Shown: positions 1 to 64,000 of the stretch, piece by piece
Numbering within the stretch: the stretch's first letter is position 1
Layout of the letters: each line of letters starts with the position of its first letter
DNA from: Promethearchaeati archaeon
GTDB taxonomy: Archaea; Asgardarchaeota; Heimdallarchaeia; Heimdallarchaeales; Heimdallarchaeaceae
Assembly (NCBI GenBank): GCA_013166775.1
Contig: JABLTJ010000007.1
Location: 32,001-96,000 of the forward strand
Reading direction: 5' to 3'
DNA length: 64,000 nucleotides
Made by a program: the position numbers and the translations under genes
Notes under the pieces: generated by a model
Databases searched by the model: none
What the model was told of the DNA's origin: nothing
The model's input: only the letters and a program-made list of their open reading frames with translations

Positions 1-2
1 TA

Positions 3-251
3 AAAACAGAAACAGGTGAGCAAGTCAAAGCTGTTCTTGTAGCTGAACCAGGAAGCAAAGAACTTACACTTAAAGAAATCAGAGATTACTGTAAGAAAAG
101 CATGGCACCTTATAAAGTTCCTTCATCAATTGAGTATAGAGATGAATTACCTAGATCTACTGTTGGTAAAGTTCTGCGAAAAGATCTCAGAGCTGAAGAT
201 GTTATTACTCCTCCTCCTGAAGTAAAAGAGGAAGTAAAAGCTAAACAGTAA
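3..251 (+). CDS. Long-chain acyl-CoA ligase / AMP-binding enzyme, C-terminal fragment (runs off window start)
   Basis: Manual translation from nt 3: KTETGEQVKAVLV...MAPYKVPSSIEYRDELPRSTVGKVLRKDLR..*; matches the AMP-binding_C motif (LPrsxvGKvlR). Confidence 0.85.
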   Translation, partial: KTETGEQVKAVLVAEPGSKELTLKEIRDYCKKSMAPYKVPSSIEYRDELPRSTVGKVLRKDLRAEDVITPPPEVKEEVKAKQ

Positions 252-255
252 ATTA

Positions 256-954
256 CTAAAAATAGCTCTCTATTCTTTTTTTATCTTCTTTTTCTAACTG
301 CTCTAAATTCTCTAATTGTTTTATTTCTAGTCTTGACCAGAAAATACATTTTTCATGGTGCCAACGATAATTTAAATATTGATCGAAATAATAAGGTTCA
401 CCAATTCTTACTGTCCCCTTTTCAATCTTTAAACCACATGATTTACAAGTCGCTCTACTACTTTTTGCATATTCAATTTTCCATTTATCCTCACGGTCAT
501 ACAGAGTTAATTTTTGAGTTTCATTCCCAATAATATCTTGTATTCTTTCGAAAGGATTCAAACCATCTAGCATTGTGGAGGAAATTTTTAGATGAAAAAT
601 ATCATAATTTGATAACATAAAAGCTAATTGAGCAGGTTTATCTTCCTGTAATTCTTTTTCCACTTTCACTTTAGGTGGAAGAGTATCTCTTGCTAGAATG
701 AATTTTGAACAAGCTTCTGACATTAGTTTACTGATTTCCTTTTTGTTCTTTGTAATGAATTTATTTTTATCAACAATTCCATAAGAGGTTTGAATAACTG
801 TACGATCAATGTCTTCAATATATTCTTTTTCTTTTACAATCACTAGAGAACTGTCAGGGATATCATTATCTATAGTGAATATGTCAAATGTCTTAGGATC
901 AACAAAAAATCCCCATTCATTCTCTGAATCCAAAATTAGTTTCATTTTGTTCAA
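256..954 (-). CDS. Protein with C-terminal PARP-type zinc finger
   Basis: IEYAKSSRATCKSC-x26-HEKC followed by LEKEDKKRI matches the zf-PARP signature; N-terminal ~150 aa unrecognised. Confidence 0.8.
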   Translation of the reverse strand: MNKMKLILDSENEWGFFVDPKTFDIFTIDNDIPDSSLVIVKEKEYIEDIDRTVIQTSYGIVDKNKFITKNKKEISKLMSEACSKFILARDTLPPKVKVEKELQEDKPAQLAFMLSNYDIFHLKISSTMLDGLNPFERIQDIIGNETQKLTLYDREDKWKIEYAKSSRATCKSCGLKIEKGTVRIGEPYYFDQYLNYRWHHEKCIFWSRLEIKQLENLEQLEKEDKKRIESYF

Positions 955-1029
955 CTATAATTGTAAACTTTATACTATATAAAATTTACAAGAGACTATC
1001 TTTTCAAGAAATACAAGGCTTTAGAAAAT

Positions 1030-1506
1030 TTATCCTCCAGGTGTTCCTTTCGAAATCGAGTCACCCCAAATATATTCCCAGATATCTTCTTCAATTAAAG
1101 TTTCTTTTTCTACTATAGTTTTGTGAATCCATCTTAGAAGCTCATGATGCCTAATTTCATCTTCGTAGATTGTCTTAATGATTATTCTTTCTTTCTCATC
1201 TAGGGGTTTTTCAAGTAGTTCTTTGTATGTCTGAATTGCTTTAGCTTCTAATTCAAGATGTTTTTGCAGATTTTCTGCCAGTTCTTTTGTTATAGTTTCT
1301 TCAATTCCAGGAGTAGGACCTGTCAATCGAGCAATTAAAGCATTTAGCATATTTTCATGTTTTTCTGAATCATTGATAACAGCTAAAATCATTTCTCGTA
1401 CTAATACGTTCTTTATACCTTTTACTGAATTGTAAGCAGTTTCAACGATCTGTTTTTCAACAGCTATTTGTTCTTTAAAGAATTCCAATTTTTCTTCTTT
1501 ACTCAT
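1030..1506 (-). CDS. Ferritin-like / rubrerythrin-family four-helix protein
   Basis: Two E...(D/E)xxH-type motifs (DSEKHE, EDEIRHH) with di-iron spacing. Confidence 0.75.
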   Translation of the reverse strand: MSKEEKLEFFKEQIAVEKQIVETAYNSVKGIKNVLVREMILAVINDSEKHENMLNALIARLTGPTPGIEETITKELAENLQKHLELEAKAIQTYKELLEKPLDEKERIIIKTIYEDEIRHHELLRWIHKTIVEKETLIEEDIWEYIWGDSISKGTPGG

Positions 1507-1586
1507 TGAAGATGCACCTTTAGCGATATTTGCATAAAAATATCATATATAAAGATTTACAGCTTACTGAAAGAATGAAAGATTAA

Positions 1587-1980
1587 ATGAAGCAAATGAA
1601 AATGTTACGAGGGAAAAATATAGAAAAATCTTTTGAATGGTTGTTATGGAGTTCTTACTGTAGTAGCTCTCATTATATCTACATTTACATTCAATCCTCT
1701 GGTAATTCTAATAGTTGCAATAGTAGTTATAGTAGGAGATATCTTGCTGTTATTCGCTATTGGATACAATTTATTAAAAAATTCATCGATAATCCAAGTA
1801 AGAATCAAGGAAATTCCAACTCCTTCCAAAGTATATACTCTTGATCAAATAAGAGCTCAAGTACAAGTATATGCAGCAGATGATAAGGTTCAAGAAGAAG
1901 GACAAAGATTCTGTTCGAACTGCGGAGCTTAAATTGAACTTATAGATAAAAAATGTGGAAATTGAGGAATAAGTTTTTAA
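1587..1980 (+). pseudogene. Decayed membrane protein with C-terminal double zinc ribbon
   Basis: Two TM helices, then FCSNCGA*IELIDKKCGN*GISF*: TAA at 1930 and TGA at 1963 interrupt a CxxC-x10-CxxC ribbon; 5' end also disrupted. Confidence 0.6.
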
Positions 1981-2054
1981 TTTTTTTGTGATTTTTTTTC
2001 TTTTTTACTATATATATGGAAAATGAAAAAATAAAAATACAAGTTTTATCCAAT

Positions 2055-2354
2055 TTAGTACTTTTTTCTACGTTCCTTAATCTTTCTGACAATAAAAGCA
2101 ATTAGAAAAATACCTACTACTGTTGCAACTACCGAACCAAGCGCACATAGAAGTCCAATGATTACTCCCCATCCTAGACCATAAATTGAATACTTATTTA
2201 TCCAGATGTATGTTCTTGAAATAATTATTAGCAAATACGAAACAAATAAAATTGAGCTAATTAAATAACCTGCTACTATTGAACTCCCTAGAAAGACTCC
2301 AACTGTATATCCCCAAGGACTTATTTTTTCAGTAGTCTCAGTTTCTTTTTCCAT
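2055..2354 (-). CDS. Small two-TM membrane protein
   Basis: Two hydrophobic stretches and a basic C-terminus; ATG start. Confidence 0.6.
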   Translation of the reverse strand: MEKETETTEKISPWGYTVGVFLGSSIVAGYLISSILFVSYLLIIISRTYIWINKYSIYGLGWGVIIGLLCALGSVVATVVGIFLIAFIVRKIKERRKKY

Positions 2355-2446
2355 ATAGGGGAGTTTTCATATATTAATTTAAAAGTTTTGCATGAATTTC
2401 ATCATTAAGTTTATATTTTTCCTTGAGAATATTATGATGTATAAAC

Positions 2447-3187
2447 GTGATTGTAATGTCAAAAAGGAATGAGGATGCTTTTGGACATCTGATTCATGAT
2501 CATTATAATGGCATAGAGGTTCTAGAAATTATTGAAAGAGATGATGGTTACATTGATAGTTTTCCTGGTACTAAAGCTTATTTCTCTGAATTTGAAAAAT
2601 GGAAAGACAGTGAAAAAGAAGCTATGTATTATGTCCAAGGGAAGGTCCTAGATATAGGGTGTGGTGCAGGGAGACATAGCTTGTATTTACAAACCAGAGA
2701 TTTTGATGTTGTCGCAATAGATAGTTCACCTTTAGCTATAGAGGTCAGTAAATTACGAGGAGTCAAGAAAGCAGAAGTTAAATCTCTTCATGAAATTGAT
2801 TCTACCTTTGGAGTGTTTGATACTATATTAATGCTAGGAAACAATTTTGCACTAATGGGAAATCCAAAAAATGCAAGTAGACTTCTTAAAATATTTCACA
2901 AGATTACATCAGAAAATGGATTCATCATAGCAGAATGTGCTGATCCATATTCAACTGACAATAAAGATCATACTGATTACCATGAAAAAAATAGGAAAAG
3001 AGGAAGGTTGGGAGGACAATTATCTATAAGAGTAAGACATAGGAAATTTATTTCTAACTGGTTTGATTTTCTACTGCTCTCTAAAGAAGAGGTGCAAGAA
3101 ATAATGAAAGATACAGGATGGAAAATTGAACAATTTATTGAAGGAGATGGTTCGGGTAAATATATTGCGATAATGAAGAAAAAGTAG
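2447..3187 (+). CDS. Class I SAM-dependent methyltransferase
   Basis: VLDIGCGAGRHS motif I, VVAIDSS motif II. Confidence 0.9.
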   Translation: MIVMSKRNEDAFGHLIHDHYNGIEVLEIIERDDGYIDSFPGTKAYFSEFEKWKDSEKEAMYYVQGKVLDIGCGAGRHSLYLQTRDFDVVAIDSSPLAIEVSKLRGVKKAEVKSLHEIDSTFGVFDTILMLGNNFALMGNPKNASRLLKIFHKITSENGFIIAECADPYSTDNKDHTDYHEKNRKRGRLGGQLSIRVRHRKFISNWFDFLLLSKEEVQEIMKDTGWKIEQFIEGDGSGKYIAIMKKK

Positions 3188-3193
3188 ATAGAA

Positions 3194-6010
3194 CTAGTCT
3201 ATCTCGATGATTTTTATCTCAAATGGATCAAAATCCATTTCTACTGTGTTATTATTAACTGCACATTTCTTAACTTCTGTTCCGTCTATTTTTCTTTGAA
3301 TGCAATCGTTTATTTGCTTCTCTAATTTTGCGTTTAATTGCTGGTAATTCTCATCTAAATTAAACAGAGTTAACCAGATTTTATTCTCTTTAATTCTTAG
3401 AGAGGAAATCTTAATCCAAGGATTATCGATTTTTATTATTGATTTTATTATATCTGTTGTAACTTGGTTGTCATTGAAGACAATACTTCTTGATTCTAAA
3501 GAACAGATTTCTGCTTGATTAAAGCTATGATGATATGGAGTTGTTTTCTTGTGCACCATGATGCTATAATCAAAGGAATAGTCAGTGTTAATCTCTTGAG
3601 CACCTGGCGTTTCTAAGAATGGTCCTGCATGCATAGGACGTTCTGGAAAATCTGCTCTTGAAAGATAACCTACCGATCGGAGTAGAGTCAGTGCCAATCT
3701 GGAATTATTAACTAATTCTACTTCAGGTAAACCTTTATTCATTAAGGTGATAGCACCATCTCGAACTGGATCCTCTATTATAATGAAATTTTTCTGTGCT
3801 TGAATTCCAGAAGGAGTTTCTTCATAAGATTCATCACCAACAGGATCACTATTCCTTCTTGTAAAACCAAAATGTGTAGAAGTAATTGTTTCTTCAGATT
3901 TAAATGGTAAATCAAAACAAATGCGAAAACGATGATCTTTTGTCCTGTTTGTGAGTTTTGTCTTAATATCAATTCGCGGAACATCTCTATAAAATCTAAA
4001 AGTTGAAGTGATAGGAATAAACGTTTTGCCAATTCTTTTATCTCTCTTTTCGTTAATCTGCTCATATAACTGTAATTTCAGTGTCTGTTCGATTTCACAA
4101 AAAACAGGTCCTTGTATTGTTAGTCTTCTTTTAATTTGTGAAACTTTAACTGATTCAGGTCCCAATCTGCCAAATGTATATTCATCTCCTCTATCCCCCC
4201 AATCCTCAAATTTATGCATTTCTTTGAATTCTAAGACATTTTTCTTGTCTACTAAATCAAATGTCCCATCTTTATTAAAGGAAATCGTGTAAAAATCGTT
4301 TTCAACCATGTTCTTAGTGTATTCAAATAATTGAGATACCTCATCTAGGACTGTTTCCTCTTTTAGTTTAAATTCAGAAAACGCAAAAGAGTTTAGAGGA
4401 GCTAGAGCTGCATAATTCTGCATGTTTCCCTTTGTTGCTTTAACATGGTATTTTTTGTATTTTTTAAGGTCAAGAAGTTCTCTCCCTTGTTTCTTTAATT
4501 CATCTACACTAAAATCTCCTATAGGTTCAGAGCCACAGATAATCCTAATCTCACATACATCAGAGTTTGCACTCTCTGTTATGAAAACTTCGTTAATGAA
4601 ATTATCTCCTGGTATTTTTCTTCCTGGAAGAAGTTTAAATCCTGCTTTCAACATGATTGGATTGAAGGTTTCTTCGAAGATAATCTCTTCTGATGAACTT
4701 ATAGGTTGAATTTGGTACGATATCTTATTTTCAGCTTCAATTGAGTTAATCTTAGTTTGAATAGGAACAGAAAATTCAAAATATATTGGAATATCAGAGC
4801 AGTTAGTTGGATTGTAAACTAGTAAATGAGAATTATTGCTTTTTTCCTTCCTCTTATTATGTTCTGCTAAAGCGTTGTTTATTACTAATTCTGCAATACT
4901 CTCTGCCCAATAAAATCTGGTTTTCATCTCTTCATGAGTTTGATCAACAGAACAACCACAAATTGAATCATGGGGGTGATTTTTCAGCAACCATTTCCAC
5001 GCAATATTAATATAAGAATGAGGATATGAACTCCCAAAAGACAATTTTGAATAAACATTGAGAGGTTCAGCATAATAAACCAACATATCCTCGATTTTTT
5101 GGTTCCATTGTTTAATCCACATTCTTGCAGAATAAGTATCTTGTAACAAATGAGCTCTTGCTGAAGAGCGAAACTCTCCTGAATACTCAGGAGGAGTAAA
5201 ATTATTTTTCTTCATTTGAGTTCTAAGTTCACTCACAAAATCATCTAAAAGACACAAACTGATTTTAGTTTCTTCATCCTCTAATTCCTTAAGTAAATGA
5301 TAAAGCTTAGGAGTTGCAAATTGGTGATCAGTTCCGTTCATAAGTAGATAAATTGGAAATGGAGAATAAGACTCAAGATTAACAATACATTCTCTCACTT
5401 GCTCTTTGAGAGTATCAGAATCATCAATCAAATTTGAAGCATTTCCATAACCATAAGGCATGTATATTCCATTAATAAACTTCTTAGCTGATGAATGACT
5501 TTTCCATATAAACGGAACGGTAGAAATCTCATGACCCACTCCTCTCCAAATAACTGCTGTAGAGATATCAGTTAAATCTCCAAGTATCTGAGGTATTGCT
5601 CTTGAGTGACCAAATTGATCAGGGAGATAACCAATATTCATTAAAGGAATTTCAAACTCTTTAGCTAAATCAAGACTTATTTCAAGGTTCCTTACCAAAC
5701 TTTCTTGTCCAACTAACCATTCATCAGGAAGCAAATACCATGGACCAACTGCCAAGTTTCCTTTTTGGATAAGCTTTACTAAATCTTTTCTTCTTTCAGG
5801 TCGAATTTCAAGATAATCTTCCAAGATAATTGTTTGACCATCAAGCATGAAATAATATTCTTGCCTGGACAAAATATCTAAAAGATCATCAATTAACTCT
5901 ACAAGCTGGTAGCGAAAATACTGGAAAGGTAAATACCATTCCCGATCCCAGTGAGTGTGAGGAACTACAAAGATTTTTTTGATTTCTTCTTGAGATATTC
6001 TCTTAGTCAA
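3194..6010 (-). CDS. Glycoside hydrolase family 38 alpha-mannosidase
   Basis: HTHWDREWY, YLPDQFGH (catalytic Asp), NGTDH and HDSICGCS motifs. Confidence 0.93.
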   Translation of the reverse strand: MTKRISQEEIKKIFVVPHTHWDREWYLPFQYFRYQLVELIDDLLDILSRQEYYFMLDGQTIILEDYLEIRPERRKDLVKLIQKGNLAVGPWYLLPDEWLVGQESLVRNLEISLDLAKEFEIPLMNIGYLPDQFGHSRAIPQILGDLTDISTAVIWRGVGHEISTVPFIWKSHSSAKKFINGIYMPYGYGNASNLIDDSDTLKEQVRECIVNLESYSPFPIYLLMNGTDHQFATPKLYHLLKELEDEETKISLCLLDDFVSELRTQMKKNNFTPPEYSGEFRSSARAHLLQDTYSARMWIKQWNQKIEDMLVYYAEPLNVYSKLSFGSSYPHSYINIAWKWLLKNHPHDSICGCSVDQTHEEMKTRFYWAESIAELVINNALAEHNKRKEKSNNSHLLVYNPTNCSDIPIYFEFSVPIQTKINSIEAENKISYQIQPISSSEEIIFEETFNPIMLKAGFKLLPGRKIPGDNFINEVFITESANSDVCEIRIICGSEPIGDFSVDELKKQGRELLDLKKYKKYHVKATKGNMQNYAALAPLNSFAFSEFKLKEETVLDEVSQLFEYTKNMVENDFYTISFNKDGTFDLVDKKNVLEFKEMHKFEDWGDRGDEYTFGRLGPESVKVSQIKRRLTIQGPVFCEIEQTLKLQLYEQINEKRDKRIGKTFIPITSTFRFYRDVPRIDIKTKLTNRTKDHRFRICFDLPFKSEETITSTHFGFTRRNSDPVGDESYEETPSGIQAQKNFIIIEDPVRDGAITLMNKGLPEVELVNNSRLALTLLRSVGYLSRADFPERPMHAGPFLETPGAQEINTDYSFDYSIMVHKKTTPYHHSFNQAEICSLESRSIVFNDNQVTTDIIKSIIKIDNPWIKISSLRIKENKIWLTLFNLDENYQQLNAKLEKQINDCIQRKIDGTEVKKCAVNNNTVEMDFDPFEIKIIEID

Positions 6011-6085
6011 TTAAAGACACCTACAAATAGCAAAAATCTTCTATTGATTAACTTTTTGTAATAAATTAAAACTAAAAGGAAAGTA

Positions 6086-6763
6086 CTATCCTTCGATCAA
6101 TTCCTTCGCAGCTGCGATTAGTTTCTTAGCAGAAGCTTCACCTATACCTTTTATCTTTGCTAGATCTTTTGGTTTTGCAAAAGCTAGTTCAGAAGCAGAT
6201 TTAAACCCAGCTTCTTTAAGTGATGAGGCTTTTTGACCTACTCCTTTGATTTTTTCTACTGGTATCGTGAGAATTTCTTTCTTCTGTTCTTCTTTTGAAG
6301 GTACTTTCTTGATTACTGAATGCTTTATGATTCCATTGAGTTTTGTAAGACTGTCTGTCCTAATTTCTCTCCCGTTTTTCGACAGTTTTTGAATTGTCTT
6401 AAGAATCTCTTCGCTTCTTTCTATCATTTGAGTAAAATCATTTAATTCCTTCTTAGAAGCATCAAAGAGAATTCCTAAACCACTAATTGATTCTAAAAAT
6501 GAAATAGTTGAATCTACTACAAGCAATGGATTTTCTAAATCCATGCTTTTCCTAAAAGCAAATTTCGAGAGCATTAAACTTTTATCAAAATTACCTGTTC
6601 GATTCATGATTTGACTAGTTATTAGCATACAAGCGAGTTTCTCTGTTTCATTTAATTCTACTCCTTTTTCAAGCAGATTTATCTCATGAAGAGCTTGCTC
6701 ATACTCACTCTTTTCCATTAAATCTTCTACTTGTCGTAAACCTTCTAGATATATTCCAAACAT
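6086..6763 (-). CDS. TPR-like N-terminus fused to a C-terminal helix-hairpin-helix domain
   Basis: IKGVGQK...LKEAGF...LAKIKGIGEASAKKLI is a double HhH; helical TPR-like N-terminus. Confidence 0.7.
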   Translation of the reverse strand: MFGIYLEGLRQVEDLMEKSEYEQALHEINLLEKGVELNETEKLACMLITSQIMNRTGNFDKSLMLSKFAFRKSMDLENPLLVVDSTISFLESISGLGILFDASKKELNDFTQMIERSEEILKTIQKLSKNGREIRTDSLTKLNGIIKHSVIKKVPSKEEQKKEILTIPVEKIKGVGQKASSLKEAGFKSASELAFAKPKDLAKIKGIGEASAKKLIAAAKELIEG

Positions 6764-6902
6764 TGGAAAACCTCACAATTATCCTCATATGAAGGATTTC
6801 AATGTCCTCTATCTTATTTGTAAATAATAAAGTTTGTTAAACTGTTAACTGATAAAGATGAATTCTGAATGATTTTTCTCATTTGTACCCATTTATGAAA
6901 AC

Positions 6903-9266
6903 TCACTCAATATAAAGCTCATCTCTAGTTGGTTCAGGAGGTTTCCTTGGCCACCAGTTCCATTTATCTGCAACTGACATAATAGCTGGAACTAATATGG
7001 TTCGAATTACAAAAGTATCAAGTAAGACAGCAATAGTTAGTATGAATCCAAATTCGTTTAGTATCATCACATTGCTGAATATCATACCTGAGAATGATAT
7101 AGCCATGATGATTCCTGCCATGCTGATTATTCCACCTGTTTTGTAAAGTCCTTTTATAACAGATGCTCTTTCAGTATAACCTTTATTTCGAAATTCGCTA
7201 ACTCGAGAGAGTAGGAATATATCATAATCTAGCCCAAGTCCAATTAGTATACTAAAACTCATTGGTATAGTTGCCCAATATAATGAATCTATATCTCTTA
7301 GAGCAGGGAATAACCAATCAAGAATTCCAACATCGAAGATTAAAGCTGATAATCCATATATCCATGATATAGTAAGACCAATAGTTAGTATCAATCTAAA
7401 TGGGATAAGTATTGATCTGAACATGATAGCGATAACAATGTACACAATTGCTACGATGATTGCACAAGTTATGGGTAATAGGCTGTACACTCTTTCTACG
7501 GCATCTACTACTTCTGTACTCCCACCAGCAAGATGGATATTATATGAACTATTTGTTTGGAAATCATTTAGAATTTCTCTAGTATCTTTAATCCAATCTT
7601 CTACATAACTACCAAAGGGATCAAAGTTAGGTTGAATATCTATAAGCACTGTAGAATTATCTTCGTTAGTATATCTTTCAAACATCATTCTATATAATAG
7701 TCCTTCAGTAGAGTTGTAAGAAACAGATAAAGGATTTAAGTAATTTAATGCAATAAAGAAAGGAATCACGAATCCTTGTCCCCAAGAGATCGTAATGAAT
7801 GAATTATTCGTTATTTCCGTTTGTTCTGATATATTGATTATGATATTCCTACTGAATGCAAAAAACTCTGGAGAAATAACTTCATTAGTAGTTTCAGTCT
7901 CAATTATGAGATACATTGGTCCAAGAATTCCTGGTTGAAAATCCTCTTTGAGTATGGCAAAAGCATTTGAAGAATCTGCATTTCTTGGCATAATATGATT
8001 CTCACCTATGGTTGTTCCAATTTTCATTGTCTGAATGGAAATTGGTATTGCAAAAGCGAAAATAATTATAATAATTGGTAAAGCATATCTGGTTGTGAAT
8101 TTACCGAGTTTGAACCAGATACTTTTCATCTGATTCTGCAATTCTATAAGCTTTCTTGGTTGTTCTTTCTCAGGAAGCTTTTTTTTCTTTCTTTCAAGGA
8201 GTGAGAAATTTGAAAAGAATTTACCAAATAGAATCAACAGAGATGGAACGAGAGTAAGATTAACAAGTAAGGTAACTGCGATACATACAACTGCTCCAAG
8301 CCCGATTGAAGCAAGAAGTCCAACAGGAAAGAAAACTAAACCTAAGAATGTTATAGCAAGTGTAATTCCACTTACAGATATTGTGTGACCTGCATGTTCT
8401 AACATTTCTTGAACAGAATCGTCATTAGCTCTTTCCTTTAGTAATTCTTCACGATATCTTGATAGGAGAAATAGAGAATAATCTATCGATAATGCTATAA
8501 CAAGTGACATAATAACAGATGGTACAAAACTGAAAACAGGCATTACTCGAGCTAACGGATACATAAGAAAGAAAGACGTAGCAATTGAAAATCCAACACT
8601 GATAATTGGGAGGATCATCAGCCTAAAACTTCTTAGAACTAAAGCTAAAATAATCAGTGCTATTGGTAAAACTATAGAATCCATCATTATAATGTCTCTT
8701 TCAGCTGATTTTTGCATATCTTCAAAAAGAATCTCTGCACCAGTAAGCAAGATTGTAAAACCTTCAGGTTCAATACTTATTACAAGTTCTTTTAGATACT
8801 CGATAAAATTACTTGTTTCATCTTCTGACCACTGTACAAGACTTATTTCAAGTATAGTTGTATTAGTTGAATCAGATACATACCCAAAAGCTGCTTCAGG
8901 GAGACCGATCTCCATCATGAAGAAATAACCATTTATGTCTGTAACTAAATCACTAAATGATGATGATAAAAGCGAATTCCTTAATGCATAACTGAAATCT
9001 CTCGTTTCATTACACAAAGATGTTCCATTTACATTATAGATGACTACTACAATAGTTGTTTCAGTATCAATATCTGGGAATTCTTCCCTTAGTACTTCAT
9101 TTGCAATGTGTGATGGAGTATCATCAGGAACATTAAAATCAGAACTTGTTTCACCTAAAAATTTTGGTGCAAGCCAAATTGAGAAACCAAGAACAATTAA
9201 CCATAAAACAATTATTAATATTTTGATTTTTTTTATAAAATTGACGTATTTTTCTACTAATCTCAT
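6903..9266 (-). CDS. MMPL/RND family transporter
   Basis: Two-fold internal repeat; IALSIDYSLFLLSRYREE and GLGLDYDIFLLSRVSE motifs; ~12 TM. Confidence 0.92.
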   Translation of the reverse strand: MRLVEKYVNFIKKIKILIIVLWLIVLGFSIWLAPKFLGETSSDFNVPDDTPSHIANEVLREEFPDIDTETTIVVVIYNVNGTSLCNETRDFSYALRNSLLSSSFSDLVTDINGYFFMMEIGLPEAAFGYVSDSTNTTILEISLVQWSEDETSNFIEYLKELVISIEPEGFTILLTGAEILFEDMQKSAERDIIMMDSIVLPIALIILALVLRSFRLMILPIISVGFSIATSFFLMYPLARVMPVFSFVPSVIMSLVIALSIDYSLFLLSRYREELLKERANDDSVQEMLEHAGHTISVSGITLAITFLGLVFFPVGLLASIGLGAVVCIAVTLLVNLTLVPSLLILFGKFFSNFSLLERKKKKLPEKEQPRKLIELQNQMKSIWFKLGKFTTRYALPIIIIIFAFAIPISIQTMKIGTTIGENHIMPRNADSSNAFAILKEDFQPGILGPMYLIIETETTNEVISPEFFAFSRNIIINISEQTEITNNSFITISWGQGFVIPFFIALNYLNPLSVSYNSTEGLLYRMMFERYTNEDNSTVLIDIQPNFDPFGSYVEDWIKDTREILNDFQTNSSYNIHLAGGSTEVVDAVERVYSLLPITCAIIVAIVYIVIAIMFRSILIPFRLILTIGLTISWIYGLSALIFDVGILDWLFPALRDIDSLYWATIPMSFSILIGLGLDYDIFLLSRVSEFRNKGYTERASVIKGLYKTGGIISMAGIIMAISFSGMIFSNVMILNEFGFILTIAVLLDTFVIRTILVPAIMSVADKWNWWPRKPPEPTRDELYIE

Positions 9267-9480
9267 GTGAAACCCAGCTAAACACCAGTTAATGAAAAAA
9301 TGCTCTATATCTGCCTTTAAGCATTCGTGTCGCTGTAAAGTTCATTAAATAAACGTTTGATTAAACTATCCGTTTTGGGGAAATATTTAAAAATCAACAC
9401 ACTTGAGGTGGAAGAATTTTCCGGTCTTTTACAAGCTTCATAGAGATTTTGTGTAGAAGTCACCTTTTCTATTAGGAAAA

Positions 9481-10419
9481 TTAAATTTTCTTGAACATAA
9501 TTAATTTTTCAGACGATTTGTCTCTTTCAAAATTTAAGTATTCCAAATTTTCTAATCGATTTGCTCTGTGCAAAGGAAGTCTGATATTTAGTTCTGTAAT
9601 TTCACTACTTTTAATCAAGTATTTTTTAATCGAATACCCTAGGTCTTGAATAAAATCTATATTCCATGTTTCCAGTTTAGAAAAGACTGATACTCGTTTC
9701 ACTTTTTTGTTATCTCTTTCAAATAAATAGCCTACAATAGAATCATTGTGTAAAATTTGAAAAATTCTATTTGCACCCATATCTAGATTTTTCTTGATTT
9801 GAGGATGGTAACCTATTACTCTATTTCTTTTCATATACTCCACTCCTGAACTTCCTGAGATTTCATTAATCTCTTGGAGTAAAATAGTTTCAAAAGATTT
9901 TCTTATACTTTTGTTATAGACTGTTATTCTTTCAAATTTAAGATTATAAGTTTCCTTTTTTTTAATATTATCCACTGCAATTTTAATAAAGGTGTGTCCT
10001 TCTCCCAATGCTTGATAGTTGTATTTTTTGTAGAGCTCAATTGCAGGATCATTATTCCATAAAACTGCTAAAGCTATGAATTTCTTCTTAAGTTTTTTTG
10101 CTCTTTCTTCTGTGAAATTCATCATATATTTCCCTAAACCTTTTTTTCTGAAATTAGGTTCTACTGCAATAGCATAGATGAATACTTCTGATGCCCTATT
10201 TGTTCTAATAGATAATACGCCTGCTTTTTTTCCATCCATATAACAGAGATAATTTTCAGCATTCCTTCTGATCATTCTGAAGAGAAAGAATCTCTCAATT
10301 CGAGATGCATTTCGGAGTTCAGGATCATTTCTGAAAGCTCTTTGGAAGGATCTTTTAAAGCTTATCCAAGAATATCTACCTACAATTTTAAGTACTAACT
10401 TCACAGAAATCTCATTCAT
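9481..10419 (-). CDS. GNAT family N-acetyltransferase
   Basis: IAVEPNFRKKGLGK acetyl-CoA motif, NDPAIELYKKYNY. Confidence 0.85.
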   Translation of the reverse strand: MNEISVKLVLKIVGRYSWISFKRSFQRAFRNDPELRNASRIERFFLFRMIRRNAENYLCYMDGKKAGVLSIRTNRASEVFIYAIAVEPNFRKKGLGKYMMNFTEERAKKLKKKFIALAVLWNNDPAIELYKKYNYQALGEGHTFIKIAVDNIKKKETYNLKFERITVYNKSIRKSFETILLQEINEISGSSGVEYMKRNRVIGYHPQIKKNLDMGANRIFQILHNDSIVGYLFERDNKKVKRVSVFSKLETWNIDFIQDLGYSIKKYLIKSSEITELNIRLPLHRANRLENLEYLNFERDKSSEKLIMFKKI

Positions 10420-10608
10420 TAGCTTTTCATTTTGAATTCTTTTTTACATGTTATAAAAGAGTTTGTTTGTAAATTTCTTAACACAAAGCAATTGGCCATA
10501 TTTTAAGTCTCATATAATCTATTTCTTTCAACATTTCAAATCATTTATAAGTAGTACGATGATTCCTAAGCAAAGGAAAGTGAAAAAGAATTTTAGAGTG
10601 ATTATCTA

Positions 10609-12276
10609 ATGGCTATAAATGAAAATTATGTTAATAAATCTGCAAATTATGTTAATAAGTATACAAATTATGTTACTATAGGAGGGATTCTTTTTATCGT
10701 TAGTGCGATTGTAAATATAATTGACAAAATGCTTAAGGGTTGGTCTTTTTCTCATGTTTCTTTAGGGTACATTATTTTTCTTTTTACTATCTTAGGGCTC
10801 TTTCCAATCGGTTGGGGGATTAAAGAATTAACAGATATTTATTTTGTAGATCATGTAACTAAAGTAGGAAAACAGACATTCAATTGGTTTATGATCTATG
10901 CTGGTGCAGTTGTTCTTGATATTATACTCCTAGGTTGGGCTTTAACAGCTGGCTTTGTAGGGATAGCGATAATTTTTGGTAGGGTAATTGGTTTCTTGAC
11001 ATTAAATAAAACTTTAGTAAAAATCAGAGATTTGTTCAATATTAAAACAGGCAGTGTTTTTTATCTAATATTCGCTTTCTATGGAGTTATAACAACAGTT
11101 TTTGGTGGAATTGCAAATTCAGTAGAAGATGAAGTGTTCCAAAGAGTTTTGTATGTATTTAATGGACCAATAGATTCTCTAATAATGATATTAGTAGGAG
11201 TAAAATTGATTCTAGATGTATTTAGAATTAGGACACTAATTTTTGAAAAAGATATAAAACCTTATTCAACTAAATCTTCATTGTTTGTAAGAAACAGGAG
11301 AAAAACACCAGATGTTCCAACAACAGCAGCCCATGTTCAATCATCTACTCAAATTACAAGATTACGCGAAGAAGTACAAAAACGAGAAGAAATGGTCAAA
11401 AAACAAGAACAGAAAATCCAAGCTAAAAAAACAATTGATGACATTATGGAAAATTATGTACAGTGCCCAAAATGTAATGCTAATACTGATAAGAATATTA
11501 AATACTGTACAAATTGCGGAGAAGTTTTTCCTAAAGATTTTCTGAAAAAGAAAGAATCGAAATCTACAGTTCAAGCACGGGAAACTAAATCAGAATCTCG
11601 CTCTCCAACAGAAGTTAAAAGAATTCTTTCTCCTAGGAAAGAAAAAATATTTCAGCAAATAGCTATGGTAATCTTTCTAACATCTTTTCTAATTTATGCA
11701 TTTATAACTGATAACTTTACTTTGATTGTTTATTCATGGATTATAATAGCTATTTTTGCTACTTATATAATAGTCAACTACATTGCTCTTTTCTTTGCTG
11801 GTCGCGGTTTTGCTATCACAACTGTATTGAGCGATCTAGCTTTCATGTTTGTTGTTCTACCAACCTTTATAGCGATTTTCACATATTTCATTTTCTTGGG
11901 AATAGAACGTGCTGTTCCTATGAGCTTACCTGTGTTCAGAGGATTTTATATCTCGTCAGTTATAGTTTTAGTAATTATAGCTGATTTACTAATTGTTAGA
12001 TATAAACTGAGAAGTACAAATATGAGTTTGAAAGAATATCTCCAGTATCGATTCGATTTCAAAGAGAGAGCTAAAGAACTTAAAAAAGATAAAGAACGAG
12101 TAGAAAAAAAGCGATCCTATTTTGATAATTTGGATAAAGTAGAAGCTCATATGGCAAAACAAAGATCAGAAAGCGTCATGCAATATGAGGATTTCGACTT
12201 TAAACAGAGATTAAAAGATTTGGGAAGCCCATTAGAAGATAGTGAGGATACAACAGATAATTCAAAAACCGAATAA
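10609..12276 (+). CDS. Multi-TM membrane protein with a central double zinc ribbon
   Basis: ~6 N-terminal TM, coiled region, CPKC-x10-CTNC, ~4 C-terminal TM. Confidence 0.75.
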   Translation: MAINENYVNKSANYVNKYTNYVTIGGILFIVSAIVNIIDKMLKGWSFSHVSLGYIIFLFTILGLFPIGWGIKELTDIYFVDHVTKVGKQTFNWFMIYAGAVVLDIILLGWALTAGFVGIAIIFGRVIGFLTLNKTLVKIRDLFNIKTGSVFYLIFAFYGVITTVFGGIANSVEDEVFQRVLYVFNGPIDSLIMILVGVKLILDVFRIRTLIFEKDIKPYSTKSSLFVRNRRKTPDVPTTAAHVQSSTQITRLREEVQKREEMVKKQEQKIQAKKTIDDIMENYVQCPKCNANTDKNIKYCTNCGEVFPKDFLKKKESKSTVQARETKSESRSPTEVKRILSPRKEKIFQQIAMVIFLTSFLIYAFITDNFTLIVYSWIIIAIFATYIIVNYIALFFAGRGFAITTVLSDLAFMFVVLPTFIAIFTYFIFLGIERAVPMSLPVFRGFYISSVIVLVIIADLLIVRYKLRSTNMSLKEYLQYRFDFKERAKELKKDKERVEKKRSYFDNLDKVEAHMAKQRSESVMQYEDFDFKQRLKDLGSPLEDSEDTTDNSKTE

Positions 12277-12363
12277 GAACCAATTTCTTGTTAAAATAGA
12301 GTTACGGAAACCATAGGAAGAGATATAATCCTTTATTGTTTCTTTGGAATAGAAATGCAATAA

Positions 12364-13308
12364 GTGTTAACCTTGAGTTTCAAATCAGATGTTAGGCGAA
12401 AAATTGAGTATCAATGCAACACATGTGGGAAGTTACGTTTGCTGTTTATTGCTCCAGCTTTACAATCTGATAAAGTAGAACAAACTGGATATATAGAATA
12501 TTGTGATGTTCATATCTGCAAAAATAAAAATCTTAATGCAATAAAATTATGTGTAGATCATAATTACGATGTGAGATCTCAAGTTACAGTAGAAACAAAA
12601 ACAAGTTCTGAAGAACCAGCTTTTACTGAAATTGAAGGACTTAATATTCCTACACCTAAGAAAGCTGAATTAAGAGAACAAGAAATTATTCCAACTAGAG
12701 ATTTTGGTGCTTATAGTTTAAAGCGTATGGTTATTAAGGATAAACTAAGACAAAGTTCCTTCTTGTTAGAGGGTGTAAAAGAAGGAGTGGAAGTTATTGC
12801 AAATTCTCCCCTGAATTTTATAGAAATTGATATTTTTATCTCCGAGGACATTAATACAGAAACAGTGTACGAGTGGTTATTGAGTCTATCAAATATACTA
12901 GAGTCACTTGTTTATTTAGATGAAAGTTTGTTAAGCTATCTTGGAACCTATTTAGATCATATGATCATCAGCCCTCCAAAAGAGAAGGAACTGCTTGAAT
13001 TATCTCTTTTACTCAACTCAACAGTAGCAATCCCTCATTCAACAGATGAACACATAAAAATATTTGAAGAACATGTCAACGAACTTTTCCCTGAATTAAA
13101 TGTAGTGAGCTATAGAATGTATAGAGCAATAATGGAAGCTTGTTTAAAGAATGAACAAAATAGAGTTATTGATATATATGAAGATGTTAAAAAGAAGATT
13201 GTTCAAATCCAAGCTTTCCCTTATTTTATATCAATAATAGGAACTTTAGTTTCATTTGGTTTCATCAATTTAGAAAAACTAGAGTTCTATTCTATTTCAG
13301 AATTTTAA
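12364..13308 (+). CDS. Hypothetical protein with N-terminal Zn-binding CxxC..HxC domain; paralog of 36807-37721
   Basis: YQCNTC...DVHIC...VDHNYDVRSQV; shared C-terminus INLEKLEFYSIS. Confidence 0.7.
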   Translation: MLTLSFKSDVRRKIEYQCNTCGKLRLLFIAPALQSDKVEQTGYIEYCDVHICKNKNLNAIKLCVDHNYDVRSQVTVETKTSSEEPAFTEIEGLNIPTPKKAELREQEIIPTRDFGAYSLKRMVIKDKLRQSSFLLEGVKEGVEVIANSPLNFIEIDIFISEDINTETVYEWLLSLSNILESLVYLDESLLSYLGTYLDHMIISPPKEKELLELSLLLNSTVAIPHSTDEHIKIFEEHVNELFPELNVVSYRMYRAIMEACLKNEQNRVIDIYEDVKKKIVQIQAFPYFISIIGTLVSFGFINLEKLEFYSISEF

Positions 13309-13325
13309 ACTAAAGGAAGAGATAC

Positions 13326-14612
13326 ATGATGGATTTTAAAGAGGAATTCGATCATATAGCTGCTTTTAGAACAATGAGAGCTTTATGCGAAAGATATAGT
13401 TCAAGAGTATCTGGTTCAACTCAAGAATTGGAAGCTATGCGATATCTTGTTCAACAATTTAGAAAAAAAGTAGGTTTTTATCCTGTTGTGGATCAATATC
13501 CAGTTAAATACTATAAAGGTCATTATGCTAGTATTCAGATTCTTCCTGATGGTGATATCATTGAAGGAAGACCACAATGGATGACAATTAACTCTCCAAG
13601 TACTGGAGTAGAAGATGAATTACAAGTTGTATATCTTGATGGAGAGAATATTGTTGCTTCTGATAATTTTACACATAAAATTGTTATTATTAAATCATCA
13701 AAAGATTATCTAACCCCAGATATATTTATTCAAATAAAAGAGATTTACAAGCAAAAACCAAGCGGTGTAATAATCTTAAGTTCTTATCATCCTGAAGTAA
13801 TAAGATCTGATATTATTTTCAAAGATTACTCAATATTTTCTGAAATTCCAACTATAATTCTTCCAGAAGCAAAGTTCCCAATAGAAAATATTGAAGGAAA
13901 GAAAGGTAAACTACTTATTTTCGGTGAGATCGATAGAGGGAACTTGTTTAATATTTCTCTCATAATTCCAGGTTCAAAAAAAGAATTCATCCTTGTATAT
14001 GCTAATCATGACACTGTAGAAAATACACAGGGAGCTAGAGAAAATGCAGCAGGTGTTGCAATTCTACTAGAAGTAGCTAAGAAAATTTCAAGGTATAAAC
14101 TAAAATATTCATACAGATTTATAACTTTAGGAGGAAAAGAAATGGGTCTAGAGGGGATGAGGAAAATTCTAGATGATTATGATACCTCAAACGTTATTCT
14201 AGGTATAAATATTGACAGCATTGACTCTAATCCAAATAAGATTGTACTATCAGTTTCTGGAGATGAGTATCTCATGGAAATCGTAGAGACAATCAATGAA
14301 TCAAATGATTTTCCCATCGAAACTGAAAAAGGAATACCATTAGGTAAAGATAACTTAGTTATGACTGAAAAAGATATTCCTTCAATTACAATTATGTTAA
14401 AGGATAATGAATCTAAAAATATCTTTCGAACAGAACTTGATTCAATCGATGAGTATGATCCAGAATCATTGAAAAAAGTTGGGGATTATCTCTTAAAATT
14501 CATTAGTAAAATGGAACAAATGAAGGAGGTTGAATTTACTAAAAATATCCCAAGAGATCTTAAAGTTGAAGCAGTAAAATATTTTGAAATTCTACGACTT
14601 TATCAAGAGTAA
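13326..14612 (+). CDS. M28 family peptidase homologue with PA-like insert, degenerate active site
   Basis: ANHDTV, GARENAAGVAILLEVA, GGKEMGLEG, INIDSI and FRTELD align to M28 motifs with substitutions. Confidence 0.75.
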   Translation: MMDFKEEFDHIAAFRTMRALCERYSSRVSGSTQELEAMRYLVQQFRKKVGFYPVVDQYPVKYYKGHYASIQILPDGDIIEGRPQWMTINSPSTGVEDELQVVYLDGENIVASDNFTHKIVIIKSSKDYLTPDIFIQIKEIYKQKPSGVIILSSYHPEVIRSDIIFKDYSIFSEIPTIILPEAKFPIENIEGKKGKLLIFGEIDRGNLFNISLIIPGSKKEFILVYANHDTVENTQGARENAAGVAILLEVAKKISRYKLKYSYRFITLGGKEMGLEGMRKILDDYDTSNVILGINIDSIDSNPNKIVLSVSGDEYLMEIVETINESNDFPIETEKGIPLGKDNLVMTEKDIPSITIMLKDNESKNIFRTELDSIDEYDPESLKKVGDYLLKFISKMEQMKEVEFTKNIPRDLKVEAVKYFEILRLYQE

Positions 14613-14742
14613 AAACATATTCTTAGAATCAAATTAGATGATTTTTGTCGCAAATACTCGAAAGAATCACTAATTTTCTAGAATTCATTTAAAAAGGAGC
14701 TAATAAAGCTTAAAAATGTGAAAAAAAATATCAAAATGACTA

Positions 14743-15057
14743 GTGTTTTTCATGACTGAAAAAGAAGAACAGAGCATGTGGAAAGTACTTCAAGAAATGT
14801 CTAGAAAGGAAAAAGAAGAAGCAGAAAAATTATACGATATAATCAAAATTTTAATGGTCGAATATAACGGTAAAATTCCAATCAAAACAGTTCTCTCTAG
14901 ATTAGGTTTTAATTCAATTGATGAAATGATAGATTGGGAATTAACATGGTTACCACGAAGGGAACTTAATATTAAAATGGAGTATAATGAAGAGAATATA
15001 AAAATCAAAAAAAATGCTTTTGATGATGATGATTTAAGTGTTTATGATTTCTTCTAA
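14743..15057 (+). CDS. Hypothetical protein
   Basis: 104-aa ORF with typical codon usage; start may be the ATG at 14752. Confidence 0.55.
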   Translation: MFFMTEKEEQSMWKVLQEMSRKEKEEAEKLYDIIKILMVEYNGKIPIKTVLSRLGFNSIDEMIDWELTWLPRRELNIKMEYNEENIKIKKNAFDDDDLSVYDFF

Positions 15058-15070
15058 CATCATTTAATTA

Positions 15071-16186
15071 TTATTCAATAATTTCCTCTAAGCCTTCTTG
15101 AAATAGTTTTAATCCTTCTATAAGATATTCTTTTTCAGAACCTATCCCAATTCGGAGATAACCATCCATACCAAAACAATCTCCTGCAATAATAAGTAAA
15201 CTTTTTTCGTCTCTGAGTTTGGTTGTAAGTTTGGTTGAGTTCATATCAAAATGATATTTTAGGAAAGCAATAGCAGCTGCTTGGGGGGGAATGAAACTAA
15301 ATAATGATTTTAGACTATCCAACCACTCTGTTAAAACAACTAAATTTTCTTTAAGCATTTTTCTGTTTCTATCCAAAATCTGTAATCTGAGATCAGAAGA
15401 TAGAACCCAGTATGCAATTTGTTGATCCAGAGCACCTGTTGCAATTGTAGTATAATCTTTGTAAGACCAAGCTTTCTCAGCTACTTCTTCTGTTGAAACC
15501 AACCACCCCATACGTAATCCTGGAAGACTGTAAGCTTTTGATAATCCACCAACAGCAATTACTTTGTCATATAAACCATAAAAGGAAGGAGTTTCTATAC
15601 CACTAATTTCCGCACCACGGTAGACTTCATCAGAAAGAATCCAAGAATTAGCTTCATTTGCGATACCAATAATCTCTTCCATTGCTTTCTTAGTAAGTAT
15701 GGATCCAGTAGGATTGTTTGGATTGCAAACTGCTATCATTTTTGTTTTATCAGAAACTAGACTCTTAAGTTCATCAAGATCAGGTTGCCAGTTTAACTCC
15801 TCTTTGAGATGAAAAGGTTTGACATTAACTTCAAAGGATCGAGCTATTCCCCAAATTTGCATGTAATTTGGAAGCATTAATAAGAGTTCATCTCCTGGTT
15901 CCAAAATACTCCAAATAGAAAGAAAATTGGATTCAGCTGAACCATTAGTAACTGAAACATTATCTAGGTTAGCTCCAGGATAAAGTTCGCTTATAGCTGT
16001 TCTCAATTCAATAGAACCGTTAGTTTGACCATAACCTATTCGAACATCTCTGAGCTGTTCAATTTGCTTTTCATTCAGTAGTTCGTTCAAGGTATATGGA
16101 TGAAAACCACTTTCTGTTAAATTGTAATCGACTATATTTTCCCATAAGGATTGACGTCTTTCTAGCTCAAAAATCTCAATTTTCAT
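15071..16186 (-). CDS. PLP-dependent aminotransferase class I/II
   Basis: NPNNPTG, SDEVY, SKAYSLPGLRMGW motifs. Confidence 0.93.
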   Translation of the reverse strand: MKIEIFELERRQSLWENIVDYNLTESGFHPYTLNELLNEKQIEQLRDVRIGYGQTNGSIELRTAISELYPGANLDNVSVTNGSAESNFLSIWSILEPGDELLLMLPNYMQIWGIARSFEVNVKPFHLKEELNWQPDLDELKSLVSDKTKMIAVCNPNNPTGSILTKKAMEEIIGIANEANSWILSDEVYRGAEISGIETPSFYGLYDKVIAVGGLSKAYSLPGLRMGWLVSTEEVAEKAWSYKDYTTIATGALDQQIAYWVLSSDLRLQILDRNRKMLKENLVVLTEWLDSLKSLFSFIPPQAAAIAFLKYHFDMNSTKLTTKLRDEKSLLIIAGDCFGMDGYLRIGIGSEKEYLIEGLKLFQEGLEEIIE

Positions 16187-16237
16187 GATATCAGAATTGA
16201 TAGAAATTAAAGGTATATAAATTATTACGAGGATAAA

Positions 16238-16924
16238 TCATTGAGAGTAAGGTTTTGCATCCATTTGAGCTCCTTTCTTTTCTACCATTCTTTTCCAACC
16301 TATATTATTCATCCAAGTTACTATTCTTTTCATAATTCTGGTATACCAAAAATCAGGAAGTATTTTCAGTTCTATATCTTGATAGTTTTCATTAGATAGT
16401 AAAGCATCGGAGATTTGATTTAGAGCTTCAAGTAAGAGATTAGCTACCTTACCAAGTTCATCTAATTTCTTACCACTATCTTTTTGCATATTGTGGAACA
16501 TTTGTCCTCCACCAATTGCTAAGCTTCCAAACCAATCGAGACCAACAGTCTCAGCAAATTTACGATAAATGGGTATAGCTACAGCAGTAATTTGATTAGG
16601 TTCAGGGAAACCACAGTTCATTATTGGAATGAATTTCTTTCCTTCAAGTTGCATCTTTTTCTCAAAAATTATCTCCATAGTTTTGATAACTATATATGGT
16701 TGACAGTCATCAAATAGTGGAGCAGTAAGAATTATTATATCAGCTAAATCAATTGCCTTAACCATTTCTGAGATTTTATCTTCACTCGAAAGCTGATTCC
16801 TGATTATAAGTGAACTAGTTTCAAAACCATTTGGACGAATAGTATCAAGAATATAGTTACCTACATTAGTGGATGTACTTATTCTTCCTCTGGGACTTCC
16901 AACTAACAAGAGTACTTTCGTCAT
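16238..16924 (-). CDS. NAD(P)H-dependent flavodoxin-fold oxidoreductase
   Basis: LLVGSPRG, ADIIILTAPLF; overlaps the upstream gene by 4 nt (coupled). Confidence 0.8.
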   Translation of the reverse strand: MTKVLLLVGSPRGRISTSTNVGNYILDTIRPNGFETSSLIIRNQLSSEDKISEMVKAIDLADIIILTAPLFDDCQPYIVIKTMEIIFEKKMQLEGKKFIPIMNCGFPEPNQITAVAIPIYRKFAETVGLDWFGSLAIGGGQMFHNMQKDSGKKLDELGKVANLLLEALNQISDALLSNENYQDIELKILPDFWYTRIMKRIVTWMNNIGWKRMVEKKGAQMDAKPYSQ

Positions 16925-17502
16925 TTTTTCAACTCCATATCATTAATGATTTGCTTCAATTTTGCTCTCAGAGAATCTAAATTTTTCACATCTCTAATGA
17001 TTTCAGATTTGTATTTGGGCGGATAAAAATTCTTGCTATGTCTGTCTATCAGTAATCCAAACAATGCTTCTTCTCCAGAATCTTCTTTCTCTGTAAAAGC
17101 GATTGCAATAAGGGAAGGATAACGTTCATATCTCTTACGATGATGAGACTCGCCTTTGATCAGATTTACACCTGGCAGAAGAAGTCCTAATAACCGTTCT
17201 ATAATTTTCTTCAATTCTGATGAATAACCTCCAAAAGTTAGAGGGGTAAGGAAAACTAATAATTCACTTTGGATTACTTTTTCAGCAATTTCATTCGCGA
17301 TGTCTCCTTTTACACCAGTACAAATACCTGGTGTTGTATCCCAGCATTTGAAGCAACCAATACAGCTCTTAATATCAGTTTGGTGTAGAAGATAAGTTTC
17401 TGGAACTAAACCAATATTCTTCAGCTCTTCTTCCATTATCTTTTGGAGGGGTATCAGATCTTTTTGATTACTTAAACTACCATTAAAAATTACAGCACTC
17501 AT
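16921..17502 (-). CDS. Flavodoxin / iron-sulfur flavoprotein family protein
   Basis: IFNGS, CIGCFKCW..PGIC Cys cluster, TPLTFGGYSSELK. Confidence 0.85.
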   Translation of the reverse strand: MSAVIFNGSLSNQKDLIPLQKIMEEELKNIGLVPETYLLHQTDIKSCIGCFKCWDTTPGICTGVKGDIANEIAEKVIQSELLVFLTPLTFGGYSSELKKIIERLLGLLLPGVNLIKGESHHRKRYERYPSLIAIAFTEKEDSGEEALFGLLIDRHSKNFYPPKYKSEIIRDVKNLDSLRAKLKQIINDMELKK

Positions 17503-17602
17503 TGGAAATATTCCCAGTTATGTTTTTTTTCAAAGATTTTTCCTCGTTTTTAAACCTTTTGAGAGAAATTCTTTTTAGTAATAAGGATATAACGTCTTTT
17601 TA

Positions 17603-17795
17603 TTGAAAAAAAAGCGCAAGATAACAATAATCTTTGTTTTGGTATTGATTATGCTTGCATTTTCTCTTAATTTATCTAAAGCTAAACACTTGGGAACTGA
17701 TACCTGAAGATACTTCTTTCTCAATGATTAGTTTCTTGATCTCACTGAATCTTGTAGTTATTGCTATTCTACTGAGAAGAAAAATAAAGAAATAG
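17603..17795 (+). pseudogene. Remnant secreted-protein gene: signal peptide joined out of frame to a C-terminal TM/basic anchor
   Basis: 17603-17707 MKKKRKITIIFVLVLIMLAFSLNLSKAKHLGTDT*; +1 frame WELIPEDTSFSMISFLISLNLVVIAILLRRKIKK* ends at 17795. Confidence 0.6.
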
Positions 17796-18028
17796 GAGAA
17801 CAATAATTAAATTATATGAAAAGAAGAAAGGAGCGTATTTTTTTTTATCGTTAGTAATCCTAACTTTGCACTTTTCTTTAACTATTTTTTTACGATTTTT
17901 TCTTAAAAACTTTTGATTGAAATTTCATGCATAATACTTAAATAGATATAAAAGGACTTCAAGATTTGATACTTTAGTACTGACACAGGGGGTTTTGGTT
18001 TCAATTCAACAGTGAATAATTTAAAAAA

Positions 18029-21000
18029 GTGAAAGTAAAAATGAAAAATAAACTAACAAAAAAAATTTATTTTATTTGCTTAGTTTCTTTACTTTTGATT
18101 TCATCTACAGGAACTGTTTTCTGTACAACAACTACTTCATCATATGACTTTACAAACATTACAAAACCAAATTCTCAGACTGAAAATTTTTTAGAAGATT
18201 TTCAATTAACTGATAAACCTTCAAGTGCTATAAATGATTATAATTCACCTTGGACTAACGATTCAACTGGTTTTGAACATTCTGATATAGAAAATAATCC
18301 TAACACTAGACCTAATCCTTTCAATAATCCATTCTTCGAGGATGAAGATGAGATTATAGCATTTGGTAGCTTGTCTGATGAATATCTCTTTTCAGGTTTT
18401 AATCCTGAAGCTCTTGTAAAGAAGATTAGTGGTAATAAAATAGAATTTATTATAGCTTTGCAGCAAGATACCGATCCTTCTATACTTTACGAATACCTTT
18501 CAAGTTTCAATATTGATATATCTGAATATCTACCAGGGATCAATGTATTGCTAGCAAATGTTCCTGTCAATCTTGCCTTTAATCCTACTTCAAACCTCAT
18601 AAATGATATCACAAACAAACCTTTTGTGAAATATGTAGAACCAAACTATTACTGTACTTCAGCATATATTCCAAATGATCCTAGTTGGGATCTGCAATGG
18701 GGTTCTCAATTGATTGGAATGGAATCTGCATGGGACTTCCAATTAGGTTCAACAGATGTTAAAGTTGCTATTATTGATTCAGGTATAGATTATACTCACC
18801 CAGATTTAGTTGCTAACTATTTACCAATCGGTTATGATTGGATAAATGATGATTCCGATCCGATGGATGATCATGGTCATGGTACTCACTGTGCAGGTGT
18901 AGTCGCTGCCTCTATTGGCAATGCATTAGGTATAGCAGGTATTGCAAATGTTTCCTTCTTTGCTGAGAAGTTTCTTGGTTCCGATAATTACGGTTCATAT
19001 GTGGATGCAGCCAATGCAATCATACATGCAACTGATATGGGAGCTGATATTTTAAGCAACAGTTGGGGAGGTTACGGATATTCTGATGTACTTGCTGATG
19101 CTGTAGAATACGCTTTGAGTAACGATGTGATTTTCACTGCTGCTGCAATGAATGATGCAACTAGTATAGCACCATATCCTGCTTCTCTTCCAGGAGTAAT
19201 TGCTGTTAGTGCAACTAATCCCTCTGACACTTTAGCTTCTTTCTCTAACTATGGAGATTGGATCGATATTGCCGCTCCAGGAGTTGGCATTTATTCCACT
19301 TATCCAGGAAATAGCTATGTCTCTTGGGATGGCACATCAATGGCTACCCCTCATGTTTCAGGATTAGCAGCTCTTTTACTATCTCAATATCCTAGCTACA
19401 CTTCAGATCAAATCGAGCAATTAATAATGAACACTGCTGTTGATTTGGGAGATCCTGGTTTTGATATCTCTTTTGGCTGGGGACGAATAGATGCTAGTAC
19501 AGCTATATTTGGATTTCAAGATCATGACTTGAGAGCGATTCTACATGCTTCTTCAATAGTGCCCGTAGATTTACCAACACTGATTATAGGTCAGTGTCAG
19601 AATCTAGGACTAGAAACAGAATACGATGTACCTATAAACTTGTTCTTAGACGGAATTCTTGTAAATTCTACGATAATTCCTGTAATAAACAGTAGAGAAA
19701 TCTTTGAAATTACTCATGAATTCTATCCCTCCGAAGAAAAAGTATACTCTGCATCTATTGAAATCGATGTAGTTCCAGGTGAAATAAACATCGCAAATAA
19801 TATCATGGAAAAAGGAATCAATGCAGTGCATAAGCAGATTACTCCCGAAATTGGAGATAAGATGGGCTATAATGGATTCGGTTACGAATATTCTGATATA
19901 TCACCTTTCTATCTTAATTTCGAAATTGTTGGTATTCTTTCAGATACGGAATATGAAATTCTGATGACATATTTTGACTATGAATCAAAAAGTGAATATT
20001 CAGATTACTATATTTTAAATCCATATACAAGAGAATTTGTTGGAAATTGGGACGCTTTTCCATATTGGATAAATGCTACTAAATTATCTATTGGATCATA
20101 TGTAGATATCTTCACTTATGGAGGACAAGAAGGACAAGTAATAGATGAAACTATCGTCGATTATTACGGTACTCCAATTAATGCTTGGGTAGTTCAATGG
20201 ATTTACGATGATTTCTATGATACTCTAATCTACAGTAAAGGAGATGGTATCCTACTGGATGTAACTATTCCTGATTACGGATCATATTTTAATATAGTTT
20301 ATACTAATATCGAATTTGCTACATGGAATGTTCATAACTTAAAAGGTGTTATTGCACCAGTAACTGCAATATTAAACACTCCAACAACAGTTGAGGTTCT
20401 CCTACATAATACTGGAAATTTTGATGAATACTTAAATGCAACATTGAACATAAATGGCTTAACATATGAAGTGGAGAATTACTATCTCATACCTGATGGA
20501 TATGTCTATCTTTATTTTGACTGGACACCGATGGTAGAAGGAGATTATACAATCACTTTGGAAGTTGATCCAACTTATGATGAATATTATCTAGATGATA
20601 ACTTCGATGAAATGATAGTGGAAATAGTTGACATCTCAGATCTTGGTTTTATCAGTGTCTATGTTTACGATGACAATACGATGTTACCACTAGATTCAGC
20701 AGAAGTCTATGTTTTCGATTCAGATTGGGAAATGGTAGACTATGGATTTACAGATATTGATGGTTTCTACAATGTTACAGGATTGTATGTAGATGAATAC
20801 TATATAGAAATCTATAGAGAAGGTTACAGTTATGCTGCTCAATATGTACAAATAGATTACATCGGTGAAGGAGAATATGTCTACTTCTATCTAATAGGAT
20901 ATAGTGTAGGATATAGCTATATTGAAGTCTATGTCTATAACAGTCTTACTTACGAACCAATGGTGGATGTTTATCTAGATCTATACGAATTTGGAGATTG

Positions 21001-23443
21001 GAGAGATTACGGAAACACAGATATTAACGGATTCTATAATTTTACATATCTTGGAGTAAGTTCATATGATATTTATGCATGGTATCCAGGTTTCTTCGAC
21101 CAGATGGAATCTGTCACTATAAATTGGGATGGTGAAGGAGTAGTAGTTAACTTCTTCCTTGAACCTGTTACCTATGGAGATAGTTTCATTGAAGTCTATG
21201 TATATGATAGTATAACCTTTGATCCAATTCCAGACGCTTATGTCTACACTTATGATGAGTATTGGAATTACATAGGCTGGGGATACACTGATTTTGACGG
21301 ATTCTACAACATCACGAATCTAGGTGTTGGTGGATACTATGTGGAAGTCTATGCATATGATTACTACTGGCAAACTCAATATGCTGTAATTGATTTTGAT
21401 GGAGAAGCTGAATATCTGTACTTCTATTTAGATCCAGAATCAGCTCCAGGAGAAGGATTCATAGAAGTCTATGTTTACGATGATATAACCTATGACCCAA
21501 TCGAATATGCATTTGTTGATGTGTATGATGATTATTGGAATTATATCGACTCAGGAATGACTGATTTTAATGGATTTTACAATGTTACAGGTTTAGGTGT
21601 AAATGGATACCATGTAGAAGTCTATGCAGAAGGATACGATTGGCAATCTCAATATACTACAATTGATTATGATGGAGAAGCAGAATACATGTACTTCTAT
21701 TTATATCAAGAATCAGTTTATCATGAAATTTTCTTATATAACCCAGACGAAGGAGAAACAATAGAAGGTGGAAGCGTTGAAGTCTATTATTATTCAGAGG
21801 ATATTTACGAACTCTATGTTCTAGAAATCTATGTAAACGGAGAATTCATCAGTTACATATATAATGATCCTTACATTCCTCTTTTGATTGTACCTATTTT
21901 CCAAGAAGGAGTGAATACTATAGAACTAGTTGGATATTTCTATGATGGAGGAATTGCTTCTGTTTCAGTATCAATCAATTCCATTAATGTAGTACCTATA
22001 ATAAATGTAGATGTTGGAGATTACTTGTTTATGCAAGTAGATCAATTTAATGCTCCAAAATACCATTACTTCTTCTTCACATTTGATGAATGGGTTTCTA
22101 CATACGAAATAAATGCATCTGTGATTGTCGAAAGATATGAAAATGATGTACTCTATGAATATTCAGAATTTTGGCTTGTAATAAATATTCTAAACGGATA
22201 TATACCTGAAGCAAACATGTGGTGGTTAAATCAGAAATTTATCTTCTTTACCGCAATTGACAGCCCTTCAAATACTGGAGAGTATGCTGACTATGGGGAT
22301 TGGTTCTCTTTCTGGTATTGGAATGATTTGTTTATTATACATGAAACAACATATTGGGGCGACAATGAAGTTTGGATGGCAAATAACACTTATGGTGATT
22401 TTGCATACATAGATAAGAATTCAGCACTTCTGCTCTATTATGAATCACCTGATTACTATTCGATGTATATCTTAGATACTAATATTCTCCAACCACCTGA
22501 TACAGAACCCCCAATCGTAGTTGATACTCCAGACTTATTCATGGAATATGGATCAGTTGATAACTACATTGAATGGGTAGCAACAGATGCATTACCTGAT
22601 TACTACATAATTGTTAAAGATGGAGAATTCATTGATGAGGGTACTTGGTTATCCAATGTTCAAGTGATAATCTGTATTGACGGTTTAGAAATAGGAACTT
22701 ATGAATATATCATAATTTTCGTAGACTTAGCTGGTAACTATGCTTGGGATACAGTAATGGTAACTGTAGTTGATTCAACAGCACCAGAAATTTTAGGACC
22801 ATATGACATAACATACGAAGGAGGAACAACAGGCCATCAACTAGTTTGGATGGCATCCGATTTCCATCCTTATGGTTTCACAATCTTTTTGGATGGAGTG
22901 GAACTGATTAATGGATCTTGGATTAATGATTTTCCCATATTCCTAAACATTGATGAATTAGATCCTGGTGTTTATGAATATTCAATATCATTTGTAGACT
23001 TATACGGAAATGAAATGACAGATTCTGTAATCGTAACTGTAGTAGATACAATTGCTCCTATTATTCCTTATCCACCAGAAGATATAATCCTAAAGCCAGG
23101 AAAAGGAGATGCAAAAGATGGCTTTGAGATAACTTGGATTGCGTTAGACAGTTTTGCATCTCATTACGAATTGTACTTAAACAATGAATTAATCTCTACT
23201 GGTGGATGGCAGTCTGGTATTCCAATTTACATATATATGGTAATCTTCATCCCAGGTGAATACGAGTTTGTACTAAACCTTTATGACTACTCAGGAAACA
23301 TGATAGCTGATAGTGTTTTAGTAACAATCAGTAGAGTTGGAAGAGTTGATGGATTCGCTTCATACTTATCATTCTTCTCACTTATCGGATTAGCAGTAAT
23401 ATTCAACCTAGTAAAGAAACGAAGAAAGAAAATTACAAAATAA
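18029..23443 (+). CDS. Large secreted, C-terminally anchored S8 (subtilisin/thermitase-like) serine protease with CARDB-like, CnaB/carboxypeptidase-regulatory-like and Ig-like repeats
   Basis: Signal peptide; catalytic triad IIDSG / HGTHCAG / GTSMATPHV; repeated beta-sandwich units; TM plus KKRRKK tail. Confidence 0.92.
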   Translation: MKVKMKNKLTKKIYFICLVSLLLISSTGTVFCTTTTSSYDFTNITKPNSQTENFLEDFQLTDKPSSAINDYNSPWTNDSTGFEHSDIENNPNTRPNPFNNPFFEDEDEIIAFGSLSDEYLFSGFNPEALVKKISGNKIEFIIALQQDTDPSILYEYLSSFNIDISEYLPGINVLLANVPVNLAFNPTSNLINDITNKPFVKYVEPNYYCTSAYIPNDPSWDLQWGSQLIGMESAWDFQLGSTDVKVAIIDSGIDYTHPDLVANYLPIGYDWINDDSDPMDDHGHGTHCAGVVAASIGNALGIAGIANVSFFAEKFLGSDNYGSYVDAANAIIHATDMGADILSNSWGGYGYSDVLADAVEYALSNDVIFTAAAMNDATSIAPYPASLPGVIAVSATNPSDTLASFSNYGDWIDIAAPGVGIYSTYPGNSYVSWDGTSMATPHVSGLAALLLSQYPSYTSDQIEQLIMNTAVDLGDPGFDISFGWGRIDASTAIFGFQDHDLRAILHASSIVPVDLPTLIIGQCQNLGLETEYDVPINLFLDGILVNSTIIPVINSREIFEITHEFYPSEEKVYSASIEIDVVPGEINIANNIMEKGINAVHKQITPEIGDKMGYNGFGYEYSDISPFYLNFEIVGILSDTEYEILMTYFDYESKSEYSDYYILNPYTREFVGNWDAFPYWINATKLSIGSYVDIFTYGGQEGQVIDETIVDYYGTPINAWVVQWIYDDFYDTLIYSKGDGILLDVTIPDYGSYFNIVYTNIEFATWNVHNLKGVIAPVTAILNTPTTVEVLLHNTGNFDEYLNATLNINGLTYEVENYYLIPDGYVYLYFDWTPMVEGDYTITLEVDPTYDEYYLDDNFDEMIVEIVDISDLGFISVYVYDDNTMLPLDSAEVYVFDSDWEMVDYGFTDIDGFYNVTGLYVDEYYIEIYREGYSYAAQYVQIDYIGEGEYVYFYLIGYSVGYSYIEVYVYNSLTYEPMVDVYLDLYEFGDWRDYGNTDINGFYNFTYLGVSSYDIYAWYPGFFDQMESVTINWDGEGVVVNFFLEPVTYGDSFIEVYVYDSITFDPIPDAYVYTYDEYWNYIGWGYTDFDGFYNITNLGVGGYYVEVYAYDYYWQTQYAVIDFDGEAEYLYFYLDPESAPGEGFIEVYVYDDITYDPIEYAFVDVYDDYWNYIDSGMTDFNGFYNVTGLGVNGYHVEVYAEGYDWQSQYTTIDYDGEAEYMYFYLYQESVYHEIFLYNPDEGETIEGGSVEVYYYSEDIYELYVLEIYVNGEFISYIYNDPYIPLLIVPIFQEGVNTIELVGYFYDGGIASVSVSINSINVVPIINVDVGDYLFMQVDQFNAPKYHYFFFTFDEWVSTYEINASVIVERYENDVLYEYSEFWLVINILNGYIPEANMWWLNQKFIFFTAIDSPSNTGEYADYGDWFSFWYWNDLFIIHETTYWGDNEVWMANNTYGDFAYIDKNSALLLYYESPDYYSMYILDTNILQPPDTEPPIVVDTPDLFMEYGSVDNYIEWVATDALPDYYIIVKDGEFIDEGTWLSNVQVIICIDGLEIGTYEYIIIFVDLAGNYAWDTVMVTVVDSTAPEILGPYDITYEGGTTGHQLVWMASDFHPYGFTIFLDGVELINGSWINDFPIFLNIDELDPGVYEYSISFVDLYGNEMTDSVIVTVVDTIAPIIPYPPEDIILKPGKGDAKDGFEITWIALDSFASHYELYLNNELISTGGWQSGIPIYIYMVIFIPGEYEFVLNLYDYSGNMIADSVLVTISRVGRVDGFASYLSFFSLIGLAVIFNLVKKRRKKITK
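20645..21705 (+). repeat. Four tandem ~270-bp (~90 aa) coding repeats within the S8 protease
   Basis: Units start near 20645, 20915, 21182 and 21455 with (F/Y)I(E/S)VYVY(D/N)...G(F/N/Y/M)TD(I/F)(D/N)GFYN..GE(G/A). Confidence 0.85.
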
Positions 23444-23473
23444 TTCTCTTTTTTTCTTTTTTTTATTTATTTT
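23444..23473 (+). terminator. Oligo-T archaeal-type terminator
   Basis: ttctcttttttttcttttttttatttatttt directly after the stop codon. Confidence 0.55.
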
Positions 23474-23518
23474 AGCATACAAATAAATAAGATAAATTAT
23501 AACTCTACTTGATAGATT

Positions 23519-24463
23519 ATGGTTAAAATTGTCAATCTTGAAGAAATAAAGAATATTTTGCAAATGATCAATCCCATCGAGATAATAGAAGAAGGATTTA
23601 TAGCTTATTCTAAAGGAAAAGTTACTGTCCCACCTGTTGGTGAAATGGTTTTTGATGACCCTCCTGGTGAGTGTCATATCAAATACGGTTTCATTAAAGA
23701 TGACGATTATTTTGTTATCAAAGTAGCCACAGGTTTCTATGAAAACCATAAAATCAATCTTCCTGCTTTTGATGGTTTGATGCTTCTATTTAGTCAGAAG
23801 ACTGGTCAACTACTTAGTGTTCTCTTAGACAATGGTCATCTAACTAATATTCGAACAGCTTCCGCTGGTGCTATTGCAGCTAAATACATGGCACCAAAGA
23901 ATGTAAGAAGAATCGGTGTGTTTGGAGCTGGTACTCATGGGAGATTGCAGCCTATTTACTTGCAGAAAGTTCTCAACTGTAAAGATATAATCACATGGGG
24001 TATCAATCAAGAAGAACTAGAAGTTTATAAGAAGGATATGAAAGAGTTAGGTTTCAATGTACAAACGACTCAAGAACCTGAAGATATCACATCAACTTGT
24101 AATCTAATTGTAACTTGCACTCCTTCAAAAGAACCTTTGATTTTTGTTGATCAAATAAAAGAAGGAACTCATATCACTGCTTTGGGTTCAGATACTCCCG
24201 AAAAACAAGAAATTGATTCAGCTATTTTGAAAAAAGCTGATAGATTAATTGTAGATAGTGTTGAACAATGTTTACTAAGAGGAGAGAGTTTCAAAGCTTT
24301 GCAGAATAAGATGATCAAGAAGGAAAAAATGATTGAATTAGGGGATATGATAATCAATAAAGATCTACAAAGACAAACTGATGATGAGATAACTGTTGTT
24401 GACTTAACAGGAGTAGCTGTTCAAGATATCCAAATTTCGAAAGCGATATGGGAAGCTCCTTAA
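23519..24463 (+). CDS. Ornithine cyclodeaminase / mu-crystallin family protein
   Basis: LTNIRTASAGAIA, GVFGAG, HITALGSD, DLTGVAVQD. Confidence 0.92.
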   Translation: MVKIVNLEEIKNILQMINPIEIIEEGFIAYSKGKVTVPPVGEMVFDDPPGECHIKYGFIKDDDYFVIKVATGFYENHKINLPAFDGLMLLFSQKTGQLLSVLLDNGHLTNIRTASAGAIAAKYMAPKNVRRIGVFGAGTHGRLQPIYLQKVLNCKDIITWGINQEELEVYKKDMKELGFNVQTTQEPEDITSTCNLIVTCTPSKEPLIFVDQIKEGTHITALGSDTPEKQEIDSAILKKADRLIVDSVEQCLLRGESFKALQNKMIKKEKMIELGDMIINKDLQRQTDDEITVVDLTGVAVQDIQISKAIWEAP

Positions 24464-24591
24464 TCAAAAAAACAGATAGTAACTTATTCAATAGATATAT
24501 AGAACTGTCTCATTATAGTATCATTTTCATTTGCTAGTAAATATTATATATTTCAAGTAAATAACTAGTTACTACATAAGTAAGTGAGTTT

Positions 24592-25865
24592 ATAACACCA
24601 CACAAAATAAAAAAACTAAATTCAATTATAAGAGTAACTATTTTTTCTATACTCCTTATTCTATTTTGTAGCAATTCTATGCTAAGTTTTGCACAAGATG
24701 AAAATTACACACCTGAAGATTTATTCAACGAAGTATTTGAGGATAAAATACTTGAAAAATGGAAATAGCAAAAGTTCCTTCAAGTACTATAGGGATAATT
24801 CATGAAGATGAAATAGTCTATATGAATTCTCTAGGAGAACAAACCCATATTAATACTTCATATCACATGGGCTCGCTTCCCAAAAGTATCTGTGCAACAG
24901 CTATTCTCCAGCTTTATGAGGATAATTTGCTTGATATCTATAATCCTATCAACGATTATTTACCTTTCAAGATAGAAAATTGGAAATCACCAGATGTTAA
25001 CATTACAATTTATCATTTATTAATCCACAAATCTGGAATACAAATCACAGATGAATATAATTCGAATCTCTTCTTGTTTAAGAACATCTCATTTCCTGAC
25101 TACTTATACGAATTTTTGCATATTAATGGATCTAAGTATTCTCAAGAGATATTTCATGCAGGAGTAGGAACCCTCTATGAATATTGCAACGTTAACTATA
25201 ATTTGCTAGCCTATTTGGTTCAGATAATTTCTGGTAAACCTTATGAAGATTATCTGCGAGATAACATTTTCAAACTCTTCGGAGTTGACAATTCACGCTT
25301 TAATCATACTGATTATCCAGACGAGATGCTAGCTAAAGTATATTATTTAGATTCTTCTGAAAATTTAGTTGAAGCAGAAAAGTATACAGATCTCAATTAT
25401 GGTGCTGGTTCTCTAATATCAGCTGTAATCGATATAACACATTTTATGGGCGCTCATATGAATGAAGGTATATTTAACGGAGTTAGATTACTTAACGAAA
25501 CTACTGTAGAACTTATGCATTCTAGTCATGCAGATGATTATGGTTTGGGATGGTTCTTAGAGAGACCTGATTTAATTGCTGAACCTAGAATAGAAGGATT
25601 TGGAGGACTTGGTTATGGAGCTAGATCATATATGCAGTTCAATGCAAATCAGAGAGTTGGTGTTGTTCTTTTAACAAATATGTTTGATCAGAGGTATAAT
25701 GATGAAAACAATGAAATCTTCAGATATATTTTCAAAAAGGCTCTCAAACTAAACGAGATAAATACTGAAGAAACAAATTCACTATCAGCAACTCTTGCTA
25801 TCTTAACAATGTTAACATTAGTATATTTTCTAAGAAGAAGAAGAAGAAGAAGAAAGAAACTTTAA
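24592..25865 (+). pseudogene. Secreted serine hydrolase (beta-lactamase class C/PBP-like) with C-terminal anchor; frameshifted near the 5' end
   Basis: SxxK (SLPK) and YxN (YCN) in 24759-25865; the signal peptide IRVTIFSILLILFCSNSMLSFAQ lies in another frame, joined at the A5 run 24755-24759. Confidence 0.7.
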
Positions 25866-25923
25866 TTCTTTCCTTTTTTTTGCCTTCGTAGTCACTTTTT
25901 TAATTATCGAAGGTATACTCAGC

Positions 25924-26205
25924 TTGTTTCATATGCTTTCAGATGATATGACCTGTCCAAAATGCTTTACAAGTGAAATTACAATTCTTGAGAAAAAAGA
26001 AACTTTTCATCTTGATCAAGGAGTTTTGTACAAAATTGTCCACGTTACACTTGTATGTAAAAAAGGATGCTGGCATAATTGGCTTGAGTATTATAGAATC
26101 AAATTAAAAGATTTCAAAGAAGAAGAGAGGATAACAAGATTGCCTATTTTTGAAGAAGAAATAATTAGTCCAAGAGAAGTTTCATTCCAAGAAAGAGAAG
26201 AATAA
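25924..26205 (+). CDS. Small Cys-rich (zinc-ribbon-like) protein
   Basis: CPKC ... CKKGC. Confidence 0.55.
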   Translation: MFHMLSDDMTCPKCFTSEITILEKKETFHLDQGVLYKIVHVTLVCKKGCWHNWLEYYRIKLKDFKEEERITRLPIFEEEIISPREVSFQEREE

Positions 26206-26210
26206 AGGAT

Positions 26211-27404
26211 TTAACTTACTTCGGTTTTTATTGCTTTGTAAATCCAGTTCATTATTTCTTCTAGTATTGTTCTTGGACACGCAACATTCAGTCTTTCAAA
26301 ACCTTCTCCACCTAAACCGAACATAGCTCCATTATCTAGAGCTACCTTAGCTTTCTTCAACAAGAATTCTTTTCTATCTTCATCATTCATTCCTAAAGAG
26401 CTGAAATCTAACCAAGCAAGATATGTTCCTTCTGGTGTAACCATATCAACATCAGGCAAATTCTCTTCTAGAAAATTCTTCACATATCTGAAATTATCTA
26501 GAATATAATTCATTACTTGATCCAACCATTCATCTCCTTCACTATAAGCTGCCATCAAAGCAACTATTCCAAAAGCATTAGGAATCATCATACTATTTTT
26601 ACCGACAATACTATACTGAAATTCTTCTCTCATCTTCTCATTAGAAATTACTACATTTGATATCTGTAGACCAGCCATATTGAAGGTTTTACTTGGAGCT
26701 GAGCAAATAACAGAATTATCCATATATTCTTCTCCAAGAGTTGAGAATACTGTGTGTCTATATCCAGAGAGAATTAGATCATGGTGAATTTCATCAGAAA
26801 CAACTAGTACTTCATTTTCTAAACAAATGTCTCCAAGTTTTTTGAGTTCTGCTTCAGCCCAAACTCTACCCACAGGATTATGAGGACTACAAAGAACGAA
26901 CATCTTCGTTCTAGGATCTTTAGCTTGCTCCTCAAATTTCTCAAAATCAAAAGTGTACTTTTTGTTTTCATACTTTAATTGATTATTCAACATTTGTCTT
27001 CCATTATTCTGAACAGCAGAGAAGAAAGGATAGTATACTGGAGATTGAATAATGATTTTGTCACCAGGATTAGTAAAGGTTCTAATCATTACATTAACTG
27101 CTGGCATAACTCCAGGACTAAAGATAATCCAATCTTTGTCAATATCCCAATTGTGTCTTCTTTTCATCCAACCAATTATTGAATCATAAAACTCTGGTGT
27201 ACCGTGCCAACTATAACCATAAATCTGTTCTGCAGCTTTTTTCTTAACAGCTTCTATAACAGGTTCAGGACATTGGAAATCCATATCAGCAACCCATGCA
27301 GGTAGAACATCTTCTGTACCAAAGAACTCTTTCAGCACATGCTTATCCCATTTAACTGAATGAGTATTAGTTCTATCAATTACTCTATCAAAATCATATT
27401 TCAT
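26211..27404 (-). CDS. patB: MalY/PatB family PLP-dependent C-S lyase (cystathionine beta-lyase)
   Basis: WVADMDF, CSPHNPVGRVW, SDEIH, APSKTFN, RLNVACPR. Confidence 0.93.
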   Translation of the reverse strand: MKYDFDRVIDRTNTHSVKWDKHVLKEFFGTEDVLPAWVADMDFQCPEPVIEAVKKKAAEQIYGYSWHGTPEFYDSIIGWMKRRHNWDIDKDWIIFSPGVMPAVNVMIRTFTNPGDKIIIQSPVYYPFFSAVQNNGRQMLNNQLKYENKKYTFDFEKFEEQAKDPRTKMFVLCSPHNPVGRVWAEAELKKLGDICLENEVLVVSDEIHHDLILSGYRHTVFSTLGEEYMDNSVICSAPSKTFNMAGLQISNVVISNEKMREEFQYSIVGKNSMMIPNAFGIVALMAAYSEGDEWLDQVMNYILDNFRYVKNFLEENLPDVDMVTPEGTYLAWLDFSSLGMNDEDRKEFLLKKAKVALDNGAMFGLGGEGFERLNVACPRTILEEIMNWIYKAIKTEVS

Positions 27405-27631
27405 TTATTTTCAATTTAGAATATCTGAACTATTTTTAAAGATATAGAATTAATGAAACATAATAAAATAATGTTCGAAAGAAAAAGAGAAAAACTTAGA
27501 TGTATTCTTTCATTTTTCTCTTTTCTCATTTTTTGCTATCTTAAAGTAAACTGAAAAATATGCAAATCACATTTTTATTCTCTATGAAATAAACTTAATA
27601 AGAGATTACATTATTGTTTTTGAGATAGAAA

Positions 27632-28618
27632 ATGAAGAAAAGAGTGGGGCTACCACGAGCTTTGCTTTATTATAAATTTGAAGCGATGTGGAAAACGTTT
27701 TTTGAGGAACTTGGGGCTGAGGTTATTATTTCTCCAAAAACAAATAAAATAATCAAAGATTTAGCAGTTAGATATGCTCCTGATGAAGATTGTTATTCCA
27801 CAAAATTATATTTTGGACATGCTATTTATCTTAAAGATAAAGTAGATTACTTCTTCATACCAAGATTTGGTAGTGATCATGAAGTTAATGTTGGATGTCC
27901 TAAATTCATTGCTCTTGCCGAGGTTTTGGATTCTCTCTTTCCTGATTTTCCTGAGATTATAATGCCTTATTTTTCACAAGCTAAAGCAAACCATGGTAAG
28001 AGAAGAATTCTTAGAATTATATTCGATATTGGTTTCAAATTCACTTACAATCCTCTAAAAATTCTTAAAGCTGGAATTAGAGCTTTTAAAGCTCAAAGAG
28101 AGTCTGAAGCAAAATTACATATTTCTGAACAACAGTTAGAAACATGGATAGAATCTCAGATTTTTCTCAATGAAAAACCAAATTTAGAAATGAGAAACAA
28201 ACCATTGAAAATTGCTTTAGTTGGTCATTCTTATGTGTTAAATGATAACCTGGCTAATCAAGATATCAGAAGAAGATTATCACAAAAGGGTGTAGATATT
28301 ATAACATCTCTTCAGATGCCTAGATGTACAATTGAAGATCAGATGGAAAAACTTAATTTTAATTTATACTTCCAATATGAAAGAGAGATTCTTGGAACAG
28401 TTATGTATTTTCTAGAAAACAATACAATAGATGGAATATTGCAATTAGCTATTTTTAGTTGCGGACCAGATTCAATTATTTTAGAACTAGCTTCGAGATA
28501 CTCAAGAAGACAGCCTGAGACTCCATTATTACAACTAGTCATAGATGAACTCACATCCGAAGGAGGATTTATAACACGAATAGAAGCATTTCTTGATATG
28601 ATTGACAGGAGGAATTAA
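27632..28618 (+). CDS. Acyl-CoA dehydratase activase-related protein (DUF2229-type)
   Basis: VGLPRALLYY, CPKF, FSCGPDS, TRIEAFLDMI. Confidence 0.85.
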   Translation: MKKRVGLPRALLYYKFEAMWKTFFEELGAEVIISPKTNKIIKDLAVRYAPDEDCYSTKLYFGHAIYLKDKVDYFFIPRFGSDHEVNVGCPKFIALAEVLDSLFPDFPEIIMPYFSQAKANHGKRRILRIIFDIGFKFTYNPLKILKAGIRAFKAQRESEAKLHISEQQLETWIESQIFLNEKPNLEMRNKPLKIALVGHSYVLNDNLANQDIRRRLSQKGVDIITSLQMPRCTIEDQMEKLNFNLYFQYEREILGTVMYFLENNTIDGILQLAIFSCGPDSIILELASRYSRRQPETPLLQLVIDELTSEGGFITRIEAFLDMIDRRN

Positions 28619-29717
28619 ATTACCTATTACTTATCCACACTTTGGATCTTTAACATATGTTTTCGAAATAATCCTTAGAGAACTTGGAAGAACAGATATT
28701 ATGCTTCCAAAAAAACCTAGCAAGAAAACTTCTGAACTTGGATCACGATATTCACCCGAATTCGTTTGCACACCCTTCAAGTTAACTCTTGGAACTTTTA
28801 TAGAGATGCTAAATCTGGGTGCCGATGAGCTCGGAATAGGTGGAGGGAATATGTATTGTCGCTTTGGTCTTTATTGGCCTGTTCAAGAACTCATTTTAGA
28901 AGATTTAGGTTTTGAGTTCAAATTTATTCCTATTCCTATTTATGATAAACCACTTGGTCTTGTTAGATCATTACAAGCTGAAAGCAACAATTGTACTGTT
29001 TGGGAAACAATTAAAGCTTTTAGAACCACATGGATTAAAACCAGATATATTGAGTTGGTCGACGAGCTACATTTCAAATATAGAACTTTAGAACTTGAAA
29101 AGAATCAAGCGGACAGACTCGCAGAAGAAACTCACAGAAAGATTGTAGAAATAAAAGGTTTGAGAAATTTAAGGGAATATGGTAAAAAACTTCCAGAACT
29201 GTTCGATAAAACAATTGAGATTGATAAGAAAAAAGAGAAAGAAGCCCTTAAGATTGGTGTGTGTGGAGAGATTTATGTAGCTCTAGAACCTGCTTTAAAT
29301 CTTGATATTCACAGGAAATTGAATGATTTGGGAGTAATTACTAAAAACTGTGTTTCTTTTGGAATGCTTATCGATTTTGGACGAAAAATCAATCCATTTA
29401 AAACCTTACCCTATCAAAAAGCTAGAAAAGTAGCTAAACCATATATAGGACAAAGATGCGGAGGAGAAGCTCAAGAAAATATAGGTGATATAATTCTTTA
29501 TAAGAAGAAGAGGTGGGATGGATTGGTTCACCTATACCCCTTTACTTGTATGCCTGAAATAATTACTCGAAGTATAGCTCCTCAAGTTAGTAGGGAGTAT
29601 GAATTGCCTTTCTTATCGCTAGTTATCGATGAACATACAGCAGAGGCAGGATATCAAACAAGATTGGAAGCTTTTGTTGATTTATTAAATAGAAAAAGGG
29701 AGAAAATGGTAGTCTAA
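28602..29717 (+). CDS. 2-hydroxyacyl-CoA dehydratase / CoA protein activase family protein
   Basis: PEFVCTPFKLTLG, CRFGLY, PFTCMPE, TRLEAFVDLL. Confidence 0.85.
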   Translation: MTGGIKLPITYPHFGSLTYVFEIILRELGRTDIMLPKKPSKKTSELGSRYSPEFVCTPFKLTLGTFIEMLNLGADELGIGGGNMYCRFGLYWPVQELILEDLGFEFKFIPIPIYDKPLGLVRSLQAESNNCTVWETIKAFRTTWIKTRYIELVDELHFKYRTLELEKNQADRLAEETHRKIVEIKGLRNLREYGKKLPELFDKTIEIDKKKEKEALKIGVCGEIYVALEPALNLDIHRKLNDLGVITKNCVSFGMLIDFGRKINPFKTLPYQKARKVAKPYIGQRCGGEAQENIGDIILYKKKRWDGLVHLYPFTCMPEIITRSIAPQVSREYELPFLSLVIDEHTAEAGYQTRLEAFVDLLNRKREKMVV

Positions 29718-29749
29718 TAAAACTTTGAATTGAGTTATTTGAAAGGTGA

Positions 29750-29850
29750 GAAAAATACTTTCTTGGAGTATTTTTGGTTCTATTAGGATAAAAACTGCAC
29801 TAATAATTCAACAGTATAAAGAGGAAGAACACTTGATTAAATATAAATTC
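29750..29850 (+). pseudogene. Possible remnant of the N-terminus of an acyl-CoA dehydratase activase ATPase (HgdC/BadF-like)
   Basis: EKYFLGV, then in a shifted frame FGSIRIKTALII; resembles YxLGIDxGSxSTKxVLI at the expected operon position. Confidence 0.4.
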
Positions 29851-29999
29851 TTTCAGTACGTGTTTATCCCATTTGACTGAATGTATATCAGTTCTATCTA
29901 TAAAGCTATCAATATCGTATTGTTTAGCTTATTATACAAATAATGAGATGCTTTTTTTAACGTTCTCTGGAAAAGTTATTCCAATAATTTTTTATTAAT

Positions 30000-31265
30000 A
30001 TGGTTTCAGCTAATTCAATGAAATTAGACCACTTGAATCTTGATGTTAAGATTAATCCAGAAGATTCATCAATAACTAGCATAGCTCTAATAAATCTCAG
30101 TAAAATTGAATCTAAATTGAGTGGAATCTTACTAAATCCAGATTTATTATGGGAGAAAGTTGTTGCAATACATGGAAATCAAGAATTTCAACTCGAACCT
30201 GTTGAAATTGATGTTTCTGAAAATATTCTGTATAATGTAGCTAAATCATGGGAATTTGAACTTCCCTCAGAACTAAAGAACTTAGATTCTTTAACTGTTT
30301 CATTTACATATTCAGGAAAGATAGTTGACACTACTTGGAATTTAAATCGCATTACTTCAACTGAAGTAGAACTAGCAGATTATGCGTTGTGGTATCCATA
30401 TATCAACCAAGCATCATTTTCATTTAATCTGACTCTTCATGCTCCAGAAGACTGGGTCTGGATCTCTAATGCATATTCAAAACCATGTAAGCAATGTTTC
30501 AAATGGAGAAATCCAAATCCCCAGATAGGAATAGTACTAGTTGGTTATCCAGAGAATCAAGCAATACAGGAAAAGAAGAGAAGCATTCTACAAGGATCAA
30601 ACAAAAATTATAATAAATTCCGTTCTTTGGAAATAGAATTTAACAAGATAATTCAGAAACAGATTGACTGGTTAGGATCTCCCCTTCAAGAAAATTTTTC
30701 TATAGTTCTTGTACATAGGGAGAAAGGAGGATCATATGTTCGAGGTAACTTAATGATTTATCCTGAGGTACTACCAGAAGAGTATTTTACTAAATTCAGC
30801 AAAAACGTTATTACATCATGGATTCATGAATATTCTCATCTATGGTTTAATAAATCACCAACTGATAATTGGCATAATTGGATAGATGAATCTTTAGCAG
30901 AATATAGTGCTTATCTAATGGCAAAAGATCATTTTGGTGAGGAATTCTTTGAAACGATAATTAAGAGAAGAAAGGAAATTGTAGAAGAAGCCGGAGAGTT
31001 ACCTCCAATTAATTCTATTAATAGATCGCATGAAAAATCATATATATTGTTCTATCACTGGGGAGCTTTAATTCATGAATCTATAAGAGAGAAAATAGGA
31101 GATAAGCTCATGAAACAGATTATTAGAGATTTTGCACAGAAATCTCTTGAAAAAGAACAAGTTGAAACAAAGGATTATGTTGAGAGTGTAAACCTTATCA
31201 CGAAAGAAGATTGGGAAGATTTTATTTACAAGAAAATATTTTCCCCACCTGAATTTAAAAATTAA
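30000..31265 (+). CDS. M1 family (gluzincin) aminopeptidase
   Basis: HEYSHLWF-x-WIDESLAEY zinc motif. Confidence 0.88.
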   Translation: MVSANSMKLDHLNLDVKINPEDSSITSIALINLSKIESKLSGILLNPDLLWEKVVAIHGNQEFQLEPVEIDVSENILYNVAKSWEFELPSELKNLDSLTVSFTYSGKIVDTTWNLNRITSTEVELADYALWYPYINQASFSFNLTLHAPEDWVWISNAYSKPCKQCFKWRNPNPQIGIVLVGYPENQAIQEKKRSILQGSNKNYNKFRSLEIEFNKIIQKQIDWLGSPLQENFSIVLVHREKGGSYVRGNLMIYPEVLPEEYFTKFSKNVITSWIHEYSHLWFNKSPTDNWHNWIDESLAEYSAYLMAKDHFGEEFFETIIKRRKEIVEEAGELPPINSINRSHEKSYILFYHWGALIHESIREKIGDKLMKQIIRDFAQKSLEKEQVETKDYVESVNLITKEDWEDFIYKKIFSPPEFKN

Positions 31266-31271
31266 TAAAAA

Positions 31272-31979
31272 TCACTTAATAAAATCAGCAAGCGTTTTTT
31301 GTTTGTAACGTTTGTTATTTGTTCCTTTCAAATCCCTCAGAGTTTTAATATCAGTTAGATATGCTGATGCATTAGGTATTTTGCTGTGATCTTTTCTTAA
31401 GATAGATTTTATTCCCCCATAAGACATGTAGATATCAGAATAATTTGAAACTAGTTGAACAGCTGTTTCTCTTACTTCTTTTTCTTCATAAAATAATGCT
31501 GCTGACAAAGGAGCTATCGCTGAAGGATCTTTCAATTCTTTCAAAGCCTTGATCAAAGCTTTAGCTGCTGACTTACCTATCCTCTCTAGAGCATAAACAG
31601 CATACTCACGAACAATCACATCTTCCTTCTCATCTTTGAGTGTAGCGATTAAAGGTCCAATTGCTTTTGGACTACCTATTTTTCCAAGAGTTTCTGTTGC
31701 ACATATGCGAACTCTACTTCTATTATTCCCTAGTTCAACGATAAGTGGATCAACTGCTTGATAACCTATTTCTTCTAAAGCTTTTGCAGCTATATAGCGA
31801 ATATCTTTGTCTTCATCTTTGAGTGTATCAATTAAAGGTTCGATTATGGGTTCACCTAATCTGATCAAAGCAGAAAAAGCAGATTCAATTTCAGAAGCAT
31901 CTTCGGATCTCAGTTCACTTATTATCCTATGAAAGTCTTCTCCACTTTCGAATCTTTTTATGTATTTGTCTACGCTCAT
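31272..31979 (-). CDS. HEAT repeat (PBS lyase-like) protein
   Basis: Repeated PLIxxLKD..VRxxAxxALxxIG units. Confidence 0.88.
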   Translation of the reverse strand: MSVDKYIKRFESGEDFHRIISELRSEDASEIESAFSALIRLGEPIIEPLIDTLKDEDKDIRYIAAKALEEIGYQAVDPLIVELGNNRSRVRICATETLGKIGSPKAIGPLIATLKDEKEDVIVREYAVYALERIGKSAAKALIKALKELKDPSAIAPLSAALFYEEKEVRETAVQLVSNYSDIYMSYGGIKSILRKDHSKIPNASAYLTDIKTLRDLKGTNNKRYKQKTLADFIK

Positions 31980-32382
31980 ATCGAACCCTATCTGTTACTA
32001 AGATTGAACCTCAACAAAGACGTGATTGCAATCTCCTATATAAATTATATCCTTGGTTTTAAATGTAAAGCAAAGTGTCGGGAGTCTAATGAGTATTTTT
32101 AAACACGATTTTCTTACTCTTTATTATGAACCTAAAACCAAAAGAATATCTGTTTAGCAGATAAACTGCAAAAAAATAAAACCAATCCGAATCTGAAAAT
32201 TCAGCTTATGTCACTTACCACCTTCTTGTAAGATACATCCCTATTTTCTTGTGAATTTAGAATCTTCTACCCACCTTATTAATTGGACGAGCTTCCTATA
32301 AAATCACCTTCAAGCAATATTAGTTCAATGAAAAATCATTTATTTACTTATATTTTTAAAGACACGCAGAGAGAGTATCCTA

Positions 32383-33621
32383 ATGAGTAAAACACTACAG
32401 CATGAAAAATTGATTGCATATTCAATTATGCTAGTGTTTTTAGTGTTAACTATAGTTCTACCATTTACATTAACAAGAGATACATCAGGTTATATTCTAA
32501 TAGAATCCGATAAGGACTTCAAGAAATATAAGCTACCAGGTAATGGAAGTTCTGAAAATCCTTACATAATTGAAAACGTAAATGTAGTTGATTCGATGAA
32601 ACGAGGAATTTCAATAGAAAACACTACAAAGCATTTTATTATTCAGAATTGTTACTTAGATGGAAATTTCTTTAATGGTATTCGTATAGCAAATATAGCT
32701 GAAGGAACAGCAAAAATTTTCAATAACACTTGTGTCAGTCATTCTATAGAGGGGATCATTGTATTATCAAGTGATTCAACTGAAATTTCAAACAATACAT
32801 GTTATAATAACAAGATAGGAATTGGACTATATGATTCAAATAATAGTACAATAAAGCATAATTATGTTTACAGGTATTTACTAGCTGATGATAGAGAGGG
32901 TCATTCTGATCGTGGTATAGTTGTTTCAAACTCAAAATATGTTAGTATTACAGGTAATAGAATAAAGAAAACATCAGGAGGGATGGAAATTGAATTCAGT
33001 GAAAATTGTTTTGTCTCAAATAATATTGTACAAACATCTTATCAATTTAGTATTGGTTTAGTTAATAGTTTCAATTGTCAAATAGTAAATTCAGAGTTCA
33101 AATCTAGTATTAGAATTGGAGTTTCTCTCTTTGATTCTAATGAAAATAGCATTCAAGACTGTTTAATAAAAAATAGTGAAAGAGGAATCAGATTATACAA
33201 CGCTACTAACAATATAATTGAATCAAACCAATTAGAAATAAATTTTCAAGGGATTAGTCTTTATTCAGAAAGTAATAGTAATCTGATTATTTATAACGTA
33301 TTTAGTAATAGCTCAAATGAAGGAATTGAAATAGATGATGGGAGCTTCAACAAAATACATCACAATTCCTTCTATGAAAATAACAAAGGAGAAATATCAC
33401 AAGCTAGTGATAATGGATATGATAATAGATGGTACGATGATGTTTCTTCTGAAGGTAATTTTTGGTATGGATGGAATGCTTCATTCCCATATGAAATTCT
33501 TGGAAATGCTAACAGTACCGATCCTTTCCCGCTAAACGATCCTGCTACACTACCAAGCCTTTTTCCTAAGAATAGTATAAGAATTCTGATTCTTTATTGG
33601 AAAAGAAACAACATGAAATAA
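32383..33621 (+). CDS. Membrane-anchored right-handed parallel beta-helix (NosD-like) protein
   Basis: N-terminal TM; GNGSSENPYIIEN; GIxLxxSxNxxIxxN repeats; GNFWYGW...DPFPL. Confidence 0.88.
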   Translation: MSKTLQHEKLIAYSIMLVFLVLTIVLPFTLTRDTSGYILIESDKDFKKYKLPGNGSSENPYIIENVNVVDSMKRGISIENTTKHFIIQNCYLDGNFFNGIRIANIAEGTAKIFNNTCVSHSIEGIIVLSSDSTEISNNTCYNNKIGIGLYDSNNSTIKHNYVYRYLLADDREGHSDRGIVVSNSKYVSITGNRIKKTSGGMEIEFSENCFVSNNIVQTSYQFSIGLVNSFNCQIVNSEFKSSIRIGVSLFDSNENSIQDCLIKNSERGIRLYNATNNIIESNQLEINFQGISLYSESNSNLIIYNVFSNSSNEGIEIDDGSFNKIHHNSFYENNKGEISQASDNGYDNRWYDDVSSEGNFWYGWNASFPYEILGNANSTDPFPLNDPATLPSLFPKNSIRILILYWKRNNMK

Positions 33622-33673
33622 ATGAAATTTCTAAGCCAATAATGTTATTAATCCGAAATTCTTTGTATTTTTT

Positions 33674-34024
33674 ATGACAATTCAAGAACAGTATCAGAAA
33701 TTTCAGAAACTAGAAGAAGAATTGAAAGCAGGGAGATTGAAAACCGGAGATAGACATTATCAGCAATTTGCGATAGAACTCTTCGAACAAACAGACTGTA
33801 AATCCCTAACTATTGAAGATTCTATTAAAGCTGTTGAAATATTAAATACTCTTAATATCAAGCTTCATCAAGAGCAAATGGAAATCGGTGAAGGAAGTTG
33901 GTTATCATCTTGTGCAAAATACAAAACAATCAGTAATATTGAATTATTGATTTTCGTCTTATATCCTCTTGGAACTGAAAAATTTACAGAAGAACCTAAA
34001 GTTTGTGTAGTTGAAATTCCTTAG
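33674..34024 (+). CDS. Hypothetical protein
   Basis: 116-aa ATG ORF fills the gap between genes. Confidence 0.6.
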   Translation: MTIQEQYQKFQKLEEELKAGRLKTGDRHYQQFAIELFEQTDCKSLTIEDSIKAVEILNTLNIKLHQEQMEIGEGSWLSSCAKYKTISNIELLIFVLYPLGTEKFTEEPKVCVVEIP

Positions 34025-34105
34025 CAAAATTACGAAAACTCTTCTCTGTTTTTCTTTCTACATAAAATTATTATATAAATTAAAAATGTTTAATCCAAAC
34101 AATAG

Positions 34106-34918
34106 ATGGTTTTAGATATGGATTCTAAATTGAAAGAACGAAAAGATATTTTTGAAATTATACACGATAGAAGATCAATTAGGAGATTTTCGGAAAAAGA
34201 AGTATCTAATGAAGTACTTGAGAAAATTCTAAAAGCAGGTTTTAGAGCTCCGTTTGCAGCTCAACTGTGTAGTGTTGTATATACACGGGATTCAGAAAAG
34301 TTGAAACAATTCAAAGGAGTAGGTCTTTATCCCTCAACTCAGGTTTTCATGATATTTTTTATAGATTTTCTCAGAATGGAAAAAATTATGTCTCAAAGAG
34401 GACACACGTATGATTTTGATGACGGGATGACTTTGTGGCTAGGGATACAAGATGTTACACTTGCAATAGAAAACGTCATACTAGCATCTGAATCTTTAGG
34501 TTTGGGTTCAGTTCTCCTTGGTGTTATCCCTCTAAAAGCAGAATTAATATCGGAAATATTTAACGTCCCAAAGAGAGTTTTTCCTGTAGTTGGCTTGTGT
34601 CTAGGCTATCCAGATCAATCTGTTGAAACAGCTATCAGACCACGATTTCCCTTAGTTCATAACGCATTTGAAGATTCATACAAAGATCTTTCTGAAGCTG
34701 ATGTCAAGGAATGTATGAGAGAGATGGATGAAGGTTATTTAACGCAAGGTTACTATATCAAGCAGAGAATAAAAATACCTCTAAAAGAAGGCAAAGATGA
34801 GATTGATTATGATAAGTATTCTTGGTCAGAACATATATCTCGAAAATTTTCCCAAAGGAGATGGAGTGGCGACACTTTATTTTCTATAATCAAAAAACAT
34901 GGTTTCAACATTGAATAA
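34106..34918 (+). CDS. Nitroreductase family (NfsA-like) flavoprotein
   Basis: RRSIRRF, ESLGLGSV, GLCLGYPD, RPRFP. Confidence 0.92.
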   Translation: MVLDMDSKLKERKDIFEIIHDRRSIRRFSEKEVSNEVLEKILKAGFRAPFAAQLCSVVYTRDSEKLKQFKGVGLYPSTQVFMIFFIDFLRMEKIMSQRGHTYDFDDGMTLWLGIQDVTLAIENVILASESLGLGSVLLGVIPLKAELISEIFNVPKRVFPVVGLCLGYPDQSVETAIRPRFPLVHNAFEDSYKDLSEADVKECMREMDEGYLTQGYYIKQRIKIPLKEGKDEIDYDKYSWSEHISRKFSQRRWSGDTLFSIIKKHGFNIE

Positions 34919-34948
34919 AAGAATCCTCTTAGTAAGTTTCAGAGGATT

Positions 34949-36127
34949 TTATTCCTCTTCTTTTTCTACAGGTAGTCTTGAAATCAGAATATTCCAGTTT
35001 TGCATTAAATGTAATTCTTGAAGCATTTCATCGGTTAGGAACCGTTTCCTATCTTTAAAACCAAGATTAATAGCAGTGTTCAAATGCTTGAAGGCATTAT
35101 CGTTTTTCCCCAATGCTGCCCAAAGAGTTCCTAGTCTAAAGTGTATACTTGCAGGAGAGATTTTATTAGCAGATATTAAATCTGAATCCTTTAGAGCTTC
35201 TCGTTCTTCCTGGATAAAGTGTAAAGCTTGTTCATAGAAATTAATGGATTTTTCAAAATTCTTCCTTGTTAATTCTATATATCCATTGTATAATTTATTA
35301 TCTAGTTGATTTATGTATAATTCAAAGACATTGTAATCTCTAACTAACTTATATCCTACTTTTTCTGAAACTTTCCATGATGGTAGGTTGTCACTTGCAC
35401 AGTGCCATCCAACATCTCGAAAATTTGTTAATGCAAATTCTGCAGAAGCTGAGACAGCTAAAGTTGCGAGTCCTTTCTTTTGATATTCCTTTTTTGTAGC
35501 AACTGCACATTCAATTTTCTTATCTTTTGTTAGATATTCAAACGTACTCCAACAGACTATTTCTCTTTCATCTTTAAGAACACAAAATCCTCCTCCTGTT
35601 TGAAGAAAATCTTTATATGAATCCCATACTCCTTCTATTTCCTCAGTCAACCAGCCAATATTTATTAAGGATTCTTTTGTAAGCAAAGACTCATCGATTT
35701 GAACAACTGTAAATCCTTCTGGAATTAACTCTCGCCAGTTAGGGATAGCAAGTTTTTGAATAGAGTAATATTTTCGAGTAAGAGAAATTGGATCTTGAAA
35801 TTTTGATTCCAAAACCTTCTTCCACTCATCACTAGGCCAATAGAATCTAAAGAATTTTGCATCAGATTTATTTTTCACTATTTTTGGATACTCGATTTCT
35901 AAATAGTGCTTAACTGCATCGATAAAATCTGATATTACATTGAAACCTCCAAAAAAAACTCTCCATTGTGATATTATTACTGCATTCTTGGGATAGTTAA
36001 GATTATCTACGAAAACTTCACTTGTAATTATGCCATCTAAAATACTGAAAATCTGATTATTGTACTCTAGTTCAATAAATAAATCGCGTATTTTGTGAAA
36101 ATCTAAGTTTCTTAATTTGTAAAGCAT
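34949..36127 (-). CDS. GNAT acetyltransferase with C-terminal TPR domain
   Basis: ATKKEYQKKGLAT, WHCASDNLPSWKVSEKVGY; TPR helices ending AINLGF. Confidence 0.85.
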   Translation of the reverse strand: MLYKLRNLDFHKIRDLFIELEYNNQIFSILDGIITSEVFVDNLNYPKNAVIISQWRVFFGGFNVISDFIDAVKHYLEIEYPKIVKNKSDAKFFRFYWPSDEWKKVLESKFQDPISLTRKYYSIQKLAIPNWRELIPEGFTVVQIDESLLTKESLINIGWLTEEIEGVWDSYKDFLQTGGGFCVLKDEREIVCWSTFEYLTKDKKIECAVATKKEYQKKGLATLAVSASAEFALTNFRDVGWHCASDNLPSWKVSEKVGYKLVRDYNVFELYINQLDNKLYNGYIELTRKNFEKSINFYEQALHFIQEEREALKDSDLISANKISPASIHFRLGTLWAALGKNDNAFKHLNTAINLGFKDRKRFLTDEMLQELHLMQNWNILISRLPVEKEEE

Positions 36128-36209
36128 TTGAATTTTATCACTTATTGGTATGGCAGAACCCTCTATTTATAAGTCTTTTAGTACACAAAAAAAGAAAAAA
36201 AATAGATGT

Positions 36210-36790
36210 CTATCTCTTCTTTCTATTTCGGAGTAAAACTATAGTTACTGTTGAAATGATAATTCCAAAAATTGCTACTTCAAAATTGAACGGAATAGGT
36301 AGTTCTTCTAGAGATTTTACTTCTGTATTAGACAGCAATCCTATCAATTTAACATAAGAAACAATCCCTTCATCATTAACTACAGAGATAAAATATGCTT
36401 CTTTCTTTTTTACATGGTCTTCTGATTCAATATGTTCTTTAAGTTCACTTGTATAATATTTAATCTCAGGATTACGAATTTCATAGTCTTCAAAATAAAA
36501 ATTAATAATAAGAGCTACATCATTTGTATCTGCTAATTTTGAACCTCCACCTCCTGGTGATCAACATTGTTGAACATCACAGAAAAAGCAAGTTATAATA
36601 ACTGTAGGACCAAAACCATTTTCAGTAAAACTATAATATGGACTTGAAGAAGGAATTAAACTTCCAGCTTCTATACTAATTGAATTGTGACGCTTATAGG
36701 TTAAATTGAATAATCTTCAAATTCGTTAGCAGTATTTACCTCAAAATCTTCAGCTGATGCATTCATGTATGTAGTATAATTTAAATCAGT
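36210..36790 (-). pseudogene. Decayed secreted protein with C-terminal TM/basic anchor
   Basis: Open frame ending PIPFNFEVAIFGIIISTVTIVLLRNRKKR* with an in-frame TGA at 36561-36563 and a frameshift near 36710; no start or signal peptide. Confidence 0.6.
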
Positions 36791-36806
36791 TAAACAAATA
36801 TTTAGA

Positions 36807-37721
36807 TTAAGAATCAGAGATAGTGAAAAATTCCAATCTATCTATGTTAATCAGTGCTTTTTGTGATAATTTACGGATAGCAGATAAAAAGAAATTCAAA
36901 TCTATATGCATTTTCATCTGTTCATATATGTCCAGAATACTGTCAGTTTCATTATTAAAACAATTAGTTAAAATATTACTGTAATCTGTGTATTCACTCG
37001 GATCTAGATTCTTAAACAAATCCTTCCTCTGTTCTTTGAAAACAGCTATAGCTCTTTGATTGGTATGAGGAAGAGATATCGGCGATCTTATTAGTATCTC
37101 TAGTTCAGAAATTTCTTTATCAGTTGGATAATTGTATATCCTTTCATCTAGAAAGACTAGAATATATGGTAGAATGTTATCATCAAATTGAGCAACAGAT
37201 TCTAATATGTTAGCTAAAACTTGATACCAATCAGAAGCATTCTCTCTTACGATTTCATCTGTTAATATCGAGCTGATCTTAATAAATCCTAATTGTGAAG
37301 AAGCTCGAACATGTTCGAAGTTTCTTGTTCTTATTAATTTCACTCCATATTTTAATTGTCTGAGTCCATCATTTATCTCTAATTCACGAATATATTTGGC
37401 TTTGAAATGTTCAACAAGAGGTATCTCTTTTGTAGTGATATCTAATTTTTCTGGTTTAGGAATAGAAAACAGTTCTTCTTTTTTATCTATAGTTTGATTA
37501 TCGGATCCGACATGTACTTGTGATCTAACAACATAAAAGCTGTCTATGAAAAGAATATTTGCTGTAAGGTTGGATTCACGACATTGATGAACATCAACTA
37601 ATTCGCATAATCCTCTGGAATCCACTGTAACCTTGACAGAGGATGGAACGAAGACCTTCCTCTTTTTGTTACATTGATTACATTGGTATGAAATACTAGC
37701 TTTATCAGGAAAGTCAACCAA
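36807..37721 (-). CDS. Hypothetical protein with N-terminal Zn-binding CxxC..HxC domain; paralog of 12364-13308
   Basis: YQCNQC...DVHQC...IDSFYVVRSQV; C-terminus INIDRLEFFTIS. Confidence 0.7.
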   Translation of the reverse strand: MVDFPDKASISYQCNQCNKKRKVFVPSSVKVTVDSRGLCELVDVHQCRESNLTANILFIDSFYVVRSQVHVGSDNQTIDKKEELFSIPKPEKLDITTKEIPLVEHFKAKYIRELEINDGLRQLKYGVKLIRTRNFEHVRASSQLGFIKISSILTDEIVRENASDWYQVLANILESVAQFDDNILPYILVFLDERIYNYPTDKEISELEILIRSPISLPHTNQRAIAVFKEQRKDLFKNLDPSEYTDYSNILTNCFNNETDSILDIYEQMKMHIDLNFFLSAIRKLSQKALINIDRLEFFTISDS

Positions 37722-37850
37722 TTTTAGACCTCAATACACCGGACAAATAGAAATAAGACTCAAATCCTTTAATTTCTTTCTTTAGTACTAGGAAAAAAAA
37801 CCTTATAAGACTCCAATCGATGTTGCCTATTTATTGAAAGAGGGTAAAGA

Positions 37851-38903
37851 ATGAGCGAATTAAGAATCATTATTGGAGAAAAAGAAGAGATATCAGAACA
37901 ATATCTCGCTCAATTATTCGCTTTAAGGCAACAACATGAAGAAGAAATATTTCCCTTTATACCTCCCTCTCTTGAATTTTATAAAGAATCTTGGAAAATT
38001 CCTGATATTTCAAGTAGGAAAAGCTTGTGGTCTTTAGCAATAAATGAGGATAATCTTGTTATAGGTTATGGTATCGCTTCCTGGAACATCAAATTCGATA
38101 ATCTAGACAAAGCATATTTCTCTATCTATGTCTCTAGACTCTTTAGAAGGAAAGGTTATGGTTCTCTCCTTCTAAAAAATATCTTGGAAAAACTTCCCTC
38201 ACAAATAGAAAAATTGAACTCAGGAAGTTCAGAGAACTGTGATGGCTTACCGTTTCTACGAAATTTAAAGACTGAAGAAAGCTATGTCGAAATGATTAGC
38301 ATTGCAGATTTAGCTGATTTTAATCTGAATCAAATAATAAATCAAGCACAAGAACAGAAGGAGAAAGCTTTAGCTAAAGGCTATGAGATCATTTTTGTTG
38401 ACAATGCAAATTATGCAGATTATCTTGATTATCCAGAATTCGTTAAAGTGGTTGAAAGTATATGGAATGATATGCCAAGAGAGAATCTTTCTGATGAGGA
38501 TTCCAAGGTTACAGTAGAACTTCACCAAGAGATCTATGATTATTACAAACTTAGAGGAGCAAAGTATTTTACATATGTTGCTATGCACAAACAAACCAAA
38601 AAAATCGTTGGGTTTACTACTGCAGCTGTTTATAAATATCAGCCTTGGGTTACATGGCAGGATGATACAGGAATAATACATGAACATAGAGGACATGGAT
38701 TAGGTCTAGCAATTAAATATCAAATGCTTAAGAAATTATTACAAGAAACGAAAGTAAAATATTGGTTTACGGGGAATAATCATAAGAATGAGCATATGAT
38801 CAAAATAAACAGAATTCTTAAACACAAAAAAAGGGATTCTGAAATTATTTTCGAATTTGATAGAAAATTAGTTTCCAATCATTTAGCTAAAAAAACTAGT
38901 TAA
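37851..38903 (+). CDS. Tandem GNAT acetyltransferase
   Basis: FRRKGYGS and TGIIHEHRGHGLG..K, TGN...NEHMIKINRIL. Confidence 0.88.
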   Translation: MSELRIIIGEKEEISEQYLAQLFALRQQHEEEIFPFIPPSLEFYKESWKIPDISSRKSLWSLAINEDNLVIGYGIASWNIKFDNLDKAYFSIYVSRLFRRKGYGSLLLKNILEKLPSQIEKLNSGSSENCDGLPFLRNLKTEESYVEMISIADLADFNLNQIINQAQEQKEKALAKGYEIIFVDNANYADYLDYPEFVKVVESIWNDMPRENLSDEDSKVTVELHQEIYDYYKLRGAKYFTYVAMHKQTKKIVGFTTAAVYKYQPWVTWQDDTGIIHEHRGHGLGLAIKYQMLKKLLQETKVKYWFTGNNHKNEHMIKINRILKHKKRDSEIIFEFDRKLVSNHLAKKTS

Positions 38904-38913
38904 ATTGAGCTAA

Positions 38914-39027
38914 ACAACAAAGGATCCTGGAAATGGAGATGAGAAACCTACTCTAACATCATTTGCAGTTTTTCTAATACCATTGTCAATAGTAACTTTA
39001 GTTATGATATATCAAAAGAGAAAGTAA
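38914..39027 (+). pseudogene. Orphan C-terminal anchor remnant
   Basis: TTKDPGNGDEKPTLTSFAVFLIPLSIVTLVMIYQKRK* without an upstream start, followed by a T-rich terminator-like tract. Confidence 0.55.
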
Positions 39028-39125
39028 ACTCTTCTTCCTTTTTTGTTTTTGTTCTAAACGATTGAGTTTTAAGTATAAAGTAAGAATAAATTTATTATAA
39101 TATACAACTTAAGAATAGTGATTCA

Positions 39126-40814
39126 ATGTCCAAGAAAGTAGTAATCATTGGAGGTGTAGCTGGAGGAGCTACAGCTGCTGTGAGATTAAGAAGATTAGAT
39201 GAATTTGCAGAGATTATTGTTCTAGAGAGAGGAGATTATGTATCATTTGCTAATTGTGGACTACCTTACTATGTTGGAGGAGTAATCAAGGAAAAAGAAA
39301 GATTACAACTTGTGACTCCAGATACATTTCTTAGAAGGTTCAATATAGATATAAGATTGAACAATGAAGCAATTGCAATAGATAGAGAAAAGAAATCAAT
39401 TCTAGTTAAAGATAGAAAAGAAAATAAAGACTACAATCTAGACTTTGATTACTTAATCCTAGCTCCTGGGGCTGAACCAATTCGTCCACCTTTCAAGGGT
39501 ATAGAAGAAGTTTCAGTATTCTCTCTTAGAACTATTCCTGACACATATGATATTGATGAATTTATTACTCAAAATAATCCTGCACATGCAACAATAATTG
39601 GTGGAGGATTCATTGGATTAGAAATGGCAGAGAATCTAAAAAACAGAGGATTAGATGTAACAGTTGTAGAATTAGTTGATCAAGTTATGGTCACTTTGGA
39701 TAGGGAAATGGCTCAGTTTGTTCATCAAGAATTATATCTTAATGATACTGATTTAGTATTAGGTGATGGAGTGGATTCTTTTGCTAAAAACACTGAAGGT
39801 AAAACAATTGTTAGAACACAAAGTGGCAATGAAGTACTAACAGATATGGTTATACTTGCAATAGGTATCAAACCCGAATCCAAACTAGCTAAAGAATGTG
39901 GTTTGGAATTAGGACAAAGAGGGCATATTATTGTCAATAAAAATATGAAGACTTCAGATGACAGTATTTTTGCGGTTGGAGATGCAGTTCAAGTAATAGA
40001 TTTGATAACTGGTGATTCTGCAGTAGTTCCTTTAGCTGGACCTGCAAACAAGCAAGGAAGAATCGCAGCTGATAATATAGCTGGAAGAAAAAGTGAGTAC
40101 AATGGAGTACTAGGAGCAGCTGTTGTGAAGATTTTTGATATTGTTGTTGCTCAAGTTGGTTTAAATGAGAAGAGATTAAAAAATACGAATATAAAATATG
40201 AAAAAGTTTACACTTATCCAATAAATCATCCTAGTTATTATCCAAACAGAGAAAAATTAGCGCTTAAACTTCTTTTTGAAGTCCCTTCTGGAAAAATTTT
40301 AGGAGCTCAAGTAATTGGTGGCAAGGGAGCGGAAAAAAGAGTAGACATTATTTCAACAGTCATTTACTTTAGTGGAACAGTGTTCGATTTGGAACAACTT
40401 GAGATAACATATGCTCCACCATTTAACAATGCAAAAGCAGCTGTGAATGTCCTCGGCTATGTAGCCTCAAACATGCTGAAAGGTGATTTTGATTATTGGC
40501 ATTGGGATGAAGCTGGCAAGCTAGTAGAAAACAATGATTATCTTCTTGATATTAGAAGAGAAGATGAATATGTAAGAGGAACAATAGGTAATGCAATTCA
40601 AATGAATGATCTTGATCTAAGAACAAGAATTGATGAGATTCCAAAAGATAAAGATATATACATTTTCTGTGAAGAAGGATACAGAGCGTACATAGCACAG
40701 AGACATCTAACTCAAAGAGGATATAAAGTTAAGAATCTCGTTGGAGGTTATATCTTCTATAAAATGGCACAAGCTTCAAAAGAAGAACTACTGACAAGGA
40801 TTGCTTTTAACTAG
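39126..40814 (+). CDS. cdr: CoA-disulfide reductase / NADH-dependent persulfide reductase with C-terminal rhodanese domain
   Basis: GGVAGGA, SFANCGLPY, GGGFIGLE, YAPPF; rhodanese FCEEGYRA. Confidence 0.92.
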   Translation: MSKKVVIIGGVAGGATAAVRLRRLDEFAEIIVLERGDYVSFANCGLPYYVGGVIKEKERLQLVTPDTFLRRFNIDIRLNNEAIAIDREKKSILVKDRKENKDYNLDFDYLILAPGAEPIRPPFKGIEEVSVFSLRTIPDTYDIDEFITQNNPAHATIIGGGFIGLEMAENLKNRGLDVTVVELVDQVMVTLDREMAQFVHQELYLNDTDLVLGDGVDSFAKNTEGKTIVRTQSGNEVLTDMVILAIGIKPESKLAKECGLELGQRGHIIVNKNMKTSDDSIFAVGDAVQVIDLITGDSAVVPLAGPANKQGRIAADNIAGRKSEYNGVLGAAVVKIFDIVVAQVGLNEKRLKNTNIKYEKVYTYPINHPSYYPNREKLALKLLFEVPSGKILGAQVIGGKGAEKRVDIISTVIYFSGTVFDLEQLEITYAPPFNNAKAAVNVLGYVASNMLKGDFDYWHWDEAGKLVENNDYLLDIRREDEYVRGTIGNAIQMNDLDLRTRIDEIPKDKDIYIFCEEGYRAYIAQRHLTQRGYKVKNLVGGYIFYKMAQASKEELLTRIAFN

Positions 40815-40957
40815 AATCATGTGTTTATTCATTTTATCTTAGGAGAAATAATTTTGAAAAACTTCTTTGATTTTCTTGATGAAAAGATATAAATCTGGAT
40901 GTCTTTGAGTAAGATTTTTAAGATTTTATTATACAAATAAATCTGAAAGTGTATTAA

Positions 40958-42121
40958 ATGAAATTTAGAATTATTTGTATACTGTATTTAATCTTATTTT
41001 CAACTTATTCATTATCTCTTGTGGAATCAGAGAACAAGAAGAAATCAGTATCTACTGAACTAAATTTAATCTTTCAATCAGCAAGCAATATGAATAAGGA
41101 TGAAATTTTCGTTAGATTTAATAGATCTATATTAGAGGAAGATAGTACTTTTATTATAAACGAACCAATTGAATTTAGTATTGAAATTGATGTTGCTGAT
41201 GTGACGCTCATAAATGATACTGAACCCACTCAATTGGATAATTGGTTTTTTGATGAACCTGATCCACTAGGAGAGTTTTCTGAAACAAGAATTTTAGGAG
41301 CTTTCAATTTCTATTTAGATGATACAGATCTTGGTGTTTACCAAACAATCAATTATCATAATGGACCTATCATTTCTGATCAAGAAATAGACGTAGAAAT
41401 AGAGGAAGGATGGCATTGGATTACTATCTTCGCTGCTGAATATTGTTCAGATGAAACAAGGAATACGTTTTATTGGAAATATGCAAAAGATCAAACCCGT
41501 TTCTATGTAGCAGAAGAGATACCAGAAACACTTCCAGCAATTGAAACAGCAAATAATCTATGCAATGTAAAAGCTATACCAGTCAACCATAAGGATTTGA
41601 AAGTATATCAAGCTGATCCTTTCTCCTGGACATATGAAAAGATTCAACCTCGTATAGAAATATTGGATGAACAACCTACTGATTTTGAAAGAACAATTCT
41701 CCGTTCTAGAGATGATGCTTTTATTGAAGTAGTATTTAATTCAACAGACACAGATTTAGTTTTAGTAGATGATTCCGGGAGAGCAATGTACACAGATGTT
41801 ACTCATATGGGTCATAGCACTTGCTACTGGTGGGTAAATGACGGAGAACCAATTAATGAGCTTGAAGGGACTTTTAATATTAATAATGGGTACAATTTCA
41901 TAATTATTGTGGTAGCTGGATTTAGTACGTACTATGATTTTCAAAAGAGTGTATATATACCTATGGTTAAATTTGGAACTAAAACATTTGTTGTTATAAA
42001 TGAATTTCTTTTGACACCAATCAATTTCATATCTGTGATATTGTCAATAGTTGTTCTTGCTTCATTATGCTATCTAGTTAAAAGAAGAAGGAAGTATAAG
42101 ATTTCATTATTTTCTTTATAA
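40958..42121 (+). CDS. Secreted beta-rich protein with C-terminal TM/basic anchor
   Basis: Signal peptide; C-terminal TPINFISVILSIVVLASLCYLVKRRRK. Confidence 0.75.
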   Translation: MKFRIICILYLILFSTYSLSLVESENKKKSVSTELNLIFQSASNMNKDEIFVRFNRSILEEDSTFIINEPIEFSIEIDVADVTLINDTEPTQLDNWFFDEPDPLGEFSETRILGAFNFYLDDTDLGVYQTINYHNGPIISDQEIDVEIEEGWHWITIFAAEYCSDETRNTFYWKYAKDQTRFYVAEEIPETLPAIETANNLCNVKAIPVNHKDLKVYQADPFSWTYEKIQPRIEILDEQPTDFERTILRSRDDAFIEVVFNSTDTDLVLVDDSGRAMYTDVTHMGHSTCYWWVNDGEPINELEGTFNINNGYNFIIIVVAGFSTYYDFQKSVYIPMVKFGTKTFVVINEFLLTPINFISVILSIVVLASLCYLVKRRRKYKISLFSL

Positions 42122-42253
42122 TAAGTATCCAATCCGTCTATATCTTGAACATATGATACGAATATAGAATCAATTTAACTTATTATGCGTAAAAAGAAAT
42201 TTTACAAATGTAGCTATCGATAAAGCTAAATTTGTTTAACATAATTATCTGTC

Positions 42254-43009
42254 TCAGGATTTAAGCTTAAAACAATTTCTCAGTTCTTCTGAAAACTCGG
42301 AAGCTCTAAGAATTGAATTCAAAATATCAAAGCTCTGAATAACAGTTTTTAAAATTTCATAAGAAGCATTCTGTGAAATTTCTGCTAATTCCTCTGAGTG
42401 TTTTTTAAATAGCTCTTTTCTCTCATCTGATAATCTTGTATAGATTTTAATCAAAACTTTAGATAAGCATTCAATCGATGGTTCTGGTAGGTTATTCATC
42501 ATACTAAGTATTTTGCCAAGAATAGGAACAGAGTTTTGAAATTCGCAATTATTTTCAAAACCCAATTCTTTTCCAGTAAAAAAGTATAATTTAGCTATGC
42601 GTCCATAAAGATTCTCTGAAGCTGCTTTAGTGATTCTTCCTGTTTCATCAACTTGGATTCTTTTTCCTGCTTTGACAACGAGTTTCTTTTCTTGTAAAGC
42701 ACTGAGGTATTTGTAAATTGTTTTCTCTACTCTTTCCAATTCTTCTTTCTTCTTTTTCTTGTCTTTAGTGGGTAGTTCCAGTCCTTCAATAAAATCATAA
42801 ATTATTTGGTTATATTTTTTTGTTAAATCTCTAACAGTCATTGGTCCTTCTCTAAGAGCTTGTAAAATAGGTTCATATCTTGGATCAGAAATTATTTCCC
42901 ATAGATATGCATCTTCTATAACAGATATTGCTTCTTCTTTGAAAGTTATAATATCCTCATTCAAAATATTCACTCGAATTAATTCTCTTATTATACCTTT
43001 GTAAATCAT
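42254..43009 (-). CDS. Winged helix-turn-helix transcriptional regulator (ArsR-like)
   Basis: ILQALREGPMTVRDL...KTIYKYLSALQEKKLV...ENLYGRIA; divergent from the MFS gene. Confidence 0.75.
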   Translation of the reverse strand: MIYKGIIRELIRVNILNEDIITFKEEAISVIEDAYLWEIISDPRYEPILQALREGPMTVRDLTKKYNQIIYDFIEGLELPTKDKKKKKEELERVEKTIYKYLSALQEKKLVVKAGKRIQVDETGRITKAASENLYGRIAKLYFFTGKELGFENNCEFQNSVPILGKILSMMNNLPEPSIECLSKVLIKIYTRLSDERKELFKKHSEELAEISQNASYEILKTVIQSFDILNSILRASEFSEELRNCFKLKS

Positions 43010-43025
43010 TGAATTTAAATTTTTC

Positions 43026-43037
43026 TCTACATGTAGA
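43026..43037. promoter_or_regulatory. Perfect 12-bp palindrome TCTACATGTAGA next to a TATA-like box between divergent regulator and MFS genes
   Basis: Seen directly; TTTATATA follows at ~43042. Confidence 0.5.
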
Positions 43038-43076
43038 AAACTTTATATATATTATTGGAGACAGTATTCTTCAAGT

Positions 43077-44456
43077 GTGGAGAAAATCAAAAGGAAGGAT
43101 GTGAAAATGGAAGATGCAAGCATAAAGGAGAACAATATAACATCGAATCTCAAAGGATATTTATTTTTCTGGTCAGGCCAATTAACATCTTTGCTTGGAT
43201 CCAACATAGTTCAGTTCGTACTTATATGGTGGATCACAGTTAAAACAGAGAGCGCTATCTATCTTTCATTATCAGCTTTTATTGGATTCGCACCTACTAT
43301 ACTATTAACACCAGTTGCAGGTGTTCTTGTAGATAGATTAAATAGAAAAGGACTCCTAGGTTCTGTTGACTTTCTGCAAGCACTTGCAACTGTAGTACTT
43401 TTATTCTTATTCAGATTAGAAATTGCTACTGTTTCAATACTTCTAGGTTTCATAGCTATTCGTGGAGTTTTCCAAGCATTTCACACACCTGCTATTCAAG
43501 CATTAATTCCAATAATGATACCTCGAAAGCATCTTAACAGATTTAATAGTATAGACTTTTTCATGTCTAGTGTAATTTTCATGATAGGTCCTCTAGTTGC
43601 TGCAGTACTTTATGCAGCTTTTCCTATGCATCAAATACTATGGATCGACGCAGCAACTTTCCTAGTTGCAGTTATCCCATTGATATTAATCAAAATACCA
43701 AAAATAAAGAAAGATGAAATATTAAAGAAAGTTCAGAAATCTTCCTTCTATGCAGAATTAAAAGAAGGAATTTCTTTTATTAGAGAGAAGAAAGGATTAT
43801 TATCTTTACTAAGCGTTTTTACTGCAGCAAATTTAGTCTTTATGCCACTCTTTGTTCTCATGAATCTATTTGTGATAGAACATGGTGGAGGAGAAATACA
43901 ACTCTCATATGTGTTAGCATTTAATCAAGCAGGAACGATTGCAGGTTCACTCCTATTCATTGTATGGAAGGGTTTCAATAAGAAGGTCAATGGTGTTGCA
44001 CTAGGTATTTTAATTGCATATATTGGGTATATAGTAACAACTGTAACTCCTCTAGGACTGTTCTGGTTCATGGGAATAGGGATGTTAATAACTGGTTTTG
44101 CACTACCTATGGCAAATATTTCAAGTCAAACCATATGGCAAACCGTTGTACCTAAAGAAAAACTAGGAAGAGTAATGTCTGTAAGGATTACTATTGCACA
44201 AATGACAGCTCCAGTTGGAATGATACTTAGTGGATTTATTGCGGAAGCAATATCAATCAAATATTTATTTATGGCTTCAGCTATCTTAGGAACACTTGCT
44301 CTTGCATCTTCTTGGTTCTTTACATCCTTCCGTAAAGTAGAAGACGATATAGTCTATGATGAAGATGAATCTGTTGAAGAAATTTCTGAAATACCTAGTA
44401 TCGAATTTTCATCTATAGATATTGAACAAGTACAAACATCTAGTGTTAAGGATTAA
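43077..44456 (+). CDS. MFS transporter (MefA/DHA3-like efflux)
   Basis: GQLTSLLGS, GVLVDRLNRK motif A, 12 TM; true start may be the ATG at 43107. Confidence 0.92.
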   Translation: MEKIKRKDVKMEDASIKENNITSNLKGYLFFWSGQLTSLLGSNIVQFVLIWWITVKTESAIYLSLSAFIGFAPTILLTPVAGVLVDRLNRKGLLGSVDFLQALATVVLLFLFRLEIATVSILLGFIAIRGVFQAFHTPAIQALIPIMIPRKHLNRFNSIDFFMSSVIFMIGPLVAAVLYAAFPMHQILWIDAATFLVAVIPLILIKIPKIKKDEILKKVQKSSFYAELKEGISFIREKKGLLSLLSVFTAANLVFMPLFVLMNLFVIEHGGGEIQLSYVLAFNQAGTIAGSLLFIVWKGFNKKVNGVALGILIAYIGYIVTTVTPLGLFWFMGIGMLITGFALPMANISSQTIWQTVVPKEKLGRVMSVRITIAQMTAPVGMILSGFIAEAISIKYLFMASAILGTLALASSWFFTSFRKVEDDIVYDEDESVEEISEIPSIEFSSIDIEQVQTSSVKD

Positions 44457-44529
44457 TTTGGAGGAAATAATCTTTCTTAAGAACTGAAACTCTTTTAAAT
44501 TCCTTTTATTTCCTTATCTTACAGTTACA

Positions 44530-45678
44530 GTGGTTTTAGATATGAAAATTGTAGTTCTTGGTGCAGGATTAGTAGGAAACGTTATTGCAAGAGATTTGGC
44601 TGAAGATACTGCATTTGAAGTTTCAATTGTAGATTTTAATCAACAAACATTAGATATACTTACACATGATTATGATCTTCAAGGAATTTGTGCAGATTTA
44701 TCCAATCCTAATATAATCAAAGATATCGTGAAAGATTATGATTTGGTTATAGGTGCGCTCCCAGGTTTTATTGGATATCAAGCTCTTAAAGCAGTTATTG
44801 AGGTTGGGAAAAATATTGTTGACATATCTTTCTTTGAAGAGGATCCATTCAGTTTAGATGAACTAGCAAAAGAGAAAGGAGTAACAGCAGTTGTCGATTG
44901 TGGAGTTGCACCTGGATCTAGCAATATAATTCTGGGATATGTTGACAGCATTCTAGAAAAAACAGAAAGTTTTCTTTGCTATATAGGAGGATTACCTGTT
45001 GAGAGAGATTGGCCATTTGAATATAAAGCACCTTTTTCACCAACAGATGTAATTGAAGAATATCTACGACAAGCACGATACATTGAGAACAGTGAAATAG
45101 TGATCAAACCTGCTTTATCTGAACCTGAATTGTTAGATTTCCCAGAAGTGGGAACTCTAGAAGCTTTCAATACTGATGGTTTAAGATCTCTTATTCAAAC
45201 AATGGATATACCTTTTATGAAGGAAAAAACACTCAGATATCCTGGTCATATTGAAAAAATGAGAGTGTTAAGGGAAACAGGATTCTTCAATAAGGAAGAA
45301 ATTGATGTAAATGGAATCAAAATAAAACCAATTGAATTAACATCTAAACTTCTTTTTGATCAATGGAAACTTGAAGAAAGAGATGAAGATCTTACAGTTA
45401 TGAGGATAATTATAGAAGGAATAAAAGAAGGGAAGAAGCTTAGATACACCTATGAGATGTTAGACAAATACGATAAAGAAAAACGAGTAATCTCAATGGC
45501 TAGAACAACAGGTTATACTTGCACAGCTGTTGCACGAATACTTCTAGAAGGTAAATTTGACAAAAAAGGAATCATTCCTCCAGAATTACTTGGGAAAGAT
45601 TCAGAAGTCTATCACCAGGTCATAGAAGACCTATGGAAAAGAAATGTGATATTTAAGGAGACAATAGAAGAGCTTTAA
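44530..45678 (+). CDS. Saccharopine dehydrogenase / lysine 6-dehydrogenase family
   Basis: VLGAGLVG, DCGVAPG, EAFNTDGLRSL, KTLRYPGH, MARTTGY. Confidence 0.9.
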   Translation: MVLDMKIVVLGAGLVGNVIARDLAEDTAFEVSIVDFNQQTLDILTHDYDLQGICADLSNPNIIKDIVKDYDLVIGALPGFIGYQALKAVIEVGKNIVDISFFEEDPFSLDELAKEKGVTAVVDCGVAPGSSNIILGYVDSILEKTESFLCYIGGLPVERDWPFEYKAPFSPTDVIEEYLRQARYIENSEIVIKPALSEPELLDFPEVGTLEAFNTDGLRSLIQTMDIPFMKEKTLRYPGHIEKMRVLRETGFFNKEEIDVNGIKIKPIELTSKLLFDQWKLEERDEDLTVMRIIIEGIKEGKKLRYTYEMLDKYDKEKRVISMARTTGYTCTAVARILLEGKFDKKGIIPPELLGKDSEVYHQVIEDLWKRNVIFKETIEEL

Positions 45679-45722
45679 GATAAAGAATATATAACAATAT
45701 TCAATATATTAGATAGAGAATC

Positions 45723-46781
45723 ATGCCCAAAATCTCTTCTGGTTGTTCAATGATTGAACAAGGTTATCCGCAAGGAAGTTGTTTAGTAGAAACATCAGAA
45801 GGTAAAACAAAATTAGCTTGTAAATCAACGCTTAGATACTCACAAAACAAAGGTTATGAACGTGTTATTAAGTCGCATCATTTATCTCGACCAGAGGATT
45901 ATCTTTCTATATACCAGAGTGGTTGTAATCATACTTGTCTGAAATGTCACTCACATGATTTTAGCAAAGTTGTTAATGGCAAATGGATGAGTGCAGATGA
46001 AATTGCACAAGCAACTATTGAATATAGTAAGCATATAACAGTCTTTGAACCAAGAGAAGCAGCTACAAGTTGGCATGCTCATAGACTCTGTCGACATTGT
46101 GGTTCTTGTGTATTATATGGTGTTCAATCAGAAGATTGTCCTAGAAAACTCAAACAAGAACAAGTAGTTTTCAGTCCTCAAGGATTTGGTCCTGCTAGAA
46201 ATATAGTTGCTTTCACAGGTGGAGATGTAATGTGTAAACCAGATTTTTATCTAGAAGTTGCTAAGAAAATAAAGAAAGAGCTGGATGATTTTTGGATTCT
46301 TCTTGAATCAAATGGATATGGCTTAACACCTCAGAATTTAGAAGCCTATGCAGCTGGAGGTATCGATGCTTTTTGGCTAGATATTAAGGCTTTTTCAAAA
46401 GATGTTTATAGAAAACTCTGTGGAACAACAAACGAACAAATTCTGGAAAGCGTGCAAAGAATAATAGATTTTGGTTTTACTTTAGAGGTTTTAACATTGT
46501 ACATTCCTTTTTTCGTTGAAACTGATGAGCATGAAAAAATTGCTGAATTAATTGCAGGGATTGATCCAACTATTCCAACTACATTACTAGCTTTTTTTCC
46601 TTGTTACAAATTGGAATCACCAATTTATAGACCTCCAAGAAAAGAAGAGATAGTTGAGAGTATAAAAAAAATGAGAGATATTGGTTTAAAGAACTTAAGA
46701 ATTGGTAATCTTGGTACTTTTATAAAAGACAGTAGTGACATAGATTATTTAGAGGAGGAAATAGGTGCTGATTTCTTCTGA
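45723..46781 (+). CDS. Radical SAM protein (PflA-like activase fold) with extra Cys clusters
   Basis: CNHTCLKC (CxxxCxxC), FTGGD, LESNGY; additional CRHCGSC..C. Confidence 0.88.
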   Translation: MPKISSGCSMIEQGYPQGSCLVETSEGKTKLACKSTLRYSQNKGYERVIKSHHLSRPEDYLSIYQSGCNHTCLKCHSHDFSKVVNGKWMSADEIAQATIEYSKHITVFEPREAATSWHAHRLCRHCGSCVLYGVQSEDCPRKLKQEQVVFSPQGFGPARNIVAFTGGDVMCKPDFYLEVAKKIKKELDDFWILLESNGYGLTPQNLEAYAAGGIDAFWLDIKAFSKDVYRKLCGTTNEQILESVQRIIDFGFTLEVLTLYIPFFVETDEHEKIAELIAGIDPTIPTTLLAFFPCYKLESPIYRPPRKEEIVESIKKMRDIGLKNLRIGNLGTFIKDSSDIDYLEEEIGADFF

Positions 46782-46823
46782 ACAGCATTCCTTCAAATTG
46801 GTAAGAATTTTATATATCATTAA

Positions 46824-48230
46824 ATGATTAAAAGTATTGAGCAGTTGAAGAAAATGAAGAAGAAAGCTGTTACTGCAATTGTTATCGGAGCAGGAGATAG
46901 GGGAGCTGATGTTTATGCAAACTATGCATTAAGATTCCCTGATGAAATGAAAGTTGTAGCTGTTGCTGAACCAATTGAAGAAAGAAGGAATTTAGTAAAA
47001 GTAAAACATAATCTTAAAGAAGATAGATGTTTTTCAAGTTGGGAAAAAATTCTTGCAGAACAAAAACTAGCAGATCTAGCCATAGTAGCTACACAAGATC
47101 AAATGCATGCGGAACCTGCAATTTTAGCTATGAGAAAAGGTTACGATGTATTATTGGAAAAGCCAATGGCAAACACTATTGATGATTGTAAGGAACTTGT
47201 AGAAGTATCAAAAGAAACAGGAAAATTATTGCAAATATGTCATGTTTTAAGATATGCACCTTATTTTTCACAACTTAAGAGTGTTATCGAATCAGGAAGA
47301 ATAGGAGATATTGTTAACATATCTTGGAGAGAAAATGTTTCCTATTGGCATTACTCGCATTCATATATTAGAGGCAATTGGCATAATCGAGATGAATCAA
47401 GTCCTATGATTCTAGCGAAATCATGTCATGATATGGATCTTCTATTTTGGTTAATTAGAAGTCCAACAAAAAAGATTCATTCATTCGGAAATCAAACTCA
47501 CTTCGGAAGATTTAATCAACCAGAAGGAGCACCAGATAGATGTTTAGATGGATGTCCAGTTTCTGAATCCTGTTTATACTATGCTCCAAGGTTATATTTA
47601 GATCTTGTACCACTTATTCATATGCATAAAAAAGCAGGTTCTATTTCAGAGAAATTGTTTTCAAGTCTAGTACTTAGGTATCCAAATCTTACACAAATTC
47701 CTCCTTTTAAAAAAGTGAAAGAGTATACAGGTTGGCCAATTAGTGTTATTTCTAAAGATCTATCTTATGAAGGAAGAATCAAAGCTCTACAAGAAACTAA
47801 TTATGGAAAGTGTGTTTATGCAATTGATGATCATAATATAGTAGATCATCAAATAGTGAATATTGAATTTGATAATAAAGTAACAGCTTCATTTACAATG
47901 CATGGATTTTCAGATGAAGAAGGAAGATCATTTCGAATAGATGGCACAAAAGGAACAATTAAAGGAGATTACTTCTTCTCCAAGCAGATAATTTCAATTA
48001 TTGATGTTCTAACAGGTAAAGAAGAGCAAATTGGAACTGAAAAGATAGATATGGCTCATGGTGGTGGAGATGATGTGATCATGAAGGTTTTCTTAAAAAG
48101 TGTAAGATTTAGAGAGAAGGAGGATATTCTTACTACAGCAAGTAATGCTTTAGAATCTCATCTTATGGCTTTCGCAGCCGACATTTCTAGAGTAGAAGAA
48201 AGGATTGTTGAAATGAAAGAACTAAGATAA
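46824..48230 (+). CDS. Gfo/Idh/MocA family oxidoreductase
   Basis: GAGDRG, LLEKPMA, AKSCHDMD, HGGGD. Confidence 0.92.
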   Translation: MIKSIEQLKKMKKKAVTAIVIGAGDRGADVYANYALRFPDEMKVVAVAEPIEERRNLVKVKHNLKEDRCFSSWEKILAEQKLADLAIVATQDQMHAEPAILAMRKGYDVLLEKPMANTIDDCKELVEVSKETGKLLQICHVLRYAPYFSQLKSVIESGRIGDIVNISWRENVSYWHYSHSYIRGNWHNRDESSPMILAKSCHDMDLLFWLIRSPTKKIHSFGNQTHFGRFNQPEGAPDRCLDGCPVSESCLYYAPRLYLDLVPLIHMHKKAGSISEKLFSSLVLRYPNLTQIPPFKKVKEYTGWPISVISKDLSYEGRIKALQETNYGKCVYAIDDHNIVDHQIVNIEFDNKVTASFTMHGFSDEEGRSFRIDGTKGTIKGDYFFSKQIISIIDVLTGKEEQIGTEKIDMAHGGGDDVIMKVFLKSVRFREKEDILTTASNALESHLMAFAADISRVEERIVEMKELR

Positions 48231-48282
48231 TTTCACAAAGAAGAACAGTAAGAATAATATATGGAGTATCAATTTTTACTTA

Positions 48283-48915
48283 ATGATACAAAATATAATC
48301 ATTACACACGAAAGTGGGATACCGCTTTTTGCTCGTTCATTGATGTGTCATATAGGGATGCATTGCATAGATTTAGCTAAAGATAGCACATTTACAGATG
48401 AAACTCTTTTGAATTCAGCATTGTATAGTGCTATGTTAATCTATGATCAAGCAAATCCAAATCAATTTCATGAGTTTAAGATGGATAAAAGTAAGACTCT
48501 GACCTTTCCAAACAAGAATATAACCGTCATTATGAATACAGATCCTGATGATGATTTTAATGAATATAAGAACAGATTAAGATTATTCGCAGATTTATTC
48601 ATGAAGAATTACTCGGAGAAAATAATAAATTTTGATGGAGATATCAGTCATTTCATCGGTTTTCAAGAAATTATTGCACAAGAAGGTTTACTAGATGAAG
48701 GGGAAAGATTCAGAAAGAATTGTGTGGAATGTGAATATGATAAAGCATGTGTTTACCGTATTAATATTGGACCAACCAACAAGACTTTGAAAGAAAGATT
48801 CGCCACTATAAGACCAATTGGATGGTTCAGAAAGTTTATGCTTATCATGCAAGGAATGTTTAAACCTCGCTATATTAAACTTGAACTTGAACTAGCATAT
48901 ATGATGAAGAAATAA
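48283..48915 (+). CDS. Longin-like domain protein with C-terminal Cys cluster
   Basis: MIQNIIITHESGIPLF start, LNSALYSAM helix, FDGDISHF..F end; CVEC-x5-C after the domain. Confidence 0.65.
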   Translation: MIQNIIITHESGIPLFARSLMCHIGMHCIDLAKDSTFTDETLLNSALYSAMLIYDQANPNQFHEFKMDKSKTLTFPNKNITVIMNTDPDDDFNEYKNRLRLFADLFMKNYSEKIINFDGDISHFIGFQEIIAQEGLLDEGERFRKNCVECEYDKACVYRINIGPTNKTLKERFATIRPIGWFRKFMLIMQGMFKPRYIKLELELAYMMKK

Positions 48916-48916
48916 C

Positions 48917-49921
48917 TTATTCTAGTTTTACTTTCTTCTTATTTTCCCTATAGTAAGGAGACCTAAGAATCAAGTATAATTTTGCTAATGGACTAACCAC
49001 CCTGATCAAAGCTTTTCTGACCTTTATTCTTCTTTCAAATTCTTGTGCAAAATCTTCAAGAGTATATCGTTGATATTTCAGAAGTTCTTGAGAATCTTTA
49101 GTATACAACCAATCTAAATGAAACCAGTCTTTATCATTTTTTGGCTCTCTAAAGCATTCGCGAGGGATAGCTCCCACTCCGAAAGCTTCTAATAGACGAG
49201 TAATATATTCTCCAGAAGTCATTCTACAAGAATCACCTCCAGCAATATTCATAATTCTTTGATTTTCAAACGCTTTAATTGCATTCACACAGGCTAAACC
49301 TGCATCCCAAGTATGGACTGATTCCATTCTTTGATCATAAGGAACCTCAAACATTAATGCGGGTATTTTCATTGGCATTCTCATTGAAGGAACAGCAGTT
49401 AATCTCAGGATCATCCAATCTAATGAGCTAGCTTGTAATATTTTTTCCATATCCCATTTTTGGAAAGCATAGATATCGTGAGGTAAAGGTTCGATTTTAT
49501 CCGTAACTTTTCTAGGTGGTTCTTCTCCCATCGTTGAACCATATAAAGCAAGACTACTTGTAAAAAGGATTTTAGGCTTATTTTGTAACATTTCAGCTGC
49601 ATTGACTAAGTTCTGCATACCACCTGTATTTACTTCATTTGCATATTCTGGATCCTTTTCGAAATCAGGAGGAATAACAGCACAAAGGTGAATAGCAAAA
49701 TCTATTCCTCCTTGAAGAATTCTCTTTACTTCTTCAAAATTTCTAATATCTCCCCATATTGTTTCGAATCTATTTGGATATTTTTTTGACATGTGTTTGT
49801 AAACTTTCTTGGTACGTCTAGTCTTTTTATCAAAACAACGGACTTCATAGTTATTTTTCAAGAGCTCCTCTAGGGTACTTTCGCCAACATTTCCAAAAGG
49901 ACCTGTAAGTAAAATTTTCAT
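48917..49921 (-). CDS. NAD-dependent epimerase/dehydratase (extended SDR)
   Basis: LTGPFGNVG, YAFQK (YxxxK). Confidence 0.9.
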   Translation of the reverse strand: MKILLTGPFGNVGESTLEELLKNNYEVRCFDKKTRRTKKVYKHMSKKYPNRFETIWGDIRNFEEVKRILQGGIDFAIHLCAVIPPDFEKDPEYANEVNTGGMQNLVNAAEMLQNKPKILFTSSLALYGSTMGEEPPRKVTDKIEPLPHDIYAFQKWDMEKILQASSLDWMILRLTAVPSMRMPMKIPALMFEVPYDQRMESVHTWDAGLACVNAIKAFENQRIMNIAGGDSCRMTSGEYITRLLEAFGVGAIPRECFREPKNDKDWFHLDWLYTKDSQELLKYQRYTLEDFAQEFERRIKVRKALIRVVSPLAKLYLILRSPYYRENKKKVKLE

Positions 49922-50003
49922 AGTACGCTTGTGTGCTTTATAGCTTTTATTTAATTCTTGTTAACAGAAAATTTACAATATTCTGAAAATAACGGATAGC
50001 TAA

Positions 50004-51749
50004 CTAGCCAGAAGTTAAAGTAGTTTCTTTTGATTTATCAGCTTTTGGAAACATTTTGTTAGCTACGAATATTAATATTACAAGTAAGATTGCTTCAGCT
50101 ACTCCAACTAAATAAAGTTCAATTTGAGTGAGGAGTATAAGACCAACTAACAGGGATGCAGGGAAAAGAAACAGTGTGATATATTTGACAGTTTTATTAC
50201 TATTATTAATTTCGTCTAGAACATTCTTATACCTCAATTTTCCGAACATTACTACTTTAAGTAATAATGTTGATATACCAATTAAAGGTACTGCTGGAAG
50301 AAATATTAGTATTAAGATTACGTTATCTAAAAAACCTCCTTGATTTATCATAACTGGAATTGTAAGCAATAATCCTAATGGAATATTGATGAAGAAATAC
50401 GGTAGTTTAGATTTAAATTTATCTCTCTCTATTATAGGTAAAGAAGACGTAATCGTCTCTCCTCCTGCATCTACATATGTTAAACCCATTATCAGCATTA
50501 CAGTTGTAAGTGCGACATAGAACATTATAATAATGAAACCTATTGATATGCCACCAGTGCCAAAATAATCCGCGTCAATAGTTCCTATTGCACCAAAAAT
50601 GGGGATCATTAAAGGCATTATCATGAAGATTATCAGTTGCATTTCTCGAGTAATCAATGATAAATCCCTACGTATAAAAGCTTTAACAGGAGAGGAATTA
50701 ACAATTTCATAATTCTGTAATTGTTCTTCATCTTTTATCTTAACATCTTTAATTTCGGTTGATGAGATGCCTTTCAACATGTCTATTGCTTTGTTATACA
50801 TAAAATAAGTAATAACTGAATATAGTAATAAGCCTATAATTGAACCAACCAAAACGATTACTGAAATCGATTCAAATCCAAGAGCAATGTTGGATAAAAG
50901 AAATCCTCCAGCGAAAGGAAATGGGATAAAACTCAATATAATACTAATGATGTTAGTTGTTCCATCACCAATCGATTGTAGGGGATAAAGTTGTGGGATT
51001 TTTTCCATAGCGAATCGTATTAAAATTGACATGAGCATTGTAGCCATTAGGTAAACAACAACACTGAATATTCTGAAGAAAGTGGTTTTCTTGTCTCCAA
51101 TCTCACTTCCTTCCATTAAGATTGCCATCTTACGTAATACAATTACTACTAAACTTAAAATGAATATAACATTTATAATTGAAATAACAATACTTGAAAA
51201 AATAAGTAAAATGATTGTAGGAACTGAAAAAGAAGGATTATTTTGTATAAGTACACCAATGATAATCCCAACAGGTAAGAGAAGACCAATAGCAATTAAT
51301 TGAAGATTCATCCCTCTTATGAAAGTAAACATACCTATTTTTTGTACATCTCTTCGACTGAAAGGAAGAGTACCTAACCATTCATAGGGTCCTCCAGACA
51401 TTAATCCCCAAGTAAACATTACTGAGAAAATTAACAAGATTACAGGAAGAAAGAGAAGGAAACCACTCATAGATAATCCTCCAACAAAATTAACCCACTG
51501 AGGACTAACACCAGCAGCAGATACAGTTGCAATTTGTAATAAAGAAACAACAGGGACTAATGTCATAATTGCGATATAAAGTACAGTTATAGCTTTCAGA
51601 ATAATTGCTGGAGCTTTGGCGGAATTTTTATCTTTTTCCACTCTCTCTAAAAATTTCGCTTGACTACTGCCAGCTGTATTCATGCCAGTATGTAATATTG
51701 CTTCATTGTAGGTTTTCTTAGAATATTTGTAGAGTTCACTGTTCTTCAT
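50004..51749 (-). CDS. ABC-2 type transporter permease
   Basis: ~12-14 TM, duplicated LxTLP/SSLP motif; coupled to the ABC ATPase. Confidence 0.8.
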   Translation of the reverse strand: MKNSELYKYSKKTYNEAILHTGMNTAGSSQAKFLERVEKDKNSAKAPAIILKAITVLYIAIMTLVPVVSLLQIATVSAAGVSPQWVNFVGGLSMSGFLLFLPVILLIFSVMFTWGLMSGGPYEWLGTLPFSRRDVQKIGMFTFIRGMNLQLIAIGLLLPVGIIIGVLIQNNPSFSVPTIILLIFSSIVISIINVIFILSLVVIVLRKMAILMEGSEIGDKKTTFFRIFSVVVYLMATMLMSILIRFAMEKIPQLYPLQSIGDGTTNIISIILSFIPFPFAGGFLLSNIALGFESISVIVLVGSIIGLLLYSVITYFMYNKAIDMLKGISSTEIKDVKIKDEEQLQNYEIVNSSPVKAFIRRDLSLITREMQLIIFMIMPLMIPIFGAIGTIDADYFGTGGISIGFIIIMFYVALTTVMLIMGLTYVDAGGETITSSLPIIERDKFKSKLPYFFINIPLGLLLTIPVMINQGGFLDNVILILIFLPAVPLIGISTLLLKVVMFGKLRYKNVLDEINNSNKTVKYITLFLFPASLLVGLILLTQIELYLVGVAEAILLVILIFVANKMFPKADKSKETTLTSG

Positions 51750-52624
51750 TTGGAAGCACCAGAATGATTGTTTCTTTTCATTTTTCTAAGATTGGAAATA
51801 ATTCTATTGACAGATTCATCTTCATGAGTAAGTTTCAAGAAAATATCTTCTAGATTTGCACCTGCTTTGTCTGCCATTTTTGATAATTCTTCTACTGTGC
51901 CCATAGCAATTGATTTTCCATGATCAATTATACAAATTCTATCACAAATTTCTTCAGCAATTTCCAATATGTGTGTAGAGAATATTACAGAACCACCACG
52001 TTCAGTGTGAAGCTCTATGATTTCTTTAACAACCTTTGATGATTTGGCATCCAAACCTGTTAACGGTTCATCTAAAATTAACAAATCTGGTTCATGTAAG
52101 AGAGAAGCTATAACTTGAATTTTCTGTTTTGTGCCTCGTGATAAAGTTGCGATAAGTTTTTCATAGTATTCTTCTGCTTCCAAACTTTCAAGATAATACT
52201 GCAATTTTTCTAGTGTTTCTTCCTCTTTTAGATTTCTGATTGAAGCTATAAAATTAAACAACTGTTTGGGTGACATTGATTTGAAAATCAATGGTTCTTC
52301 TGAAACATACCCAATTCGTTCTTTAACCTTAATTTCATCCTTACCAGGATGTAAATCGAAAACGCTAATATCACCTTTGTCAGGTTCTAATAACCCAAGA
52401 ATAAGTTTAATAGTTGTAGTTTTTCCCGCGCCATTAGGACCTAAAAGTCCAAAAATCTCCCCTTTCTTTACTTCAAAACTCAAACCATCTACTGCTATAA
52501 CAGGTCCAAATGTTTTTGTAATGTCTTTGACACTCACCAGATTCTCAATTTTTCCATTCATTTTATCATCCATTATTAGATCGCTTTCTATTTTTGCTAA
52601 TCCTGAAAGAACTGTATCATCCAT
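51746..52624 (-). CDS. ABC transporter ATP-binding protein
   Basis: GPNGAGKTT, LSRGTKQK, LILDEP, STH. Confidence 0.95.
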   Translation of the reverse strand: MDDTVLSGLAKIESDLIMDDKMNGKIENLVSVKDITKTFGPVIAVDGLSFEVKKGEIFGLLGPNGAGKTTTIKLILGLLEPDKGDISVFDLHPGKDEIKVKERIGYVSEEPLIFKSMSPKQLFNFIASIRNLKEEETLEKLQYYLESLEAEEYYEKLIATLSRGTKQKIQVIASLLHEPDLLILDEPLTGLDAKSSKVVKEIIELHTERGGSVIFSTHILEIAEEICDRICIIDHGKSIAMGTVEELSKMADKAGANLEDIFLKLTHEDESVNRIISNLRKMKRNNHSGASK

Positions 52625-52790
52625 AACTCCAACTCCTGATTTTTTTTATTACGAATTTTTGCCCAGTTTAGACTCTTATAAATTTTCTAATTCGAGCGAA
52701 TTGCCCCAGCTCTTCACTGATATCTCAAACTATTTTTGTTGAAAATGTTCACAGACATTTAAATACCTTTCAAAATAAGCTAACGTGAAA

Positions 52791-54194
52791 TTAATGCAAA
52801 TATTTCACAATAAAATTACATTTTGCTGCGAGTTCTATTGCTTTTTTGATGAAACTTTCTGGAAATGGAGCATGTTGAATAAATTCTAGAAGTTTAGATT
52901 TTGCTTCATCTTTTCCTTGTAAAGCAAAAGAAGTTATGATGAATGACATAGATACTAATTTTCTTAATTCATGAAATATCATTACTGAAGCAGTTTCTAT
53001 ATCTTCACTCTTTTTAGTTTCTAAGATATTCAAGAAGTAAGTACTATCAAATTCACCATCAACAAATCCTGTGTTTAGGTTCATGATAGCTGCATTAGAT
53101 TCAATAGAATTTATTAATGAATGTTTTTCAAATACCTCAGCAGACATTCCACAAATCTTTGTTGCAGTGTTACATCTTCTCTCTTTTTCAATATCTTCTA
53201 ATGTTGTCCAGTCATGGAAATTGATAGAGAAATGTTGAGTAAAAACAGAGAGAATATCAATAATCAAGCGAACAGTTGATCTAGCTCCAATCACATAGAC
53301 AGGTCTACCGGTAATAACTGAATAGATTGCTTTTCCAAGACCTTCTTCTATTACATTTGCTAGAAATGAGAGAGAGATATCTTCAGTATCAGTTCCAGAA
53401 AAACGGATACCTGAATCTTCTATTTTTTGTAGATTATCAAGAACATCTAAAACATCAGTTATATTCTGATTTGATAGCTGAAGAAGTTTTTCATCTAAAA
53501 TAGGGAAAATTCTAAAAAGAGTGAAATCTAACTCCCGAGGAAACTTTAAGAAACCAATTTCAGTGACATCTTCTTTTCGAGAAATAACAATATAGACAGT
53601 ATATTTTTGTTCAGGTAAAAGAAAAATAATCCCAGATAGATTATCCTGTAATCGGAAGAGATCTATATAATTATGAACCATTGATGCAAGATAGCTAATA
53701 TGAGAACCAGAACCTACTTTGTCAATAATCTCATAACCATCTTCTTTATGTCTTATAGTAATTTTCGAAGGCTCTGCACCAAATATAGGATTTTTGGTAA
53801 AAAACAATTGCAGACTATTAATATCATGGAAACAGTGTTCAAGAATTAGTGCTGCTTCTCCGAAAGATAATGAATTGGGATCTCTCTCTTCTAACAGAGG
53901 AGAAGCACTTAATTTTACCTGTTCTAGAAGTTGTTTAAGTTGTCTTTCTGAAAATGTCTCTTCATCAACAATACTCTCAATAATTATGATAAAATCATGA
54001 GCTCTAACAAATGATACAGTTCTATCATGATAAGAAATAGATTGCAATTCTCTTTGGTGTACTTCCTTTGAAAAGGATATTAAAGCTGTCATTAAACCTG
54101 TAGCAAGAATCTGTTTTGTTTCATCTGATGTTTCAGGTTTAGTTGCTAGTAACAATCCTGAAGAAGTTACTAAAGAGAGTTTTACGTCAAAAAT
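52791..54194 (-). CDS. Longin + DENN-like domain protein (start uncertain: ATT at 54194 or TTG at 54155)
   Basis: IFDVKLSLVTSSGLLL..ILATGLMTALISFSKEV (longin); LGKAIYSVITGRPVYVIG..LIIDILSVF..ICGM..IMNL (cDENN-like). Confidence 0.6.
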   Translation of the reverse strand: MFDVKLSLVTSSGLLLATKPETSDETKQILATGLMTALISFSKEVHQRELQSISYHDRTVSFVRAHDFIIIIESIVDEETFSERQLKQLLEQVKLSASPLLEERDPNSLSFGEAALILEHCFHDINSLQLFFTKNPIFGAEPSKITIRHKEDGYEIIDKVGSGSHISYLASMVHNYIDLFRLQDNLSGIIFLLPEQKYTVYIVISRKEDVTEIGFLKFPRELDFTLFRIFPILDEKLLQLSNQNITDVLDVLDNLQKIEDSGIRFSGTDTEDISLSFLANVIEEGLGKAIYSVITGRPVYVIGARSTVRLIIDILSVFTQHFSINFHDWTTLEDIEKERRCNTATKICGMSAEVFEKHSLINSIESNAAIMNLNTGFVDGEFDSTYFLNILETKKSEDIETASVMIFHELRKLVSMSFIITSFALQGKDEAKSKLLEFIQHAPFPESFIKKAIELAAKCNFIVKYLH

Positions 54195-54282
54195 TAACTT
54201 TCACTTTGTTAAGTTGTATAAGTAAATTTCTTTTTGTATACTTTTCTTAAAATAGATGTAACAGATAAAATAAGAGAGAAAG

Positions 54283-54470
54283 TTATCTAAGCTTTTTCTC
54301 TTGATTTCTTTTGTCACGGATTTCATCCATGATTTCTGTTGTGAGAGTTGTAACTCCTCTTTTCTTAGCTTCTTCTACAATCATCGTCATTGCTTTTTTC
54401 AAGAAGACTCTAGGAATAGCTACAATTTTTACACAACTTCGTAAGTCCAGTAAATCTATGGATTTTTTCT
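54283..54470 (-). pseudogene. Remnant PCP_red-like (protochlorophyllide reductase C-terminal-type) domain
   Basis: WTYEVV*KL / IVAIPRVFLKKAMTMIVEEAKKRGVTTLTTEIMDEIR resembles WxxEAxxxLxxIPxFxRxxxxxxxExxAxxxGxxxIT; frameshifted, no start. Confidence 0.5.
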
Positions 54471-54551
54471 ATCAGTTTGATATCTTACATCTTAATTATA
54501 ACGGATGTTCAAAAGTGAAATCGAAGCCAGAATGGTAATAAATATTCCAAA

Positions 54552-54910
54552 CTACATATTAAGAGTCAATGTAAATGAAAGAGGAATCAACTCTCTTCTT
54601 ATTTTTGATAACCTACTGAACTTAGAAACGAAGACAAATAGAAGAAGAATTCTAATCAAAGCTATAATCTCAGCTATAGCTCCAATTGAAATACCAAAAT
54701 AGAAAGCTAAAATATCAAAATCTCCTTCTCTATGATAATCAATAAAAACTCCAAGAAGAAAGATAAATAGTGAAATTATAGAGATAGAAATAAAGATACC
54801 AAACAGATTGGAGTTCACACTTATTTTCTTCCCAAAATTAACAGGAACTTTGTTTTTTGGAGTTTTATCTTCTTCTCGAAGTTTAACATTCTTCGAGTTT
54901 TTTTTATTTC
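54552..54910 (-). pseudogene. Two-TM membrane protein fragment
   Basis: Frame stays open upstream of GTG 54818 (KNSKNVKLREEDKTPK...) but has no in-frame start. Confidence 0.4.
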
Positions 54911-55077
54911 ACTCTTATTCAATCAGACAGCATACAAATATTGAATCAAATGTAAAATCTAATTTATTAGTAGTAAAAATTTTGAGGAAGAGGAAATCTC
55001 TTGACGTTAAGATAGTTTTATAAATACTTTTACAAGAAAATATTGTAGTTTAAAAATAAATTTAAACCAAAGATTAG

Positions 55078-56505
55078 GTGGAAAGTATGAACAGCGATTA
55101 TATTTTTGATCTTCTTCACGAAGCAGTTGAAGAAGGAGAGAAGAATGGAGCAAAGTTTGTGGAAGCTAGATTTGATGATTATCAGATCAATACTATTGAT
55201 CTAACTAATGATATTATCAAGGAATCTTCCTCCAAACGAAGAAGAGGAACGGGAGTGATGGCATACTACAATGGTACACCAGGTTACTCATTTACTCCTG
55301 AGGTAAACTCAGAAGGAGTTAAAGCAGCTGCAAATAGAGCTGCTAAATTAGCTATAACTGCAGATCCTAGAAATAGAATGAAAATGGAGTTTATTGAACG
55401 TCCAGCAATAAAAGATAAAGCAGTTCCAATAATAAAGAAGCATCCAAAAGATTACGAGTTTCAAGACAAACTCGAATTGTTAAAACGTGGAACAATAGCA
55501 ATCAAAGAGAATGTTGATGCAACAACAATCCAAGGGCAATATGGAGAATTCTATGGTGAGAAATACTTTGTTAATTCTGAAGGTTCAGAAATTTATTGGG
55601 TACCAATTGTTGTAGATATGAGAGTAAGAGCAGATATTGTTGAGAATGGAAAACGTGCAACAGCAATGGATGGAATGGGACAATCTCAAGGATTAGAGTT
55701 TTTTGATCAAGAGAGAAATAGTCCAGAAGTTGTTGGAGCTAATGCAGGTAAATGGTGTAAAGAACAATTAGATGTTGTTTCAGCACCAACAGGTAAGCAA
55801 AAAGTATTAGCTGGTTCAACCTTAGGAGGAGTAATAGTTCATGAAAGTTTTGGACATCTGTCGGAAGCTGATTTTGTAGTTACAGGGATGAGTCCTATAG
55901 CTGATAGATTAGGAGAAAAACTTGGAAATGATCTTGTAACAATAATCGATGAAGGAGTAACTCCATATGGTGGTTGGTTCTTCCCTTATGATGATCAAGG
56001 AACTAAAGCTGGTCGAACTGTAATAGTAGAAAATGGAATCCTGAAGGGATACTTACATGACAGAGGAACAGCACAAAAAATGAACACTGAACCTACTGCG
56101 AATAGTAGAGCTTTAAGTTTTATGTTCCCAAGTATATGTAGAATGAAGAATACATATTTTGAAAAGGGTGATCTCACGGAAGAAGAAGCTATAGAAATGG
56201 TAGGTGATGGGATATATGCAATAAGCTGGAGAGGAGGAACAGCGAGTTTCGATGGTAATTTCCTCTTTAATTGCAGCAGAGGATACTTGATAGAGAAGGG
56301 AGAAGTGACAAAACCTATCAAAACAGCATCATTATCAGGAAATGTTCTCGAGCTACTAAAACATGTAGAAGGAACAACAAAGAATATGATTTTGCGAGGA
56401 AACTTCTTTGGGGGCTGTGGGAAGGGAGAACAGTTTCCGCTACCTGTAGGGATGGGTGGTCCTGAAGTAGTGATGGACCAAGTTCTAGTTGGAGGTGCTC
56501 AATAA
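55078..56505 (+). CDS. tldD: TldD metalloprotease
   Basis: HESFGHLSEAD zinc motif, RMKNTY, CGKGEQ. Confidence 0.93.
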   Translation: MESMNSDYIFDLLHEAVEEGEKNGAKFVEARFDDYQINTIDLTNDIIKESSSKRRRGTGVMAYYNGTPGYSFTPEVNSEGVKAAANRAAKLAITADPRNRMKMEFIERPAIKDKAVPIIKKHPKDYEFQDKLELLKRGTIAIKENVDATTIQGQYGEFYGEKYFVNSEGSEIYWVPIVVDMRVRADIVENGKRATAMDGMGQSQGLEFFDQERNSPEVVGANAGKWCKEQLDVVSAPTGKQKVLAGSTLGGVIVHESFGHLSEADFVVTGMSPIADRLGEKLGNDLVTIIDEGVTPYGGWFFPYDDQGTKAGRTVIVENGILKGYLHDRGTAQKMNTEPTANSRALSFMFPSICRMKNTYFEKGDLTEEEAIEMVGDGIYAISWRGGTASFDGNFLFNCSRGYLIEKGEVTKPIKTASLSGNVLELLKHVEGTTKNMILRGNFFGGCGKGEQFPLPVGMGGPEVVMDQVLVGGAQ

Positions 56506-57878
56506 TGTCCTTTGATGATTTTCGTGATAAATTACTCAATATTTCTGATTCAGCAATTAAATATTCGAAAGATTTGAGTATACCATCTGCAGAGATTTTC
56601 GTTTTTAGTCAATCTTCAACAGATCTCTCTGATCAAAATGGAAAGATAGATATCAAAGATGGTGTGAAACAAGGAGTAGGTATCCGAGTAGCTATTGGTA
56701 AGAAATTAGGTTTTGCTAGTTGTACAGGATTTGAGGAGGAACCAATAAAAGGTGCATTAAAACAAGCTCATTCATTGGCTAAAGTTAGTCCGGAAAATCC
56801 TTTATTTAATGGTTTTACACCTGATAGTATCAGAGCGAACGAAGGTACACTTGATTCAAGATTGTTTGATGTTGATGCAATTGCTCTAGGTAAAAATATT
56901 GATGAAATCAGCAATCAGATAGATAAAAATGATAAAAGGCTTACATTTACTTATTTTGGTGCGACTGTTAGTATCGAAGGTTATGCTGTAGGTACTACAG
57001 AAGGTTGCCTTTCTTCAACTCTGTCATCTGGTACAGGTTCTTTTGCTTATGTTATTGCAATGGAAGCTGGAGAGAGAAGTACAGGTAGTTGGAGTGAATT
57101 CAGTCGTGGAATCCATTCTTTAGAGGGTATAGGCGAAACTGCTAGTAAAAGAGCATTGAGAGGATTAGGAAAGAAAGATTTTGAGGGAACAGAAATACTT
57201 CCAACAGTTTGGGAATCTAAAACTACTGCTTCATTTCTATTATATCCATTTTTCACAGGAACTTCAGGTTCAGGATATGTTGAGAAGAGAAATCCTTGGG
57301 GAGAAAAATTAGATAAAGAACTCGCAGTTAAAGAGTTGAATGTAATTGATGATGGAATTAATCCTGATTACCTAACTACTCACGCAATAGATACTGAAGG
57401 TACTCCAAGAAGGAAAACAACAATTGTAGAAAATGGTGTTCTGAAATCATTCTTATATAATAGAATGTATGGTCATGCTGTAGGAAAAGAATCAACAGGA
57501 AATGCTAGAAGAGAAGGTGCGGGGGGAACACCTTTTGAAAATGTTCCAAGCTCCGTACCAAATAAAATTATAGTCCAAACTGGAAGTAAAAGCCTAGAAG
57601 ATCAAATAAGCGAAATAGACAAGGGAATTCTAGTACCTACACTACCTTTAGGAATAGAGAATTTCAATCCTATTACTGGAGATTTCAGTAGTTCTTCAAC
57701 TGACTCTTTTCTAATTCTTAAGGGTCAAATAGTTTATCCGATAAAGAATATTACAGTTGCAGGAAACTTTAACGACACATTGATGAATATACAAACCATT
57801 GGATCAGATAGAATTCCAACATCAAATCCTATAGATTCTCCTTCAATGACATTCAGGGGACATACAATAGGCAGTTAA
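56505..57878 (+). CDS. tldE: TldE/PmbA non-catalytic partner
   Basis: TldD/PmbA fold (DTEGTP, STGNA, NPITGDFS) without HExxH; coupled to tldD. Confidence 0.9.
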   Translation: MSFDDFRDKLLNISDSAIKYSKDLSIPSAEIFVFSQSSTDLSDQNGKIDIKDGVKQGVGIRVAIGKKLGFASCTGFEEEPIKGALKQAHSLAKVSPENPLFNGFTPDSIRANEGTLDSRLFDVDAIALGKNIDEISNQIDKNDKRLTFTYFGATVSIEGYAVGTTEGCLSSTLSSGTGSFAYVIAMEAGERSTGSWSEFSRGIHSLEGIGETASKRALRGLGKKDFEGTEILPTVWESKTTASFLLYPFFTGTSGSGYVEKRNPWGEKLDKELAVKELNVIDDGINPDYLTTHAIDTEGTPRRKTTIVENGVLKSFLYNRMYGHAVGKESTGNARREGAGGTPFENVPSSVPNKIIVQTGSKSLEDQISEIDKGILVPTLPLGIENFNPITGDFSSSSTDSFLILKGQIVYPIKNITVAGNFNDTLMNIQTIGSDRIPTSNPIDSPSMTFRGHTIGS

Positions 57879-58053
57879 TTTTCTTAACTGCTTTTCTTAT
57901 TTTTATTCTAATTTTCCACATAATAAAGAAGTTAAGTTTTCATAATGAATTTAACACTTAATGTTTTCTATTAACTACATCTAAAATGGTCTTCAAGTAC
58001 ATAAAAAACCATAATAGGGAATTTAAATCTGAAGGAATTCTGCAATTGCTATT

Positions 58054-58416
58054 TTATTTTGAGGTTTTCCCGCAGTTATTGCATGTTTTTGTACCTGGAT
58101 CCAACTTCATCCCACAAGAATCACAGAATTTTACTTCGGTTGATTTCTCAGAGATTTTTGAATCCTTTCCATTTGCTAAATCTTCACCTTTTGTGATGTC
58201 ATAAGTGCTTCTACGTGTTGGAGAAGTAGTTTGTCCAGTTTTCTTTAAGAAAGTGAATAGACCTATAACACCTAGAATAGCAAAGAATAGAATTATAGCA
58301 AATAGAATGTAGAACACAATCTTCCCGGTTACTATACCTAAAACTAATAATGTTATTAGAACTACAACAAATCCGAACAATACACCATTAAAAGAACGTC
58401 TGCTTCTGATTCTCAT
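58054..58416 (-). CDS. Two-TM protein with C-terminal double zinc ribbon
   Basis: FCDSCG-x9-CNNCG. Confidence 0.75.
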   Translation of the reverse strand: MRIRSRRSFNGVLFGFVVVLITLLVLGIVTGKIVFYILFAIILFFAILGVIGLFTFLKKTGQTTSPTRRSTYDITKGEDLANGKDSKISEKSTEVKFCDSCGMKLDPGTKTCNNCGKTSK

Positions 58417-58438
58417 TTCTATAATTTGTTTCTTCTAA

Positions 58439-58956
58439 CTAATATAAAGAGTTTTTGACATTTAGGTCTTTATGGAAAATAGACATTTCTTCCCAATTTT
58501 CCTCAATCCCAGTAGCTACAAATCCTTCAATCTCTTTATATCCTCGTTTTCTGCAGATAGTTAAAGCTGCAGAGTTGTATGCATAAAAAATCGTATCTTC
58601 ATGACCTTCTTTTCGCATTAGTTCTTCAAAGAAATCAAAGAATTTTTTTCCATAACCTTTACCACGATGTTCTTGTGTTAACCAGAGTTCATGAAGCTCA
58701 ACAAATTCTTTCTCTCCTCCTAGTAATTGTTCAAGAATTCGTAAATCCTCACTATCTCTTTTATCACCAGGTTTGTGTTCTTTTGATGAACTCTCATGCC
58801 AGATAGCATGTCCAATAATTTGATCATTCTCCAACCATATTATAAGATGTGATGGATTTTTTATACCCAATTTCTTTCAACGTCTCCTTTAGTACCTACT
58901 ACACGTGTTTTATACTCCATAAACTCTTCAATATCCCATCCTACTACAAACTTCAT
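58439..58956 (-). pseudogene. GNAT acetyltransferase split by a 1-nt frameshift
   Basis: ATG 58956 MKFVVGWDIEEFMEYKTRVVGTKGDVERNWV*; continues in another frame as IKNPSHLIIW...HRGKGYGK; total length 518 nt (3n+2). Confidence 0.65.
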
Positions 58957-58998
58957 ATGCTAGAAGTTAAAAAAAATATATTTCAATCTTTATTAAAA

Positions 58999-60024
58999 TC
59001 ATTGCTTCAAAGCTCTTATCCAGAGATAAAGATCTTTCTTGCAATTAGGACATTTAGGATTTTTTTCGAGCCATGCTAAGATATGATTTTTATGAGCATA
59101 GACTTCGCAGCAAGGAGTTCGAACAACATCTTCTTTCTCTGAAGGTTTTAAATCCAATAAACAGACACAACAGGTTGGTCTGGAAGCAGTACACTTATCA
59201 CATTTTTCTTCTTTTGTTTCAAATAAATCCCCACATGAATAACAGAGTAATTCTTCAACATCAACTTCTCCATAATCATCAATGGAGATTTCCTGATATA
59301 ATAATCGGATAAGCTCCAATATTTGATAGATCTCATAAGGGGATTTTAATATTCCTGAAACAAACTTTCCATTAAAAGTCACAGATTTGATATTTAATGC
59401 TTGTTTCATAAGAATCGATCGTATATTTTGATTATTTGAAACAGTATCAATTAGAGATGATCGTGTTGAAAAAACATAATACAATGAACTAAATTTCGCA
59501 TTTTCTGTTTCTTTTGTATCTGTTTTTCTTACACTCAAAGCAAAAGGATATGCATTCTTTAGTATAGCATCAATTGTAATTATTTCTGATGATTTTAGAA
59601 CCAAACTGACATTAGCTAGGAAACTAAGCTTATTATCAGGCGGAAAATTAAAAGATACTCTAGGTGGAAATTCATAACTTGCTTGTATGTTAACAGCTCC
59701 TATTGTTTCCAAACTTGGTGTAATAGTTTCACTTAATACATGACTCTTATCAGTTGAAGTGTTTCTGTCTCTTAGTCTTTGAACTAATGCAAAATTCTGT
59801 CTGAAACTCTTTTCTTTTGTCATTCTAAAATACCATCCTGCTCCAAGAAATAGAGGTATGCCTACTATACCTGCTGTAATCATAAGAGTTAATGCATTAA
59901 GATTGGTTATTTTAAAAAGAAAGTAAAAAAGTGTTATAAATCCTCCAAACAAACCAATAACAATTATTATTGCAACTAATGTAGAAAAAGAAGATCTCCA
60001 AGTAGACTTAACAGACATTTCCAA
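58999..60024 (-). CDS. Membrane-anchored zinc-ribbon + RING finger protein (putative E3 ligase)
   Basis: 2 TM; CYSC..CDKC; CCVC-x16-CC-x4-H-x2-H-x3-W-x6-CPNC. Confidence 0.78.
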   Translation of the reverse strand: MEMSVKSTWRSSFSTLVAIIIVIGLFGGFITLFYFLFKITNLNALTLMITAGIVGIPLFLGAGWYFRMTKEKSFRQNFALVQRLRDRNTSTDKSHVLSETITPSLETIGAVNIQASYEFPPRVSFNFPPDNKLSFLANVSLVLKSSEIITIDAILKNAYPFALSVRKTDTKETENAKFSSLYYVFSTRSSLIDTVSNNQNIRSILMKQALNIKSVTFNGKFVSGILKSPYEIYQILELIRLLYQEISIDDYGEVDVEELLCYSCGDLFETKEEKCDKCTASRPTCCVCLLDLKPSEKEDVVRTPCCEVYAHKNHILAWLEKNPKCPNCKKDLYLWIRALKQ

Positions 60025-60157
60025 CCTATACTAGTTAATTCAGTATTAAATACATTTCCAAATCCTTGATGTATGTTTTTTCGCAAGTAGTATTCGTTTT
60101 TATATTACGTATAAGAGTCTTATTATTAGACAAATGAAATAAAAAAAGGGGATAAAG

Positions 60158-60667
60158 TTGAAACTTTTAAAAAGTAAAACAACTTTGATTTCTGTTTTTA
60201 TAATTTTGTTACTAGTCTCTACATCAAGTTTTGGAGTACCTAAAGTTCAATATTCTAGTAACACTATATCTATCCTATACGATTCGTCAGATGATATAGC
60301 TAAATACACATCTAAGAAATCATTCAATATCATAGAAAAATATGGGTATCAATCAGTAGAAATCAATCCAATTCATAGTTTAACTGATTTCAAAAAAACA
60401 ATAGCAACAAATCCTTATATCTTAATCTTAATTTTTCATGGAGATAGAAATGGAATTCAAATAGGATCAAAGAAAATAGATTGGGAAGGATTAAGTAAAA
60501 TTCTAAAAAATATCAAAACAAAAAATATCATAATAGAAAGTTGTAGTTCTGATGAAGTAAAAAAATCTATGAATGAAGAAAAATATGAACATATCTTGAG
60601 GGAAGAATTTTTTTACTTTTCTTTTTGTAGATTATTTAATAATCTTTCAAGATATCCTTCAAATTGA
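60158..60667 (+). pseudogene. Truncated secreted protein with a caspase/clan CD-like His-Cys dyad
   Basis: Signal peptide; ILIFHG and IIIESC; the C-terminus runs into the antisense strand of the MarR gene. Confidence 0.5.
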
Positions 60668-61050
60668 TCAATCTCTTCTGAAGAAAAATCTTGATAGAAT
60701 AATTTCGTCATATCTTGTGAAACTGTAAGATACTTATTAGATAGATCTTTGCTTTTTTCAGTTAGAAAGATTAGAATTTTTCTTCTGTCATCCTCTGAAT
60801 GGACTCTTTTAATATGTCCCGACTCATCTAATCTATCTAACATTGATGTTAAAGTAGATTTACCAAGAGCAGTTTTTTGAGATAATTCTGCAATAGAAAT
60901 TCCATCCTTTCTCCATAGTGGGAAGAGGATTCTTCCTTGTGCTGAATTAATATCTATTTCATGATCTGCAAGTAATTTAGTAAAGATTCGATTAGATAAC
61001 TGATGAATCTTTGATATAAGATAGCCACCTTTTCTTTGATGTTTCATCAT
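60613..61050 (-). CDS. MarR family transcriptional regulator
   Basis: QGRILFPLW..ELSQKTALGKSTLTSMLDRL...DDRRKILIFLTEK. Confidence 0.93.
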   Translation of the reverse strand: MMKHQRKGGYLISKIHQLSNRIFTKLLADHEIDINSAQGRILFPLWRKDGISIAELSQKTALGKSTLTSMLDRLDESGHIKRVHSEDDRRKILIFLTEKSKDLSNKYLTVSQDMTKLFYQDFSSEEIDQFEGYLERLLNNLQKEK

Positions 61051-61074
61051 CTACCACTAATATTTTCTATATTA

Positions 61075-61551
61075 TCAATCTAAACTTTCTGGTATAAGAA
61101 AATTAACGTTAATTGGGCTTTTGTAATAATTCCCATATTGTGCAACAAAATGCAATACGGTGTAATCAGGATCATCAGCTCCAAGTGGATAGTATTTTTC
61201 ACAATCGTCATTCCATAACATTTTTCTTGATTCAGAATCTCTTTTGATTTCAATTCTACCTACTAACATTAAACCTTCCCAAGTTTCAAAATCAACAAAA
61301 TATACACAGGATTTATCATTCATCTTAAATTGGTTTACTCTCTTTGAGGAAGTGTTTGTACTAAACCAAATTTCCTTTAAATCATTATATTTTGCATTTA
61401 TCATTGCTTTGATATTTGGAAAACTATCACTACCTATTGAACCTACTAGCGCAATACCACTCCGCTCTACTAATGATCTAGATTTTTCTATAGCTTCTTT
61501 CATTTGCTCTCCTTTTTTCATAATAATCACAACATGTTCTATACAATACAT
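61075..61551 (-). CDS. Pyridoxamine 5'-phosphate oxidase-like (general stress protein 26) family
   Basis: FPNIKAM, WFSTNTSSKR, YYPLGADDPDY; true start probably 61521 or 61503. Confidence 0.85.
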   Translation of the reverse strand: MYCIEHVVIIMKKGEQMKEAIEKSRSLVERSGIALVGSIGSDSFPNIKAMINAKYNDLKEIWFSTNTSSKRVNQFKMNDKSCVYFVDFETWEGLMLVGRIEIKRDSESRKMLWNDDCEKYYPLGADDPDYTVLHFVAQYGNYYKSPINVNFLIPESLD

Positions 61552-61554
61552 TAC

Positions 61555-61584
61555 TATATAGGACTATATTATATCGAACTATAT
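61555..61584. promoter_or_regulatory. Tandem 15-bp repeat TATATAGGACTATAT / TATATCGAACTATAT, probable MarR operator
   Basis: 13/15 identical; first copy nearly palindromic; upstream of the PNPOx-MarR pair. Confidence 0.5.
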
Positions 61585-61625
61585 AAGTTTTTCTCAAAAG
61601 GTAGATAGTTAGAAAGACTCAGACC

Positions 61626-62432
61626 TTAGATACTTTTGAAATCTTCAAGTCCAAATGCGTTCTCTATAAGATCAATCAGTCGAGCACTAAATCTAGTTGC
61701 AGGAGCTCCATCAACCATTTCATGATCTATTTTAATTGTAAGATTTAGAAAATCTCGATTTAACAATTTACCATCATAAATCCTTGGTTTTTTAGATATA
61801 CCTCCAATAATGATTATAACTGGTAAGAATCCTAAGTTCACCCCCCATCCGCTTGTACCTTTACCAAACATTCCAATTGAAACTAAATTGATGGTTCCAG
61901 ATATTTTTTTCAAGTAGAAGGGATTCTTTTTTACTTTTCTCCAAAAAATAAGGTTTCTTATAGGACGAGGAAGCTTGTAGAGCGTATCGAATCGTTTTCT
62001 TGAGATCTGTGTGGAATATTTCTCGTCTTTTTCCTTTTGAAGCCCCCTGATTTCGTTATGAATTTCTCTTAAGCTTTTCGCATTTGACTTCCGTACAGTT
62101 AATGCTGTGGGAAATGGTTTCCCATCAATTATTTTTTCCACAGGAATCATTATATCTACATCATCAAAGATTATAACTTTTCTTCCCTTTCGAAGAGCAT
62201 GAACTTCTTTGTGCTCAAATACTGCTTGACCAATACATTTCGCAATAAAGGCGGTGAAAGATATAGTTTCACCAGTTTTTTCTTTATGGTTTTTGATAAG
62301 CTCACGGGATTTAGTAATATCTATTTCCGCATAACCTTCCATGAAAAATCTGTTTTTTGATAGCCTAACTACATCCTTAACTAAACTTCTTTTGAAAGGC
62401 AGTTCCTCGTAATTACCAGTATACTTATTCAT
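61626..62432 (-). CDS. Stand-alone 2-oxo acid dehydrogenase E2-like acyltransferase catalytic domain
   Basis: DHEMVDGAPATRF (HxxxDG); no lipoyl domain. Confidence 0.88.
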   Translation of the reverse strand: MNKYTGNYEELPFKRSLVKDVVRLSKNRFFMEGYAEIDITKSRELIKNHKEKTGETISFTAFIAKCIGQAVFEHKEVHALRKGRKVIIFDDVDIMIPVEKIIDGKPFPTALTVRKSNAKSLREIHNEIRGLQKEKDEKYSTQISRKRFDTLYKLPRPIRNLIFWRKVKKNPFYLKKISGTINLVSIGMFGKGTSGWGVNLGFLPVIIIIGGISKKPRIYDGKLLNRDFLNLTIKIDHEMVDGAPATRFSARLIDLIENAFGLEDFKSI

Positions 62433-62504
62433 TAGGAATTAAAAAAAATCAGTTTTTATTAACTTTACTGTTTTTTCATAAAAAAAACGCTTTTTTCACA
62501 CATT

Positions 62505-63536
62505 TTGTTTGTTGACGGAAAAATCTTTAACTTCAAGAAGATATTATTGTATGCAATGAAGAAAGAAACTCAATCATGGACAAATATTCTAAAATACATG
62601 ATTGGAAAACCTAAAACCACTTCATTGGCAATTCTGTATCCTATTTCCAGAACTAAACTAGCAACGACTATCAGTGATGCTGCTTTAAAAATTGATCTGA
62701 AAGCAATTAAATTAGAAGTAAATCCAGCAAAAGATTTTGAAACTGTCCCTCAAAATCTAGCATCTATACTAGATAATCTAACCGAAGATGATTTTTTAAT
62801 TGTTATAAGAGGGGACAATTTCATAAATAAAATGAAACTAAATAATCATTTCAATACTTTCAGTGGTTTAATTAATAGTAAGGCTAGAAGCCTTGTTCTG
62901 CATATGTTAATCGATGCTAAGAATCTTACTTTTCTCTCCGATATAGATTATGAAGAGCTTATATCTTACACAAACACTTTAAAAACGAAATTAGAAAATT
63001 TCAAGAAAGTTAGAATTCAAACTCCTATTGGAACTGATCTCAAATTTTATCCAAGAAAATGGAGTACACTGCCAATAAAACCAAATGATGAGATAAAAAA
63101 CGGAATGCTACCTGCAGGGCAGTTATTTACAACTCCAATTGAATCTAGATCAAATGGGACAATCGTCATTGATAGATGTGTAAGCGAATTCCCAATTGAT
63201 TTCAAAGATATTATCCCCTTTCCAAAAATCGAAAACGAACTGATATTGGAAATAGAAAAGGGAAGAATTGTTAAGACTGAAGGAAAACAAGAAGCAGATT
63301 TTCTAAAAAACGAATGTTTAGCAAGAGTTGATTACAATGGATACACTCTTGGAGAGGTTACTTTTGGTACAAATCCAAATAAGAGCTTAGAGAACAATAT
63401 TGCTATTCAAGAGGTCTTAAGAGACACAATTCACTTTGGATTTGGATTAAATACACATTTAGGTGGAGATACAGTTTCGAATGTCCACTGGGATGCAGTA
63501 ATAGAATTCGATCACGATGAAATAGAATATTACTAA
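62505..63536 (+). CDS. M29 / thermophilic aminopeptidase-like metalloprotein
   Basis: GTDLKF, LPAGQLF, LGEVTFGTN, TIHFGFG, SNVHWD; start may be the ATG at 62556. Confidence 0.75.
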   Translation: MFVDGKIFNFKKILLYAMKKETQSWTNILKYMIGKPKTTSLAILYPISRTKLATTISDAALKIDLKAIKLEVNPAKDFETVPQNLASILDNLTEDDFLIVIRGDNFINKMKLNNHFNTFSGLINSKARSLVLHMLIDAKNLTFLSDIDYEELISYTNTLKTKLENFKKVRIQTPIGTDLKFYPRKWSTLPIKPNDEIKNGMLPAGQLFTTPIESRSNGTIVIDRCVSEFPIDFKDIIPFPKIENELILEIEKGRIVKTEGKQEADFLKNECLARVDYNGYTLGEVTFGTNPNKSLENNIAIQEVLRDTIHFGFGLNTHLGGDTVSNVHWDAVIEFDHDEIEYY

Positions 63537-63542
63537 ATTGTG

Positions 63543-63890
63543 TTAAAAGTCGATATCAGGTCTTCTTTCAGGAATCATTTCTATTGGTTTTGAAAAATCA
63601 AATTTTGCATCAAAGTAAAGAGCACAATAACACCTTCCAAATTCAGAAATATCAGGTTCAGCGTAATCACAAGGACAGACAATATCGCGATCCATTTTAA
63701 AATCTTCAAATGTATCTCTGCATGGACAATTATAATATCCAACATTGTTAAAATACCTGGTTAGTCCATCTATTAACATGTCTAAAGTACCATCAGCATT
63801 ATTATGGAGAATCCATCCTCTTGTTGAAGCAACTCTTTTGATATAGTCTAGTGTGTTTTCTAGAGTTTTTTCATGGTTCATATTCATCAA
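63543..63890 (-). CDS. Ferredoxin:thioredoxin reductase catalytic subunit
   Basis: CPCR, CPC, CYC motifs, IPERR. Confidence 0.9.
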   Translation of the reverse strand: MMNMNHEKTLENTLDYIKRVASTRGWILHNNADGTLDMLIDGLTRYFNNVGYYNCPCRDTFEDFKMDRDIVCPCDYAEPDISEFGRCYCALYFDAKFDFSKPIEMIPERRPDIDF

Positions 63891-63893
63891 CTT

Positions 63894-64000
63894 CTATTCC
63901 AATATTTCTTTCCAGTTGTCAATATTAAAACCAGCATAGAAATCTTTGCCATTTACTACTAAAAAAGGATATCTTATCATTGTATTGAAGAACTCTCGTA
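63894..64000 (-). CDS. Glutaredoxin-like protein, C-terminal fragment (runs off window end)
   Basis: REFFNTMIRYPFLVVNGKDFYAGFNIDNWKEILE*; adjacent to FTR, a common pairing. Confidence 0.7.
   Translation of the reverse strand, partial: REFFNTMIRYPFLVVNGKDFYAGFNIDNWKEILE

Follow-up and report, generated by a model that had tools for sequence, protein, structure and literature searches.

The gene at 58999..60024 on the minus strand of the analysed window, a 64,000-nucleotide stretch of DNA from a Heimdall-group (Asgard) archaeon, is read here, with moderate confidence, as encoding an E3 ligase of the RING type that is tethered to the membrane and belongs to the ubiquitin system of the archaeon itself; a domain of the CCDC47/TtfA fold would serve for recognition. 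This reading draws together the domain anatomy, conservation, predicted fold and predicted topology of the protein, and the ubiquitin machinery present in the genome. An earlier note on the same DNA had proposed a membrane-anchored RING ligase; the CCDC47/TtfA fold of the middle domain, the structural match of the tail to WDR24 and the existence of a paralogue family are new here.

The listed open reading frame starts at TTG 60024, runs to a stop codon at 58999-59001 and translates into 341 amino acids. The true start is probably ATG 60018, two codons inside the listed TTG, which gives a protein of 339 amino acids; this codon is preferred because homologues begin with MS.K and because GGTTGG stands just upstream of the ATG. 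Along the minus strand, the first transmembrane helix (about residues 15-37; 59914..59982) reaches a hydropathy peak of 2.63 and lies in a model helix spanning residues 6-39. After an outside loop of 7-12 residues, the second transmembrane helix (about residues 44-66; 59827..59895; hydropathy 2.04) completes a predicted hairpin with both ends inside. This helix is continuous with a basic cytoplasmic stalk helix (residues 67-107; 59704..59826), modelled as one helix from residue 42 to 107 and lying within the region that aligns with CCDC47 (65..252). The alpha/beta middle domain of CCDC47/TtfA type follows (residues 108-252; 59269..59703), with pLDDT values of 91-98 and a fold match that begins at about residue 88. 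The zinc ribbon C261-x2-C264-x10-C275-x2-C278 (residues 257-282; 59179..59256), which reads C261-YS-C264 and C275-DK-C278, is recognized by the conservation of its cysteines and by 61% identity among orthologues. It leads into a RING finger of a putative C4H2C2 variant (residues 283-332; 59029..59178), defined by a Pfam match, by Arkadia and RNF165 sequence matches in the PDB, by superposition on 5ulk_C and by conservation. The chain closes with a C-terminal helix (residues 333-341; 59002..59028; model helix 333-340) carrying L334 and R337, both invariant in 20 orthologues. Translation and hydropathy thus recovered the two N-terminal transmembrane helices, the soluble domain and the CYSC..CDKC ribbon of the earlier note, each at the spacing claimed for it.

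Homologues were gathered by a word-indexed search of 5.8 billion proteins, which gave six close relatives, and by a HMMER pass with a profile of these six over 1.84 billion representatives, which found 358 proteins at E<=1e-3 (36 at E<=1e-30); 133 of the 358 make up the family alignment. The Pfam model zf-RING_2 (PF13639) matches residues 284-329 of the candidate over model positions 2-44 of 44, with an E-value of 3e-6 and 27.8 bits, a margin of just 0.5 bit over the curated gathering threshold of 27.3 bits. Together with the conservation set out below, this makes the RING finger first read from the letters more than a chance pattern. The same model matches 129 of the 133 family members at E<=1. 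Prokaryotic RING finger family 1 (PF14446) gives no match on the candidate; it matches 43 of the 133 relatives at E<=1 (best 2.9e-9). Among PDB sequences, the best matches are all catalytic RING-H2 E3s, namely Arkadia (1.6e-5), ARK2C/RNF165, RNF24, RNF126, ZNRF1, RLIM, RNF38, gp78 and Hrd1.

Conservation is concentrated in the zinc-binding tail. At least 93% of the 133 homologues retain each of C261, C264, C275, C278, C285, C288, C306, H311, H314, W318, C325, P326 and C328, and the four ribbon cysteines are present in 130-131 of 131. In the narrower set of 20 orthologues, all twelve Cys and His residues are invariant, together with L334, R337 and the residues V287, W318 and P326; the Trp and Pro are those to which E2 contact had already been ascribed. 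Residue 329 is Lys or Arg in the aligned close homologues and basic in only 66 of 131 sequences of the wider family. To judge from these positions, the E2-contact residues and the basic linchpin of catalytic RING E3s appear to be present in the candidate as V287, W318, P326 and K329. Mean pairwise identity among the 20 orthologues is 27% in the transmembrane hairpin, 33% in the stalk helix, 35% in the middle domain, 61% in the ribbon and 72% in the RING. An E3 whose recognition domain diverges would be expected to show just this contrast between a constant catalytic tail and a variable front.

The RING reads C285-C-V-C288, x16, C305-C306, x4, H311, x2, H314, x3, W318, x6, C325-P-N-C328. The spacing reported earlier, CCVC-x16-CC-x4-H-x2-H-x3-W-x6-CPNC, is therefore exact, but its CCVC is an ordinary C-x2-C: position 286 is I, V, S or T in relatives, only the first and last Cys of the motif are conserved, and C286 is accordingly not a ligand. 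A phmmer alignment to the Arkadia RING places C305 at ligand 3, H311 at ligand 5, H314 at ligand 6 and C325/C328 at ligands 7/8, with a one-residue insertion, and sets the variable E307 opposite the His that forms ligand 4 in Arkadia. C306 is the most plausible ligand 4, because it is the sole conserved candidate once E307 is excluded as variable. Site 1 would then consist of C285, C288, H311 and H314, and site 2 of C305, C306, C325 and C328, giving a putative C4H2C2 finger. The canonical C3H2C3 order C-x2-C ... C-x(1-3)-H-x2-H-x2-C ... C-x2-C is not found; the eight conserved ligands are arranged as C-x2-C-x16-CC-x4-H-x2-H-x10-C-x2-C, and position +2 after ligand 3 is an unconserved E, G, S or Q and ligand 6 is His. 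Two adjacent cysteines (C305/C306) on one zinc would be unusual, which counts against reading the protein as a RING ligase. The non-canonical ligand set, with its adjacent CC and two His, proved to be a conserved trait of this protein family: the CC-x4-H-x2-H form occurs in 85 of the 133 relatives and a C-x2-C-x4-H-x2-H form in 31, while C305 is kept in 95 of the 133, most of the others carrying C-x2-C where CC stands (29 + 2 sequences). According to a review (PMC11354881), C4HC3 is favoured over C3HC4 among prokaryotic RINGs, and the putative C4H2C2 pattern is one step from C4HC3. A C4H2C2 finger with adjacent Cys ligands also poses a neat structural question for RING chemistry.

Structure prediction agrees with the sequence matches. 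The AlphaFold model, built on the 133-sequence alignment after an earlier run with seven sequences (pLDDT 50.9) had been discarded, has a mean pLDDT of 91.7 and a pTM of 0.70, with values of 94-98 over most of the soluble part, including the RING. Residues 283-334 of the model superpose on the RING of RNF165 (5ulk_C), a structure solved in complex with UbcH5b~Ub, with 37% identity and a deviation of 1.6 Å across 49 of 49 residues; the Hrd1 RING (6a3z) follows at 1.9 Å over 55 residues, and further entries for Ark2C, RNF38 and RNF12 come after it. The cross-brace RING fold anticipated earlier is thus predicted, and the good superposition is partly to be expected from the sequence match, because AlphaFold has learnt RING folds.

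The ribbon-RING tails of GATOR2 serve mainly in assembly. When the ribbon and RING of the candidate are taken together (residues 257-337), their best structural match is one of these tails, WDR24 715-790 in GATOR2 (7uhy_C; Z 8.4, 2.7 Å over 75 residues, 27% identity), and the tails of Sea4 in yeast SEA and of IFT-A come next. This likeness opens a non-catalytic reading, in which the tail would be an assembly module that joins copies or paralogues into a membrane-bound oligomer, as in the GATOR2/SEA scaffolds, without any transfer of ubiquitin. Such a role would also suit the weak matches to zinc_ribbon_16 (PF17034) in 75 and to zf-RING_16 (PF17120) in 19 of the 133 family members (E<=1; best 6.9e-5 and 5e-5), the several paralogues per genome, some of them in tandem, which could pair, and the lack of an E2 gene linked to the candidate. 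The candidate itself, however, falls below any threshold for these two GATOR2-type models in the Pfam search. By sequence, its nearest solved proteins are catalytic RING-H2 ligases rather than scaffold proteins, and its E2-contact positions are kept in the wider family far beyond the needs of folding (V, I or L at position 287 in 130 of 131, W318 in 122 of 131 and P326 in 130 of 131). A purely structural tail is for these reasons considered unlikely, and the catalytic RING remains the preferred reading of this part of the protein.

A ligase of this kind would need its RING on the cytoplasmic side, where the E2s are. In six full-length homologues, Lys and Arg residues number 2-4 in the N-terminus, 1-2 in the loop of 7-12 residues and 7-10 in the 25 residues after the second transmembrane helix. 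By the positive-inside rule, these counts place both termini in the cytoplasm. The RING is thus predicted to lie on the cytoplasmic face, as the earlier note had required of its candidate, and would face the E2s.

The middle domain (about residues 88-252) is an alpha/beta domain of roughly 165 residues in the model, and its nearest solved relative in fold is the cytosolic domain of CCDC47. This domain aligns with a Z of 11.9 and an rmsd of 3.0 Å over 152 residues in 6w6l_7, and with a Z of 13.0 in 7tut_4 when the stalk helix is included; the fungal 9i78_4 gives a Z of 10.6. Mycobacterial TtfA (6t84) matches at a Z of 11.4 over 148/178 residues, and Foldseek returns an E-value of 1.9e-4 for both the CCDC47 and the TtfA match. 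Both rank clearly above the type III secretion chaperones, the fold class that follows at Z 6-8.3. In CCDC47, in TtfA and in the candidate alike, a transmembrane helix directly precedes the alpha/beta domain. On the evidence of the model, the candidate would therefore fall into a CCDC47/TtfA structural class, marked by a transmembrane helix followed by a common alpha/beta globular fold. Sequence comparison gave no corresponding link. The CCDC47 family model PF07946 has no match on the candidate at E<=1, its match in the genome falling on another gene; a middle-domain profile of 19 sequences found neither CCDC47 nor TtfA among PDB sequences, with tubulin-chaperone matches at chance level only; and hhalign of this profile against the genome's own CCDC47-like ORF returned a probability of 1.9%. 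PF11335 (DUF3137) has two weak matches elsewhere in the genome and none on the candidate gene. The fold is thus held in common with CCDC47 and TtfA, which is not a demonstration of homology, and membership of the CCDC47 family was rejected for want of a PF07946 match or of profile similarity.

These matches give rise to another account of the protein, namely that it is chiefly a helper of membrane-protein biogenesis or transport, comparable to CCDC47 in its place at the ER translocon or to TtfA as the partner of MmpL3, to which the zinc tail would have been added for docking or regulation. In addition to the Z-scores of the anchored globular domain, this account draws on a structure search of the ESM Atlas, made with a different model, which independently lists TtfA and DUF3137 clusters, and on RING-less relatives in congeners (P0061 and P0066), which consist of the transmembrane anchor and the middle domain alone. 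It is weakened by the missing sequence link to CCDC47 and TtfA, by the absence of the CCDC47 latch coiled coil and by the distribution of conservation: the RING is the most conserved part of the protein, whereas the middle domain evolves fast, as would suit a recognition domain that varies while the catalytic module it is joined to stays constant. A helper function as the main task of the protein is held to be improbable, and within the preferred ligase reading the middle domain is likely the part that binds a substrate or partner.

The genome, a Heimdallarchaeota MAG of 3.85 Mb (88.7% complete, about 31% GC), encodes the machinery with which such a ligase would work. Pfam matches comprise four UQ_con, two ubiquitin, five ThiF and 18 zf-RING_2 proteins, and two of the five ThiF matches sit in ubiquitin clusters. 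Of the UQ_con proteins, two are E2s with an HxN motif and a catalytic Cys, and their loop 4/loop 7 motifs read YPFKPP/WTPA and YPYKPP/WSPS; the remaining two lack the catalytic Cys and are of the UEV type (ESCRT-I-type). One ubiquitin ends in GG-F and one ubiquitin-like protein in AG. The presence of ubiquitin, E1 and E2, on which the earlier note had made its proposal depend, is thereby established for this genome. In Caldiarchaeum, mutation has shown that these loop 4 and loop 7 positions of the E2 matter, as do three residues of the RING E3, namely the Ile within C-x-I-C, the Trp and the basic residue that follows the final Cys (PMC5654768), and an E1-E2-RING E3 cascade from Helarchaeia has been reconstituted (bioRxiv 10.1101/2023.07.25.550441). 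Transmembrane helices are predicted for most of the genome's 18 RING proteins. Neither the candidate nor its paralogues are linked to ubiquitin, E1 or E2 genes, which counts against a ligase, so that the tie to the ubiquitin system rests on the domain itself.

The candidate is one of five paralogues in its genome with a PCC-x4-H-x2-H RING, and three of these paralogues have the middle domain in common with it, at 26-32% identity. A survey that covered 399 genomes of the phylum located full-length orthologues in 11 further genomes of the candidate's genus, or in 12 if a contig-truncated copy is counted, out of 24 in the genus. Most genomes of the genus, and one neighbouring genus, also have paralogues that combine middle domain, ribbon and RING, often in tandem arrays. 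The ribbon-RING module by itself recurs widely among Asgard proteins with many different architectures. In the tree, the candidate belongs to a clade of 20 sequences (support 99), and the other paralogues from its own genome fall into separate clades. The gene itself was found in three marine-sediment DNA sequencing runs of one study; no RNA run was listed, which is neutral as to expression. The literature searched, which leaves aside most subscription journals, yielded no description of an architecture with transmembrane anchor, middle domain and ribbon-RING, no paper treating CCDC47 and TtfA together, and no joint treatment of Asgard RING, GATOR2 and zinc.

A lineage-specific expansion of this kind, with its tandem arrays, patchy presence and orthologues only 34-42% identical within a single genus, could also be the mark of a fast-evolving conflict or defence factor, whose diverging paralogues would label viral or foreign membrane proteins. 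The surroundings of the gene speak otherwise. It lies among housekeeping neighbours, between a TldD/PmbA pair and an acyltransferase, and this position is partly syntenic, both genes flanking the orthologues in six other genomes. No signs of mobile elements were seen, and the candidate had no match in PADLOC, nor any in NCBIfam. A role in defence is therefore regarded as highly improbable. The context offers no conserved operon partner for the preferred ligase reading, as the GNAT, the downstream 2TM zinc-ribbon, the MarR and the PNPOx genes are not conserved beside the orthologues; two paralogues farther along the same contig have unrelated enzymes as neighbours.

The account that follows of how a ligase of this build could work infers the zinc ligands residue by residue, as well as the docking of an E2, the ligase activity and the class of substrates. 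The two-helix hairpin would anchor the protein in the cytoplasmic membrane so that its two ends lie on the inner side, and the second helix would run on through the basic stalk into the fast-evolving alpha/beta domain, held next to the membrane. At the end of the chain, the four-Cys ribbon would pack on the RING finger, in which C306 would take the place of the usual His ligand 4 and pair with C305, C325 and C328 at site 2. V287, W318 and P326 could then serve as the docking site for one or other of the catalytic E2s in its ubiquitin-charged form, and K329 may help to keep E2~Ub closed. The target, probably a membrane or membrane-associated protein, would be selected by the middle domain, and ubiquitin would pass directly from the E2 to this target or to the ligase itself. 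In a further extension, regarded as a long shot, the CCDC47-like domain would bind, in the manner of CCDC47 at the ER, either partly assembled membrane proteins or the site at which the archaeal ribosome and SecYEG carry out insertion, which would make the family a ligase for co-translational or assembly-stage quality control of membrane proteins. If this were true, a single chain would represent an archaeal forerunner in which three eukaryotic themes meet: the fold of a translocon helper, a membrane RING in the style of ERAD and a zinc tail of the GATOR2 type.

Asgard and Aigarchaeota already provide examples of RING ligases and of a functioning E1-E2-E3 cascade, and the ligases tested so far are small, soluble and encoded in operons. 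A conserved RING that is tethered to the membrane and has a recognition domain of its own suggests something more, and it fits the ESCRT-I-type UEV proteins of the same genome. The combination of a CCDC47/TtfA fold with a GATOR2-like ribbon-RING also offers clonable material for testing the origin of eukaryotic modules.

Compared with known systems, the RING is most like that of the RING-H2 E3s Arkadia/RNF111, ARK2C/RNF165, RNF38, Hrd1 and gp78 (29-37% identity, 1.6-2.8 Å), with which it has in common the hydrophobic residue of C-x-[VI]-C, the Trp that follows ligand 6 at a distance of four residues and the CPxC end with its basic residue. It differs from them in that ligand 4 would be a Cys adjoining ligand 3 instead of a His at +2, in that ligand 6 is His and not Cys (putatively C4H2C2 versus C3H2C3), in one extra residue between ligands 4 and 5, and in the four-Cys ribbon fused ahead of the RING. 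The archaeal precedents, Caldiarchaeum subterraneum srfp (PMC5654768) and the Helarchaeia operon RING E3 (bioRxiv 10.1101/2023.07.25.550441), likewise combine an archaeal RING with eukaryote-like ubiquitin, E1 and E2, and the candidate has equivalents of their I30, W58 and R69. Those proteins are small, soluble and encoded in ubiquitin operons, whereas the candidate has a predicted membrane anchor, a sizeable additional domain and a ribbon, is unlinked to ubiquitin genes and shows another ligand pattern.

Among eukaryotic ligases, Hrd1/gp78, MARCH and the RNF13/ZNRF3-type proteins offer a parallel in design, a cytoplasmic RING held at the membrane by transmembrane helices with membrane proteins as presumed targets. 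The candidate has a two-helix hairpin only, rather than a polytopic channel-like membrane part, and lacks an ectodomain, and no common descent is shown beyond the RING. The likeness to MARCH and Hrd1 that the earlier note had drawn therefore stands as functional analogy and fails as family membership. Membership of the MARCH/RINGv (C4HC3) family was rejected, as RINGv is absent among the Pfam matches at E<=1 and the spacing is CC-x4-H-x2-H instead of the RINGv signature C-x2-C-x(10-45)-C-x-C-x7-H-x2-C; that of the Hrd1/gp78-type ERAD ligases was rejected because there are two transmembrane helices instead of six or more and only the RING resembles Hrd1. CCDC47 (PAT complex/multipass translocon; 6W6L, 7TM3, 7TUT, 9I78) and TtfA (6T84) resemble the candidate in a cytoplasmic-side fold that follows a transmembrane helix (Z 11.4-13.0, 148-178 aligned residues), and differ from it in sequence, with an identity of 9-10% and no HMM or profile link; the C-terminal latch coiled coil of CCDC47 is replaced by the ribbon-RING. 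Finally, the tails of WDR24 and Sea4 (GATOR2/SEA) and of IFT-A have a zinc ribbon packed on a RING in a similar overall shape, and these, unlike the tail of the candidate, cap beta-propeller/solenoid scaffold proteins.

The RING protein belongs to a set of 18 zf-RING_2 matches in the whole genome of the source organism, among which three ligand classes can be distinguished, namely C-x-H-x2-H, C-x2-C-x4-H-x2-H and CC-x4-H-x2-H. Ligand 6 is never Cys in the sequences displayed, being mainly His and in a few cases Asp, Glu or Gln, and TM helices are predicted in most of the 18 proteins.

Family members also occur in RING-less and tandem forms. RING-less relatives of 190-280 aa (G019:C25:11913-12536, G029:C97:12632-13327 and G027:C253:558-1190 in congener genomes, together with proteins P0061 and P0066) are matched by the family profile over the TM segment and middle domain alone, at about positions 19-241. 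In two congeners, an orthologue of the RING gene and a family paralogue lie immediately adjacent, in tandem on one strand (L026:11-1240 with 1285-2319; L029:252-1445 with 1480-2550).

Within the window, the product of a minus-strand gene (58054-58416) is 120 aa long and carries two TM helices followed, at its C-terminus, by a zinc ribbon of the form CxxC..CxxC; this gene is absent beside orthologues of the RING gene. A GNAT gene on the RING gene's strand lies 22 bp upstream of it. A plus-strand 169-aa ORF (60158-60667), whose start resembles a signal peptide, has no significant match in Pfam or PADLOC, and overlaps the convergent MarR gene (60613-61050, minus strand) by 55 bp at that gene's 3' end.

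Elsewhere in the genome, a plus-strand 306-aa ORF (C102:64373-65293; L045:1874-2794) is a candidate Asgard CCDC47 homologue. The Pfam CCDC47 match (E 4.2e-5) scores 23.3 bits, below the cut-off of 27.7, and spans nearly the whole model (8-314 of 326). The protein begins with a TM helix, which is followed by a globular domain and, at the C-terminus, a coiled coil rich in Lys and Glu, and its gene is directly preceded by a Ras/Rab-like small GTPase gene (L045:1261-1824).

The same contig encodes the ubiquitin-like protein of a second cluster (C102:26011-26364, plus strand), which is extended at its N-terminus by an acidic stretch and whose last two residues are Ala-Gly instead of Gly-Gly. Two UQ_con matches (C27:8753-10174, minus strand; C1:162778-163437, plus strand) keep the HPN motif and are assigned to the UEV type because the catalytic Cys is missing. 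The C27 gene adjoins an E1 gene and a ubiquitin gene whose product ends in GG-F. Its 469-aa product carries a long coiled-coil tail and looks like the UEV-Vps23 proteins that have been described from Asgard ESCRT-I.
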